A stretch of DNA of 64,000 nucleotides from the IMG/VR virus record IMGVR_UViG_3300021466_000176, one strand, 5' to 3'. Under the pieces are notes generated by a model. It did not search any database and was not told where the DNA came from. It saw nothing but the letters and a program-made list of their open reading frames with translations. Each line of letters starts with the position of its first letter. Position 1 is the stretch's first letter. Shown here piece after piece: positions 1-64,000 of the stretch. The DNA is from a virus. The translations under genes and the position numbers were made by a program.

Positions 1-2
1 AA

Positions 3-1565
3 GAAGGTAGCGAATCCATCCACCACGTCGGTGTCTACGTGACCGTATGGGGAGAAAGCCGGCGCGAGATGAGAGACCTCGCAAACGATGTCGTAGAACG
101 GATGGGTCAACGGCGAGTCATGCTACAGCCTGTAGAAAACAGGGAGCTACAAGGACTTATTACGACCTCTCCGATCAAGCAAAACGCACTCAAACGACGA
201 CAGCACCTCAGTGCCAACTACGAGTATACCAACCCAATGCTCGGATCGGGTGTCGGGGCGCTCTATCCGTTCACCGCAGAGGCTGCCTCCGAGAAAGGAG
301 GCATATTCCACGGCTATAATAGTGTCAATGGATCCACGGTCTCATACAACGTCTATAACCGTGATAACGGATACAACGTGCTGGTTCTCGGGGAACTCGG
401 AGCGGGGAAATCCTACGGTGTAGCACTGACCGTGCTCAGAGAGATAATAAGACGAGGAGAGATTCTCGTTATTATCATGGATCCGCGAGGCGGATTTCGG
501 CCACTGGTAAACGAACTCAACGGATCCATACACTCAGTGGGTGGAGATACAACCATCAACCCGCTCGAAACAAGTGCCACTCCGGAACGTGTCGTCAGAC
601 GAATCAACGAAGAAGAGGGTGGGAGTTTCAACCCCTGGAATAACATGATGGACTCGAAGATGTCCTTTTGGAAGACCTTCTTCGAACAGATGGACGATGA
701 TGACGGCATGGACGGTGATATGAGATCAGTTCTTAGACGAGCGATGCACCGATTATACGTCGATGACTGTGGGATAGTCCCCGGAGATCCGAAATCGCTC
801 GGCAACGAAAGTCCCACAGTTCCGGATCTCGTCAACAAGATCGCCGATATAGAACAGTCACCACGGGACTACCTCAGAAATCAGGAAAGCGACAATCAAG
901 CCGAACTATGGGAGCACGCAGCGGCGAAATTGCAGAGCCAGCTCGAACCGTTCCGGAAAGGGTACCGCTACGGTTCAATGGCCCAAAAAACGAGTATCGA
1001 CATGTACGAAGCGAACCCGATATACTTCGACATGTCCGGACAGGAGGAATCGCGCTCGACGGACCTCTCAATGAAGCTCGTCTACGACGCGGTATATAAC
1101 CGGATCAAAGAGTCCGAAGTCCCATGTATCACAGTTATAGACGAATTCCACTACCTGCTCGAAAACTCAGACGACCTGGAATGGCTCGAAAACTCGATCC
1201 GGCACAGCAGACACTTCGATAACTCAGTACGAGTTATGAGCCAGAACGCGGACGACTTCTTCACTCACAGAAAATCGAAATCGATAGCTTCGCTGATGAG
1301 TTCGAAGCTTTTCTTTCACGTCCCGGAAGCTGGAATGAACTACGAACAAGGGAAAAGTCTCGATTTGACGGACCAGCAAGTGGATATGGTCCGAAAATTA
1401 GATTACGGGTCGGCTACAAGCGGGTATTCACAGGCACTGATTCAAGTGGATGGTATGGGAACGTATCCAGTAGATATCGTCTCTACGGATGCCGAAGAAG
1501 TGATTATCGATCCAGAAGCCGCCAAGAAATCAGGTGCCGCGAAAAAGGTGTCCACATACGTATGA
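3..1565 (+). CDS. virB4: VirB4-family T4SS ATPase, 5'-partial (frame open to window edge)
   Basis: Walker A GELGAGKS, IMDPRG, Walker B ITVIDEFH, QNADDF motif; no stop in frame between nt 3 and 39. Confidence 0.75.
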   Translation, partial: EGSESIHHVGVYVTVWGESRREMRDLANDVVERMGQRRVMLQPVENRELQGLITTSPIKQNALKRRQHLSANYEYTNPMLGSGVGALYPFTAEAASEKGGIFHGYNSVNGSTVSYNVYNRDNGYNVLVLGELGAGKSYGVALTVLREIIRRGEILVIIMDPRGGFRPLVNELNGSIHSVGGDTTINPLETSATPERVVRRINEEEGGSFNPWNNMMDSKMSFWKTFFEQMDDDDGMDGDMRSVLRRAMHRLYVDDCGIVPGDPKSLGNESPTVPDLVNKIADIEQSPRDYLRNQESDNQAELWEHAAAKLQSQLEPFRKGYRYGSMAQKTSIDMYEANPIYFDMSGQEESRSTDLSMKLVYDAVYNRIKESEVPCITVIDEFHYLLENSDDLEWLENSIRHSRHFDNSVRVMSQNADDFFTHRKSKSIASLMSSKLFFHVPEAGMNYEQGKSLDLTDQQVDMVRKLDYGSATSGYSQALIQVDGMGTYPVDIVSTDAEEVIIDPEAAKKSGAAKKVSTYV

Positions 1566-2995
1566 CAGACAATACACCAGAAGGTGACATAGTGCTGAAA
1601 GAATCCCCGACAGCAAAAGGGGAGACGAACAGGTACGAACTCACAATTATGGAATCAGCAGTAAGTATTCCAAAGAGTACGACTCCAAAGTACAAAGAAC
1701 TATACACCCACTTCGAAATGGAGTTCATCGAACGTGGACCCAACCCCACAGACACAGTTAGAGGTTCTATTGAATACCCTGTGCGGCAAATGGTATTCAG
1801 AACAGACTCCATTCTAAACTCGATCAGGCTGATTGACGAACTAAGCCACTACAAACCACTGGAAGACCTCAATCAGGGATTCAGCGCAGTTGAAACCGAA
1901 CGCGCGGAGTACGCGATTGCACTCGTTAAGATGATCATCGGTACAACCGGATACGTGAACGAAGACAAACTCGATATCATCTTCGAGTCAGCAGAAGCTA
2001 CCGGGGAGCAACAGATAACCGATTGGATGCGGGGAGCGCCGATGACCACCCCAATCGGACTGTCCGAAATAGCCGAACTGAGTTCCGGAATCCACGAAGT
2101 AGACATGAATGACGAAAAATTCACATCAATCGAGAGTGGTGCTACAGTCAATTCGAGTAAACAGAACGTTTCGAACGATCCGGATATCCCAGGGAAAACG
2201 GGACGTACAAAACACGAACACCAACGAAATGGTGGCACCGTGGACCACGAAGACCTACCTGAAACGTCGAGCAACAATACGGAAGAAGGGACGGAGCTGA
2301 CTACAGCCGAAGAGTTAGTCGAAAATGACCATCTGGACCCGGAGATACCGGACGGAGCGAGCGATGACCAGAAACAACTCGCTGCTTGGATGGCAATGCA
2401 AGAGGACATCCAAGGAACAGACGAGAACTCCCCGCCACCAATCCAAGCAGAAATAACCGACATCAGGTTCAAGCCGGATAGAGGGTCCGATCCTAAAAAA
2501 GGGGGAAAGGAAGTGTGGGTAGAATTCAGATTACCGAAATACGAGAACGTAGACTCGATGGCTATCTCAAAGTTCATGAAAGCTCCCACGTTCAACGACG
2601 ACGAAACGACAAGCCAACTCGGGGCTCTGATGAAAGACTGTGGGCTGAACGGAGATCAAGTCCTCTCACTCCAAGGACAGAAAGTGGATGTGGTGATTAC
2701 AGAAGAAGGAGGACTCGATATCCCTATCGAACTCTACGAATCGGAACAAGAAAAAGAAGAGAAACAAAGACTGAAAATTGAGCGGGACGATAGTCTGAGA
2801 AGAGCGAAAGTCGGAGCCGGGGTAACGGCAGGGCAAGCAGGAGCTATGGGGGTAAGTATAGCACTATTAGGAATACCCGAGATAGCAATGATGGTGTCGA
2901 GCATTGTCGGGTTCATCGGGTGTGCAGCCACCATTCGGGAGTGGAAAAAATCTAAAACAGCAGGAAAAGAGCTGGACAAAGCAGCAAGCAATTAG
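1562..2995 (+). CDS. Hypothetical acidic protein with C-terminal membrane segments
   Basis: 477-aa ORF overlapping the virB4 stop (ATGA); hydrophobic stretches near C-terminus. Confidence 0.7.
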   Translation: MTDNTPEGDIVLKESPTAKGETNRYELTIMESAVSIPKSTTPKYKELYTHFEMEFIERGPNPTDTVRGSIEYPVRQMVFRTDSILNSIRLIDELSHYKPLEDLNQGFSAVETERAEYAIALVKMIIGTTGYVNEDKLDIIFESAEATGEQQITDWMRGAPMTTPIGLSEIAELSSGIHEVDMNDEKFTSIESGATVNSSKQNVSNDPDIPGKTGRTKHEHQRNGGTVDHEDLPETSSNNTEEGTELTTAEELVENDHLDPEIPDGASDDQKQLAAWMAMQEDIQGTDENSPPPIQAEITDIRFKPDRGSDPKKGGKEVWVEFRLPKYENVDSMAISKFMKAPTFNDDETTSQLGALMKDCGLNGDQVLSLQGQKVDVVITEEGGLDIPIELYESEQEKEEKQRLKIERDDSLRRAKVGAGVTAGQAGAMGVSIALLGIPEIAMMVSSIVGFIGCAATIREWKKSKTAGKELDKAASN

Positions 2996-3035
2996 TAATA
3001 AGCTTTTTAAACCCTCTGCAACCAAGCTATATGTA

Positions 3036-4166
3036 ATGCGGCAGACAGGGGGAGGTAACGATAACGAAAACAAAGGGAGACGATCAGAACCCATCTTCGA
3101 GCTACCGGACCCGCCAGTAAAAGACGAATTCGGAGGTCCGTTCGGTCCCCCACGGGATGACATCCGTCGATCCGACTCCCGATACCACACGGACGAGATC
3201 ATAGAGCCCGAATGGTACAACTGGGAGAAAAGTGCCGATAAAATACGAAAGCAGAACAACGGACGATGTGAAGTCTGTGGAGCGAAAGCTCAAAACAAGA
3301 AGGCAACAGGCGAGAAGAGGGACTGTTACTCGGCGTTCATCGAAACAGCGGACTTCAGCGAGTCCAATCACGCGTACGTGTGTGAAGATTGCATCCAGCG
3401 CCCCGACTGGAGAGAGATAGCACGAAACCGGCGTGAAGTAGATAGAGGAGTGCTTGAGCGCATGAAAAACAGTGCAAGTAACTTCTTTTTCTCACCGCAT
3501 GGGCGTTTACCCCTCTTCGCACGGAGACTCCTGCCCCTCTTATTGGTCATTATCCCAGCAGTAGTTCTCATCGGGATCCCAGGAGTTGAGGTTGCTGCAC
3601 TTATCGGAGCAATCCTCACGTCAGTCGTGCTCGGAGTCCACACGCTCGATTGGAGTCGCCGCGACCCAATCGGGTGGATCATCCGATGGGAAAACCCCAA
3701 CCGGAAGTTGCTACTATACGAGCCAACGCTCGCAGTACTGACGTACGTAATCCTCGAAACTGACGTACTGCCAATAACCGAAGCGGTAGCAACGAACAAC
3801 TTACTCGTTCTCGCGCTCGACATCGCATGGATAACCATCGCAATACTGATTCTCAAAGATGTCTATACGGGGATCAAAATCGACGCGATAGCAGCCGAGG
3901 GACTACCGATCGGAACAAAGACGTTCTGGCAAACCGGAATCAGGGGATCGATTCCGTTAGCAGTCGGATCGTTGGTAGTCGGATTCCCCCTCGGTCTCAC
4001 CCAAGCCCAAGAGGAAGCAGCAATCGTTCTATCGACACTGATCCCGGTCGGCTTCATATCGGCCTATCTCTGCCTCCGTATAATCCACTCAGAGAGATTT
4101 CAACGATACGCCCTTTCTATCGCGGAGAAATTCGGTAGAATTAAATCATCCCTCCCCCTCTGCTGA
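3036..4166 (+). CDS. Membrane protein with N-terminal degenerate HNH-like Zn-binding domain
   Basis: CEVCG...NHAYVCEDC followed by about 6 hydrophobic helices; start moved to ATG 3036 downstream of T-run/TATA-like sequence. Confidence 0.6.
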   Translation: MRQTGGGNDNENKGRRSEPIFELPDPPVKDEFGGPFGPPRDDIRRSDSRYHTDEIIEPEWYNWEKSADKIRKQNNGRCEVCGAKAQNKKATGEKRDCYSAFIETADFSESNHAYVCEDCIQRPDWREIARNRREVDRGVLERMKNSASNFFFSPHGRLPLFARRLLPLLLVIIPAVVLIGIPGVEVAALIGAILTSVVLGVHTLDWSRRDPIGWIIRWENPNRKLLLYEPTLAVLTYVILETDVLPITEAVATNNLLVLALDIAWITIAILILKDVYTGIKIDAIAAEGLPIGTKTFWQTGIRGSIPLAVGSLVVGFPLGLTQAQEEAAIVLSTLIPVGFISAYLCLRIIHSERFQRYALSIAEKFGRIKSSLPLC

Positions 4167-4169
4167 TAT

Positions 4170-5312
4170 ATGTTTAGCGATGAGGACAACGGAACCACCG
4201 AAATTACCAGCGGAGAGCACGAGATAATTCAATCCGCTCTTTCATGGGCTGAAGAGGAAATGGAATTCATAGAAGTACGCCCATACGCGGAGACACGAGG
4301 GGCAGACGCTGGTAGCGCGTTACTCCGGGACATTCACAAGAAACCGCTCAGAGGAACGATGTCAGGCCGTGTGCCGACCATGACATTCGGTATGATATAC
4401 CAAGATGATATCATCCGATACGTCTTCGGAATCAAACCGCCCACAACCGAATCCACAGGTATCGACCACCTGATATCCCCCATAACCACGAGGTACGAGG
4501 AGTCAGAAGTCTCACGAGTGAACTCATCAGATTCGTTCATCCCTATCAACACGGGCGATCACGCGATCGGGGCGAGTATGGAGATGGTACGACACTGCTG
4601 TTTCCCGACCTCGACGTTCGACTCGAAGAAAGACCGGATCGAGGGGGATACGCACGCAGCGTTCGTCCCCGCGATGGTCGGGGATCACTCGACGGATAGA
4701 TCAATGCTCCAAGTGACGTTCAGACCCATATCGTCGCGGTGGTTCGGATCCGGTCTTCAGTGGCAAGGGATGGGGGATGGAAGGATAAAAGCTGAATATA
4801 GAAAAAAGGGGGAATTCGTCGGGGGATTCACGAACCCACACGTCCACGAAGATCCGACGAGTCACATGGCAGCCAAAGAAATAGAAGAACAGCGAGGTGA
4901 AAAAGCATACCAAGCCACTATCGACGTGATCGCGGTAAGTGAAGACCAGCAAGCAGCTCTCCAACGGATCAACGAAATGCGAGACATGTTCTCGGACATC
5001 GATAGCTCCATCAACGACCAGGAACTCGAAGCCACAATCCTCAACGGAGTTGATCTATACGACGCGATAGACCGGATGATCCGACGCATCATTCCCCCAC
5101 AGGGAACACTATCGAGGAGGATAAAGGGGCCGAATAGAGTCTTTACATACAACCAATTAGCGGACGGATTCGTCCACCTACCGACAAGAGAGGGGAAAGA
5201 CTCGATGACGGTAAACGGAACCTACGTCGATTACTCGGAAATGGAGTCCGGACAGGGGGTGCCGGCTTCCTCACCAACGCCACCGGAAGAGTTGGTCGGA
5301 AGTACGGATTGA
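4170..5312 (+). CDS. Hypothetical protein of the T4SS-like operon
   Basis: 380-aa ORF 3 nt after previous stop; no diagnostic motif. Confidence 0.65.
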   Translation: MFSDEDNGTTEITSGEHEIIQSALSWAEEEMEFIEVRPYAETRGADAGSALLRDIHKKPLRGTMSGRVPTMTFGMIYQDDIIRYVFGIKPPTTESTGIDHLISPITTRYEESEVSRVNSSDSFIPINTGDHAIGASMEMVRHCCFPTSTFDSKKDRIEGDTHAAFVPAMVGDHSTDRSMLQVTFRPISSRWFGSGLQWQGMGDGRIKAEYRKKGEFVGGFTNPHVHEDPTSHMAAKEIEEQRGEKAYQATIDVIAVSEDQQAALQRINEMRDMFSDIDSSINDQELEATILNGVDLYDAIDRMIRRIIPPQGTLSRRIKGPNRVFTYNQLADGFVHLPTREGKDSMTVNGTYVDYSEMESGQGVPASSPTPPEELVGSTD

Positions 5313-5364
5313 ATTTTGGAAAAAGTTAGTGTAAAAACGCCGCTCGGAAGTTCGCGCCCTGACG

Positions 5365-5535
5365 CTACTCCGAAGGATCAACAGGGTCAATCCGTTCGAA
5401 GCCGTTTTCGAGGTCCAACTTTCTGAGTCGCTCCCGGTACTCTTCTGGGGTAATTCCTCGCCGATTAGCGAGATCCTCCAGGTGCTCTTCACGGTCGATA
5501 ACAGCAGTTTCAACCGATGGGAGGTCCTCGCTCAT
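5365..5535 (-). CDS. Small hypothetical protein
   Basis: 56-aa acidic ORF MSEDLPSVE...; start chosen at ATG 5535. Confidence 0.5.
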   Translation of the reverse strand: MSEDLPSVETAVIDREEHLEDLANRRGITPEEYRERLRKLDLENGFERIDPVDPSE

Positions 5536-5619
5536 ACTATATTTCTGAGTAGGAAAACTCATAACTCTTCTGCTCAAATCGGCACAAGGCCTATTTTCCC
5601 GGATTGACTCGAAAGCGAC

Positions 5620-5850
5620 TTAAACGTCTGATTCTGACCGATTACCGTCCGAACCGCCAACGTACGAATCGGGCATATTATCGATAGCCCGAACAGTAAC
5701 CCCATGTAACGCTACACCCAACCCAGCAGCGCCACCAGCAGGTGCGGCTACCGAGAAATGGAATCCTGAAAGCAGTAACACTCCGCAAATCAAGAGAATC
5801 GAACCGGGCACCATGAGCTTCACAGAGTCGTAGTAGTCCGATTTATCCAT
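5620..5850 (-). CDS. Small two-helix membrane protein
   Basis: 76 aa, two hydrophobic segments. Confidence 0.55.
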   Translation of the reverse strand: MDKSDYYDSVKLMVPGSILLICGVLLLSGFHFSVAAPAGGAAGLGVALHGVTVRAIDNMPDSYVGGSDGNRSESDV

Positions 5851-5931
5851 CCTTGTAGGGTTGTATTCAGTTGCTGGTAAATAGATGTTCCGATCAATAT
5901 ATTTGTGAGGAGATAGAAGCGCGATTAACCA

Positions 5932-8553
5932 ATGCTGATCGATACGATAAAATCAAAACTCTACAGCACTGCTACTAACGATCACGTCGATGTCGAAGTA
6001 CCACGAAAGGAATCGGAATGGCCCTATGTATGGCCGGAAGACGAAGTAGAACCGTACGAGGGAGAAAAGAAAGTAACGAATATCGTCTCTAAACACACCG
6101 ACGAGAACGGTACCGAACATGTCTTCGCCGGTCCGGATGCCCGCAACGTTATCGAAGGCCATCAAGAAGGGTATAACGACGTTATCTGGCTCGGTGTCGG
6201 GGCTCGGTACGGAGAATGGGCATCGATAAAACGAGAATCACTCCGGACTCACGCCGTCCTCTGGGGCAAATCGGGTTCCGGGAAGTCAGTCTCGCTTAAG
6301 AACATAGCCAAGCAACTGTTCGGCGACGGATCGGGTTTTTGGATGTTCGATGGGGACAACCAAACCATAGACGAGATCGAAGAATCACTCACCGATGAAG
6401 AGTGGGAACGGACCATCATTTTCGACCCGAGCGCCGATAAGGGACGAGCGAATCACGTCGTCGGATTCAACCCACTGGACGTAGGTGTCGATCCGGACCA
6501 CCCACACTTCGATGATATCGTCGGTGACCGTTGTAAGATCATAGTACGTGAAATGGTAGCAAGTCAGCACGGTGGCGGAGCACTCATCGAAGGGGCCGCC
6601 GAAACAATAGTGACAATCGCAATGCGGCTCAATATCACTGTCACTATCCCCGATCTTTTTTACATCATCAAATCTAAAAAACGCCGAGAAGACTTCGCTG
6701 AGTACGCGAAGAAAGCAGGGATGTACGAAGAGTTCCTCGACTACGCGGAGGACATCGCTGATATGCCCGACCAGAAGTTAGACTCACTTATCAGACGCCT
6801 TAAATCGTGGGTCGAAGACCCCAGAGCGATGCGATTCATCTCACACCGGGAATCGAACATCAATTTCAACGAACTCGTGGACAAGAACGCCATCGTCCTC
6901 TGTAAACTCGGAATGGGGGATGACTCACTCAAATCGATGTTCGCTCAAGTAATCCGAGCCTCACTATGGGCAGCCATCAACTACCGCGCCGATACGACAC
7001 CGCGTCACGAACGTGATATGATCTACCTAATGGAAGACGAATACGACGTGCTCGTCAGTGGTGAGAACTTCGACGAAGACGAAAATCAAGTCGTCAAAAA
7101 CATCTTCTCAAAGGCACGGAAGAAAGACTTCAGCAACATCGTCGCATCACAGTACCCGAGCCAGATCCCAGAAGATATCATGGACGCGATCCTCGGCAAC
7201 GTTTCGAACTTCTTCAGCTTCGAACTCGGAATACCGGATGACTGTCGCCTCGCAGCCGAAGTCCTCGACAGGGACAAGAGCGACTTCCAAAACGAATCAG
7301 CCCATCACCTCTGGATGCGAACAGAAATGAGTGGAGCGCGGGAGAAATCACAATCCTACCGGATCTACACCCTCCCCCAATACCCACCGCTGCGAACACG
7401 GGACGAAGCGAAACGAAAAGAAAACGAGAAGGTACGCGAATGGGGAAGCGAGAAGAAATCAAACCCACAGATCCGCCAAGAACTGCTCTTCGTCGGCGAA
7501 GGAGGACCGGATCAACCGGACGGTGGTGGCGAGGCCGACAGCGCGCTCGTGCTGAAGGACGTACTTCACGGGCTATACGACGCCGAGAAATCGGCTGAGA
7601 TGGACTCTTCGCACGACAGTTGGGGAATACTCCCCGACGAAGCGAAGCGTCTCACAGAGCGACACAGGCCCGAGAATCGAAACGTCTCGGATACCGGGTT
7701 CAGCAGCGCACTCGAACAGCTCTGCGAGCGGGGTCACGCTCAACGGCAGATGACCAACGGGACAATGGAATTCAAAACCACCCACGACGGACGAAGCTTC
7801 CTCTTCGATCAAGGCGACGGTGGGCAATCCGGGAAATCGGAACACAAAGGGCTCGTCCGAGACCAGCACAAACACTGCACGAAATGGGGCTACAAGTACG
7901 AAATCATCCCCCAAGGGGACAACGAAACACTCCCCGATGGGCTTCTCACAGAACCACTCGATATATCCGGAAGCGGGCAACGACGCCGGAAGAAGCTCAA
8001 AGAACTCAAAGAAGACCATCCGATTAGATGGGTTCTCACTGCCGGAGATGACGCACACGTTGAAGTCGAAAGTTCGACCATTCGCGGGAGAGTCCCACAG
8101 AAAGTCACCCGGAACCTCGCCAAAGGACTCGAAGAGAGCAAAATCACCCTGTTCGTCGTCTCCGAATACATCTGCGACGGGAAAACCCAAGACCCGAACG
8201 ACGATCCAACCAGACTCGCTCGCCGAGTAGAGCGATACATCCACGATGAGGAGTACCTCGAACGGGCCGACATCAACCCCGAAAACGTTGACCCGGACGA
8301 CTACGCGGTCATAGTAATCCCGGACGAAGGCAACAGCCACTGGGATGATCCCGCACCGAGACTCTGGTTTGGTGAATTCGATTCAGAGGACGAGAGCGAC
8401 TGGCTGACAACTTCCACCGAAAACCTTCCCGGGATGACCCAAGAGTTAGAAACTCCTGTCAGCGTGGGAATTTCGGCCATCAGGAGCGATCTGCGAAAAG
8501 AGCAAAGACCAGAAGAGAAGATAGACCCGATCGATCCGATCGAACCTATCTAA
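5932..8553 (+). CDS. VirD4/TraD/HerA-like coupling ATPase with C-terminal wHTH and PD-(D/E)xK-like extension
   Basis: Walker A GKSGSGKS, Walker B LMEDEY, ASQYPSQI; C-terminal LPDG...VEVESST. Confidence 0.7.
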   Translation: MLIDTIKSKLYSTATNDHVDVEVPRKESEWPYVWPEDEVEPYEGEKKVTNIVSKHTDENGTEHVFAGPDARNVIEGHQEGYNDVIWLGVGARYGEWASIKRESLRTHAVLWGKSGSGKSVSLKNIAKQLFGDGSGFWMFDGDNQTIDEIEESLTDEEWERTIIFDPSADKGRANHVVGFNPLDVGVDPDHPHFDDIVGDRCKIIVREMVASQHGGGALIEGAAETIVTIAMRLNITVTIPDLFYIIKSKKRREDFAEYAKKAGMYEEFLDYAEDIADMPDQKLDSLIRRLKSWVEDPRAMRFISHRESNINFNELVDKNAIVLCKLGMGDDSLKSMFAQVIRASLWAAINYRADTTPRHERDMIYLMEDEYDVLVSGENFDEDENQVVKNIFSKARKKDFSNIVASQYPSQIPEDIMDAILGNVSNFFSFELGIPDDCRLAAEVLDRDKSDFQNESAHHLWMRTEMSGAREKSQSYRIYTLPQYPPLRTRDEAKRKENEKVREWGSEKKSNPQIRQELLFVGEGGPDQPDGGGEADSALVLKDVLHGLYDAEKSAEMDSSHDSWGILPDEAKRLTERHRPENRNVSDTGFSSALEQLCERGHAQRQMTNGTMEFKTTHDGRSFLFDQGDGGQSGKSEHKGLVRDQHKHCTKWGYKYEIIPQGDNETLPDGLLTEPLDISGSGQRRRKKLKELKEDHPIRWVLTAGDDAHVEVESSTIRGRVPQKVTRNLAKGLEESKITLFVVSEYICDGKTQDPNDDPTRLARRVERYIHDEEYLERADINPENVDPDDYAVIVIPDEGNSHWDDPAPRLWFGEFDSEDESDWLTTSTENLPGMTQELETPVSVGISAIRSDLRKEQRPEEKIDPIDPIEPI

Positions 8554-8573
8554 GGAGTCCGATCAGGTCGTGA

Positions 8574-9302
8574 TCACGCCTTGACCTCTTCTTCCAGTTT
8601 ATTGCCATCGAAGATATCCCAAATATGTTCATAGAGATCATTGGCCCGCAACTGATACTCGACCTCGACAGAATAGTCAGTAACGACACCGTGTATCGTA
8701 TTCGACGGTGCTGACGAGACATACTTGACTACTCCAGGGAGCGAACAGATCGGGATATCGACTGTATCGTGACCCATTTTACCGCCTATATTAAGCAATT
8801 GAAAGTCCTCAAACCCGATATTCAACTGTCCATCCCTACTCATCTCCGTATCTGGATCCCATTCTGAGCGACCGATATCGGCCGTGTTTTCTATTTGCGC
8901 CGTGACCCAACAGACTTCAGAATGAGTCACTCCGAACTCGATATCGAACGTGAGAACGGAACGATCGGCTGAATCGTACACACCGTACATTTCGATCGGT
9001 AATACCTTGGAAGCATCCACCTGACTGGAACGTAACCCTATATACCCATCGAATGATTGCTCGGGTTCGATATTGAATGGGTGAATATCACCGTCGAACT
9101 CCGGAAACCCGAGCGGCGAATCGAACGGCAGATCGATATCGGTATCGATCACACTGTCCGGAATATCAACCATATCAACGTCCTCGGGTTGATCGATATG
9201 ATCGATCGTGTCACTGTTACTGAGCGTCCGACCGGGTTGTGCCCGAATCGGATCCCGTTCGCCCCGACGCATCTCCTCCTCTATCTCATCTATTCGGCTC
9301 AT
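8574..9302 (-). CDS. Hypothetical acidic protein
   Basis: 242-aa ORF, D/E-rich. Confidence 0.65.
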   Translation of the reverse strand: MSRIDEIEEEMRRGERDPIRAQPGRTLSNSDTIDHIDQPEDVDMVDIPDSVIDTDIDLPFDSPLGFPEFDGDIHPFNIEPEQSFDGYIGLRSSQVDASKVLPIEMYGVYDSADRSVLTFDIEFGVTHSEVCWVTAQIENTADIGRSEWDPDTEMSRDGQLNIGFEDFQLLNIGGKMGHDTVDIPICSLPGVVKYVSSAPSNTIHGVVTDYSVEVEYQLRANDLYEHIWDIFDGNKLEEEVKA

Positions 9303-9375
9303 TGATTACTAATTGAGTGGTTTCTCGGTATCCGATACGGTGTTCACTGTGCAGTTGAGAACGTGAATCGATGCT

Positions 9376-9996
9376 CTACCCATTTCCAACCCCTCCTGAA
9401 GTGTTAACATGTGTTACGATCTCGTTGATTTTCTCTTCCATGTTCTCCATCCGTTCCTCAACCCGAGATTCGAGTTCCCCCAGACTTTCACCTTTATCAC
9501 CCATTCTGTCTTCAAGAGTATCAATCCTGCGCTCCAGACGTTCCTCAGTTCGAACTATCTCCGTCATCTTGTCATCCGTTACCGTTCCAAACGTACCGAG
9601 TTCTTCAATCACATACCACCCATAATCAGTAAGTGCATATACGTTAGCCATCTGACCAGAATCGGTTGCCTCGGTTTTCTCGGATCCGTCTTCATTTTTC
9701 AACCGCTTAATCATGTTCGCGTTCTCCAGAAGATTCAATGAGTGATGAATAGAACCGCTCGCAATCCGATCAGAATGAGGTTCCGGATGGGTCTGTATCT
9801 TTTTCGTGTTAGCATCCCCGCCGAAAAATCTCAACGCATCAAGGATTATTCGACGGTTCCCGCTGATCTCGTTATCGAGATCACTGACATCCATCTGGTT
9901 CGGGAACGGATTCTTACCCTCGTCAGATTGGTCTACAACTGGCGTTTCATCTTCCGTATCAGGCGGATTAGCACTTGATTGCACGACTGGTACCAC
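9376..9996 (-). CDS. Winged-helix DNA-binding protein with C-terminal coiled coil
   Basis: ILDALRFFGG..SIHHSLNLLENANMIKR..VYALTDYG pattern, heptad-like tail. Confidence 0.65.
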   Translation of the reverse strand: MVPVVQSSANPPDTEDETPVVDQSDEGKNPFPNQMDVSDLDNEISGNRRIILDALRFFGGDANTKKIQTHPEPHSDRIASGSIHHSLNLLENANMIKRLKNEDGSEKTEATDSGQMANVYALTDYGWYVIEELGTFGTVTDDKMTEIVRTEERLERRIDTLEDRMGDKGESLGELESRVEERMENMEEKINEIVTHVNTSGGVGNG

Positions 9997-10264
9997 CTAC
10001 AAAGATCAAGACCATAAATATTCCGGTCTTAGGACCATAAAAAGACCTTACTGCATAACAGCTTCGAGAGAGCAACTATACTGTACTCCCAAAAACAAGC
10101 AGATAGCAAACAAAAATCAAGTAAGTGAGTGAGGCCGGAGGTGAGACCGGATGGCGGGCGCGGTCGCGGTGGCGGCAGCGGTGGCGGCAGGAAACTCTAA
10201 TTGAGAAAAGAATAAACTGAGTAAAATCCAAATTGAATTCAACGGTGTGGATCGAGCCGATCCA

Positions 10265-11005
10265 CTACTCTACCCACCTTGGGGGGAGTGGGGGTATTGC
10301 GCGAGAACACAGTTCATTATAGATTATAACTGATGAGTCAATGAATTCTATAAACCTATATGACTTTATCGAGTTCGTTCCCTATTCTACCCACCTTCCC
10401 CCCAGTGGGGGTATTGCGCGAGAACACAGTTCATTATAATTATTGAGCGATAAATCTATACTACTTTATCGAGTTCGATTCACTATTCTACCCACCTTGG
10501 GGGGAGTGGGGGTATTGCGCGAGAACACAGTTCATTACATATTCTACCTTATGAGTAACGTATTGGAGACCGGATGAGACCGGATCGGTCCGGCTCGGTC
10601 CGACTAATAGACCACCACGGACGGAGATAGTACCTTGCGCCAGAAAAAATGTAGATGACCTTACAGGTCATCTACGCACGCGCGCGCGTATTTTAGTAGT
10701 GACGAAGGAACATAAAAAATTTTAGAAGAAATAGAATTCACTGGGAAGAACACCTCACTCCGGTATTTGTAGGGAGTAAAGGAATTCACTCCATAGTACT
10801 TAAAGGGGGGGGTGAAGTATCAACTGTAATCTATAATGAACTGTGTTCTCGCGCAATACCCCCACTCCCCCCAAGGTGGGTAGAGTAGTAAATCGACCCA
10901 CTCATAAATTAAAATATGTAATGAATTGTTTGCTGGCGCAACACCCCCACTCCCCCCAAGGTGGGTAGAGTAGGGAACGAACTCGATAAAGTCATATAGG
11001 TTTAT
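10265..11005. repeat. Origin-like repeat locus A: 3 direct + 2 inverted ~56-bp G-string units flanking a palindrome and AT-rich tract
   Basis: Unit CTACTCTACCCACCTTGGGGGGAGTGGGGGTATTGCGCGAGAACACAGTTCATTAT at 10265, 10382, 10483; inverted at ~10834 and ~10920; IR GTAGATGACC-TTACA-GGTCATCTAC 10651-10675; (CG)n 10676-10690; AT-rich 10690-10740. Repeats certain, origin function inferred. Confidence 0.8.
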
Positions 11006-11188
11006 ACTGTGATCTATATAGACGAACATAGCCGGTTTTAGCCAGTTAGTAACTGTTAGTTAGGTGATTCGGAAACTTTTTGCCACCCTGTTCCGTACGA
11101 CGAGTCCGCGAGAAAATCAACGTCGGCGCTGTCGTCCCCTTGTCCGATCTCATGGGGTGGGCGATAGTCAACGTAGCACGATAACAAC

Positions 11189-12496
11189 ATGCAAGAACCA
11201 GAAACCATCGACGTAGACCTTGAGGCCCCGATCCGGGAAGAGGACCTTCCGAAGAACTTCGACGTGAAGGGAACCTTCCGTGAGTTGATGGAGTTGGCGA
11301 ATAACGAACTCGAATCCATCCCCGAAGACGTAGTTGGGATTCGGCGGTATACATTAGAAGACGATCTCGCGCTTGATTTCGGCAAGCGAAGCGCCGAACT
11401 CGTCCTATTCGGCCTCAACCGGAGCGCGTTCGACATTGCCATAAGCCAACTTGCCGATTCGACCGAGTTCGCAAATAAGACCGCTTTCAAGGAGTACCAC
11501 GACGAACACCGTCGATCGATTTCAGCGGGCGGGCACGGCAATCGTCCCTTCGATGAAGTCATCCGGGACGACCTGGCGTCGGTATCCGTCAGTTACTCTT
11601 CGGACTCGAACGAGGATTCTGCGTTCGACTGGCGATTCGAGAGCCCAAACGATGAGTATGCTCCGTTCAACATCCAGACTTCGGACGTAGATCGTACTCA
11701 CTTCTCCTGGGAGGACTTCCGGTCTAAGTTCTGGTCGGCAAGCGGCGCTGGTAGTTCTTTCCCCGCACGTCCGGCTTCCAGATACCGGGACGGTGAGGAC
11801 TGGAAACAGTTCATCGCCATGATGGAAGAGGAACGAGAGACCGAACGCAACGAGATAGACGGTCCTCGGAGCGCAGTGCTGCGCGGCGTGAAGGACTTCA
11901 TCCGGACATCACAAGCTTGCCCGACTATCAAGGCTATGAAGTTTACAAACGGCGTTGCGATGGACGCGAACCCATTAGAAGATGAGGAAGAACCCTCAGA
12001 AGTTTGCGTACTCCGGACTGTTGTGAAGAACCTCTGTGATGCCGAGGAGATAACTCCGACTGAATTCTACCAGGAAGTGAGCGCACGCGGGCTCATATCT
12101 CCGAACATGCACAACAAAGCGACGGAATCGGTGGTCGAAAACGGGGAGACAGTAACGTACTGGGCTCTCGACTACCAGAAGCTCCGTGAAGAGGAAGGTG
12201 GAGAGTTACTCCCCGAGGAATGGGGAGAAGGGATGGAGTCCGAAGAGGAACGCGAGGAACGCCGGAAAGAGGAATTGAAAGCCGACACCGATGAGGAAAT
12301 CGATCTCAATAACGAGTCCGACCTTACTGACGACGCGGTAGCTGGAACAGAAGAGAAACCAGAAGAACTCGAACAAGACGAGGAAAGCGAAAGAACTCCG
12401 AAAAGTAGGGGGAAGTTTAGTGTCGGTGATTCGCTAAATGGCGGAGACGGTGGAGGAGAAGAGGACGAGGGGGATGGGGGTGAAGAGGGTGAGTAG
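11189..12496 (+). CDS. Hypothetical acidic protein next to origin-like locus (candidate replication protein)
   Basis: 435-aa ORF, first gene after locus A, overlaps helicase start; function inferred from position only. Confidence 0.6.
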   Translation: MQEPETIDVDLEAPIREEDLPKNFDVKGTFRELMELANNELESIPEDVVGIRRYTLEDDLALDFGKRSAELVLFGLNRSAFDIAISQLADSTEFANKTAFKEYHDEHRRSISAGGHGNRPFDEVIRDDLASVSVSYSSDSNEDSAFDWRFESPNDEYAPFNIQTSDVDRTHFSWEDFRSKFWSASGAGSSFPARPASRYRDGEDWKQFIAMMEEERETERNEIDGPRSAVLRGVKDFIRTSQACPTIKAMKFTNGVAMDANPLEDEEEPSEVCVLRTVVKNLCDAEEITPTEFYQEVSARGLISPNMHNKATESVVENGETVTYWALDYQKLREEEGGELLPEEWGEGMESEEEREERRKEELKADTDEEIDLNNESDLTDDAVAGTEEKPEELEQDEESERTPKSRGKFSVGDSLNGGDGGGEEDEGDGGEEGE

Positions 12497-14558
12497 CGAC
12501 AACTCTAACTCGTCGGATTCTCCCACTCAGGCCGCCGCCCGTCCGGAGTGGCTGGAGTCGATCGACATTCCGGAGATCGAGGAGTACCCCGCTGACAGTT
12601 CGGTGAAGTTGAATGGCCCCCCAGGATGTGGGAAAACGTTTACTGCCGGTGCTCGCGTGGGGATCTGTATCTCCGAGTTGGGATACGACATCTCCGACGT
12701 AGCATGGGTAACATACCGCACTTCTCTCGCTCAGGAAACCCTCGAACGGTTCGGGGAATGGAATCTCGTTAGCTCGTGGGAACTCGATGATCCGATGAGC
12801 GGATCGACCAAGCAGATCGGCACGATCCACGCTATCGCGCGCCGTCTGCTCGGTATTAACAAAGACCGCGTTGAGCCGGGCCACAAGACGGAGTTCTGCA
12901 AGAAGGTATTGAACTTCGATTATAATTCCGACGACCGTAAAGGTGCAGGAAACCAGTTGTTCTCCTGTTTCAATTGGCTGTGCAACAATCTCTATGACCC
13001 GGGCGACCGATCCGATGTCACCGAGTGGCCGAACTCCGATCAGGCGCGCGGTGATCTCATCATCGATACTGGCGGGATATCCATCACCCCTAATAAACTC
13101 GTAAAGTACTGGGAAGCATGGAACGCGTATAAATCCCGGAAGGACTTGGTTGACTTCCATGAGATGCTCTCCCAGGCGTTCAAGAGTGACTTGTCTCCTG
13201 TTGGGGAAAACGGAATCCTGGTCGTGGACGAGTACCACGACGTGACGCCGTTGATGGCTGCTGTCTGTGAGGACTGGATCGAAGATGCTGGAACAGTGAT
13301 CGTCGCTGGTGATCCCCTCCAAGTAGTCAATTCCTTCGATGGCGCTGATCCGAAGTACTTCAATCGTATCGATCTCCCCGAGGTGGTTCTGCCCCGGTCG
13401 TACCGACTCCCAAAGGAGTTTCTGGACTTCGCCCGGCGGATAATCTCGAAAAGCGGGGAGATAATGCCGGAGATCGAACCGGACAGAAACGAGTCCGGGG
13501 ATCCCCGAACCGGGACGATCTACACGCACAAGCTCCCGCCGAAGATCGACGGCGACTACCAGTACGAGGACACCATGCTCGACGTTCACGGGCAGGTATT
13601 CAACGGGTATAAGGTGCCAGCGCCGGACAGGGAATCCTCTCCGGTGAGCATCGTCGATAACGCCCGGGAGGAATCCGATGGCGGGTCGGATGTGATGTTC
13701 CTCGCTCGAACGCGCTTCCAGACTGAGGGAATCGCGTCCGCACTCGGGTACGGTGGTGTGATATACACCGGCCAGGAAAACCTCAATGGTTGGGACACCG
13801 AATCCGATCGGAAGGGGACGAAAGACCGGACGCATTTGTTCGACGCCCTCCAGCGAATCCGGGGTATCACGGCCGGTTCGTTCGAGGGCACGAACGCCAA
13901 CCAGGGTTTGTCAGCTTTCGGTGGCGGTGTGAGCAGTCGGATCGATCCGATGAACGTGACACTCCGCCCGGAGGAACTGGAAGCTCTCGTCTACTACACG
14001 CAGTCGGGTCACCATGAGCTGTCCCGATCGGATATTAATCAAAAGATGCGGATCTTCGTGGATGAGGGCAAGCCAGTGTCGCTTCATACCCTCGCTGGAT
14101 GGGTCGAACCCGAGTTCTGGACAGCCTACACGAACGGTTCTGCGTCCGTGCAAAAGTTAAATGAGTCCCGTGGTGGGTCGAACCAGTCCGGAGGAATGAA
14201 CGATCACGACCGGGCGCTGCTTACTCGGTCGTTGACTCGATACCCGCCTGGAACCACCATCTCGGGCCCGATTCCGGGAGCTAACGACCCTAACGACGGT
14301 AGAGTCGGGGATATCGAGGACGTGAAGGTTATGACAATTCACGCTTCGAAGGGATCCGAAGCCGAGGATGTGGTGGTCTACGATGGCATCACTGGGAACA
14401 TAAAGCGGGGAATCATGAAGCAGGGGACAGACGAGATGCTCAACGAGCATCGGGTGTGGTATGTCGCCGTTACGCGGGCTTCGGAGCGTCTCCACGTCAT
14501 GTTAAATGATGGCGGGTTCGAGTTCGTGACACCCTTCTTGACCCCGAGGATGGGCTGA
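12489..14558 (+). CDS. UvrD/Rep-family SF1 helicase
   Basis: GPPGCGKT, VDEYHD, GDPLQ, SYRLP, MTIHASKGSE, YVAVTRA; GTG 12489 overlapping upstream stop is the preferred start. Confidence 0.9.
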   Translation: MSSDNSNSSDSPTQAAARPEWLESIDIPEIEEYPADSSVKLNGPPGCGKTFTAGARVGICISELGYDISDVAWVTYRTSLAQETLERFGEWNLVSSWELDDPMSGSTKQIGTIHAIARRLLGINKDRVEPGHKTEFCKKVLNFDYNSDDRKGAGNQLFSCFNWLCNNLYDPGDRSDVTEWPNSDQARGDLIIDTGGISITPNKLVKYWEAWNAYKSRKDLVDFHEMLSQAFKSDLSPVGENGILVVDEYHDVTPLMAAVCEDWIEDAGTVIVAGDPLQVVNSFDGADPKYFNRIDLPEVVLPRSYRLPKEFLDFARRIISKSGEIMPEIEPDRNESGDPRTGTIYTHKLPPKIDGDYQYEDTMLDVHGQVFNGYKVPAPDRESSPVSIVDNAREESDGGSDVMFLARTRFQTEGIASALGYGGVIYTGQENLNGWDTESDRKGTKDRTHLFDALQRIRGITAGSFEGTNANQGLSAFGGGVSSRIDPMNVTLRPEELEALVYYTQSGHHELSRSDINQKMRIFVDEGKPVSLHTLAGWVEPEFWTAYTNGSASVQKLNESRGGSNQSGGMNDHDRALLTRSLTRYPPGTTISGPIPGANDPNDGRVGDIEDVKVMTIHASKGSEAEDVVVYDGITGNIKRGIMKQGTDEMLNEHRVWYVAVTRASERLHVMLNDGGFEFVTPFLTPRMG

Positions 14559-14597
14559 CCAACTTTTTGAAAAAGTTGGTGTCAAAAACAGCACCGC
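14558..14597 (+). repeat. REP-like AACTTT..AAAAGTT hairpin unit
   Basis: ACCAACTTTTTGAAAAAGTTGGT-GTCAAAAAC directly after helicase stop; related copy at 5312-5345. Confidence 0.75.
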
Positions 14598-14676
14598 AGG
14601 CAAGCGTTAGAGAATATCTATCACGCCTTGATGCGGAAGGTTCAAGTAAATGTGTAAACAATGTCGAAACCCGAGA

Positions 14677-14832
14677 ATGGATACCCACGAAATAGACGGC
14701 GACGAAGTGATCAACGGGGTCGTAACACCCACCGGGAACGGGGCGCATGTCCTCGTCCCGAAGCGGTGGATAGGAGCGGACGTGAAAGTCGTCCGAACCT
14801 CCGATCCCGTCCCTGAAGTACAGAGCGAGTGA
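14677..14832 (+). CDS. DUF2080-like small protein
   Basis: VTPTGNGAHVLVPKRWIGADVKVVR pattern. Confidence 0.7.
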   Translation: MDTHEIDGDEVINGVVTPTGNGAHVLVPKRWIGADVKVVRTSDPVPEVQSE

Positions 14833-14854
14833 ACACAGCGAAACGACGACGATA

Positions 14855-17800
14855 ATGCACGACAACACTGCGAACGACGACAGCACAGTATCGATTCCAG
14901 CGGCGCGAAACGACGGTACCATCCGGGAAAACCTCACCGATAACGCCTACGAGAACGTCTTCCCCGCGCGCTATCTGAAGCGCAACGAAGAGGGAGAGAT
15001 CGTAGAGACGGTCGAAGAAGCCTTCGAGCGCGTGTCACACAACGTCGCGCTTGCTGATCTCGCCCATCAGACGGAAGATTCAATTGAAGGGCGTGTTCAC
15101 GTCAGTGCGGATTGCGTGCGCCCCGACGATCCGGAAGAGAAGCGACGGAAGATATTCGGTATCATATTCGCTGAGTATGGAGGGGGTCACGGTCCGCGAG
15201 ACTCCGAAATCCCAGTGAACGAGGATACGGCGAAATATCTCGATTACGAATCGGTCCGGAGGGAACTCACCGGAGAGGTGAAATCGGAGTTGGAAGATAC
15301 CGCCGATAAGTTCTTCGATCACATCAGTAGTCTAAAATTCACACCTAATTGTATCCCTTCAGGATCTCTCGTCGCTTCTGATGGGGGGTTGAACGAAATA
15401 CAAGATGTGGAATCCGGAGACAGGGTGTATGATGATGTCGATGGGAACGCCACTGTCGAATCTAAGTTCGATAATGGGTCTAAAGAGGTAGTCCGTATCA
15501 AAACAAGATCCGGGTACGCAGTGCGAGCAACTCCTGAACACTACTTCCGTGTAATAACCGACGATGGAAATTACGATTGGAAGCAAGTCAAAGATATTTC
15601 GGATGGAGATGTGATGGCGCTACAGGAGGATTTCCTTGATGACGACGTAACTGATCCCAACTTAGATTCACTCGGTGATGGGGAATCCCCATATGATGTC
15701 GGGTCCCCCCGTCATGGATTCTCATCTCCATCTTTGATGACGCCTGATCTCGCCGAATGGTTGGGACTCTACGTCGCAAATGGCGCTACTCGGGAATCCG
15801 GAGTGAGGGTGGCGTTCAATGGTGGGGATGATGATCTTCACTCGCATTGGGTAGAACTGACTGCTGAACTCTTCGACTTTCAACCAACTCTAAACGACCA
15901 CCACAGCGATGCGGATTGTGTCGAAGGTGGCGCTTACCGACGTGATCTGGTCGATTATCTCGATACGAACGGGTTACGGAAAGAATCATCAAACGACGCT
16001 GTTATTCCATCACCCGTGATGGGGGGTGGGAAGAGCGTTTCCGCAGCCTTCATCCGAGGTCTGTTCGAAGCTGATGGGACTATCGATGACCAGTGTATTG
16101 AATACTACTCGAACAGTTATGAGTTAGCTCACGGAGTACAGAAGCTACTCCTCGGATTAGGAATCAGAGGTGTATTGAAGGAGAAACGGGGTGGTTATAG
16201 GCTTACCATTCGAAAAAACAGATCCGGGAAGCGATTCGTTGAGCAGATTGGATTCATCAGCGAGAGGAAAAGATCGAAGCAGCATGAGTATACTGAGGTG
16301 GATGAGAGGTCTACCACCATTAAGATCCCCAACATGGTGAAACCGATGCGTAAGTGGCTATCCAATAACGATATCTCATCCGAAGTCAGATCCGACATCC
16401 GTCAATTTGTCCTACCTCCGGATTCGGATTACCTTCAGCAATTCAGCTACAGATCCTTCGAACGCACGGCGGCCGAACATCCGGTACTACTGGAATCTCC
16501 AGTGGCCGAGTTCGCCGAACGTGACCAGCTATACGAGCAAGTAGTATCCATCGAGGGAATGGGGACAATGCCGGTGGAAGATATGAAGATACCTCGCCGG
16601 AATACCTACGTTACAGAAGGGTTTGTGAGCCATAACAGCCCAACGTGGATGAACGCTGGAAACACTCTACAGCAACTCAGCGCCTGTTTCGTGTCTAACC
16701 CGGAAGACGATCTCACGGATATATTCGACACTGAGGGCGATGCAGCAAAAGTCTTCCAAAGCGGGGGTGGGCTCGGATACGATTTCTCCTCGCTTCGCCC
16801 CTACGGTGACCCTGTAGGCGGATCGGGCGGGGTAGCATCCGGACCCATCAGCTTCATGCGGAGCTACGACACGATGTGTGCCACCATTGCACAGGGCGGG
16901 AAGCGCAGGGGCGCTCAGATGGCGAACATGCGGATCGACCATCCGGATGCTCCCTACTTCATCCACTCGAAGCGGATGGACGTATCCCTCGCTCAGACTC
17001 TCCTACTTAACGATCCTGATGACTTCACGCACAGTAGCTTCGGGGATGCACTCGAAGAAGCGCGCGAGTTGATCGATGATGAAGGCCGCGTCCCCGAACA
17101 CCTCCGGAACGCAGCCGAGGGGCACCTTTCTAACTTCAATATCTCGTTGTTCATCCCCGATCGGTTCATGGATGCACTCGAAAACGAGGACACGTATGAG
17201 ATGATTAATCCCCGAACGGGCGAGCAACACATCGCCACTGATGGGACCGTCGAGATGTACGGTTGGTTCGATCTCGATGAGTACGTCGAAGTCGGCGAGC
17301 CCGTGGAACTGCCGGCAGAGGAAATCTGGTCGCGGATCATCACCGGGGCCCACGCCAACGGCGAACCTGGGGTCATTTTCGATGATACGGTCAATCGAGA
17401 TCACAGCTTCGATGTGGACAAATACCCAGAGAAACGCATAAAAGCTACCAATCCGTGCGGCGAACAGGCCCTTATGGATTACGAATCGTGTACTCTTGGG
17501 CATATTAATTTATCAACCATCACCCAGGCGGATGGTGATGGGAACACGATCACCTTCGAGAGGTGGACCGAAAGTCGCGGACGCTACTACCACGGCGGTC
17601 CGAGTCCACAGGACATCCGGGAATACCTCATGGATGCGATCAATCATGAGGAACTCCAGAGCCGGGTAGATATGGGAGTACATTACCTGGATAACGTGCT
17701 CACCATGAGTGATTTCCCGATCGAGAAGATCGATCAGATGGCGAAAGACAACCGAAAGATCGGACTCGGGATTATGGGACTCGCTCAACTCTACGTCGAG

Positions 17801-19303
17801 TTAGGTGTCGAGTACGGATCGGATATCGGCAACGAGATCGCTCGACAGTTAATGAGCACCATCAACCACTTCTCGAAGCGTAAATCAAACGAACTCGCTA
17901 AAGAACGTGGGGTCTTCCCGAACTGGGAGGATTCGAAGTGGGCTGATCCGGAATCGCACACTGAGTGGTTCGAGAAACACACGGGTCTGGTTGCCTCGGA
18001 GTTTTCCGATGGGTTCCGGATGCGAAATCACAACACGATGACGATCGCCCCGACCGGGACTACCAGCATGGTAGGTAATACCACGGGCGGGTGTGAGCCG
18101 ATGTTCAACGTCGCTAACTACAAAAACGTCTCACAGGACGTTCAGGGCGAGGAGATGCTCGTCCAGTTCGACTCACTCTTCCTTGACGTTCTGGAGGCGA
18201 GCGGTATCGATGTGGACGAGGTAAAAACCGAGTGCCAAGAGTTGATGGAAGCAGGAGAGTTCGACACCGCTCGGGACCTCGATACGGTCCCGGATGAACT
18301 CGCTCGCTTGTTCGTCACCAGCGGCGAACTCACTGCTAAAGAACACGCTTCGGTCCAGTGTGCGTGTCAAGAAGGTGTTGATTCGTCAATAAGTAAGACG
18401 ACAAACGCCTCACATGATTCGACGGTCGAGGATGCCGACGAGGTGTTCCGTTACATCTACGAGAACGGCGGAAAGGGAATCACCTACTACCGCGACGGTT
18501 CCCGATCCAAGCAAGTGCTAACAACTCGCAAGGAGAATTCTCTCGATGGGTTTGCGGAGGAATCCGGGGAGTTCAATGCGGAATCACTGGTCGAATCCCT
18601 CGACGAAGAGCAGCTCGCTGATCTGGAGAACGAGATGCAGATCGACAACGAAGCACCAGATTACGATGAGCCAGATGTAATTATCGGGACTGAGGATAGT
18701 TCGGATGAAGACGGGTACGCGACGAAGCGCCCCCGTCCGGACGTACTCCACGGCGCGAGCCAGCGGATCGATACCGGCTTCGGGAAAATCTACGTGAACG
18801 TGAACGACGATGAGAACGGCCGTCCGTTCGAAGTGTTCCTCAACACCGGAAAGTCCGGTGGGTTCACGAACGGCTTTACCGAAGCTCTCGCACAGATGAT
18901 CTCGGTCGCGCTGCGTTCGGGCGTCGATCCGGAGGAAGTGATCGATGGGATATCGGGAATCAAGAGCCCGCGAGTCGCGTGGGACCAAGGCGAACAGATC
19001 GAGTCGATTCCGGATGGGGTGGCGACGGGCCTCCGCCGGCATATCGACCGGGATCTCTCAGGCGTCCGTGAAGGCGCACAGTCGCTCGCTGAGGACTCGG
19101 AGTTCGAGACGGATGGAGGATCGGACGATGATGAAAACTCCGAGAGCGAAGACACTGGCGGGATGAGATCGCACGCTGGCGCAGCGGCCGACATGATCGC
19201 CAATGGCGAGTCGCCGGAGTGTCCGGAGTGTGGTGCGTTCGCGCTGTCCTACTCCGAGGGATGTAAGAAATGTGAAAGTTGTGGATGGTCGGAGTGTGGA
19301 TGA
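14855..19303 (+). CDS. nrdJ: Class II (B12-dependent) ribonucleotide reductase with intein
   Basis: PN/SPTWMNAG, QGGKRRGAQM, TNPCGEQ, TIAPTGT, YYRDGSR, C-terminal TSCPD-like and Zn-ribbon. Confidence 0.95.
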   Translation: MHDNTANDDSTVSIPAARNDGTIRENLTDNAYENVFPARYLKRNEEGEIVETVEEAFERVSHNVALADLAHQTEDSIEGRVHVSADCVRPDDPEEKRRKIFGIIFAEYGGGHGPRDSEIPVNEDTAKYLDYESVRRELTGEVKSELEDTADKFFDHISSLKFTPNCIPSGSLVASDGGLNEIQDVESGDRVYDDVDGNATVESKFDNGSKEVVRIKTRSGYAVRATPEHYFRVITDDGNYDWKQVKDISDGDVMALQEDFLDDDVTDPNLDSLGDGESPYDVGSPRHGFSSPSLMTPDLAEWLGLYVANGATRESGVRVAFNGGDDDLHSHWVELTAELFDFQPTLNDHHSDADCVEGGAYRRDLVDYLDTNGLRKESSNDAVIPSPVMGGGKSVSAAFIRGLFEADGTIDDQCIEYYSNSYELAHGVQKLLLGLGIRGVLKEKRGGYRLTIRKNRSGKRFVEQIGFISERKRSKQHEYTEVDERSTTIKIPNMVKPMRKWLSNNDISSEVRSDIRQFVLPPDSDYLQQFSYRSFERTAAEHPVLLESPVAEFAERDQLYEQVVSIEGMGTMPVEDMKIPRRNTYVTEGFVSHNSPTWMNAGNTLQQLSACFVSNPEDDLTDIFDTEGDAAKVFQSGGGLGYDFSSLRPYGDPVGGSGGVASGPISFMRSYDTMCATIAQGGKRRGAQMANMRIDHPDAPYFIHSKRMDVSLAQTLLLNDPDDFTHSSFGDALEEARELIDDEGRVPEHLRNAAEGHLSNFNISLFIPDRFMDALENEDTYEMINPRTGEQHIATDGTVEMYGWFDLDEYVEVGEPVELPAEEIWSRIITGAHANGEPGVIFDDTVNRDHSFDVDKYPEKRIKATNPCGEQALMDYESCTLGHINLSTITQADGDGNTITFERWTESRGRYYHGGPSPQDIREYLMDAINHEELQSRVDMGVHYLDNVLTMSDFPIEKIDQMAKDNRKIGLGIMGLAQLYVELGVEYGSDIGNEIARQLMSTINHFSKRKSNELAKERGVFPNWEDSKWADPESHTEWFEKHTGLVASEFSDGFRMRNHNTMTIAPTGTTSMVGNTTGGCEPMFNVANYKNVSQDVQGEEMLVQFDSLFLDVLEASGIDVDEVKTECQELMEAGEFDTARDLDTVPDELARLFVTSGELTAKEHASVQCACQEGVDSSISKTTNASHDSTVEDADEVFRYIYENGGKGITYYRDGSRSKQVLTTRKENSLDGFAEESGEFNAESLVESLDEEQLADLENEMQIDNEAPDYDEPDVIIGTEDSSDEDGYATKRPRPDVLHGASQRIDTGFGKIYVNVNDDENGRPFEVFLNTGKSGGFTNGFTEALAQMISVALRSGVDPEEVIDGISGIKSPRVAWDQGEQIESIPDGVATGLRRHIDRDLSGVREGAQSLAEDSEFETDGGSDDDENSESEDTGGMRSHAGAAADMIANGESPECPECGAFALSYSEGCKKCESCGWSECG
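15350..16636 (+). mobile_element. Intein (429 aa) with LAGLIDADG homing-endonuclease domain
   Basis: Starts at Cys (FTPN|CIPSG), ends FVSHN|S; LGLYVANG and RGLFEADG blocks; excision restores PNSPT. Confidence 0.93.
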
Positions 19304-19359
19304 TTTGTAAGTAAACAAATCCGTAAACTCTTTACGTTTATCCGGATTAGTCGGGGTTG

Positions 19360-19761
19360 ATGTCGGAAGGTACAACTCCCGGCGAGCAGGCATGGATTGA
19401 CACTCAGAACGACCAGATACCCGAAATAACCAGTTATTCCGCCGGATCTATTGTAGATACCGTAATCGGTAGTAAAACCAAGGTCCGTATCCTTGATTTC
19501 CTCATTACCGAGCAAGGAGATGGCGTCCTCGTGAAGACGATCTGCGAACAGACCGGAATCTCCACGACGAGTTTCTACGAGAACATTCATACCCTCGAAG
19601 AGTACAATTTAGTCAAATCGTGGGATGGAGACGGTTATGCTCAGTTGTACGCTATCAACACTGATAGTGAAGCGGCCAAGAAGTTCGCTGAGTTCACTTG
19701 GACTCTTTGCTCTGAGTACGAAGATTTTCCCGATTACGCGAAGGGTGAATCCGATGAGTAG
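19360..19761 (+). CDS. Winged-helix (ArsR-like) regulator
   Basis: KVRILDFL..VKTICEQTGISTTSFYENIHTLEEYNLV. Confidence 0.75.
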   Translation: MSEGTTPGEQAWIDTQNDQIPEITSYSAGSIVDTVIGSKTKVRILDFLITEQGDGVLVKTICEQTGISTTSFYENIHTLEEYNLVKSWDGDGYAQLYAINTDSEAAKKFAEFTWTLCSEYEDFPDYAKGESDE

Positions 19762-20179
19762 TTCGGAGCAGAACGCATACCGAGAATTCTTGGATCAAGC
19801 ACAACTTACCGTCGGGCAACTGAGACCGGAAGACGCGATCGTGAATAATACCCAGGTAGAGGTAACCATCCGGGGGAACGAGACCACGACCTACGATGCT
19901 GTAGGGGCGCATAATTTCGGTAATTCGTACAACCAAGCTGTCGTCCTGTGTTGTTTCGATTGGGTCGAGGAAGACAGGGATGCCCAGAGGGAGTTAGTCG
20001 AACGAAACGCCGAGGAAATCGCATCTTTAAGGGGCGATGATACTGAACCGGGTGATGTGGTGGACGAATACGTATCCGACGACGGCGAACAGAACCTGTT
20101 TTGTAAGTTGCGAAGTATGGTTCCCTGGGAGTACATTATCGAGATAAACTCTGTTGAACAGGATCGGGTGGATCGATGA
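19754..20179 (+). CDS. Hypothetical protein
   Basis: ATG 19754 overlaps upstream stop; 141 aa acidic. Confidence 0.6.
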   Translation: MSSSEQNAYREFLDQAQLTVGQLRPEDAIVNNTQVEVTIRGNETTTYDAVGAHNFGNSYNQAVVLCCFDWVEEDRDAQRELVERNAEEIASLRGDDTEPGDVVDEYVSDDGEQNLFCKLRSMVPWEYIIEINSVEQDRVDR

Positions 20180-20268
20180 GTAGAATCGAGATGTGTGCTG
20201 AGTGCGAAATGAAGTACGGACACCCACAACCGGACTGTGCGGACTGTGAGCGATTAAACAACAGGTAA
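20176..20268 (+). CDS. 30-aa CxxC-CxxC microprotein (below ORF-track cutoff)
   Basis: MSRIEMCAECEMKYGHPQPDCADCERLNNR; ATGA overlap with upstream stop, 4 nt before next start. Confidence 0.55.
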   Translation: MSRIEMCAECEMKYGHPQPDCADCERLNNR

Positions 20269-20272
20269 ACCC

Positions 20273-20500
20273 ATGGCGACACTAAAGAAGTGCGATCGAT
20301 GCGGGGTAGTGAAAGAACACACGGCAAGCAGGCTCGAACGTCATGATGAGTGGGGCCTGAGTGCGAGGCAGCGTGGGAAGCTGAGGCTGTCACAGGATAA
20401 TTCCGAAGGGGTCGATAGGGTCGATCTCTGTGTCGAGTGTACGCGCGATCTCAAGCGGTGGTTCGATACGGATCCCGACAGGGGCGAGAAAGGGGAGTGA
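20273..20500 (+). CDS. Small Zn-finger protein
   Basis: CDRCG ... DLCVEC. Confidence 0.7.
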   Translation: MATLKKCDRCGVVKEHTASRLERHDEWGLSARQRGKLRLSQDNSEGVDRVDLCVECTRDLKRWFDTDPDRGEKGE

Positions 20501-20524
20501 ATCAAAAGATAGGAATCCGGAATC

Positions 20525-20531
20525 TTTATTA
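20525..20531 (+). promoter_or_regulatory. TATA-like box upstream of Y-RNA-like genes
   Basis: TTTATTA ~25 nt upstream of the first paired base of the ncRNA. Confidence 0.5.
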
Positions 20532-20553
20532 CCCAACGCGGACAATTATCGAT

Positions 20554-20696
20554 AGGACGAGCGCGACGGAACGATCTACAACGCCCTTGTAGAGGCAGAG
20601 GCCGAGGTTCGAATCCTCGCGCGTCGGGATTACCCTGGCGTGTAGTGTAGTGGTAGCACGCTTTCATCACGATCGTTCCAACTTTCCCTCGTCCCT
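20554..20696 (+). ncRNA. YrlA-like Y RNA: circularly permuted tRNA mimic on a Ro-binding-type stem
   Basis: Stems 20555-61/20688-94 and 20568-76/20671-79; T-arm CGAGG-TTCGAAT-CCTCG 20603-19 precedes a loop-closed acceptor-like stem 20620-42 and D-arm GTGT-AGTGGTA-GCAC 20645-59. Confidence 0.85.
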
Positions 20697-20702
20697 AACT
20701 AA

Positions 20703-20783
20703 GAACCCAGCGCGACGGATCGGATTACACCGAGCTTATCACAAAGTTCACCACCAATTTCCGATCCATATTTTCCTGGGTTC
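20703..20783 (+). ncRNA. Second, minimal Y-RNA-like ncRNA
   Basis: GAACCCAG/CTGGGTTC and GGATCGGA/TCCGATCC stems with the same CGCGAC 6x8 internal loop as the first RNA. Confidence 0.8.
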
Positions 20784-20878
20784 ACTCGATCAATAAGCGA
20801 CAGCTACCTACACCGTTTTAGAATCGAAACAGTTATACTCCTGTTGGAACGACTGAGTTAAACAGAGTGGTGAACTAA

Positions 20879-22603
20879 ATGGATTTCAATCGGACAGTCG
20901 AATCCGTCGAAGAGAAAACCCGGACGACAAACCTTGCAGGCGGGGAATCGTTCGCCCCGGACACTCCGGAAATGCAGCTATACAAGCTGACCCTCAACAA
21001 CCTACTTGAGGACACGTACTACGAGAGCGACACCGAATCCCTCTCGAAACTCATAGAAGCGTTCAACGCGGTTGCAGGGGAGAATCCGGAGTTCGTCATG
21101 AAACTCGCCGCCCATGCTCGGGAGGATATGGGGCTGCGAGAAGTATCGCAAGTCCTGATGGTTCTTGCGGCGAACGATGAGCGGACGCGGGGCACCGTTC
21201 GTGAACTCGCGCCTTACGTTTTACAGCGAGCGGACGAACCGGCGAAGTGTCTCGGGATTCAGGACTTCCTCAACGACCCCTCGGATATGAGTACCCCGCC
21301 TCCCGGATCCTCCCCACCGTCCTCGCTCCGGAAAGCGATCAGCGATTACCTCTGTACGATCGATGAATACGAGGCGGGGAAGTACCGACAGGACAACAAG
21401 GAGTGGTCACTCGTCGATGTCGAGAACGTAATCCATCCGGTCCCGGCGGAGGGAGATTCCGACTCGGATCGAGAGCGCAGAAACCGCGAAGCACTCCGTA
21501 GACTCGCTCTCGGCGATCTCGATGACTACCCAGGAGTTGATCCCCTCCGCGCTCCGGATACGCTCCAGCGCGAACGTGGCGGCTCTACGACGACAGTAGA
21601 GGAGTGGCGTCAGAGCCTCGATGACGACATGCCGCTTCGATCACGCTTGGTGAACGTCGTATCAATGCTCGAATCCGGACTCACTGGAGAGGAAATCTTC
21701 GGCGATGTGACCCAGGAGTGGGTTCAAAATAGTGGCATCTGGCCGTTCCGTTACTACCAGGCAGCGAAAGCCATTCAGGACGCGAGAGGGGCCTCACGGA
21801 ATCTTCATTCGCTACGACGCCGAAGCACGTCTATCGTCTCCCGTCCGGGTCCTATGATGGAACGTGGAACGTTCGAGAACAGCAATCAGCTAAACGATGA
21901 GTATACGATGGCGTTTCTCTCGAAGGCGATTGACCTCTCCAGTGGGTCACTATCGGATGACCTCCGGGGGACCCACACGACGGTCGATCTATCCGGATCG
22001 ATGGACGGTATGATCTCCGAGCACTCCGTGATGACCCGGAAAGAGATCGGGATGCTCTTCGGAGCGATGCTTGCCGGAAAGAACTCCGCTGTATCGGGCT
22101 TCGGTGAGTATTTCGAGTGGATAGACATCGACCCGGAAGTTCCGGTACTGGATAAAATGGCGTCGATCTTCGAAGTCGATCAGGAAGTTGGACACAACAC
22201 GAACGCGTATCTCGCCTTTGAATGGGCGACCCGGAACAACGTCTCGTTCGATCGGTTCTTCGTGTTTACTGACGAGCAGATGTGGAACAGTCGATCCCCG
22301 GGGAAATCCACTCACCCGCGCACTTCGGGACCTTCCAAACGAAGCCGGGCTCGGAGCACTGGGCGCAGACAAAAGACCTTCAACGAGGCACTCAAGGAGT
22401 ACCGCCGGGAGGTGAATCCGGAAGCGACGGTCTACGTGATCGACCTTGCCTCCTACGGTGGTCTATCGACGCCTGAAAACGCCGAAGGTGTATTCAACAT
22501 CTCCGGATGGTCCGACGACGTGTTGGACTTTATTGAGTTTGCTGAGAATCCCGGCGACCAGATCAGCGCGATCGAATCCAAGTACGGAGGTAACGATGAG
22601 TGA
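20879..22603 (+). CDS. Ro60/TROVE-domain RNA-binding protein with vWA domain
   Basis: N-terminal TROVE pattern (PEFVMKLAAHAREDMGLR, PFRYYQA), MIDAS DLSGSM and FTDEQ. Confidence 0.9.
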   Translation: MDFNRTVESVEEKTRTTNLAGGESFAPDTPEMQLYKLTLNNLLEDTYYESDTESLSKLIEAFNAVAGENPEFVMKLAAHAREDMGLREVSQVLMVLAANDERTRGTVRELAPYVLQRADEPAKCLGIQDFLNDPSDMSTPPPGSSPPSSLRKAISDYLCTIDEYEAGKYRQDNKEWSLVDVENVIHPVPAEGDSDSDRERRNREALRRLALGDLDDYPGVDPLRAPDTLQRERGGSTTTVEEWRQSLDDDMPLRSRLVNVVSMLESGLTGEEIFGDVTQEWVQNSGIWPFRYYQAAKAIQDARGASRNLHSLRRRSTSIVSRPGPMMERGTFENSNQLNDEYTMAFLSKAIDLSSGSLSDDLRGTHTTVDLSGSMDGMISEHSVMTRKEIGMLFGAMLAGKNSAVSGFGEYFEWIDIDPEVPVLDKMASIFEVDQEVGHNTNAYLAFEWATRNNVSFDRFFVFTDEQMWNSRSPGKSTHPRTSGPSKRSRARSTGRRQKTFNEALKEYRREVNPEATVYVIDLASYGGLSTPENAEGVFNISGWSDDVLDFIEFAENPGDQISAIESKYGGNDE

Positions 22604-22880
22604 ATCCGAAGAGTGGGAAACATCAATCGACGTGGAACTAACAAATGGTATCGCCTGTTTGAACGGATACGTCTCTGGGGACAATCTTAATATGTCAGCA
22701 AACGTGGTTGAGTTTAATCCGCCCGAAGAATTAGACTTGCCGAATGGCCCCCACGTTCGGTTGACGTTCAACGGGGAGGACGCACGTTCGGACGAGTGGG
22801 TAAGTGCAAGCGTCCACATGAGCGAGGAGGAGTTCGGTGATTTGGTCGCAAGTATCCAGGACAAGCCGGATACTGCCTGA
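22596..22880 (+). CDS. Hypothetical protein
   Basis: 94 aa, ATG overlaps TROVE stop. Confidence 0.6.
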   Translation: MSESEEWETSIDVELTNGIACLNGYVSGDNLNMSANVVEFNPPEELDLPNGPHVRLTFNGEDARSDEWVSASVHMSEEEFGDLVASIQDKPDTA

Positions 22881-22930
22881 GTAGTTACCTGTACTCACTA
22901 CTTATTAGCCTGGGGGGATTACCCGATTCC

Positions 22931-24463
22931 ATGCCAGAATTACGTTTCGAGAGCGAACGGGAGGAGAAAGAACGCAGAGAAGCTTCCTACGGGCTTCATA
23001 TCGCTCCATTTACGCCGGATAACATCGGGGACGGTATCGCGGAGATCGAAGACATGCGCGAAGTGGCGGGGTTGAACCGTTCAGCGTCAGGATTAGAGGA
23101 ACTCACTGGAGACGGGCAAGTCATCGTCGTAATGGATTCCGGAGTCGATGACTCACATCCGATTTTGCGAGACGTGGACGTAGGTCACGTCGATGTAACC
23201 GGATCAGGGCAGACGCGCGATAAGGTCGGTCATGGTACCGCGTGCGCTGGGTTGATCCACCAGGTCGCCCCGGGTGCGAGGATAATTTCGCTCCGTGTGT
23301 TCGATACGTCCGGGCGGACTGATGGACAGACGATCAAGCGCGCCTATCAGTGGCTCATGGATAACTCCGAGCATGTGGACGTTGTTAACATGTCTTGGGG
23401 GGCCAGTAAGACTATCCGATCTATCGATAAGTGGCACAACCAACTGAGTGATACCGGCGTTATCCCTGTCGTTTCAGCGGGTAACAGCGGTGGACCATCC
23501 GGATCCCCCGCGACCGCTGCATCCGGGTGGTCGGTCGGAGCGTGTGATGAGTTCGGCGAGATGGCCGATTTCTCCTCGTATAACCCCGAATACTCCAATC
23601 CGGAAGTCACTGCCGTCGGAAAGAACACTGTCTTACCCCGAGCCGAGAACACATCGATGGGGAAAGAAATAGAGGACATCACTGGAGTTTCGGTTCCATA
23701 TCCGGCAGTGATGGCTTCGGGAACCTCTTTCTCCGGGCCGCAAGTAGCAGCTATCGTCTCGCTTCTCCGTTCGGCCGATACCATCCGGACAAACGAAATA
23801 CTCAGTGCGCTCACCGACACTGCACGGGATATCCGCGACACTGAAACAGATGGTGAAGGGATCGTAGATTACCTCAGAGCCCGATTTCGACTCAGGCCGG
23901 AAGACCCCGAAAAACCTGAAGAGCCCGAATCCCCCGAAGAACCCGGACATCCGGAGCAGCCTGACCCCGGAGAGGAAGGGAAACCGCCGAACGTCCGTCC
24001 GCCTCGTGATGATAACTTCGGGGCGTTCGCTGAACCGATCGGTATTGAAGCGACCGGACTACAATTCAACGGCATCCATCAGTACACGGCTGATATCTAC
24101 TACGTCACTGACGGGGATTCGATGAAATGTAAGGTTTCATTTGGATTCTCTCTCACCCAACGGTGGGTGTTGCGGCTTCTCGGCGTTGATACTGCCGAAA
24201 TTTATGGAGTACCGAAGGATAGTGATGAGTATAAAGAGGGTGCTAAACACAGACAGTTCGTCCAGGATTGGGTCGAGAAAGGGAAGGAAGACTACGATGG
24301 TCACGAGGACGAAGAAGTCGAGTACCCGTTCCTTGTGAAGAGCGAAGAGTTCGGTAAATACGGAAACAGAAGGCTCGCTGTTATCAAGCGTCGATCGGAT
24401 GGGTCCGTTCTCAACCAGGCGCTGATCGATGAGTACGGTGATTCCGTCAGGTATGGAAAGTAG
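22931..24463 (+). CDS. S8 subtilase fused to C-terminal thermonuclease (SNase)-like domain
   Basis: Triad MDSGVD / GHGT / GTSFS, SAGN; Pro/Glu linker; DGDS, RLLGVDTAE, GKYGNRR. Confidence 0.8.
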   Translation: MPELRFESEREEKERREASYGLHIAPFTPDNIGDGIAEIEDMREVAGLNRSASGLEELTGDGQVIVVMDSGVDDSHPILRDVDVGHVDVTGSGQTRDKVGHGTACAGLIHQVAPGARIISLRVFDTSGRTDGQTIKRAYQWLMDNSEHVDVVNMSWGASKTIRSIDKWHNQLSDTGVIPVVSAGNSGGPSGSPATAASGWSVGACDEFGEMADFSSYNPEYSNPEVTAVGKNTVLPRAENTSMGKEIEDITGVSVPYPAVMASGTSFSGPQVAAIVSLLRSADTIRTNEILSALTDTARDIRDTETDGEGIVDYLRARFRLRPEDPEKPEEPESPEEPGHPEQPDPGEEGKPPNVRPPRDDNFGAFAEPIGIEATGLQFNGIHQYTADIYYVTDGDSMKCKVSFGFSLTQRWVLRLLGVDTAEIYGVPKDSDEYKEGAKHRQFVQDWVEKGKEDYDGHEDEEVEYPFLVKSEEFGKYGNRRLAVIKRRSDGSVLNQALIDEYGDSVRYGK

Positions 24464-24554
24464 ACTGTAGATCGAGTATCGTGGGTGACTGAGAGCACAC
24501 ATCTCCTGATAGTTAATTGGAAAATGATAAGTAGTGGAGCTACGGTAATCGACC

Positions 24555-25274
24555 ATGGACCTCGAAGTTCCGATCACGTACCACCCCGAACTTCCGGAAG
24601 GGGTGCCGCTCGTAGCGTCCTTTTCCGATGATAGGAACAGACTGAGCTATTATCTCCCACGTCTTCAGTCGATCGAAGGACTCAGAGCCCCATTAACGAC
24701 GTTAATTTCCGTCGATGGGAACTTCGATAGCTACCCAGAAATCGAATATCGGGACGCTACTCGTTTCATGCAGGATATCGGTGCTCAGACAGCTTTCGTG
24801 AGGGGAGATTACTCCTCGGGAAAATACGACGGGGACGTGGGTTCGAAAATACACTCCCAAGACCCGTATGATATCGAAACCGTCGTGCTTGAAACGCTTC
24901 GCCAGTTAGGTCGGGGGAAGAGACATCTCGGCGGACGGATAGCCATTCGGGAGTGGATCTCTCACGATCGGGAAGTCCGCTATTTCATCCGGGATGGGTC
25001 GGTTCTTTACTCCGATTCACTCGATAACGGAAACGAGTCCCCGGACTGGGTTGCTGGAGCAGTAGCGGATCACTTCTCCGATTTGGCGTGGTCGGTCGAT
25101 TTCATCCGTCATGAGCGGTCGGGTAGCTGGTATCTGATCGATATGGGGCTTGACGGACTGTATCACAACGGGACGGAATGGATTCCGATATCGGAACACC
25201 TCGATAAGAGCTATAGCCCGATACAGCACGCGGATAAAATGCCCGATCCCGACCGGTTGAAGTACCGACGTTGA
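24555..25274 (+). CDS. Possible ATP-grasp (R2K-like) protein
   Basis: FVRGD, IREWI..EVRYFIRDG, WSVDF..WYLIDMG resemble ATP-grasp motifs; tentative. Confidence 0.45.
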   Translation: MDLEVPITYHPELPEGVPLVASFSDDRNRLSYYLPRLQSIEGLRAPLTTLISVDGNFDSYPEIEYRDATRFMQDIGAQTAFVRGDYSSGKYDGDVGSKIHSQDPYDIETVVLETLRQLGRGKRHLGGRIAIREWISHDREVRYFIRDGSVLYSDSLDNGNESPDWVAGAVADHFSDLAWSVDFIRHERSGSWYLIDMGLDGLYHNGTEWIPISEHLDKSYSPIQHADKMPDPDRLKYRR

Positions 25275-25326
25275 AACCCGATGAGAGAGTAGCAAGCGGT
25301 AAGTGGTCGAACCCCCAGGTTCGACC

Positions 25327-26166
25327 ATGGGTTACTCTCTTCGGATCGGGCGTCGATCCGGTATCGAACTCGATAACAACGACCACGAGCCGATCTACAC
25401 TCGCCCGACAACCGGACTGATCCGGGATGAAGGTGAGACACACGCTGATAAGTTCCGGATGGACGCGCAGGCATCCGACCGCTCGGTAGGCTACATACAG
25501 TGGAGAACCGTTCTCGATGACTTTCCGGCGTTCGATGACCTTTGGGAAGCACTGAAGGACGAAGCTGACAGGGAAAACCTATTGTGGATCCCGGTAGCGA
25601 GCTATCCGGATGATCCCGTCGAGGATTCGATCAAGCAGGCGAACGAAGCAATACTGGAGGCCGAGGGGTCCGATCACACCTACCCCGACCCCCGCTACCC
25701 GGTCGATATACTCGATGACGATTACGATGAAATACCTGCGCCACCGGAGGTCATTAGACGTGCTCAGTCAGCACAGCGAGTGCTGTGGTTCTGTCGGTAC
25801 TCCGAGGCTGTTGAGGCGGAATTCGGGGGCGACGGTGCGTTCGAGATCCCGGGTGAATGGAGGTCGAAACCGCATTGTATTTCTGGGACCGGGGAGGAAT
25901 CGGATTCCGGACGGATGGCGTTCGACCGCATCCTCGTCCGGGACGATCACGGTTTCTTGGACGAACCCGACATCATTGAGACGGTAAATATCGGGAGTAT
26001 ATGGGATCGGTATTATGAACTAACGGTTACGGATGAGACGATCGATTCCCGACAGGAAGCGCGGGATATCGGACGGGAGTTGAAGCGTATTCTGAAGGAT
26101 TCGGCCGAGGGCACGTTCGGAACGCCCGTTGCGAACGTCTATCGGAAGTTACGGCGGAAGGTTTAA
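25327..26166 (+). CDS. Hypothetical protein
   Basis: ~279 aa acidic ORF. Confidence 0.65.
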   Translation: MGYSLRIGRRSGIELDNNDHEPIYTRPTTGLIRDEGETHADKFRMDAQASDRSVGYIQWRTVLDDFPAFDDLWEALKDEADRENLLWIPVASYPDDPVEDSIKQANEAILEAEGSDHTYPDPRYPVDILDDDYDEIPAPPEVIRRAQSAQRVLWFCRYSEAVEAEFGGDGAFEIPGEWRSKPHCISGTGEESDSGRMAFDRILVRDDHGFLDEPDIIETVNIGSIWDRYYELTVTDETIDSRQEARDIGRELKRILKDSAEGTFGTPVANVYRKLRRKV

Positions 26167-26169
26167 TTT

Positions 26170-26376
26170 GGTGGCTGTTGTAGAGTGGGATATCGTGATC
26201 CGAGGTTCCCTGGGCATTTCAAGACATAAAATGCTCAACACAATCGCTTCGCTTCTCAGCTTGAGTTTACTCTCAAGCTAAAACTCAGGGACTTCGGGAG
26301 CTTTTCAGGTTTCTCGATACCTACGATGTATTCGGTCGGTGGGAATGATCGGATGGTCGTTCTGAAGCACGCCACC
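26170..26376 (+). ncRNA. Candidate structured ncRNA heading the tRNA array
   Basis: Closing stem GGTGGC-TGTT/AGCA-C-GCCACC; inner helices AGCTTGAG/CTCAAGCT, CCCTG/CAGGG, GCATTT/AAATGC. Confidence 0.45.
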
Positions 26377-26422
26377 ACAAGCCGATACCGTGCGGCTTTG
26401 ATACTATCTTTCGAAAGTTGGT

Positions 26423-26508
26423 GAGTTCGTGTCCGAGTGGTCTAAGGAGATCGATTCAAGCTCGATTAAGGGGTTAGCCCGACGTAGGTTCGAATCCTAC
26501 CGAACTCA
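26423..26508 (+). tRNA. tRNA-Leu(CAA)
   Basis: Full cloverleaf, long variable arm. Confidence 0.95.
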
Positions 26509-26516
26509 TCGGTTGA

Positions 26517-26602
26517 AGGCGCGTGTCCGAGTGGTCTAAGGAGGTCGATTTAAGATCGACTAAGGGGTTAGCCCGACACAGGTTCGAGTCCTGTCGCGCC
26601 TA
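26517..26602 (+). tRNA. tRNA-Leu(TAA)
   Basis: Full cloverleaf, long variable arm. Confidence 0.95.
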
Positions 26603-26605
26603 TGC

Positions 26606-26689
26606 GGACGTATAGGGAACTGGTGAAACCCGAGAGGCTTAGGACCTCTGCTTACAGAAGCTTTCCAAGTTCGATTCTTGGTACGTCCA
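26606..26689 (+). tRNA. tRNA-Leu(TAG)
   Basis: Full cloverleaf. Confidence 0.93.
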
Positions 26690-26701
26690 TTGCGGTTGAG
26701 T

Positions 26702-26786
26702 GGGGATATGCCCGAGTAGACTAAGGGGCCGCGTTGAGGGCGCGGTGGTGTTAGACCTACCCGAGGTGCAAATCCTCGTATCTCCA
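26702..26786 (+). tRNA. tRNA-Leu(GAG)
   Basis: Full cloverleaf, T-loop TGCAAAT. Confidence 0.9.
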
Positions 26787-26788
26787 TT

Positions 26789-26876
26789 GCCGCCCCAAGA
26801 GGATAGGTGACCTTCGCTCGACTGCTAATTGAGTTCCCTGAAATATGGATTCGGAGTTCAAGTCTCCGGGGCGGCG
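26789..26876 (+). tRNA. tRNA-Ser(GCT)
   Basis: Full cloverleaf. Confidence 0.9.
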
Positions 26877-26909
26877 TGGCACTTTCGAAAAGTGCCTGTC
26901 AAATGACGA

Positions 26910-26991
26910 GGTGGGGCAGACACAGGTGAATCGACTCGGCTCGAAATCGAGTGCCTTAGCGGGCTTAGGGGTTCGACTCCCCTCCCCACCG
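26910..26991 (+). tRNA. tRNA-Ser(CGA)
   Basis: Full cloverleaf. Confidence 0.9.
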
Positions 26992-27002
26992 CTTGCGATC
27001 TG

Positions 27003-27089
27003 GGTACTCTGTCCGAATCTGGTAAGGGACCTGATTTGAAATCAGGTTAACCCCGAAAGGGGGTCTCGGTTCGAATCCGAGGAGTACCG
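27003..27089 (+). tRNA. tRNA-Ser(TGA)
   Basis: Full cloverleaf. Confidence 0.93.
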
Positions 27090-27091
27090 CT

Positions 27092-27176
27092 GTCGAATCT
27101 GAGCATTGGTGCGCTCACTTCGTTGGAAACGAAGCGGCGATAAACTGCCTTGAGAGTTCGAATCTCTCATTCGACG
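27092..27176 (+). tRNA. tRNA-Ser(GGA)
   Basis: Full cloverleaf. Confidence 0.93.
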
Positions 27177-27207
27177 CTTTTAATATTTCACGGGTAGACC
27201 ACACTCT

Positions 27208-27510
27208 ATGGAGAATTTAGTAACAAACCAGTATGACACGTCAGCTATCATGTGTCCTGAATGTGGAGGGGGATACCTACATCGGGGGCGGGTTGAAGTA
27301 TTCTCACGTCATCGAGAAGATGCGGATGAGGGGACACATGTCGTGGTTGATGGAAAGGAAACGACAGTCGATAGTTCCTTGGATGGGAACGTAAGCTCTC
27401 GCCGGAGTAGTGTAAAGATCACATTCGAGTGTGAGTTCTGCCGGGGAGAGACACGCACACTACGTATCAGTCAACATAAAGGGAACGAGTTCGTGTCTTG
27501 GGACTATTAG
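27208..27510 (+). CDS. Small Zn-finger protein
   Basis: CPECGG ... CEFC. Confidence 0.7.
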   Translation: MENLVTNQYDTSAIMCPECGGGYLHRGRVEVFSRHREDADEGTHVVVDGKETTVDSSLDGNVSSRRSSVKITFECEFCRGETRTLRISQHKGNEFVSWDY

Positions 27511-27513
27511 AAC

Positions 27514-27687
27514 CTATTCTTCGATTACCTTGTGTCCTTGAATCTCGACGCTAACAGTCGATGATTCCCCTCCTCCAATGATCTGACCGTGTGAGTGCTC
27601 GGATACATCGTAGTCTGTCACTTCCCATCCTTTCGCTTCGGTTGCCTGTATCATCTCCTCGACTTCAGCGCGGGTCGTTTCGCTCAT
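27514..27687 (-). CDS. Small hypothetical protein
   Basis: 57 aa acidic ORF from ATG 27687. Confidence 0.55.
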   Translation of the reverse strand: MSETTRAEVEEMIQATEAKGWEVTDYDVSEHSHGQIIGGGESSTVSVEIQGHKVIEE

Positions 27688-27878
27688 ACTATCTACCGGA
27701 TCGGATGGCGGCCACACCGATCACATTTCCGTTTTCGCGGCGAACCATCCGTTGATTGGGCTTTCACCAGCGAACGAAGCGCCCGTCCGGGGATTATACG
27801 CTTTCCTACACTCCCAACACCGGTTCCAAGTTATTCAATATAGTAATATTTATCATTCAGTTCTGAGTGTGTGCATGT

Positions 27879-28007
27879 ATGTCAGTACTGGGCTCGATCC
27901 GATTTTACGCTGATTCCGAGGATATCGAATCTATCAAACAGAACGCGGAAGCAGCGGACCTATCGATCTCCGCGTACGTCCGATCACAACTCGAAGAGTG
28001 TGAGTGA
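27879..28007 (+). CDS. 42-aa ribbon-helix-helix (CopG/MobC-like) microprotein, not in ORF track
   Basis: MSVLGSIRFYADSEDIESIKQNAEAADLSISAYVRSQLEECE. Confidence 0.7.
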   Translation: MSVLGSIRFYADSEDIESIKQNAEAADLSISAYVRSQLEECE

Positions 28008-28161
28008 TAGCCCTTCACAAGTCACACAAATGCACATAGATGCACCCAAATGAGTAACGATACAATGATTCAACGACACAAAGATACACATAACTATTTC
28101 CCGGCGGACTAATGGGTTTAATACCGGAGTTTATTTAACTCGACGAAACGTGGGTGTTGAC

Positions 28162-28986
28162 ATGTCCGAAAAGGGCGACGAGGGTAGATTCGAAGCAGTG
28201 AAATTGAACAACAGCGTTATTGTACCACTTCATCTTGATGATGACCTTATCGATGGATTAGTCGATTCGTACGGAATCGATGGAGACGGGATCTACCAGG
28301 AGGAAACCTTCTCAGAATTTTCGGTTAGTAAACATCTAAAATCAAATGGGTCGAGTAGTAGTCCAGTCATTTCAAATAATAAATTTTCTACTGAAGGTGG
28401 CGATCAACCTCTGGATGAAGATTCTGTGATGGAACTTATGAAGCGATATGCTGTCTGCATTAGAGAAGATAGATGGAGCGGTAGGCTCAAGATGGAGTGC
28501 ATATTGAACTGGTGGAGGGATATTGGAAACGATGATATGCCTGATTTAGACGACCTGGAACGTATTCAGAGAATCAGTGATAGATTATCCAGTAATCACG
28601 AAGCAATAGCTGGTAAACGAGTACACTCGGTAAAAGCGACTGATTTCACTCCGATTTTTCTTGGACATTTCAATGGTACATCAGTAGATCCGACCTCAGA
28701 ACAAGAAGTTGACTACAGTCAAACAATTATAGGAAGCATGAATGGGTTGAATGTGTCCCCTAACCTCAGAGAACAGATTGTGCTATTAGATCGGAGAAAT
28801 AGGTCGAACGGGGTTGGTTTGTGTGTAGAGCCAGTTAGGGGAATAATAGAAGACATCACTAAAAAACCAAATGAGGTTCATCAAAAAGAACTTCGGAAAC
28901 TTGTACATAAAGGTCAGGATGCGATCCGGAAATCTGAATCAGACACCAACTGTGTCTCGATTGATAAGGAAGATTTCGAAGAGTAG
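28162..28986 (+). CDS. Hypothetical protein, low GC
   Basis: 274 aa; sampled lines 35-48% GC. Confidence 0.65.
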   Translation: MSEKGDEGRFEAVKLNNSVIVPLHLDDDLIDGLVDSYGIDGDGIYQEETFSEFSVSKHLKSNGSSSSPVISNNKFSTEGGDQPLDEDSVMELMKRYAVCIREDRWSGRLKMECILNWWRDIGNDDMPDLDDLERIQRISDRLSSNHEAIAGKRVHSVKATDFTPIFLGHFNGTSVDPTSEQEVDYSQTIIGSMNGLNVSPNLREQIVLLDRRNRSNGVGLCVEPVRGIIEDITKKPNEVHQKELRKLVHKGQDAIRKSESDTNCVSIDKEDFEE

Positions 28987-28991
28987 GTAGC

Positions 28992-29189
28992 TTAGAACAG
29001 CGTAGCCTGTTCGGTCGAAATTTGTTGTTCTTTTCCATCCCGGACGTGTTCGCCGCTACAGACATAGATCCACATATCATCGCTGTATAGCTGAAAGCGG
29101 CGGTCGGCTACGTCGGCGCACATCCGGACATCGCACTGTCGATTCGACTCATAAGGCGCTTCGTATGTTCGTGGATCGATTTCGGGCAT
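28992..29189 (-). CDS. Small Cys-rich protein
   Basis: CDVRMC ... VCSGEH. Confidence 0.6.
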   Translation of the reverse strand: MPEIDPRTYEAPYESNRQCDVRMCADVADRRFQLYSDDMWIYVCSGEHVRDGKEQQISTEQATLF

Positions 29190-29195
29190 TGGAGT

Positions 29196-29675
29196 CTATA
29201 ACGGAACGAACTCCTCTCTCCACTCATCTGTATCCATCCGGTCGAACAGACAATCCGAACAGAGATACTCGTTTTCGTGCTCGATTACGCCTGCCTGTCC
29301 GCTTGGAACCCCACAATCGAAGCAGTGTTCGTCCCGATCTCGGCGACGTTTCTCGCGGGTGTCATCGACGTAGAACAAGTCGAAATCGCCGGGTGTCGGA
29401 TTGGTCGTTCCGGATCGTACCTTGTGTTCGCTGGTCGTCCGGAGGGTCGGATAGTCGGCGAAGTCCTCGATTCCTCGGGTTTCTCTGATCCATTCCTCTT
29501 GGCAGTAGAGATCGCAGGTCTGTGCCATACCGACGACCTCTCCCCGTTGTCCGCGCGGAGGGCCGACTGAACCGACCGAGATATCGATGAGATCGGTCCG
29601 GACGTAGTGGTAGGGTACCGGATGCCCGCAACCATCGCACTCGTACCAATCGCTCCACATTCCTCGTGGTGTCAT
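29196..29675 (-). CDS. Multi-Zn-finger protein
   Basis: CDGCG, CDLYC, CFDCG, CSDC. Confidence 0.65.
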   Translation of the reverse strand: MTPRGMWSDWYECDGCGHPVPYHYVRTDLIDISVGSVGPPRGQRGEVVGMAQTCDLYCQEEWIRETRGIEDFADYPTLRTTSEHKVRSGTTNPTPGDFDLFYVDDTREKRRRDRDEHCFDCGVPSGQAGVIEHENEYLCSDCLFDRMDTDEWREEFVPL

Positions 29676-29679
29676 CGTG

Positions 29680-36836: not shown

Positions 36837-36876
36837 CTTTAGAAAAGTTATTGTCAAAGGCGCTCGTCGTGAGCGT

Positions 36877-37128
36877 ATGGGTGCGAGTTACGAGGTAGAT
36901 GCGTTCGAGAACCAAGTGAACAATGCGTTCCAGGAGTCGATGCGGACGACATTCGCACTCTGGACTATCAAGCGTGCCTTGGAGATCGAGGACGCTGGCG
37001 GAAGCGTCGATTGGGAGTTGATAGAAGATAATGTGTGGGATGCGAATGAGGCATCCGGGTTCGCTGAAACGTACATCTCAGATGAGCACGGTGTTGTCGA
37101 GCGGTTCCGCGATATTGAAGGCGATTAG
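36877..37128 (+). CDS. Hypothetical protein; stop codon lies inside tRNA-Val(TAC)
   Basis: 83 aa acidic. Confidence 0.55.
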   Translation: MGASYEVDAFENQVNNAFQESMRTTFALWTIKRALEIEDAGGSVDWELIEDNVWDANEASGFAETYISDEHGVVERFRDIEGD

Positions 37129-37191
37129 ATCAATAGGTAGATCATCTCGCTTACATCGAGAAGGTTTCCGGTTCGAGTCCGGAATCGCCTA
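37119..37191 (+). tRNA. tRNA-Val(TAC)
   Basis: Full cloverleaf. Confidence 0.93.
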
Positions 37192-37192
37192 C

Positions 37193-37266
37193 TCCTATCA
37201 GGCCCCAATGGTGGGGCGCTCGATTTGTAATCGAGATTATGCTGGGTTCGATTCCCAGGGTAGGAT
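37193..37266 (+). tRNA. tRNA-Thr(TGT)
   Basis: Full cloverleaf. Confidence 0.9.
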
Positions 37267-37271
37267 CTCCA

Positions 37272-37345
37272 GGGCCAATAGATTAATTGAACAAATCGCA
37301 GGTCTTCTAAACCTGAAATTCGGGGTTTGAATCCCTGTTGGTCCG
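37272..37345 (+). tRNA. tRNA-Arg(TCT)
   Basis: Cloverleaf; D-loop lacks GG. Confidence 0.88.
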
Positions 37346-37346
37346 T

Positions 37347-37418
37347 TCTCGGATAGTGCGAACGGCAACACACTCCCTTGGTATGGGAGAGATACGGGTT
37401 CGAATCCCGTTCCGAGAT
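37347..37418 (+). tRNA. tRNA-Thr(GGT)
   Basis: Full cloverleaf. Confidence 0.93.
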
Positions 37419-37490
37419 TCGGCGGAGGCTGTTGGTGACCGACTCCCTCTTATATAGGGAACCGCGCGGGTTCAAGTCCCGCCCGCCGTA
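37419..37490 (+). tRNA. tRNA-Ile(TAT)
   Basis: TCCCT-CT-TAT-AT-AGGGA anticodon arm, good T-arm, U1:U72 mismatch and weak D-arm. Confidence 0.75.
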
Positions 37491-37493
37491 TAC

Positions 37494-37565
37494 GGACCGG
37501 AGACCCATCAAGATGGGTACTGGCTTTTAACCAGGAGGTAGCGGGTGCAAATCCCGTCCGGTCCT
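37494..37565 (+). tRNA. tRNA-Lys(TTT), atypical D-arm
   Basis: D-arm is a near-perfect hairpin without GG; other arms intact. Confidence 0.8.
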
Positions 37566-37574
37566 TGCGAAATC

Positions 37575-37649
37575 GGGTTGGTAGCATGGACAGGAAAATG
37601 TGCTTGGCCCTTAACCAAGAGATCCCGGGTGCAACACCCGGCCAACCTT
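37575..37649 (+). tRNA. tRNA-Lys(CTT)
   Basis: Cloverleaf, T-loop TGCAACA. Confidence 0.85.
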
Positions 37650-37650
37650 T

Positions 37651-37724
37651 GCCAGTGTGACAGAGTGGCCCATCGTCCCGGACAGCAGATCCGGTGTGCA
37701 TAGGTTCGAATCCTATCACTGGCT
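37651..37724 (+). tRNA. tRNA-Cys(GCA)
   Basis: Cloverleaf, A at position 33. Confidence 0.87.
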
Positions 37725-37773
37725 TCCGATTCGGGAGAACGCTCAATACCTTCCGGATCGTACGCAGAGCAGA

Positions 37774-37846
37774 GCCCGGAGAGAAGCAATGGTGCTTCGC
37801 CGTGCTGTTGACACGGAGATGCGAGGTTCAATCCCTCGACCGGGCG
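37774..37846 (+). tRNA. tRNA-Asn(GTT)
   Basis: Cloverleaf, 7:66 mismatch. Confidence 0.88.
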
Positions 37847-37887
37847 TATATCCGAAATACTAAATTTCCACGGCTCCAGACCCATCC

Positions 37888-38217
37888 ATGGATCACCCGG
37901 AACCCCACGAACACACACCCCGATATACCCACGCAATACACGAGCAGGACGAAGATTACTACGAATACGATCTCGTTCTTTCCGCCGACTTATCCCATCT
38001 GAATCAGGTCAAAGACCGTGAGTTAGATGAAAAAGAGGCCGGAGACGTTCTCCATCAGATAGCAAGTGCCGATTTGTCCGATGACTCCTACTGTAGACAA
38101 CTCAACGCTGAAAATCCGGGATTGCAGCCGATCAATAGACAACGAGCGGAATTAGAAGACGCGAAAGTAATCAATCCGGAAGATGAGTGGTGGGTCATGA
38201 AAATCCGCCTGGAATAA
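37888..38217 (+). CDS. Hypothetical protein
   Basis: 109 aa acidic. Confidence 0.65.
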   Translation: MDHPEPHEHTPRYTHAIHEQDEDYYEYDLVLSADLSHLNQVKDRELDEKEAGDVLHQIASADLSDDSYCRQLNAENPGLQPINRQRAELEDAKVINPEDEWWVMKIRLE

Positions 38218-38390
38218 TGAATAAAACTGCTATCTCGATAATTGTACTCGGGATCGGACTGATTATCATGGCTACCCTGACTGTAAATGGAAAGCCCTAC
38301 TACGCAATTGTTAACGCAGCTATAGGAGGTTGGGTTATCGTAATAGGAATATACAACCGAAAAGAAATAATCAATGAAAGAGCAAACTGA
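38217..38390 (+). CDS. Small two-helix membrane protein
   Basis: 57 aa from ATG overlapping upstream stop. Confidence 0.55.
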   Translation: MNKTAISIIVLGIGLIIMATLTVNGKPYYAIVNAAIGGWVIVIGIYNRKEIINERAN

Positions 38391-38592
38391 AATACCCGAC
38401 GACTGGATACCACTCACGAAGTTCGATGCCGATGGGAAGGAAAACGGAGATCCCGTAGGAGGGACCTATCTAATCGAAGGAGAACGTCAGCTACAGATAG
38501 TTCAGGTCAAGAAGGAACCGCCACACGATCTCATCAGTCTCTATCCTGATGAGATGAAACAGTTGGTTCATGCGTTAGTAGATAGAATTTAA
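38374..38592 (+). CDS. Small hypothetical protein
   Basis: 72 aa. Confidence 0.55.
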   Translation: MKEQTEIPDDWIPLTKFDADGKENGDPVGGTYLIEGERQLQIVQVKKEPPHDLISLYPDEMKQLVHALVDRI

Positions 38593-39068
38593 CTCGTCAG
38601 CAAGAGGGTCATTATTCCGGTGCCCCCTGCGATGAGCACCAGGAGAATTCCCATGGTAATGATGATCTGATTAACCTCTTTATCTCCAGCTTTACAGTAC
38701 CCTTCAGGACCTGGATAGAGGAACTCACGATCGCTGATCGGACGGAAGGGGCGAACGCCCATCGGGTTGAGCGAGTCAAGCGCGATATGAGTAAGGACAC
38801 CGACTCCGAGGAACATCCCGATTGGGGAATTGACATTCAGTGGTATTGTAAGCGCGTATCCAACCACTGTCATACATAGCGCGAAGGCTATTGTGTGGGT
38901 TAGGCCCCTATGCTCAAGTACATCAATGTGAGCGTCTATATCCGGAAGCATCGCGCCGGTTACGATGGTTACCATCATGAGTGCTGAGTACCACGGATAG
39001 GGGACCGAAATAGCGAGAAATGTACTACAAACAGCGAGAGCGCCACCCAAGTGCCCCTCGTAGTGCAT
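38589..39068 (-). CDS. YdjM-like membrane metal-dependent hydrolase
   Basis: GH, GAMLPDID, HRGLTH, THIALD..NPMG motifs. Confidence 0.85.
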   Translation of the reverse strand: MHYEGHLGGALAVCSTFLAISVPYPWYSALMMVTIVTGAMLPDIDAHIDVLEHRGLTHTIAFALCMTVVGYALTIPLNVNSPIGMFLGVGVLTHIALDSLNPMGVRPFRPISDREFLYPGPEGYCKAGDKEVNQIIITMGILLVLIAGGTGIMTLLLTS

Positions 39069-39319
39069 TATTCGAACGATCCTCCGGCGATGGTGCCGAT
39101 GAGGACTCCGGACCAGTAATACCCGGATTCGTACGCGAGATCGGCCAAGTGTCCGCCCGGTTTGTGACCCCTCGTCGTGTCGGTTTCAGCGCCGACACTC
39201 ATCCGTGCGGTTTCGAGTAATGGGCCGTTCTGTCCGGTACGTTCAGCATGGACGGCAGTTCCGAACCCGATGGTGAAGGCATGGATTTCCTCGGGTGATG
39301 GGATGATTTCGTCGTACAT
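39068..39319 (-). CDS. Small hypothetical protein
   Basis: 83 aa, coupled to next gene. Confidence 0.55.
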   Translation of the reverse strand: MYDEIIPSPEEIHAFTIGFGTAVHAERTGQNGPLLETARMSVGAETDTTRGHKPGGHLADLAYESGYYWSGVLIGTIAGGSFE

Positions 39320-39604
39320 ATGTTACTCTCTAAATTCAAATTGTATCCATACCGTTAAGTCTGTTTTCATTTTCCATAATGAATATTTCTATCGATAGAT
39401 TTAAGTGCAGTTGCTACCAACCGACAGGTAACCTGAGTCCGACCGTCCAGCCGGGCTTGGGGTGTCGTGCTACGGGGTTCCGGGGATGAACGCCGTCGTC
39501 GGGCGTCAGGCGGGGATTGACAGCTCCCGAACGAAAGCCGAGCGCCCCACGAAAGATGTGTCGTTGTTCATCTTCAAACCCATTCAATCCCATCCTGAGA
39601 GACA

Positions 39605-40303
39605 TCAGTCTTCGTGGTAGAAGTATTCCTCGACGGCTACCGGAGCGATCCAGTAGTTAGGTGTGTACCGTGCTAACGTGGCGAGGTAGACTGCCGGATC
39701 GGTGATCGGCGTCTCCTTCGGGTCGTATCCGAGCCCCTGATAGTGTGGATCGCTCGACTCGCCGAAGAAGCCGACACAATTGACCATCACGAACTCCTGT
39801 CGTAAATCAAGCAACCATTCGAGATCCGCTTCCCGCTCGGGTTCTTTGCTGTAATCGACGCTTGAGAGGTACGCTACTACCGATTCGTTCTGGAAAGTGT
39901 CGATAATCGATTCGCGTGCGTGCTTACGATCCGGATGGTTCGGCGGCTGATCCGGATCGAGGACGATCCCGTAGGCTCGATCGAACGACCCATCCGAGTC
40001 TTCATGTAGCACGTTCCCTCGCTGGAGGTGAGCGCGGGCTTCAACTGGTTGGATGGGTTCGAATAGTCGCTCGATGCTTCGAGCGATCGGAGAATATTCG
40101 CCGAACACCTGTGTTGCTCGTTCGGCGGATCGAACGGGGTGTACTTCGTTCAGTTCCTGGTCGTCGATATCGTGGGTCGGAGTGTATCCGACGACGAGCG
40201 GAGAGTGTCCGTGATGTGGTTGGGTCCAGGGTGGCTCGTATTCTCGCCCATTAAATGTTAACGTGTCAAACGTACCGTCAGCCGAAGAGTACGATTGAGT
40301 CAT
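39605..40303 (-). CDS. Hypothetical protein
   Basis: ~232 aa. Confidence 0.65.
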   Translation of the reverse strand: MTQSYSSADGTFDTLTFNGREYEPPWTQPHHGHSPLVVGYTPTHDIDDQELNEVHPVRSAERATQVFGEYSPIARSIERLFEPIQPVEARAHLQRGNVLHEDSDGSFDRAYGIVLDPDQPPNHPDRKHARESIIDTFQNESVVAYLSSVDYSKEPEREADLEWLLDLRQEFVMVNCVGFFGESSDPHYQGLGYDPKETPITDPAVYLATLARYTPNYWIAPVAVEEYFYHED

Positions 40304-40703
40304 CTGGGTCTTGAAGTGTATGCGGGACGCCACCGACATCCGGCCAATATATTTGTTTGATCTCTACTTCTCGTACCCTATTGACACGCTCTTTCGTGAC
40401 CACATACTCCGCAATGAAGTCCATGTAGTTATAGAGGAGTTCCGATGGCGGATTATCCGAGCACAACTCCTCGAAGTTGCTTTCGAAATCCGAATCGCTA
40501 AACAAATCCGGAAGGTCCTCGACGTGAGAGTACCCACTACTCTCATCGTATTCGCCCTTGCCGATGAACCTCACATCCGAGCACTCGGTTCGCGTCTGAA
40601 ACCTCGCTGATCCGATAGCGATTTTTCTTTCCGCGTCGTCATCGTTGATCAGTAACCCACCCCAGGTGTTCACGTCGTCTAAATTCCTGGAGTCACGTCC
40701 CAT
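40278..40703 (-). CDS. Hypothetical protein
   Basis: 141 aa acidic. Confidence 0.6.
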   Translation of the reverse strand: MGRDSRNLDDVNTWGGLLINDDDAERKIAIGSARFQTRTECSDVRFIGKGEYDESSGYSHVEDLPDLFSDSDFESNFEELCSDNPPSELLYNYMDFIAEYVVTKERVNRVREVEIKQIYWPDVGGVPHTLQDPDDSIVLFG

Positions 40704-40758
40704 AAAAGATACACTAATCCTCCACGGTTAAATTCCTTTCTGCTTTTAAAATACAATC

Positions 40759-41364
40759 TCACTCGGTGTCGTTATCGGAAGCTGCCTGGAACATCTCCTC
40801 GTGCTGCTGTGCGTCTTCTCTCGAACTTTCAATGAACTCCCGCACGTCATCGGCATAGACCTCGGCTGTGAAAGACGGCATCCCTTCAGGTTCAGGAACT
40901 CTGGCTCTGATTCCGATCGGTCGTTCAGATTCAACAGTTTCCGTTCCATCCGGACCTTCGATCGTTTCAGTGACTGTCTCCATCAGAACCTCATCAGCAT
41001 AACCAACGTTCCGGTCTGATAGTTGCACTGGAAGGTTCGTCTTGACAAACACTTTCCGGAAGAGCCAACCGGCATCTTCCTCGGGTGGGTATACGTCGAT
41101 CTGCCAATCAGCAAACTCCCGGCAGGCGACCTCGACCCGATAATCGTATTCAGTCTCGAATACCAGTACGTCCCCAAAGTCACTACCGTCCTCTTCGACC
41201 CAGGCGTTCTCGCCGGGCACTTCCTCCGGAAACTCGTCCCACTCAGGATACCAGTGAGCTTCGGTCGGTACGTCATCCGGGGAGATCATGTGTTCCTCGG
41301 ATAACTCTTCAGTCGTGATTCCTTCCTCGCGGACCTCTTCAGGATCGAGCATACGTGATACCAT
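40759..41364 (-). CDS. Hypothetical very acidic protein
   Basis: 201 aa. Confidence 0.65.
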   Translation of the reverse strand: MVSRMLDPEEVREEGITTEELSEEHMISPDDVPTEAHWYPEWDEFPEEVPGENAWVEEDGSDFGDVLVFETEYDYRVEVACREFADWQIDVYPPEEDAGWLFRKVFVKTNLPVQLSDRNVGYADEVLMETVTETIEGPDGTETVESERPIGIRARVPEPEGMPSFTAEVYADDVREFIESSREDAQQHEEMFQAASDNDTE

Positions 41365-41483
41365 CCCATCCGAGGAGGAATCAATCCATCGATATCCAGA
41401 CGATTTGATCCCGAAATTTGAACCCGATTTTCTCGTCTCTTACCCCAGTGGTAGCGTGCCGAAAACGGGGTTCTAATTTTTGC

Positions 41484-43457
41484 TCAGAGTCGGTCGGTCA
41501 GCTCCGATCCGGTAACCACTTCCATGCCCGCATCCTCAACCGCCCGAGCGTACTCACGGAGTTGGGACTTCGTGATGTCATTGCCACTTGCGCCGGACTC
41601 GACTACATTGTGGATCATTATCGGAACTACGCCGTCTTGTTGGGATTCTCTCTCGATCGCGTTGAGCACCTCGCTTCGGTCGTGCCCCGTGTAGCGACCG
41701 ATTCGGTACTTACTGTCGTAGTTCGGCGGTTCCGCGCCACCGCCACCGAAACCGATCGCGTAGTAGTCACTGACAATCGAGGCGATGTCCGAATTACCGG
41801 ATCCTTTCGGATAGACGAACGTCGCCGATTGGAAGCCTTCGGAATCGAGCCACTCGCTCGATTCCCGGATCTGATATCGCTGTTCGGACTCGGAGAAGTT
41901 AGTCAGTGGTTCGTGATCGACCGTGTGAGATCCCACTTCCCACCCCATCGATTCGAGTTCCTCTAACTCCTGGATGGTGAGGTAACTCGTATACTGAGCC
42001 TTGCTCCCATCCGGATCGTCCTTCGGACGATCCGTGATAACATCAACCGTGCCAGGATAACCGAAGTCAGAAAGTACATCCGCCCCGTTACTCAGAGCGG
42101 TTTCATTACCGTCATCGAAGATGAACAACGCGACCCCATTTCCTCGATCGGATCCACCGTCCGACCCGCCGTTCGATCCACTACCCGACCCATCCCCGAT
42201 AGATGACGGGTCTACTTGGTCCCCATCGATCAATACCTCCGCTGGCCCCGACATATCGAAGGAACTCACGCTGCCGGTGTAGAAGTAGTTGTCCGATCCG
42301 CGCCCGCCGATCGTCGAGATCGCCGATGAACCGCTGATCGAATCCGTTCCGGAGTCGTAGTCCTCGCCCGATGTGAGATCGCCACTAACCGAGAACTGGA
42401 TTCGAGCGGATTCGCCGACGGCGTTGAACCTGATTTCGGACTCCTCGCCCCCCTCGCCCTCGGGCGGGTCAGGCTCTGTCGTCTCATCATTACTGTCATC
42501 AGGAGTCCCACCGACCGAATCCGGATCGACTTCGGTGCCGCCGACATACACTTCAGCAGGACCAGTGAGTTCGAAGTATTCGATTGCATCGCTGTTGCCG
42601 TCGATGAAGTAATTATCGGATCCCCGCCCGCCGATGGTGCCCGACGCCGAGACAGAATCGTATTCGTCGTTATAGTTCACGTCGGGACCGGGGGAGAGTC
42701 CAGTAGCAACGGAAAAGTCATATGCTGCTGACTCGCCGACCGCATCGATCCGGAGTTCGGTTTCGGTATCGGTGTCTGACCCACCGTCCGAGCCGCCACC
42801 CGAGCCATCGTCCGAACCGCCATCCGAACCGCCGAATGAGTCGGGATCGACCGTCTCGCCCTCGATAAGTACGTTTACCTCTCCCTCGGCCGAAAAGCCC
42901 GTAATCTCGCCAGTGAAATCGTACCCGTCCGCGCCTCCTGCTACTGTCCCGGAGGCGTCACTGCCGGATACGTCGTCGCCTTCAGGCTCGTCAGCGCGTG
43001 TTAGAGAACCACTAACAGTGAACTGGTAGTCGTTCAGATCATCACCGTCCGGGTCCTCGACCACGATCCGTCGAGTTGTGGGATCGTCAGTTTCCGGATC
43101 GTCGGCGGCATCATCGTCGGACGATACGGTCAGTTCATCCCGAGTCACCACTTCCCCGTTCAATTCGAGTTCGAGGTTCCCCGGTCCGTTGAACGAAACG
43201 ACCGACCCAGTGAAGGAATACCCATCCGACCCGCCATAGACCGTCCCGGAAGCGGAGTCGCCCGAAGTATCATCTCCTCGTGGGTTTTCAAGCGCCGATA
43301 CATCACCACTAACCGTGAAGTCGTAATCTTTGGGTGAGTCTGCGGGATCGATAACGACGAGCGTGTTCGCCTGTTGTGCTGATACGGACGACACACCGGC
43401 TCCGATAATGGTCAAACTCCCTGCTGCTCCTGCTTGAATGAACTCTCTTCTTCGCAT
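41484..43457 (-). CDS. Tat-secreted polysaccharide deacetylase (CE4/NodB) with four N-terminal beta-repeat domains
   Basis: MRRREF signal; FIFDDG, EVGSHTVDH, FVYPKG, IMIHN. Confidence 0.85.
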   Translation of the reverse strand: MRRREFIQAGAAGSLTIIGAGVSSVSAQQANTLVVIDPADSPKDYDFTVSGDVSALENPRGDDTSGDSASGTVYGGSDGYSFTGSVVSFNGPGNLELELNGEVVTRDELTVSSDDDAADDPETDDPTTRRIVVEDPDGDDLNDYQFTVSGSLTRADEPEGDDVSGSDASGTVAGGADGYDFTGEITGFSAEGEVNVLIEGETVDPDSFGGSDGGSDDGSGGGSDGGSDTDTETELRIDAVGESAAYDFSVATGLSPGPDVNYNDEYDSVSASGTIGGRGSDNYFIDGNSDAIEYFELTGPAEVYVGGTEVDPDSVGGTPDDSNDETTEPDPPEGEGGEESEIRFNAVGESARIQFSVSGDLTSGEDYDSGTDSISGSSAISTIGGRGSDNYFYTGSVSSFDMSGPAEVLIDGDQVDPSSIGDGSGSGSNGGSDGGSDRGNGVALFIFDDGNETALSNGADVLSDFGYPGTVDVITDRPKDDPDGSKAQYTSYLTIQELEELESMGWEVGSHTVDHEPLTNFSESEQRYQIRESSEWLDSEGFQSATFVYPKGSGNSDIASIVSDYYAIGFGGGGAEPPNYDSKYRIGRYTGHDRSEVLNAIERESQQDGVVPIMIHNVVESGASGNDITKSQLREYARAVEDAGMEVVTGSELTDRL

Positions 43458-43495
43458 TACAGTTTAACTGTCGGATTAGTATGTTAAATATCTTT

Positions 43496-44728
43496 TTAAT
43501 CAAACCCGCCAAATTTCCAAACGACGAATATGAATACAGCCAGAATGATGAGGAGAATCGGCCCCACCAACAACGTCGCAACGGCGAACCCGCCGAGGTA
43601 CAGCAGTCCGGTTTGCATGGCGGCGATGATCGGTGAGAATATCCCACCGGATGGGCCGCCGATCGTACCAGTACCACCGCCGACACCCGAGGCCGCACGG
43701 ACTGGGGTCCGTGGAGCGCCGGGCGGAGGACTACGATCGGGATTCGAACCTATTTCTCCCCGGATCACCGGGTCCGTACCGCCAGCTTCATTATTATCGA
43801 TCGGTTCATCCGCCCGGATATCGACGTTCTCGAACGTAGTGACCGCTGTCCACCGCCGATCCGGTTTGATTCTCCCCTGGTGGTTGTTCAGTCTAACTCC
43901 AGATCCGGCCCCGTCAGGTTGAATTATATCGACGTTGCGGAACAAGACTCCATCGAACGTATCCGAGCGTTGTTTCGGGTTCTTCCCGGACGCGAATGTA
44001 TTGGCGACGGCTGGCCCGCCGATATTTACAAGCGTCGAGTTGACGATATAGCTTCCATCACTTCCCAACCGAAGGCCATACCCCGTCTCAGGACCGAAAC
44101 CAACGTCTTTAACATAAGCTTGCTCGAACCCGACTGTCCCCTCGTTGCCTTCGATCTTCTTATTTCCGTCCGTAATTGACGGCGGATTGCCAGGTCTGCT
44201 CGCATACGCGCCGTCCTCGGCTACGTCAGTGAACGTGACGCGATTGGCCTCTATCTTTCCTTTGTGCTTCGGATGGACGAACAAGACGTTAGAAGCCAGA
44301 TCACTCGCCCAAACGTTGTACATCAGGCCCACCCCATCCGAGGACTCGACTCGGAGGTTAAACGGTGGGTCCTCGCTCGCCGAATGGTTCGTGACGGCGA
44401 CGTTCCGGATGGTCCACCCCGTACCACTGGCATCGATGTCTACTTGCCCACCATCCGCTTTGAACCAGACGTTCTCCAGGATATCCCCGTTCGATAGGCT
44501 CATCGAACAGTCACCGCGTACGATCCGGTAACTCACACCCTCGCCGGGAGGCTCGTTCTTTACGTCCTCACAGTCCGCCACTACCGTTCGTCCGGACGAC
44601 TCAGCCGCTGGCCCACCCGATGAATTGCTCCCATCAGCGGCGGGCTGTGCGGCTGCTGGAGCGACGAGTCCGATCGAGAGGAAAACAACCAAAACGACAA
44701 ACAGAAACCCTCTCGACCAGTTTCTCAT
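43496..44728 (-). CDS. Secreted, C-terminally anchored parallel beta-helix protein
   Basis: Sec-type signal, repeating IRNV/FRNVDI-type rungs, C-terminal hydrophobic anchor. Confidence 0.65.
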   Translation of the reverse strand: MRNWSRGFLFVVLVVFLSIGLVAPAAAQPAADGSNSSGGPAAESSGRTVVADCEDVKNEPPGEGVSYRIVRGDCSMSLSNGDILENVWFKADGGQVDIDASGTGWTIRNVAVTNHSASEDPPFNLRVESSDGVGLMYNVWASDLASNVLFVHPKHKGKIEANRVTFTDVAEDGAYASRPGNPPSITDGNKKIEGNEGTVGFEQAYVKDVGFGPETGYGLRLGSDGSYIVNSTLVNIGGPAVANTFASGKNPKQRSDTFDGVLFRNVDIIQPDGAGSGVRLNNHQGRIKPDRRWTAVTTFENVDIRADEPIDNNEAGGTDPVIRGEIGSNPDRSPPPGAPRTPVRAASGVGGGTGTIGGPSGGIFSPIIAAMQTGLLYLGGFAVATLLVGPILLIILAVFIFVVWKFGGFD

Positions 44729-44923
44729 TATTGTTCTCAATTGCTCAATGGCAGTTAGTTGTATCGATATCGAGATGAACTACGGACATCGACCCGAGTT
44801 CGCGTTCCTTGTCCGTGACTACTACTGGACAGTAGTTGTTTGGGAGATTAAACTACATCGAAGAGATACTTAGCTGGTAAGTAAGAGGCAAGCTTATGAA
44901 CTAAGGGTGATTAGGCCACCCCA

Positions 44924-47290
44924 ATGGAAACTCCATTCGAACTCGAAGTACGGACGGACGGGTCACGGATCGACTACGAAATCGAAGTCGAAGAGGGGGA
45001 AGGGACCGTAGAGGGAGTATCCGGTACAACCGGATCGAGAAGCGGCGACTACGAGATATCCGAACACGTCGCCGGTGGCGGGGTTGACTCTACGGACTAC
45101 TTCGATAAGTATACTGTTTCCGGCCCAGTAGTACGGTTTGAGACACTTGGAGATAGCGTTTCCGACGATCTTACGCTTTTAGCGGACGGGAATGAGGTAA
45201 CACGTGATGAGTTGGTCGGATCAACTGAAGACGAAGAGTCAGAACCTGAATCCGACCCCGAGTACGGCAGTCCGGACGAGCCGCGCCGGTACTACATCTA
45301 TGGCGATAAATGGAAACCGAGCGGAGAACGCGACCCCGACGCTGCTCCCGACCCCATCTACTATGTTGTCGCCATCCGGGGTGAGATCGACGTTACGGAC
45401 AAGAGCGATAATTTCGATGCGATCCACACCTTCGGCGAAGAGACGGCAGTTATCGGCAGCGTACCGGCAAACGCGGACGATGCCTTTTCGATCACCGGCG
45501 AGGTGCTCTGGATGCACGGATCGAGCAACAGGCTCTCGGTCCAGCTAAACAGAGTCCCATACAATCCGCCGTGGCGGACGGAAAACCCACTCGGCGAGGA
45601 AGCATCCGGGGAGAACCGACGGCAATACGAGGAGGGAAGCGACGATTCGGAGCCGTCGGAACCCTCGGAACCCTCGGAACCCGAACCTTCAGAACCAGAG
45701 CCCTCGGAACCTGAACCTCCAGAACCTGAACCGACGGACCCGTCGGGGCCATACTCGTATCTCGATACGGATAGTCCGAACGGGCCGGACAGCGATCTGG
45801 CATCCGAATACGATCACTACATAGAGATCAACGGAACGGACTTCTCGGAACGGGTTAGTTACCACTTCGTTACGAGCGGAGAGGTAGTACCCGCTTCGAG
45901 CGGGGATTCCGTCGATAACAGGGGCTGGTTCGGCCATGCAGAAGGGGCAATAAAATCATGGCGGGACGGGTTCTACTATAACGGCTCCTTACTCGACATC
46001 AAGGTAGGCCCCCTATCAGTCAGGGAATACCGAAAGCGCGAGAAGGACGATTCGCTTGGCGTCTATGACCTCCCGTATGCGGTGTTCGTGGATGGACGCT
46101 CGATAGACCACGATCGATTCGATCCGAGAACCGCAGACGCCGGTACCCCGATCGATATCCCGATGGGGTATCGAGAAGACGCTCTCCCAGCGGATCTCTC
46201 CCCGGATCCCGAGGACGCGACCCATGTCGTCCGATCGGAAGACGATCTGGAAAACGTATTCGATTCGGGGCTCTCGGACGGCGATACCGTCGTCGTTGAT
46301 GATCTGGTCGAATACCGTGGTGGGGATGGAGTCCTCTACGAAACGGGAGCGGACGCTCTCACGATCGCTTGCACACCGGAGGGCCACCTCCGACGGATGA
46401 ATACCCCGAGCGATCACTGGGGTAATTTCAGTCTACGGTTCGGCGGAAAACACCTATCGGTTGTTAATCTCACGCATGAGGGTGATTTTACCGAACCGCG
46501 AGGGTACAGATCGGGGGGAACGTTCGCGCTCACTACCGACGGAGAATACCCGACGTTCGTGAACTGTAAACTCTGGAATTGGGGCGTTACGGCGCTTGAT
46601 CTGCGTGGGTACGGAGAGACCGTGCTCGGATACGACGCCAGCAACATCCAGATCGACGGGAGCGGGTACGGCATCGGAACGGGCGGCGAGGCCGAACTAT
46701 CCGGAGACAACCCGGACGAATACAGCCGTATCCACCCGTGGCACGAGCGAACAGCAATGAAGTTCCTGCGGATCGACGCCTGTCGCCACCACATCGAACG
46801 TTCGAGAAACGCTTCAACCGAAGCCAGATGGTACGTCCTCGGCGAGAACTCCCGGCACGGAGGGACCATGGACGACTCACACCGCTTCTCACAGGGTGAA
46901 GACGTACGAACGGATCGAGTCATTATGAAGCCGAACCCGTCCGTACCGGCCGATAACATCCGGGGACGACCGAGACTGTTCAGTCGTGCCCGAACCTGGT
47001 ATGCAGGATGGGACGAGAAGTGGGCCTACCAACTCGATCCCGCCGAAGCAGAGCGCAATCCGGGTCCGGAAGGCGAAGCACCGTTCGCCCAGTTCGCCGC
47101 CACCGATCCGGAATACAAAAACAGGGACAGAGGATGGGACAAATCGAACGGGCCGCTCCTCCCGGATCCATCCGATAATCCATACGCGTGGCAAGTTGAC
47201 GAGGATACGATCCAAGTCGGCGGTACCAGGCCCGACTTCATCACCCAAACGCTCTACGATACGCTGAGTTACTTCCGGGACCAACGGTAG
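44924..47290 (+). CDS. Large protein with beta-repeat domains, EPS linker and beta-helix-like C-terminus
   Basis: Repeats similar to those of the deacetylase; (EPS)n linker; FVNCKLWNWG. Confidence 0.65.
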   Translation: METPFELEVRTDGSRIDYEIEVEEGEGTVEGVSGTTGSRSGDYEISEHVAGGGVDSTDYFDKYTVSGPVVRFETLGDSVSDDLTLLADGNEVTRDELVGSTEDEESEPESDPEYGSPDEPRRYYIYGDKWKPSGERDPDAAPDPIYYVVAIRGEIDVTDKSDNFDAIHTFGEETAVIGSVPANADDAFSITGEVLWMHGSSNRLSVQLNRVPYNPPWRTENPLGEEASGENRRQYEEGSDDSEPSEPSEPSEPEPSEPEPSEPEPPEPEPTDPSGPYSYLDTDSPNGPDSDLASEYDHYIEINGTDFSERVSYHFVTSGEVVPASSGDSVDNRGWFGHAEGAIKSWRDGFYYNGSLLDIKVGPLSVREYRKREKDDSLGVYDLPYAVFVDGRSIDHDRFDPRTADAGTPIDIPMGYREDALPADLSPDPEDATHVVRSEDDLENVFDSGLSDGDTVVVDDLVEYRGGDGVLYETGADALTIACTPEGHLRRMNTPSDHWGNFSLRFGGKHLSVVNLTHEGDFTEPRGYRSGGTFALTTDGEYPTFVNCKLWNWGVTALDLRGYGETVLGYDASNIQIDGSGYGIGTGGEAELSGDNPDEYSRIHPWHERTAMKFLRIDACRHHIERSRNASTEARWYVLGENSRHGGTMDDSHRFSQGEDVRTDRVIMKPNPSVPADNIRGRPRLFSRARTWYAGWDEKWAYQLDPAEAERNPGPEGEAPFAQFAATDPEYKNRDRGWDKSNGPLLPDPSDNPYAWQVDEDTIQVGGTRPDFITQTLYDTLSYFRDQR

Positions 47291-47294
47291 GCCG

Positions 47295-47942
47295 TTATAA
47301 GTCGGACTGGGCGGTCTTGATAATCGAACACACTTCCTCTCCGACTTCCTCCCGGGGGCGTTCCCCATTCAGGGTAGTCAGGTCCATCGTGTTCTCGAAG
47401 CTACGGTACATCTCGTTTACCGCTTCGAGGTATCCATCCCGCTCGAATCGATTCGGATCCTCGATCCGTTCTTTCGACGTTTCGGGAGATACATCGAGCC
47501 TAATCACGAGATCCGGGGCGATCGTGGTTCGAAGCGCCATATCACGGGCGTACTCCGTGTCCCGACCCTCGTTCTCGAACTCGACCGCCTGATAAACCAT
47601 CGTGGAAAGCACGCCACGATCGGACAGTACCGTCTTTCCCTCGGACAGACGAGGAAGGACGAACCCCTCCAGATGGGCGATCCTGTCAGCGATGAACAAG
47701 TGCAGGTCGGCTGGCGACCCGAGATCCTCACTGAACAGGAGTTGCCGTACAACCGGATGATTCGGCTCCCGGGTGGTCAATACATTGTCCATATCATTCC
47801 GGGAGTCGATGTAGTCTATCACCTCGGTTTTTCCCGCTCCATCCGGGCCTTCGATCTGGATGTACGTCCCATCGAACCCGTGGTCGGGGCTCGGTTCTCC
47901 GAGCGGTACTTGAACCTCACCGGAATTGTTACCATTGCTCAT
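47295..47942 (-). CDS. tmk: Thymidylate kinase
   Basis: IEGPDGAGKT, TREP, SDRGVLSTMVYQ, PDLVIRLD. Confidence 0.93.
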   Translation of the reverse strand: MSNGNNSGEVQVPLGEPSPDHGFDGTYIQIEGPDGAGKTEVIDYIDSRNDMDNVLTTREPNHPVVRQLLFSEDLGSPADLHLFIADRIAHLEGFVLPRLSEGKTVLSDRGVLSTMVYQAVEFENEGRDTEYARDMALRTTIAPDLVIRLDVSPETSKERIEDPNRFERDGYLEAVNEMYRSFENTMDLTTLNGERPREEVGEEVCSIIKTAQSDL

Positions 47943-48610
47943 TATCTGAAATCCCGCTCCAGTACCTCTTCGAGCTTCTCCTCGAACGGATCGGCGAGCG
48001 TGAACCCCTCCCGCTCCGCGAAATCGAGCGCATAGATCATCACATCCGCCAATTCACGGCCCAGGTCCTCCTCTGCGAGTTCCTCCTGGCGGATATCCTG
48101 TCTTCGCTTCAGGATGATGCGGGTCATCTCTCCCATTTCCTCGACCATGCCCAAGAACGGATTGATCGAGCCCTGATCGCCGAATTGTTCGCGCGACCAC
48201 TCCCCGAGGCGAATCTGTGCCTCTTCCAGATCCGCGAAGTTCTCGTTACCATACTCGCCGTGTGTATTGTTCGGGCGACGGTCCTCGATTCCCATTCGGA
48301 GGTCCTCCATGATCTCCTCCTCGCCGACTACCCCATGAGAGTAGTCATGCAGTGCAGAAGCCACGTGGTCGATCAGTTCTTCCTCTTCTCGTATCGAGAG
48401 TTCACCGCTGTCAGTAACGAGATCGCTGAAATCTCCGACTGCTGCCGCTATGGTAGAGTGAGCATACGCCTTGTACTCGCTTCTATGGAGATAATTCAGC
48501 GTATGTCGACTCAGTTCTTCTTCGGAATCAACACCCAATTCAGCATCCGTATTTTGGAAACTCTTTCGCGCACGGTCGAGTATCTCTTCGGTTTTGTCGC
48601 GCGGATTCAT
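47942..48610 (-). CDS. MazG-like nucleotide pyrophosphohydrolase (C-terminal domain)
   Basis: GMVEEMGE..ELADVMIY. Confidence 0.8.
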   Translation of the reverse strand: MNPRDKTEEILDRARKSFQNTDAELGVDSEEELSRHTLNYLHRSEYKAYAHSTIAAAVGDFSDLVTDSGELSIREEEELIDHVASALHDYSHGVVGEEEIMEDLRMGIEDRRPNNTHGEYGNENFADLEEAQIRLGEWSREQFGDQGSINPFLGMVEEMGEMTRIILKRRQDIRQEELAEEDLGRELADVMIYALDFAEREGFTLADPFEEKLEEVLERDFR

Positions 48611-48885
48611 CCGGATCTCATCCCGTTTTCCTCGGCGAATTCATCGCCATCGATCGTCTCTACGATCTCCCCGTTCTCGATCACCTCAACACGATCGAGT
48701 GACCCAATAAAGAGATCGTTGAACGCCTTACACTCCATGCACTCCTCGTGAATTTCGGCACTGTATGTCTCAGCGATTTCGTCCTTCGAGTCGTGGGTTT
48801 CCTCGGCCATTACGTGTTCCTCTCCAGCACCGAGCCGGTAGGATTCACACGTCCAGACAGCACGGTACTCAGAACGGTGTTTCAT
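48607..48885 (-). CDS. Small Cys-containing protein
   Basis: 92 aa, CMEC. Confidence 0.55.
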   Translation of the reverse strand: MKHRSEYRAVWTCESYRLGAGEEHVMAEETHDSKDEIAETYSAEIHEECMECKAFNDLFIGSLDRVEVIENGEIVETIDGDEFAEENGMRSG

Positions 48886-48897
48886 AGCTACCGACAT

Positions 48898-49317
48898 CTA
48901 CTCTTCGCCCCCTTCCTCCCCTTCCTCCCCTTCCTCCGCACCCATCTGGTAGAGTTCCTCGTGCCACGAACGATCGTTTTTGACTACGTATTTTCCATAG
49001 CTCGTGAGACTGTAGAGGTTCGTCCGGTTGTCCTTCGATCGCTTCTCTATCATGTTGTGGTCTTTGAGTTCATCGATATTCGGATACAAGCGACCGTGGT
49101 GGATCTCACCCTCATACGCTTCATCCAGAAACGCCTTGATCCCCAACCCGTAAATCTCCCCGTTGGCCCAGAGGATGTAGAGGATATCACGCTTGAAACC
49201 GTGCTCGATCAGGTCCTCGTGATGCCTCATTCCACGCACCGCAGACTCGGCTTCTGAGGGGGTATCAGTGGCTGTTTCGTCCTGTTCCTCGGAGCCCGTA
49301 TCGGGTTCTGCGCCCAT
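48898..49317 (-). CDS. PadR-family regulator
   Basis: YGLGIK..IHHGRLYPNIDEL..DNRTNLYSLT. Confidence 0.9.
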   Translation of the reverse strand: MGAEPDTGSEEQDETATDTPSEAESAVRGMRHHEDLIEHGFKRDILYILWANGEIYGLGIKAFLDEAYEGEIHHGRLYPNIDELKDHNMIEKRSKDNRTNLYSLTSYGKYVVKNDRSWHEELYQMGAEEGEEGEEGGEE

Positions 49318-49352
49318 AGACAGGTATACCCGCACACATGTCTTTAAACTTT

Positions 49353-50201
49353 CTACTTGGAATGGACCTGTGAATAGAACTGGAACAGCCACTCGTCCAA
49401 CTCGTCTTCGAACGCCCCACCCGGGTCCTCTATATCGTCGTTTTCGGACGGTCGCGCCGAGTTGTCCTGTAGCGTATTGAGATACCTGATCGCTCGGTTC
49501 CGGTCCGCATCGCTCATCATAGGGTGCTCTCGGGACTCCTTTGCTTCGATAAGCTGGTTTATGAGATCGAAATTATGATGTTCGTCTTCTGTGTTCTTCT
49601 CGTGGTAATCGATCAAGTTATTCAGGTTCGCCATTATATCCCCGCGCTCCGAAAGGTACTCATAAGCGAGATACGCCCGGATGGAATACAGCGCCCGTTT
49701 GCCGTCGTGGGTACTCTCCTTATCGTCGCCTTCGATCAAATCAGTGTGCATCCCCGAGGCCATTCCATAATAGCTGCGTCCAGTGCCCGGAAAGTCGTGA
49801 TCGGATAGGATAGACCGGAGGTCTGCTATCGCCTCCGAACTGGTATTGAGAACGCCGGGACCACAGACGAACGGTTCGACCACCGAAAAATTTCCATCCC
49901 GGAGGCGACTCACGTAGTCGAGAACCTCCACGCTGACTACATCGTATTCGGACACCTCTTCGTAGCCCTGAGTGGTCACTCCTTGATTTATTATCGTTGC
50001 CGGGTTGTACCCCCCAACCGAGTAAAAATCGCTTTGAGGAGAAACGTGCATCCCTCTAACGTCTATATCACCGCCGTCATCGATCGGGGTCGGGTAGCCG
50101 GTCATCCGATCTCCACCGAGCGCGTAGAACAGGGGTTTCGTTCCATCGTTCTCAGTGATCGTGCGGGCTATCCGCTTTGCGACACCAATCTCCTCGTCCA
50201 T
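49353..50201 (-). CDS. Pol-beta superfamily nucleotidyltransferase (RlaP/YcgL-like)
   Basis: GGDRMTG..DIDVRGMHV, KRALYSIRAYL. Confidence 0.75.
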   Translation of the reverse strand: MDEEIGVAKRIARTITENDGTKPLFYALGGDRMTGYPTPIDDGGDIDVRGMHVSPQSDFYSVGGYNPATIINQGVTTQGYEEVSEYDVVSVEVLDYVSRLRDGNFSVVEPFVCGPGVLNTSSEAIADLRSILSDHDFPGTGRSYYGMASGMHTDLIEGDDKESTHDGKRALYSIRAYLAYEYLSERGDIMANLNNLIDYHEKNTEDEHHNFDLINQLIEAKESREHPMMSDADRNRAIRYLNTLQDNSARPSENDDIEDPGGAFEDELDEWLFQFYSQVHSK

Positions 50202-50242
50202 GAAACCCTCTTCAATTCCGCATAGAATAGTCCTTGCGAAGT

Positions 50243-51016
50243 TTAGACGATTTTTACGACAGTCCCGGGCTCAAAGGCGTCCTCGAAGCGTTCCACCATT
50301 CCCGGAACGTGGAGCCGCCCGACGACACATACTATCGACCCTACGTCGTCCGAACGCGCGTGCTCGGCGAGCCGTGCTACCATGGCCTCGTTTCGTTCGG
50401 ACACGAGCACCCGATAGACATCCGAGCCCGTATCCCGCATTATCCGATGGGCTTCGAAGAGAGCGTCATTAGGACCCTCCGATAAATTGGATGGGTGGAG
50501 TTCCTCACTGGAGAACTCGGATTGTTCGACGGCTTCGTCGTACTTATCCAACGTGTCGAGGGCTTCCGCGTCCCCGGATAGGAACGAACGGAGGGCCCGG
50601 ATGATACCGTTCGGTGCGATCACCTCCGAGAGATCCGAAGAACTCTCGTAGATATCCTCATCGATCGCATCCCAGTCCGACCCGATATCCTGGGCAGTGG
50701 CGATCCCGCGTTCCATATCTCCCTGTTCGAGGCGGTTCAGCTTTCTCAGCACCAACTGTGGGATCCCGAGAAAAAGAACGATAGCCCTCGTCGTGTTGTT
50801 CATCGGGCGCAAGTACTGTAGAATATCAATGATCGATCGTCCGGATTCAGCTTTCCCCACTAAGTCAAGCATTTCTACCCGGGAATTACAAAGCTCAACG
50901 CAAACCAGATCCGGACGGATAGCTCTGATCTCCTCTTCGACCGTGTTCGCACTATGTTCTGAGACGTGATTCGTCCCTATAAGCGTGATTTTAGTGTCGT
51001 CGTTTTTACTCGTCAT
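50243..51016 (-). CDS. TraB/PrgY/GumN-family protein
   Basis: LIGTNHVS, PDLVCVELC, ERNEAM, VVGRLHVPG. Confidence 0.88.
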   Translation of the reverse strand: MTSKNDDTKITLIGTNHVSEHSANTVEEEIRAIRPDLVCVELCNSRVEMLDLVGKAESGRSIIDILQYLRPMNNTTRAIVLFLGIPQLVLRKLNRLEQGDMERGIATAQDIGSDWDAIDEDIYESSSDLSEVIAPNGIIRALRSFLSGDAEALDTLDKYDEAVEQSEFSSEELHPSNLSEGPNDALFEAHRIMRDTGSDVYRVLVSERNEAMVARLAEHARSDDVGSIVCVVGRLHVPGMVERFEDAFEPGTVVKIV

Positions 51017-51494
51017 TGAATCCCTCTCGGAGTCGCTCGCGGGGCTTCCGTGCTGCTTCCTCTCCAGCTTGAATAAGCCCGATATTGAACAACACCCCCA
51101 CCACCAGCAGCGTACCACCAACCAAAGTTGCGGACAATCCGAACAACCCAGGTCCCATTAAGAACCAGAACCCTCCGAGGACGAACATCAACATACTCAT
51201 TACGTGGACTCCGAGTTCGAAGGAAGTGAACGCAACCGAAATGTCGTACTCGGCCACGTCCCGGATCGACGGCGGATCCTCGACGCGAACACCGAACTCC
51301 TCATTGAGACACTCCGGGTGGTAGTGGAGCGATCCGTCCGAAACCGGATCGGTGCCCGCTGGCTCGTATTCCTGTAGTTCACCCATTCCTTGTGCGTTCG
51401 ACTCCATACCACAGGAATCGCACACATCCACTTCTACGATGAGAGGGTCGTCCTCCTCTACGTTTCTCGGTACGGCGGTTTCTCGTGTAGTCAT
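51006..51494 (-). CDS. Membrane protein with N-terminal Cys/His knuckle
   Basis: CDSCG..HPEC then two hydrophobic helices. Confidence 0.6.
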   Translation of the reverse strand: MTTRETAVPRNVEEDDPLIVEVDVCDSCGMESNAQGMGELQEYEPAGTDPVSDGSLHYHPECLNEEFGVRVEDPPSIRDVAEYDISVAFTSFELGVHVMSMLMFVLGGFWFLMGPGLFGLSATLVGGTLLVVGVLFNIGLIQAGEEAARKPRERLREGFNDE

Positions 51495-52507
51495 TGATCT
51501 GGTGTGGAGGAGCGTGGTCGTGGTGGTTGGTGGTATCCGTTACCTTTGTCTTCATCGTCTTCTTCCTCTTCATCCTCGATGTCGAATCTCTCAGCGAGAA
51601 AGCCCCGGTACTTTTCGTACCAGCGGGGTGTAATCTCCTTGCTAACCGGACACTCGCCATAGACACGCCGCACGCCGGGGGTGTTTTGCGCCGCTACGCT
51701 CACGGCACCGCCTTTCTCCTTCACCTCGTGACTTTTCTCGCTTGCTTTCCTGTTCGCCGCTTTCCCAGTATTTACCGTTTTCTTCGCTCCGGCCCTCACT
51801 GTTTCTTTCACGTCCCTCTTCGCGGACCCTCCGACCGAAGCGACTTTCCGGGCAGCGCGATCCCGACCCTCACTTCGCCGTTCTTTCCTCGTACCCTCAG
51901 AGAGTTCAGGCTCGTCACTGAACACGGCGATTACTGCTCCAACGACACTTCCGATAACCCAGTTAAATAGATACATCGCACCTGCCACCATCCCGAAAGT
52001 GAGAGCGATAAGTAGTAGCCCTGGGATCAGCCGTGTTACTATCCAGATTAATATTCGAACAATACCATTTCCCATGAAAAATAGGAAATCGATTATTGCG
52101 CTACTGTGGACGTACAGCAACCAGATGAGTGTCGCCCCGCCTCCGATCAACCCGAGTGCTATCAGTCCCGCTACTGCTCTCTTCAACCATTTCACTTGTT
52201 TGCCCGTCAGTTCGTACTCTTTTGCGTTCCGACTTGCGGACCGAATCGATTGATCAACGCTCTCGGCACCGGATTGTACGCGCTCGCTGTTCGACGCCTT
52301 CACTACGGTTTCTTTCGTATTCGCTGTGAGCTTCTGTGCGCCGTATAATCCACCAGCAACTACCATCATCACGCCAGCGAAAAGAGCGTATGACCCTTGC
52401 CAGAGCAGGTACTTCGCTCCACACCGGAGGTTGATTATCGCATCCCCCGCGATAGCGTCCCTCCAGTATGGGTACTCGTGTCCCTCCCCAGTCTCTTTAT
52501 CAGTCAT
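51491..52507 (-). CDS. Multi-pass membrane protein
   Basis: Several hydrophobic segments; start at ATG 52507. Confidence 0.6.
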   Translation of the reverse strand: MTDKETGEGHEYPYWRDAIAGDAIINLRCGAKYLLWQGSYALFAGVMMVVAGGLYGAQKLTANTKETVVKASNSERVQSGAESVDQSIRSASRNAKEYELTGKQVKWLKRAVAGLIALGLIGGGATLIWLLYVHSSAIIDFLFFMGNGIVRILIWIVTRLIPGLLLIALTFGMVAGAMYLFNWVIGSVVGAVIAVFSDEPELSEGTRKERRSEGRDRAARKVASVGGSAKRDVKETVRAGAKKTVNTGKAANRKASEKSHEVKEKGGAVSVAAQNTPGVRRVYGECPVSKEITPRWYEKYRGFLAERFDIEDEEEEDDEDKGNGYHQPPRPRSSTPDQ

Positions 52508-52875
52508 ACGACCATCACCGACATCACTACGAACACCACGAGCGCCGCAACGAGCGCCGCTGTGAAGACCTGTGGCGTGATCCACTTTGACGACCGGATC
52601 ACGTTGCGTGCTCCAGCACTCATGCCGATATCGAACTGGTCACTGCACGTACTACACCACTGCTCGACCTCCGGGATATCGGATTCGACGCCCGCCACAC
52701 CGAAGTGAGGCTCCGGTTCGTCCTGCACCGAAATCACTTCACCAGCTACTACGTCGATCGTTGCACCCTGGAACACCTCCCGATGACAGAACCCACACTC
52801 TACTGTGTCGGAAACCCCCTCATCGGAGGGTAACGGCCCATCCGTCTCAGTCGCTTGTATTTGTTCTATTGACAT
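52504..52875 (-). CDS. Zn-finger protein with C-terminal anchor
   Basis: CGFC..CSTC, hydrophobic tail. Confidence 0.6.
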   Translation of the reverse strand: MSIEQIQATETDGPLPSDEGVSDTVECGFCHREVFQGATIDVVAGEVISVQDEPEPHFGVAGVESDIPEVEQWCSTCSDQFDIGMSAGARNVIRSSKWITPQVFTAALVAALVVFVVMSVMVV

Positions 52876-53359
52876 TGCCTACCTCTATTGTCTCTATGTA
52901 CGCGCTCTTGTCTATCGTCCCGTTAGCGTAGGCTCCGACAGTCGGACGGGGTACGGTTGCCTTCACCCCGCCTGTGATGATAGTAAGCGTTTTCGGCGGC
53001 TCGCCAGTTGCATTGACCGTCCGAGCGTACTCATCAGCGATGCCATACATTTCTTGCTCTACGTCCTCGGCCGACTCAGCCTCAGTGCTGTACTCGACAG
53101 CGATTTCGCCGGTTGGTTCGATGAACACACGAGCATCGGGTTGATACTTCGTGACGTTCTTGTAGAACGCAGTAGCAAGCGTCTGAGATTCGTTAACATC
53201 TTTCGGTGGGGTCTGTGGGGGTTCCTCCGGCTCTTCAGGCTCGGCCGTCGATTGCGGTTGATCCGGCATGAAGATTATCGTCGCAGTCGCATACGCTAAT
53301 ACGACTACCAGTACCACTGCGATGGCAGCTACAGCGGCTAACACTCCTCGTCTTCCCAT
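52847..53359 (-). CDS. N-terminally anchored extracellular protein
   Basis: Hydrophobic N-terminus, 170 aa. Confidence 0.65.
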   Translation of the reverse strand: MGRRGVLAAVAAIAVVLVVVLAYATATIIFMPDQPQSTAEPEEPEEPPQTPPKDVNESQTLATAFYKNVTKYQPDARVFIEPTGEIAVEYSTEAESAEDVEQEMYGIADEYARTVNATGEPPKTLTIITGGVKATVPRPTVGAYANGTIDKSAYIETIEVGNVNRTNTSD

Positions 53360-54108
53360 TAACCCTCTACCTCTATCTCGATCGAACCGCTCTCGTTCGT
53401 GCTGTTGTTCGATCCGGGCGGCGCAGAGGTGCCGTTCGTCGCTTCGAGGGAGTTAGTCGCGTTCCCATTATCGCCCGTTCCGTCTTCCGCTTCATCCGTG
53501 AGGACGACTGCGCTCTGGATGCTCTGGGGTTCCTCGCTTACCAGATAGATACCGTTCCACTCCACGTACTCACCATCAGTCGTGAAGAAGAAAATCGCAT
53601 CACCATTGCTTCCATACGATCCATCGATCTGAGGCGACTCTACGGCCTTAAAGCAGGACGCTTCATCGTCCTGGTGGGTCTCCTCGATACACTGTTTCGA
53701 CCCGACGATCTGAGCATCGTTCGTGAGCTTCGAATTAACCGACGATACCTTGCCCTGGGCAACCTTGTATGCAACTACTTGGCCCGTATTTGACATCAAG
53801 TAGACGTGATGAAGGTTCTCGGGTTGGTTGAGATACTGATACCGACGAATAAGGTTCGCCCGCTCCAGGGAGTTTTCCATGACGAATGGCGGCTGTTTCT
53901 GGACGAGTCCGTACTGATTTTTCTCAGTGATAGCGATCTCATACGCGTACGACTCCCCTACTGTAGCCCCAGAGACATCTTGGCCGGTATCCTCAGCGAG
54001 TTTTTCGCCGCTCTGACCGCCTTCTCCCTGACAGCCCGCGAACACCATCATCGCCGCTAACAATACACCGATCAGTATCTTCCGTTTTCGGATGTTTTCG
54101 AGATTCAT
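53359..54108 (-). CDS. Lipoprotein
   Basis: Lipobox FAGC; SPQIDGSYGSN..FFFTTDGEYVEWNG domain. Confidence 0.7.
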   Translation of the reverse strand: MNLENIRKRKILIGVLLAAMMVFAGCQGEGGQSGEKLAEDTGQDVSGATVGESYAYEIAITEKNQYGLVQKQPPFVMENSLERANLIRRYQYLNQPENLHHVYLMSNTGQVVAYKVAQGKVSSVNSKLTNDAQIVGSKQCIEETHQDDEASCFKAVESPQIDGSYGSNGDAIFFFTTDGEYVEWNGIYLVSEEPQSIQSAVVLTDEAEDGTGDNGNATNSLEATNGTSAPPGSNNSTNESGSIEIEVEG

Positions 54109-54116
54109 TTGTTCAG

Positions 54117-54728
54117 TTAGCTTCCCTCCGCTGTTTTCGGTAGTCCATCGCACTCCTGGGCCTGTGGTGGCTCCCCGCTTACCGGAGAGCCATTGATCGT
54201 CTCATCCTGTGGCTGGTCTGGAGCATCAGATCCAGGTGGCCCCACGACCCCGAACCTCTCATCAACTCGGTATGGCAAGCTACACTTGAACACGGCCCGA
54301 CTTGCATCCGCCGAGCGCGCGTTATAATCGGTTGTGAGACTATCAAGCTGGTTCGCATTTCCAGTGATTCGCTGCTGGATCCGGTCGTGGGTGGTCCGAG
54401 TCGTCCGGTCCCAGTTGTTCGGATCCTCTCCATACGTCGCGTAGAAACGATCTAACTCCTCATAGGAGTTGTTGAGTTGGGCGCGCTGTTCTTTGATCTC
54501 GAAGTATTGCTGACGGAACCATCGATAGTTCTCCAACGCCTTCTCAGCGTCCTGTTGTTCACGGAGGATCTCTTCGCCCGAATCGCGCTGCTCTGTGAAC
54601 TGGGCGAACGGGAAAAAGAAATACCCCACTATCATGATCACGAGTACAGCTACCAATCCGAGAATCACAAGCGTATTCCACCCACTGGAACCACCGGATG
54701 GTCCGGACGGACGAGACGATCGACTCAC
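54117..54728 (-). CDS. Single-pass membrane coiled-coil protein
   Basis: One TM then YRWFRQQY..YNARS helical region. Confidence 0.65.
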   Translation of the reverse strand: MSRSSRPSGPSGGSSGWNTLVILGLVAVLVIMIVGYFFFPFAQFTEQRDSGEEILREQQDAEKALENYRWFRQQYFEIKEQRAQLNNSYEELDRFYATYGEDPNNWDRTTRTTHDRIQQRITGNANQLDSLTTDYNARSADASRAVFKCSLPYRVDERFGVVGPPGSDAPDQPQDETINGSPVSGEPPQAQECDGLPKTAEGS

Positions 54729-55252
54729 TGTTGATCACCCTCGTCGTCCTCTTCTTCGGGACCATGAACGTACTCGTCCCGCTCAGTTCCATAGCCCTGC
54801 TGAGAGCCGCGCAGCATCGGCGAGAGGTCCTCGTTCGACCGCTCCGACGCAGGGATCCAATCGTCCGGTGGACGGTAGTGAGGGTCCGTCTCCTCGTTCA
54901 CAGGCTCCACTCCCATGAGCCCATAGAAGAACACAAGGCTCGAATCCTCGAAGTACTCGCAATCGAAGTTCGAGCATGACCCTTCACAATACCGGATGCC
55001 GCCGCGTGTGAGGTGGGGTGAGCGAACGTGTCCCGCGCGTTCAAGCACGTTCACGTCCGATCCACAGCCGGGACAACGGGCTTCGAGCAAGGGATCCGGA
55101 TAGTCCGCTTTCTGTCCGGGGCCGTTCGATTCCGGATCGACGGCGGCTCCTGCAACGACTCTGGTCCGTAAGCCGCCGGAGTCTGCCATCTCTTCGCGCT
55201 CGTTCTGTACATCCGCCACTGACCTACCCCTATCGGTTTCGGAATCACTCAT
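54725..55252 (-). CDS. Zn-finger protein
   Basis: CPGCG..CSNFDC. Confidence 0.6.
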   Translation of the reverse strand: MSDSETDRGRSVADVQNEREEMADSGGLRTRVVAGAAVDPESNGPGQKADYPDPLLEARCPGCGSDVNVLERAGHVRSPHLTRGGIRYCEGSCSNFDCEYFEDSSLVFFYGLMGVEPVNEETDPHYRPPDDWIPASERSNEDLSPMLRGSQQGYGTERDEYVHGPEEEDDEGDQQ

Positions 55253-55668
55253 TTGCTGTCACCTTCTTCGTAGCTGTCCAGGTCCTTATACCACTCGAAC
55301 TGCCACTCTTCGAAAAACACCGTCTGTAGGAATTCATCGAACGACCGAAACATCGGGGAGTTGATCGTCTCCACCGACTTCCGGACGTATGACTCGTTAA
55401 CCGCGATGAACTTTCGAACGGCCCGTCGCTCGTCCCCATCGAGATAATAAACCGTAAGGGCGTTCCCGTATCTGATTTCGCCCGGAACAGCCTTGGAAGG
55501 CGGTTTCAATTTTCGCACCACATCAAACCTGGGTGCTAATGCTGATGGTTTGAACGACACGTCATGAGCTGTCACCGGCTCTGTAGCCAAAGCAGCCAAT
55601 CTGGAAGACGAAAGCCGCTTTGAATTGATCGTCCTGTTCTCCGGAACGATCTCTCGGTTCTCGGGCAC
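55249..55668 (-). CDS. Hypothetical protein
   Basis: 139 aa, TVYYLDGDERRAVRKFI. Confidence 0.6.
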   Translation of the reverse strand: MPENREIVPENRTINSKRLSSSRLAALATEPVTAHDVSFKPSALAPRFDVVRKLKPPSKAVPGEIRYGNALTVYYLDGDERRAVRKFIAVNESYVRKSVETINSPMFRSFDEFLQTVFFEEWQFEWYKDLDSYEEGDSK

Positions 55669-55713
55669 TACACTTCACCTTCTTTGGAATCCGACTTGTC
55701 CATAATCATATCT

Positions 55714-56283
55714 CTATCCCGGCGCTTGTTCAACGTTTCGATCCAGTTCGATTCCGAGCCGATCCGCTCTCTCTTTCAGTGCCTCGATATCTATCTCGTA
55801 GGTCCCGTTTTCGGTTTCCGCGCTCAGATACTCCGAACAGCGAATCAGATCCCCGAGTGTCTGCCGAAGCGCCGTTCCGGACCCTTCGATCGCCATTCCT
55901 CGCTTTTTCAGATAGACTTGCCGCTTGAGGTGAGACCCCCGGAGTGGGTTGTGGTACAACTCGAACGCATACCGCATTAAATCGATATTCATCTCGATCG
56001 ACATCTCATACCGTTCGTATTCCGGAGGGTAGGGGAAATCATCAGTGTTAGCCCGACGGTAGGACTCAGGCTCGCACTCATCGGCATGACAATACGTGCG
56101 GCTGCCCGGGTTCCGAGCATGGAACTCGACTCCACAGTTAGTACATCGGGTATTCGGTATTTTGCTGCCGTGTATCGATACGTGATGGTTTTGCAGCCCG
56201 CCAGCCCCCCGTGGAGTCCTATCGCAATCATCATCCGGACAGTCGTACCTGTCGCCTTCGAGACGAAGTTCCTCAATCAGCAT
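55714..56283 (-). CDS. C2H2/C4 Zn-finger protein
   Basis: CPDDDC..HHVSIH, CTNCG..YCHADEC. Confidence 0.65.
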   Translation of the reverse strand: MLIEELRLEGDRYDCPDDDCDRTPRGAGGLQNHHVSIHGSKIPNTRCTNCGVEFHARNPGSRTYCHADECEPESYRRANTDDFPYPPEYERYEMSIEMNIDLMRYAFELYHNPLRGSHLKRQVYLKKRGMAIEGSGTALRQTLGDLIRCSEYLSAETENGTYEIDIEALKERADRLGIELDRNVEQAPG

Positions 56284-57094
56284 CGTTTTTCTCAATCACG
56301 TCCGATTCGGTCACGAACGCGCCGTTCTCTCCGATGTCGGGATCGAACCAGGCGCGAACTCGGAAGGGACTCTCCCGTTGTGCTGTTTGCCTCGATGCTT
56401 CCACAACAGCACCACAACATACATACCGAGATTTTCCATCACCGTATTCGTTCAACGTCCTGAAATCAGGTGAATCCTCAGCATCCGATAACTCGAACCA
56501 GAACATCCCCGTAGCGGGATCACCGTACACTTCGACGCCGGTCAGTTCCAAATCCCTTCGGTCCACACCGGAACTCCGTATCAGCCATGATGAGAAATGG
56601 ATCCTACTGAGATCGGTTACATACCCCATCGTCATGTACCTCTTCGGTGAGTCGATCGGATACCCATGTAGCTCGTCGAGATGTCCGTTCACAGCGTTCG
56701 ATCGGAGATTGGACGCTTTCCGGGTCAGCTCCTCCCGGTACACCGAGTGGAGCGCCAAGTAAACGGTTGTTTTCGACGTTTCAATATCCATCCGTTCTGT
56801 AATCTCATCGATCGTCCCAGGCTCGTCCTCGTACTCGGCGATCGCCGCGCGCCTAATTTCGTTCTCCCGGGGATCCTCATACCCCCGTTCGACGAGTCGG
56901 TCGGCGTACTGGTCCATCCGGTGGACCTTTACTCGCGGCCGAACGGAACTATCCGATAACCCCGTCCGCTCTTTGATCTCGGGTACCGATAGCCCCTGGT
57001 CAAACAGGGCGATCACTTCAACCGCCGTTTGAGTCGGTTCAATCAGTTCTTCTCGCAGTTCTTCTTTCCGTGATTTCAGTTCGTTCTCACTCAT
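56273..57094 (-). CDS. HTH-containing protein
   Basis: GLSVPEIKERTGLSDSSVR. Confidence 0.65.
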   Translation of the reverse strand: MSENELKSRKEELREELIEPTQTAVEVIALFDQGLSVPEIKERTGLSDSSVRPRVKVHRMDQYADRLVERGYEDPRENEIRRAAIAEYEDEPGTIDEITERMDIETSKTTVYLALHSVYREELTRKASNLRSNAVNGHLDELHGYPIDSPKRYMTMGYVTDLSRIHFSSWLIRSSGVDRRDLELTGVEVYGDPATGMFWFELSDAEDSPDFRTLNEYGDGKSRYVCCGAVVEASRQTAQRESPFRVRAWFDPDIGENGAFVTESDVIEKNDAD

Positions 57095-59100
57095 GCTTTG
57101 TGTACTTCAACATCATCGCCGTAATAACCCTTGTAAGTGTCAATTCGTTGTCGATCCATCGTCGTGAACGGCCCACCGTCCTGGACATCAATAATCAACG
57201 CCTCGTCGTATCCGGATGGGCGCAGCGCACGCCCCGCCGTCTGGATCGTCTCCGTCTCCGATTTCCCGGCCTGGGCCATGACGATAGCACTTACTTCAGG
57301 GAGATCGAATCCCTCCTGAAGCAACGTACTTGATACGATCTTGAGAGGGTCGTCCTCGTCAGCGAATCGCTCCAGGAGTTCCTCCCGATTAGAGACATCG
57401 GATGTGACGCCAGCAGCCTCGATTTCATCACTGACATCCTTCTTCGCGGCTATCTCGTTAGCGTAGTGGGTGATACCTTTCGTGGAGTACTGCTCGTGGT
57501 CGTCGTGCGCTCCGCCGATACACGGATCTACCTCGGCGCAGTTCACGATAACCGACCGGCCATCCTGTGCCAACTCGAACGCTCTCTCAGCGATCCTGTG
57601 GTTCCGAAGCTCGTTGTAGACGATGTGTTTCCGACGAGCCTCATGGTAATCGTTCGAGTAGATATCGGCCAAGTCCTTCCCGGGGTCAGCGGGGTTGTTC
57701 AGTTTCTCGATCCGGATGTTCTTGAGGTATCCATCTTCCATCAGGTCCGAGGCATCCTCCCGGTGGATGATCGGACCGACAGCGCCCTCGATTTTCAACT
57801 CCTCGCCGGAGTTCTTTCTCCAGGGTGTCGCGGTGAGTCCGACCCGATATTTGGCGTCGATCTTCTGGCCGAGCGCGTGGAAAGTGTCAGCGACCGATGT
57901 TTTATGACACTCATCAAACACGACAATTCCTATATCATTTTCAGGAATCACATCAATTCCCTGAGAGTGAAGCGTCTGCATGATGCAGACCGTAACCGCA
58001 CCATCACCCTCTTCGACATTCCCTTCGCCGACGAGTGTGGGTTCGATTCCGAGGCACTCACGAACCTCTTCGGCCCATTGCTGGAGTAGCTCCCGAGTAT
58101 GAACGAACACAACAGTCCTACGGCCTATTTCTGCAACGAATTTCAACAGTGTGATAGTCTTGCCCGCTCCTGTCGGCAGATTGATAACTCCTTTCTTCTC
58201 CGAGTGAATCGCATCGATCGCATCGCGCTGGTAATGGCGCGCATCGAGCGGCGATACCCACTCGACCAGATCGGACACGTCCGCGCCCTCGTTACCGTGT
58301 TCGGGGCCCTCAATGACTACCTCGTAGCCCTCCTCTTCGAGGACCTCGGCCATCCCGTCGGTCAATCCGATCGGAGCTTGATAGTGACCGTACTCCGCCC
58401 CGTTGTAGACGTTCACGATGCCGTCCCACTCGCCCCGCTGGACTTTCGGCATGTACTCCTTGTCCTCGACTTCGAAGCTGAAGTGAGACTCCAGGATATC
58501 GTTGATCTCGGTAGTCGGGTTGAATCGCCGTCCCTCACCGCCCATCTCGACTTGCGCCTTCACTACATTCCGATCGGGTTTCCGTACGAGGACCACAGTT
58601 TCCTGCTGAGAGGATTTTTCGTCTTCACCCTCTCCATCCCCGGACTCATCGCCGGGACGCATCTCGACGGGCACACGGACCGATGTGAGCGCGTGAATCA
58701 GATCGATCGAGTCCTCATCAATATCGAACGTACATCCCGTCCAGCCGCTCGTCTCTTCCCACGGGATCGAGGCCATATCAACGTCCCACTTCTCGTCTTG
58801 ATCGTACTTCGTGCCGAAGAAACGGTTTTGAACGCGGTCCTTGTAGGAATCCGGGATGCCCTTGATCTCATCACAGGCCGTGGATCCCACTTCCACGAGT
58901 CCCTTGACGCCGTATCGTGTGTCGATGAGCGTCCAGCGGGTATCCCCTCCGTTCGTGGTGAACAGATCACCCTCGCTGTTCTCGCTCATCCGAGAGTTTA
59001 CGACTTGGGTGATGCGCTCTTTGAGCGCCTCCAGTTGGTCGGTTTCGTACGATTCCACGTCGATGTCGATTTCGCCGCCGTCGTCTCCTTGTGTGCTCAT
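57091..59100 (-). CDS. SF2 DExH helicase (XPB/UvsW-like)
   Basis: PTGAGKT, FDECH, GLTATP, LQEGFDLP, QTAGRALR. Confidence 0.92.
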   Translation of the reverse strand: MSTQGDDGGEIDIDVESYETDQLEALKERITQVVNSRMSENSEGDLFTTNGGDTRWTLIDTRYGVKGLVEVGSTACDEIKGIPDSYKDRVQNRFFGTKYDQDEKWDVDMASIPWEETSGWTGCTFDIDEDSIDLIHALTSVRVPVEMRPGDESGDGEGEDEKSSQQETVVLVRKPDRNVVKAQVEMGGEGRRFNPTTEINDILESHFSFEVEDKEYMPKVQRGEWDGIVNVYNGAEYGHYQAPIGLTDGMAEVLEEEGYEVVIEGPEHGNEGADVSDLVEWVSPLDARHYQRDAIDAIHSEKKGVINLPTGAGKTITLLKFVAEIGRRTVVFVHTRELLQQWAEEVRECLGIEPTLVGEGNVEEGDGAVTVCIMQTLHSQGIDVIPENDIGIVVFDECHKTSVADTFHALGQKIDAKYRVGLTATPWRKNSGEELKIEGAVGPIIHREDASDLMEDGYLKNIRIEKLNNPADPGKDLADIYSNDYHEARRKHIVYNELRNHRIAERAFELAQDGRSVIVNCAEVDPCIGGAHDDHEQYSTKGITHYANEIAAKKDVSDEIEAAGVTSDVSNREELLERFADEDDPLKIVSSTLLQEGFDLPEVSAIVMAQAGKSETETIQTAGRALRPSGYDEALIIDVQDGGPFTTMDRQRIDTYKGYYGDDVEVHKA

Positions 59101-59225
59101 TTTGTCGTGCTCCAGAGGCGCTCCCTACTCTACTAATAGGTATGCGCCTCTATTAAAATCCTTCGGTCCGCTATTATCTTAACTGCCCGTTACCCGCGCT
59201 TCGGCTCGATTTCAGATGTTGGTGT

Positions 59226-59411
59226 TTATGATCCTCCTCGGGAACTCTCTTCCCACGAGAGAATTGTGATCTCAAGCGGTTCGCCTGCCCACTGTTCAAC
59301 GTGAGCGGCAACCCGATCGGACTGGGAGTGACTACGACCTCTCAACCACGGCGTTGAGAGTTCGTCCGGACGAACGATCTTCCAGCAATAGCCGCTTTCA
59401 GTCGTGGTCAT
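59226..59411 (-). CDS. Small hypothetical protein
   Basis: 61 aa from ATG overlapping upstream gene end. Confidence 0.45.
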   Translation of the reverse strand: MTTTESGYCWKIVRPDELSTPWLRGRSHSQSDRVAAHVEQWAGEPLEITILSWEESSRGGS

Positions 59412-59682
59412 TGGAACCCTCAAGGCGATCCTCCAATCGTTCCATCTTCTTTTCCTCCCACTCTTCGACGCGCCCGTCAAGCATCAACGCGAGTTGGTCG
59501 AGCATAATCCGGACATCCGCTACCTCCTCGGCCAGATCCTCTTCATCACTACGACCCCGCCAGTAACGCCCTAACTCAGCGAGGAGTTCTCCGGTTTCCT
59601 CTGTCGTCATGTCCAACTGCGCGTCAGTTCCCCACGTATCGATAGCATCCTGAAGTACCTTTTCCCGTTTTTTATCGTTCAT
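59398..59682 (-). CDS. MazG-like NTP pyrophosphohydrolase (phage type)
   Basis: WGTDAQLDMTTEETGEL..EEVADVRIM. Confidence 0.85.
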   Translation of the reverse strand: MNDKKREKVLQDAIDTWGTDAQLDMTTEETGELLAELGRYWRGRSDEEDLAEEVADVRIMLDQLALMLDGRVEEWEEKKMERLEDRLEGSNDHD

Positions 59683-59873
59683 TAGTGTAAATACGCCACG
59701 AATCGGTACTTCTCGGTATCGGATCGAGTCTTTTTCATCGTCGGCCCTCCGCTTCGTTCGACTGCTACCTGACAGAGGAGATCGTAATCCTCGATCCCGA
59801 TTGTCTTCGATCTCCTGCTGGACAAATCAACGGTCTTTCCGATCCTTCCACACTTCGGGCACTCTCCTATCAT
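59682..59873 (-). CDS. Small Cys-containing protein
   Basis: CPKCG; coupled to both neighbours. Confidence 0.45.
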   Translation of the reverse strand: MIGECPKCGRIGKTVDLSSRRSKTIGIEDYDLLCQVAVERSGGPTMKKTRSDTEKYRFVAYLH

Positions 59874-59875
59874 TA

Positions 59876-60517
59876 TTAACACTCCTCCCGTTCGAACAAC
59901 TCGACGATTGACTCAGCCGACACCTTCCCGACACCCGGAACCTCCCGCAACTCAGCTACCGACGCCGACTCGATGTCTTCCATCCGATCGTACGCCTCCG
60001 CCAGCGCCTCGATGTTCGAGCTTCCCACACCGCGTGCCTCACCGACGCGAGCTTCGATGTGAGCGGGTTCTGCCGACGATCCGGGTGATCCCCCATCGTA
60101 GACCGAAAAATCCTCTACACGCCCGATCTTGCGCCTGCTATGATACACTGGCGACCAGTCCCGGAACCCCCCTGTCTCCTGCTCGACCTCCTCGCGCGTG
60201 AGATCGCCGGAGTCCGCATCCCCGAGGAGTTTCTTTCGAGTCGCCTGGTAGACAGTGCCGTTGTACTCACCAAAGTCGTGATCGTAGCCCTCGATATAGA
60301 CTGATACAACGACGTTCTCGTCCGGATCGTGGACGAAGAACTTGGCCGAATGGGAATCCGGATTGCGGCGATCGAACGCAGCGTGTAGCAACTCCCCCTC
60401 CCGGAACAGCGTCGAGTCCGAGTTCGACGGCGCGTAGGCGACCCGGATCACGGTCGAACCGTCCGGATCGGGTTCCCCAACCGGCAAGCTGCCGCCCTTG
60501 ATATACGTCGTCGCCAT
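59876..60517 (-). CDS. Protein with C-terminal helix-hairpin-helix
   Basis: ELREVPGVGKVSA. Confidence 0.7.
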   Translation of the reverse strand: MATTYIKGGSLPVGEPDPDGSTVIRVAYAPSNSDSTLFREGELLHAAFDRRNPDSHSAKFFVHDPDENVVVSVYIEGYDHDFGEYNGTVYQATRKKLLGDADSGDLTREEVEQETGGFRDWSPVYHSRRKIGRVEDFSVYDGGSPGSSAEPAHIEARVGEARGVGSSNIEALAEAYDRMEDIESASVAELREVPGVGKVSAESIVELFEREEC

Positions 60518-61245
60518 CAGAGTTCACCTCCCTCATCTTCCGGAGTGAATATGGCACCACTATCAGCTCCATCCCTTTCGTTGCCTACATCCGCCTTGAT
60601 CCGCGCAGCGAGAGCGTTCCCAATCCCATCGACATCGGATAGGTCCTGTTGGTGCGCCGCCTTTAGTTGACTTACACTTCTGTACCCAGCATCAGATAAT
60701 CTGCGTGCTTTGTGCTCGCTGACTCCAGAGACACTCTCTAACTCTCCGATAGAAGTCGCGTTTAACTCTCTCATGAGATCCTTATCGAGCCCCTTTGGAT
60801 TCGGGTTCAGATTCGAAGCTCCGATCAGCTCGAAGTGGTTTACCGAACCCATCGGATGGGAGAACACAACTCCCCCATCGATGCGGAGAACGAGGTGTTT
60901 GTCAGTCCCGGGGAAGGAATCACGACCACCGTTGATCTCAGCACTGTCAGCGTCTATCTCCCGCTCAATTCTCTGTCCATCCCTGTGATAATCGATTTCG
61001 TACGTGTTCATGTCTGTAGCTTCGTTTAATTCGTCTTCGTCGTTAGTCGGTCGCTCGTCCGGGACCAGATCCCAATCAACGTTATAGGTGATAACGTCTT
61101 CATCGATCAATCCCGCGATCTCCGCAAGTACGACATCCTCATGTTCTTGATATTTGATCGCAAGGTTCTGGACGAGGGCGTCCTGGTCGTTCGGAGTGTC
61201 GGTCACCGCCTCTACTATGTCGAATCTGATCTCTTCGTTGCTCAT
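60517..61245 (-). CDS. Protein with tandem helix-hairpin-helix motifs
   Basis: LESVSGVSEHKARRLSDAGY..LSDVDGIGNALAARI. Confidence 0.75.
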   Translation of the reverse strand: MSNEEIRFDIVEAVTDTPNDQDALVQNLAIKYQEHEDVVLAEIAGLIDEDVITYNVDWDLVPDERPTNDEDELNEATDMNTYEIDYHRDGQRIEREIDADSAEINGGRDSFPGTDKHLVLRIDGGVVFSHPMGSVNHFELIGASNLNPNPKGLDKDLMRELNATSIGELESVSGVSEHKARRLSDAGYRSVSQLKAAHQQDLSDVDGIGNALAARIKADVGNERDGADSGAIFTPEDEGGEL

Positions 61246-61595
61246 TTTTCTTGTGGGTTCTCCGTTCTAATGGTTCGGTCGATCGAATCATCCAGAGCCT
61301 CTTCAGTTTCCACCATAGCGCAACTAACTGGGTGAGGAACCTCAGCATATGGATCGGAGTTACCGATCCGATCGTCTATGTGGTCCCTCGCTGCCCGGAT
61401 GCGCGCAAGTGCAGCCGCCAAGCGGCGATTTTCGTGAGTTAAACAACCAGAGATATATATTTCCGACCTCGGTTCGCTCGGTTCATCCGGATCGAGATCG
61501 GTGTTCTCCGCTATCCACTCATCAGTTTTCGACTTCAGTATCTCCTCGGCTTCCTGTGGTATATCGGTATCATCCGCTTTTCTTGTTTCTATCAT
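61242..61595 (-). CDS. Hypothetical protein
   Basis: 117 aa. Confidence 0.6.
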   Translation of the reverse strand: MIETRKADDTDIPQEAEEILKSKTDEWIAENTDLDPDEPSEPRSEIYISGCLTHENRRLAAALARIRAARDHIDDRIGNSDPYAEVPHPVSCAMVETEEALDDSIDRTIRTENPQEK

Positions 61596-61716
61596 TGTGG
61601 CACTCTCCTATACACACCGACTCCAACCTCTCGGATATTAGTAGTTTCGGTTTAGACTTGTTCGGGCGTAGATGGTCCGGAGTGGTCGGCGGTTGCGGCC
61701 GAATCGATTCGATCCC

Positions 61717-62370
61717 CTACTCTACCCACCTTCCCCCCCAGTGGGGGTATTGCGCGAGAACACAGTTCATTATAATTACTGAGTGATAAATCTATACTAC
61801 TTTATCGAGTCCGATTCCCTACTCTACCCACCTTGGGGGGAGTGGGGGTATTGCGCGAGAACACAGTTCATTATAAATTCTAACTTATGAGTCAATGGAT
61901 TCTATAAACCTATATGACTTTATGGAGTCCGATTCACTATTCTACCCACCTTGGGGGGAGTGGGGGTATTGCGCGAGAACACAGTTCATTACATATTCTA
62001 CCTTATGAGTAACGTATTGGAGACCGGATGAGACCGGATCGGTCCGGCTCGGTCCGACTAATAGACCACCACGGACGGAGATAGTACCTTGCGCCAGAAA
62101 AAATGTAGATGACCTTACAGGTCATCTACGCACGCGCGCGCGTATTTTAGTAGTGACGAAGGAACATAAAAAATTTTAGAAGAAATAGAATTCGTCGGGT
62201 AGAACACCTCCCTCCGGTGTTTGTGGGGAGTAAAGGAATCCACTCCATAGTACTTAAAGGGGTGTGAAGTATCAACTGTAATCTATAACGAATTGTTTGC
62301 TGGCGCAATACCCCCACTCCCCCCAAGGTGGGTAGAGTAGGGAACGAACTCAATAAAGTAATATAGGTTT
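61717..62370. repeat. Origin-like repeat locus B (second copy, same orientation as locus A)
   Basis: Direct units at 61717, 61819, 61937; one inverted unit ~62286-62340; same central IR at 62105-62129. Confidence 0.85.
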
Positions 62371-62395
62371 ATGGAGTCCGAATTTACCTACGTAT

Positions 62396-62770
62396 TTACT
62401 CGGATTCGAGTACCTCGCCGTAGGCATCCGACGCCTCTATTTTCGGCACCACCGTCCGGATTCCGTTCGTCGAGATGTAGTAGCCCGACTCCCGGAAGAG
62501 ATCAACTACGTCCTGCTGGGTGGCTCGATCCGGTGAGAACCAGTCTTCGGTTTCCCTGTACGCGATGTAGTAACACGCTGCTGCGATGAACTTCGGATCA
62601 TGCGCGATGCCCGGCTCGAACTGAACTTCCTCCGTGAGTTCGATCGCAAGTAGCTCGGGTTTGGTGGCTCCTTCGCCCGGCATCTTCGTGCCGTTGAGTC
62701 CGATCGTCCGGACGACTTTCTGGACCACTTCCTCTGGAAGCTCGAAATTCGACTCTGAAGCGGTTTTCAC
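62396..62770 (-). CDS. Single-cyclin-fold TFB/TFIIB-like protein
   Basis: DPKFIAAACYYIAY..ATQQDVV..ISTNGIR resembles the TFB C-terminal repeat. Confidence 0.6.
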   Translation of the reverse strand: MKTASESNFELPEEVVQKVVRTIGLNGTKMPGEGATKPELLAIELTEEVQFEPGIAHDPKFIAAACYYIAYRETEDWFSPDRATQQDVVDLFRESGYYISTNGIRTVVPKIEASDAYGEVLESE

Positions 62771-62927
62771 GCTTTCACCTCTCTTGGGCCGCGCGATTCG
62801 AGAAATCGATCTGTGAGCTTATAGTGGCCCTCACACGAGCCACATCTCACGTACCGGGGACCCAAATCGAGGTCCGGGCGGACCTCCTTTTTCTCAGGAC
62901 TACTACAGTACGGACACATTGCATGTC

Positions 62928-63386
62928 TCATTTTTCTATTTTCCTGACCGAGTTGACCGCGCCGCCAAGAACGATCGTACTGTTCACACTACGGAGCTTC
63001 ATTCCGGGCCAGAGATCGTTGTCCATCACCATTTCCATCGCTCTTGGGACGGATAATTCCATCTCTCGCACGTCATTCACCTCTCCTTCCGGCCGCCCGT
63101 CCGTGTTGATAACCTCGATTTCGTAATCGAGATCGTCCTTACTGTCGGAGTTTTCGGTCTGGACGTTGATAGCCCGGAGTATTCCCGCCAGTTCGTCCAA
63201 GTCGAACAAGACGGTCACGTCGAGTCGGCGTGAAAGCTGCCGCCGTTGATCCGGTCCTCTGATGAAGTCCTCTGCTTCGATCCGATCGACAGTAACCTCG
63301 TCTTCCCCGAAGCACGTCTTGAGGAGCACCCTATCACCCGGTTCGAGCGATTCGAACTCCCGTATCAGTTCTGGCGTCAGTGCCAT
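62928..63386 (-). CDS. Hypothetical protein
   Basis: 152 aa from ATG 63386. Confidence 0.6.
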   Translation of the reverse strand: MALTPELIREFESLEPGDRVLLKTCFGEDEVTVDRIEAEDFIRGPDQRRQLSRRLDVTVLFDLDELAGILRAINVQTENSDSKDDLDYEIEVINTDGRPEGEVNDVREMELSVPRAMEMVMDNDLWPGMKLRSVNSTIVLGGAVNSVRKIEK

Positions 63387-63388
63387 AG

Positions 63389-64000
63389 CTATGGAGTTAG
63401 TTTCATCGGCCGACTTTCTTCGTACTGTTCGAAGGCGAGCGGAGCCCACTGTTTGCACTCTTCGAGCATTTGTTGACATACCGCACGCGCCTCCCATTGG
63501 CTGTCCGCTTTCAGGCGCATCGAGAACAGGTGCATGATCGCCCGGATGTTCATCGTGAAGGTCATATTGACCAGTGTGCCGATCGGAAGCACCATCCGGG
63601 CATCCTCGTTCGGAACGCCACCTTCCATCAAGTCCTTGTATGCTCCCATTGCTGTTTCATAGGCGTCGTTGACGATCCAATCGCGTTCTTCGACGGCCAT
63701 CTCGATTTCCTCCACACCGTTTCGCGTAGTCACTTCGTCCTCTTCGAACGAGGGTGGGTGGCAGAACACCTCTTTCGGGTCGCCGTCGATCGTGGTGTAC
63801 CGTAGGGATTGGACATCGAAGCTTGCATGGCGGTGGCGGGTGAGTTGGGACATACAACTCCGGGAGACACCTTCAACAGCGAAGGTGGCGTTGGGATGCT
63901 CGAACACTCCGTGGTGCCCCCGCTTGAAGCAGTGTTTCAGTAGTGTCTCCGTTTTCTCTTCGAGCGTTTCACCCTCTACGGGCTCCATGATCGATTCGAA
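63389..64000 (-). CDS. thyX: FAD-dependent thymidylate synthase, probably 5'-partial
   Basis: GHHGVFEH, VSRSCMSQLTRHRHASFDVQSLRY, EDARMVLP; frame open to window edge. Confidence 0.95.
   Translation of the reverse strand, partial: FESIMEPVEGETLEEKTETLLKHCFKRGHHGVFEHPNATFAVEGVSRSCMSQLTRHRHASFDVQSLRYTTIDGDPKEVFCHPPSFEEDEVTTRNGVEEIEMAVEERDWIVNDAYETAMGAYKDLMEGGVPNEDARMVLPIGTLVNMTFTMNIRAIMHLFSMRLKADSQWEARAVCQQMLEECKQWAPLAFEQYEESRPMKLTP

What the first reader, a model, noticed from the sequence alone, without database searches (positions are those of the whole stretch)
20554..22603. Archaeal Ro60 preceded by two tandem Y RNAs, one a circularly permuted tRNA mimic
Seen: RNA1 has T-arm, then loop-closed acceptor stem, then D-arm (reverse of tRNA order), mounted on a terminal stem; RNA2 is a bare stem. 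Both share AG-CGCGAC-GGA on the 5' strand and an 8-nt pyrimidine-rich 3' loop while the flanking helices differ compensatorily, which is internal covariation evidence. Established: bacterial YrlA RNAs have this permuted topology and Salmonella encodes rsr with yrlA and yrlB in an RNA-repair operon. I know of no described Y RNA pair from a haloarchaeal MGE. Haloarchaea lack the exosome, so the partner nuclease or role may be new.
Basis: partly seen in the sequence, partly recalled or inferred. Interest (0 to 1): 0.88.

Follow-up and report, generated by a model that had tools for sequence, protein, structure and literature searches.

The report
Archaeal-virus Ro60 with two Y RNAs
A large tailed virus of salt-loving archaea carries a Ro60 RNA-binding ring protein preceded by two small partner RNAs, one shaped like a back-to-front tRNA, which extends a protein-RNA particle known from animals, bacteria and phages to archaeal viruses and their hosts.

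Summary

- **Protein:** window 20879-22603 encodes a true Ro60. It passes the Pfam cut-offs for TROVE and for the Ro60 vWA domain, and only solved Ro60 structures match its predicted fold.
- **RNA1 (20555-20694):** a stem, a 6x8 internal loop and a second stem carry a T arm, a loop-closed acceptor stem and a D arm. This is the YrlA layout.
- **RNA2 (20703-20783):** the same module without a tRNA-like top. It shares the 11-base AGCGCGACGGA and a U-rich 3' loop with RNA1. The helices differ from RNA1 at 7 base pairs, all compensated.
- **Relatives:** the same module, in 1 to 5 tandem copies, lies upstream of Ro60 in about 45 haloarchaeal loci inside tRNA gene arrays and in other viral contigs. 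Covariation is strong: 99% of cells pair and 25 of 31 pairs show double changes.
- **Link to bacteria:** a model built from the archaeal RNAs also finds bacterial YrlA upstream of bacterial Ro60 genes.

Independent support for the window's own copies is weak. Rfam YrlA gives 20 bits against a threshold of 69. A model built without the window gives E=0.04 for RNA1. RNA2 is not significant on its own. No RNA data were available.

This scan has reported the same kind of locus before on other DNA. I found no paper describing archaeal Y RNAs. I rate it a new member of a known kind.

The parts
20524..20531 (+). TATA-like box (CTTTATTA), about 27 nt upstream of the first base of RNA1; inferred archaeal promoter of the RNA1-RNA2 unit
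   Evidence: Read. Viral relatives L004, L077 and L080 (two copies) have an A/T-rich TATA-like box at the same distance from their YrlA-like RNAs. It is unchanged in the ~92% variant contig X5, although the surrounding spacer differs at 14 bases plus 2 indels in about 70 nt. Promoter function is inferred, not shown.
20555..20694 (+). RNA1: YrlA-like Y RNA. Outer stem 20555-61/20688-94; 5' loop CGCGAC 20562-67; inner stem 20568-76/20671-79; UAC motif 20577-79; short variable-arm-like hairpin about 20583-96; T arm 20603-19; loop-closed acceptor-like stem 20620-42; D arm 20645-59; 3' loop AACUUUCC 20680-87
   Evidence: Rfam YrlA 20.2 bits, E=0.09; model built without the window: 17.3 bits, E=0.042, full-length match with exact ends. 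Variant X5 has only 6 substitutions in 140 nt: 3 in the acceptor hairpin loop, 1 turning G-U into G-C, 1 at a variable D-loop position, 1 in the variable-arm loop.
20703..20783 (+). RNA2: bare-stem Y-like RNA (YrlB-like). Outer stem 20703-10/20776-83; 5' loop CGCGAC 20711-16; inner stem 20717-24/20760-67; UAC at 20726-28; variable apical part 20725-59; 3' loop AUAUUUUC 20768-75
   Evidence: Relatives L003 and X5 keep the module and show one compensated pair (G20723-C20761 becomes A-U). The L003 ortholog scores 18 bits, E=0.011 against the cellular bare-stem model, and L077 has an equivalent RNA at 38.6 bits. The window copy itself scores only 9.7 bits, E=3.5.
20843..20848 (+). Possible second TATA-like element (TTATAC), about 33 nt upstream of the Ro60 start codon
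   Evidence: Read. A TTAT core is kept in L003. This is weak inference only; co-transcription of the RNAs with Ro60 is not excluded.
20879..22603 (+). Ro60 (TROVE + vWA) protein, 574 aa, with intact MIDAS residues and two low-complexity inserts
   Evidence: Pfam TROVE 31.2 bits (cut-off 23) and vWA_Ro60 45.8 bits (cut-off 27.7). D370, S372, S374, T441 and D465 are invariant in 26 homologs. AlphaFold model: pLDDT 74.7, pTM 0.70. Its 13 best PDB matches are all Ro60: phage phiLo 9KOP (TM 0.77 by target), Xenopus 1YVP, Deinococcus 2NVO, human 9NEN. It is 38% identical to HGTV-1 gp129.

Best explanation
The locus is a virus-encoded Ro60-Y RNA module.

**Transcription (inferred).** RNA1 and RNA2 are made from an archaeal TATA promoter about 27 nt upstream of RNA1. 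They are probably one precursor that is cut in the 8-nt spacer.

**Ro60 docking (inferred).** Each RNA pairs its 5' and 3' ends into a stem, an asymmetric internal loop and a second stem. By analogy with vertebrate Y RNAs, Deinococcus Yrn1, YrlA and the phage phiLo Yrl RNAs, this module is the docking site for the Ro60 ring. The conserved 5' strand (CGA core) would be the main contact.

**tRNA-like top of RNA1.** The distal part of RNA1 has a T arm, a closed acceptor and a D arm with every elbow-forming nucleotide kept. It would fold into a tRNA-like L-shape and present that surface to host tRNA-binding or RNA-processing enzymes. RNA2 would load Ro60 without that adaptor.

**Function (inferred).** The particle most likely channels misfolded or damaged structured RNAs through the Ro60 ring to a host nuclease. 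Candidates are the tRNAs of this tRNA-rich virus, or rRNA. The host nuclease cannot be PNPase or the exosome; RNase R and aRNase J are candidates.

**Shown here:** the sequence architecture, its conservation and covariation next to Ro60 genes, and the Ro60 fold.
**Inferred:** transcription, processing, binding, effector and target.
For: **Protein.**

**RNA1.** The architecture and the YrlA-only Rfam hit come. The independent model R2 places its best window hit exactly on RNA1.

**RNA1 and RNA2 compared.** They share the 11-mer, the loop sizes and a UAC motif. They differ at 7 compensated pairs. The chance expectation is 0.65 modules per window.

**Family.**
- Modules are concentrated 130-800 nt upstream of Ro60 on the gene's strand in about 45 haloarchaeal loci. 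I counted 135 on the + strand, 35 on the - strand and 37 in shuffles. The true copies have 8-12 bp stems and UCGAG/CAGUUUUC loops.
- They fall into four size classes, including bare stems of 77-93 nt like RNA2.
- Covariation in 71 cellular copies: 99.2% of cells paired, 25 of 31 pairs with double changes, 0 of 500 shuffles as high, at most 54% paired in slid controls.
- With viral and bacterial copies added: 95.8% paired and 29 of 31 pairs with double changes.

**Link to bacteria.** The archaeal model finds full-length matches just upstream of bacterial Ro60 genes at 30-54 bits. The UUACUUC motif after the inner stem is shared with them.

**Viral relatives.** L004, L077 and L080 carry YrlA-like RNAs. 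L077 and HGTV-1 carry bare-stem RNAs next to Ro60.

**Promoters.** TATA-like boxes sit at a constant distance in five viral copies.

**Selection.** In variant X5, RNA1 differs at 4% of bases against about 20% in the upstream spacer.

**Precedent.** Two Yrl RNAs with a CGAA loop upstream of a phage Ro60 gene bind that protein (PMC12135203).
Against: - No transcript data exist. No RNA run was listed.
- Rfam YrlA scores 20.2 bits, far below the gathering score of 69. The match appears only in a 451-nt search, at E=0.09.
- The model built without the window gives a marginal E=0.042.
- RNA2 is not significant against the cellular bare-stem model.
- The 5' loop CGCGAC does not match GNCGAAN0-1G strictly; 4 of the 6 specified positions agree. 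It also differs from the UCGAG and GUCAG loops of relatives.
- The alignments behind the covariation counts were fitted to the model structure.
- No RNA-repair genes or nuclease partner lie nearby.
Confidence: 0.8

Rival explanations
1. The structures are cis-acting parts of the Ro60 mRNA leader, for example an autoregulatory Ro60 binding site or a stabiliser, and not free-standing small RNAs.
For: The RNAs lie on the same strand directly upstream of the gene. No strong oligo-T terminator follows RNA2; there is only a T4 run about 30 nt downstream of RNA2, which is not kept in L003. In Salmonella the Y RNAs are co-transcribed with rsr.
Against: In cellular loci a true tRNA gene usually separates the RNAs from Ro60, and up to five modules stand in tandem within tRNA arrays. 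That pattern fits processed stable RNAs. The 95 nt between RNA2 and the start codon is much less conserved than the RNAs. A second TATA-like element precedes the ORF. This rival does not exclude the main reading.
Confidence: 0.1
2. RNA1 is a circularly permuted pre-tRNA gene that is spliced and opened into a working tRNA, as in Cyanidioschyzon and Thermofilum.
For: The order of the arms is that of a permuted tRNA (3' half before 5' half). The virus carries some 35 tRNA genes, and the archaeal splicing endonuclease exists in the host (discussion in 10.1101/312249).
Against: There is no anticodon loop. The terminal helix carries a 6x8-nt internal loop, not a bulge-helix-bulge motif (3-nt bulges separated by 4 bp). 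The same terminal module occurs in RNA2 and in many relatives that have no tRNA-like part at all. ARAGORN and the Rfam tRNA model do not call it.
Confidence: 0.03
3. RNA2 is a decayed duplicate or a plain processing or terminator hairpin with no Ro60 role. Only RNA1 is a Y RNA.
For: RNA2 scores 9.7 bits, E=3.5 against the cellular bare-stem model. Its apical part varies freely between strains.
Against: Both loops and both helices of the module are kept against RNA1 through 7 compensated pairs. The module is unchanged in L003 and X5 except for one compensated pair. L077 has an equivalent bare-stem RNA at 38.6 bits in the same place, and HGTV-1 has one at 18.6 bits. Bare-stem copies are common in cellular arrays.
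Confidence: 0.12

Closest known systems
Bacterial and phage YrlA/YrlB Y RNAs with Rsr/Ro60 (Salmonella rsr-yrlBA-rtcBA, Mycobacterium smegmatis, mycobacteriophages; Chen et al. 2014, PMC4201824; Wang et al. 2018, 10.1101/312249; Rfam RF02553)
   Same: - The RNAs are encoded beside Ro60.
- A long stem formed by the 5' and 3' ends carries an internal loop.
- The top has a T arm, a loop-closed acceptor stem and a D arm, with tRNA elbow nucleotides kept.
- A shorter second Y RNA lacks the tRNA-like part.
- A UAC(UUC) motif follows the inner stem, and the 3' loop is pyrimidine-rich.
- The association with tRNA-rich viruses is also shared.
   Different: - The host domain is Archaea, which has no PNPase, and haloarchaea have no exosome.
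- No RtcB/RtcA repair genes are adjacent.
- The Rfam score is 20 bits against a threshold of 69.
- The 5' loop is CGCGAC, not GNCGAA(N)G.
- The promoter is an archaeal TATA box.
Thermus phage phiLo Ro60 with Yrl1 and Yrl2 (PMC12135203; PDB 9KOP, 9L5Y)
   Same: This is a virus-encoded Ro60 with two Y-like RNAs just upstream of the gene. Each RNA is a stem, bulge and stem with a CGA(A) motif in the internal loop. It is the best structural match to the window protein (TM 0.77 by target).
   Different: It is a bacteriophage whose host supplies PNPase for a RYPER-like complex. Sequence identity is only about 20%. Whether its RNAs have a permuted tRNA domain was not examined here.
Haloarchaeal tRNA gene clusters carrying a TROVE gene (Morgado and Vicente 2019, PMC6333295), and HGTV-1 gp129
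   Same: It is the same protein family (37-40% identity) and shows the same link to tRNA gene arrays on mobile elements and viruses.
   Different: Those reports name only the protein. The tandem Y-like RNAs between the tRNAs and the TROVE gene were not described. The window's protein and RNAs sit on a long, fast-evolving viral branch.

Membership tests
Ro60 / TROVE protein | TROVE (HEAT-repeat ring) domain | tested here: met
   Pfam PF05731 scores 31.2 bits against a cut-off of 23. The predicted fold matches only Ro60 structures in the top 13 hits.
Ro60 / TROVE protein | C-terminal vWA domain with MIDAS residues (DxSxS...T...D) | tested here: met
   Pfam PF25045 scores 45.8 bits against a cut-off of 27.7. 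D370, S372, S374, T441 and D465 are invariant in 26 homologs.
Ro60 / TROVE protein | Binds a Y RNA stem on its outer surface and single-stranded RNA ends in the central hole | not testable with these tools
   This needs gel-shift assays, RIP or a structure.
YrlA-type Y RNA (Chen et al. 2014) | Encoded next to a Ro60 gene | tested here: met
   RNA1 ends 184 nt and RNA2 ends 95 nt upstream of the Ro60 start codon, on the same strand.
YrlA-type Y RNA (Chen et al. 2014) | T arm, then loop-closed acceptor-like stem, then D arm, mounted on a stem formed by the 5' and 3' ends | tested here: met
   The T loop is UUCGAAU, UA precedes the D stem, and the D loop contains GG.
YrlA-type Y RNA (Chen et al. 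2014) | 5' motif GNCGAAN0-1G (presumed Ro60 contact) | tested here: inconclusive
   Both RNAs have CGCGACG at the equivalent place, the 5' strand of the internal loop. The CGA core and the final G agree, so 4 of the 6 specified positions match. Cellular relatives have GUCGAG, with 5 of 6 matching.
YrlA-type Y RNA (Chen et al. 2014) | Rfam RF02553 gathering score (69 bits) | tested here: not met
   The window scores 20.2 bits, E=0.09. Relatives score 50.1, 40.6 and 30.7 bits. I therefore call it YrlA-like, not a member of RF02553 as now delimited.
YrlA-type Y RNA (Chen et al. 2014) | Carries tRNA-type modifications and is a substrate of tRNA enzymes | not testable with these tools
   This needs modification mapping and enzyme assays.
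Permuted tRNA gene | Bulge-helix-bulge motif at the terminal helix, and an anticodon loop after joining | tested here: not met
   The terminal helix has a 6x8-nt internal loop and no anticodon. No tRNA was called there.

The most novel reading that the evidence does not exclude
In haloarchaea and their viruses, the Ro60-Y RNA particle travels with tRNA gene arrays and acts as a tRNA surveillance or protection device. Its tRNA-shaped Y RNA would recruit a nuclease other than PNPase or the exosome, for example RNase R or aRNase J, or would act as a decoy for tRNA-targeting host defences. This would be a new effector and a new biological role for Ro60.
Probability: 0.25. Interest if true: 0.75.

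Novelty: new member of a known kind. Interest (0 to 1): 0.55.

Why it matters
Ro60 and Y RNAs have been studied in animals, bacteria and phages. The searchable literature names archaeal TROVE proteins but no archaeal Y RNA.

This locus and its relatives show that the full partnership exists in haloarchaeal viruses. It also exists, in multi-copy arrays, in mobile tRNA-gene clusters of dozens of cultured haloarchaea.

The known bacterial effector (PNPase) and the archaeal exosome are both absent from these hosts. The system therefore gives a direct way to ask what Ro60 particles do when the usual nuclease is missing, and why they travel with tRNA genes.

Cultured carriers make this testable: HGTV-1 on Halogranum, Halorubrum ezzemoulense, Haloarcula amylolytica and Halosimplex pelagicum.

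Tried and rejected
- **Rfam, whole window at gathering thresholds:** only tRNAs were found.
- **HGTV-1 locus in Rfam:** no YrlA hit. A candidate bare-stem RNA appeared only with my own model.
- **Single-protein scan of viral contigs:** nothing found. The profile scan found 4 loci, and only L080 carries the RNAs.
- **Contig L003 (89% relative):** its first 466 bases are an inverted fold-back of the neighbouring sequence. This is most likely an assembly artefact, so it gives RNA2 and only the 3' end of RNA1.
- **Bare-stem model R3 on the window:** RNA2 ranks 8th at E=3.5, so there is no independent support from that test.
- **K-turn reading of the internal loop:** rejected, because no G-A/A-G pairs flank a 3-nt bulge.
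- **Permuted tRNA gene and dimeric-tRNA false positive:** rejected, because there is no BHB motif, no anticodon, and the acceptor is closed by a 5-nt loop.
- **RNA-seq evidence:** none was listed. The contigs that were laid are DNA only.
- **Neighbouring genes:** no RNA-repair gene or nuclease partner was found. The neighbours are a ribonucleotide reductase with an intein, a UvrD helicase, an S8 protease and an ATP-grasp-like protein. Downstream of cellular Ro60 lie an HTH protein and Cdc6.
- **Reviews not held:** the Wolin-lab reviews (Annu Rev Microbiol 2020 and others) could not be read. A passing mention of archaeal Y RNAs there cannot be excluded.
Full report
**Context**

The window is part of a 134-kb IMG/VR virus record that is about 91% complete. 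It was assembled from a halite metagenome. It carries 28 or more Rfam-scored tRNA genes and further ARAGORN calls. Its Ro60 is 38% identical to gp129 of the haloarchaeal myovirus HGTV-1. I therefore read it as an HGTV-1-like tailed virus of haloarchaea. That reading is an inference from these matches.

**The protein**

- ORF 20879-22603 (574 aa) passes the Pfam gathering scores for TROVE and for the Ro60 vWA domain.
- The MIDAS residues are invariant across 26 homologs.
- An AlphaFold model (pLDDT 74.7, pTM 0.70) has Ro60 structures as its 13 best PDB matches and nothing else. These include Thermus phage phiLo, Xenopus, human and Deinococcus Rsr. The next hits are isolated vWA domains.
- Two low-confidence inserts (about residues 315-332 and 476-496) account for the extra length over the ~509-aa cellular homologs.
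- In a tree, the window protein sits on a long branch loosely grouped with HGTV-1 gp129. Named cellular haloarchaeal proteins form a tight clade with short branches, as expected for a recently spreading element.

**The two RNAs in the window**

The intergenic 380 nt folds far better than shuffles (z = -4.1).

- **RNA1 (20555-20694):** a 7-bp outer stem, a 6-nt 5' loop (CGCGAC) opposite an 8-nt 3' loop (AACUUUCC), then a 9-bp inner stem. On top sit a short hairpin, a canonical T arm (loop UUCGAAU), an acceptor-like helix closed by a 5-nt loop, UA, and a D arm with GG in its loop.
- **RNA2 (20703-20783):** the same outer stem, loops and inner stem, with a plain apical hairpin in place of the tRNA-like part.
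- **Shared sequence:** the 11-mer AGCGCGACGGA occurs only at these two places on the + strand.
- **Helix differences:** counted from the loops, the helices differ at 7 pairs, all with changes on both sides and none broken (read).
- **Chance:** a purpose-written scan for this grammar expects 0.65 instances per window on both strands in dinucleotide shuffles. It finds three, two of them these tandem copies.

**Independent recognition**

- Rfam at gathering thresholds reports nothing here.
- A permissive search of 451 nt returns YrlA as the top match, covering the whole model, at 20.2 bits and E=0.09. This is well under the curated 69 bits.
- A covariance model built only from cellular haloarchaeal RNAs (R2, without the window) gives its best window hit exactly at 20555-20694, at 17.3 bits and E=0.042.
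- These are marginal numbers. The window's copies are a divergent branch.
- A model of the cellular bare-stem class finds RNA2 with correct ends but at E=3.5, which is not significant.
- The ortholog of RNA2 in the 89%-identical contig L003 scores 18 bits, E=0.011.

**Comparative evidence**

This is the strong part of the case.

- **Distribution of the protein.** Homologs occur in many haloarchaeal genomes, plasmids and metagenomes.
- **Position of the RNAs.** In about 45 cellular loci the Ro60 gene sits at the end of a tRNA gene array. It is preceded by 1 to 5 tandem copies of the same stem, loop and stem module. The typical loops are UCGAG and CAGUUUUC, and the stems are 8-12 bp.
- **Size classes.** There are four: full YrlA-like with T and D arms (~135 nt); T arm plus another helix (~150 nt); T arm only (84 nt); and bare stems (77-93 nt).
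- **Covariation, cellular copies.** Across 71 copies, 99.2% of cells pair and 25 of 31 pairs show changes on both sides. No shuffle of 500 reaches the observed values, and slid controls pair at 54% or less.
- **Covariation, wider set.** Adding viral and bacterial copies gives 95.8% paired and 29 of 31 pairs with double changes. These alignments were fitted to the model, which favours the structure. The MAFFT-only alignment already showed 20 of 31 pairs with compensatory changes.
- **Link to bacteria.** The archaeal model finds full-length matches directly upstream of Ro60 genes in Actinobacteria, Deinococcales and other bacteria at 30-54 bits. The motif UUACUUC after the inner stem is shared between bacterial and archaeal copies. 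The window has CUACAAC and UUACACC there.
- **Viral relatives.** L004 scores 50 bits with Rfam YrlA and 43.8 bits with R2. L077 scores 75.5 bits. L080 carries two copies at 68.5 and 36 bits.
- **Same pairing elsewhere.** L077 repeats the window's arrangement exactly: a YrlA-like RNA, then a bare-stem RNA (38.6 bits, E=4e-8), then Ro60. HGTV-1 has a candidate bare-stem RNA just before gp129 (18.6 bits, E=0.008).

**Signs of expression and selection**

- Five viral YrlA-like genes, including RNA1, have a TATA-like box ending about 24 nt before the first base of the outer stem. This fits the archaeal promoter geometry. The consensus is from my own knowledge.
- RNA2 follows RNA1 after 8 nt with no box of its own, so I infer a common precursor.
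- A ~92%-identical strain in another study (X5) differs at 14 bases plus 2 indels in the 70 nt upstream of RNA1, but at only 6 of 140 positions in RNA1. Three of these lie in the acceptor hairpin loop, one turns G-U into G-C, one is at a variable D-loop position and one is in the small hairpin loop.
- In RNA2 the changes cluster in the apical part. One inner-stem pair changes from G-C to A-U.
- No RNA run holding this sequence was listed.

**Mechanism**

By analogy with published systems, I propose the following steps.

- Ro60 docks on the stem, loop and stem module through the conserved 5' strand. The published systems are Xenopus Ro-Y RNA, Deinococcus Rsr-Yrn1-PNPase, YrlA and phiLo Yrl1/2 (PMC4201824, 10.1101/312249, PMC12135203).
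- The tRNA-like top of RNA1 engages host tRNA-recognising proteins.
- The particle feeds structured RNAs to a nuclease.
- Haloarchaea lack the exosome and rely on RNase R (PMC1635327, PMC10470531), and archaea lack PNPase (my own knowledge). The effector must therefore differ from the bacterial one.
- The constant association with tRNA arrays points to tRNA metabolism as the field of action. It is seen in cells (PMC6333295), in this virus and in HGTV-1.

All of these steps are inferences.

**Rivals**

- An mRNA-leader role is possible and does not exclude the main reading.
- A permuted pre-tRNA is unlikely, because there is no bulge-helix-bulge motif and no anticodon, and the same terminal module occurs without any tRNA part.
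- RNA2 as a non-functional duplicate is not excluded. However, its module is kept through compensated changes, and L077 has the same pairing.

**Novelty**

- Ro60 with YrlA and YrlB is established in bacteria and phages.
- Two Yrl RNAs upstream of a phage Ro60 gene were published in 2025.
- TROVE genes in haloarchaeal tRNA clusters were noted in 2019, and the HGTV-1 protein is annotated.
- I found no paper describing archaeal or archaeal-virus Y RNAs. Several reviews could not be read.
- This scan has already reported equivalent loci on other DNA (e1-3277688, e1-3266352, e1-5327809, e1-370402, and cellular cases e1-4831914 and e1-5096271). Those are unchecked notes, and I re-derived everything here independently.
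- I class the finding as a new member of a known kind. It is YrlA-like in architecture and probably homologous, but it falls outside Rfam RF02553 as currently delimited.

Noticed in passing
L006-L057 (for example L026 2479-2809, L051 2161-2778, L022 2231-2852): In cellular haloarchaeal genomes and plasmids the Ro60 gene closes a tRNA gene array. It is preceded by up to five tandem Y-like RNAs of four size classes, then usually a true tRNA, and it is followed about 90 nt after its stop by another tRNA-like gene (Gly GCC-like). The cellular proteins form a tight clade with short branches, which suggests a recently spreading mobile element.
   Followed up: partly
L001 (HGTV-1, NC_021328 reverse strand) 3897-3982: There is a candidate bare-stem Y RNA in the 133-nt gap before gp129 of the cultured virus HGTV-1. 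It has a GCGAG 5' loop, an AUACUUC motif and a CCAAUUUC 3' loop (18.6 bits, E=0.008; fold z = -2.1). It is not annotated in the record.
   Followed up: partly
L001 1022-1204 and L004 3868-3996: The HGTV-1 'tRNA-Asp with intron' and a tRNA-like gene next to Ro60 in L004 both carry a long insertion containing the GUUACUUCGC motif typical of the Y-like RNAs. Model R2 hits L001 1088-1204 at 27 bits. These may be hybrids of tRNA and Y RNA, or intron-bearing tRNAs. This is unresolved.
   Followed up: no
L003 1-466: The first 466 bases of this metagenomic contig are an inverted copy of the sequence that should lie upstream of the Ro60 gene (it matches window 21126-20662 on the minus strand). This is most likely a fold-back assembly artefact, and it truncates the called protein to 498 aa.
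   Followed up: yes
window 14855-19303: A ribonucleotide reductase large subunit is interrupted by an intein with a LAGLIDADG homing endonuclease. A UvrD-type helicase lies at 12438-14558.
   Followed up: no
window 22931-24463 and 24555-25274: A subtilase (S8) gene and a weak ATP-grasp-like gene follow Ro60. The order Ro60, small ORF, S8, two ORFs is kept in L003. No link to the Ro60 module was found.
   Followed up: no
window 52371-52524 (minus strand): This is the third hit of my module scan (8- and 9-bp stems, loops GATGGT and CTCTTTTC). It has no similarity to the Ro60-linked loops and is probably a chance match.
   Followed up: no
window 29974-31218 (minus strand): A TnpB/Cas12f-like protein is present (Pfam Cas12f1-like TNB domain, 62 bits).
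   Followed up: no
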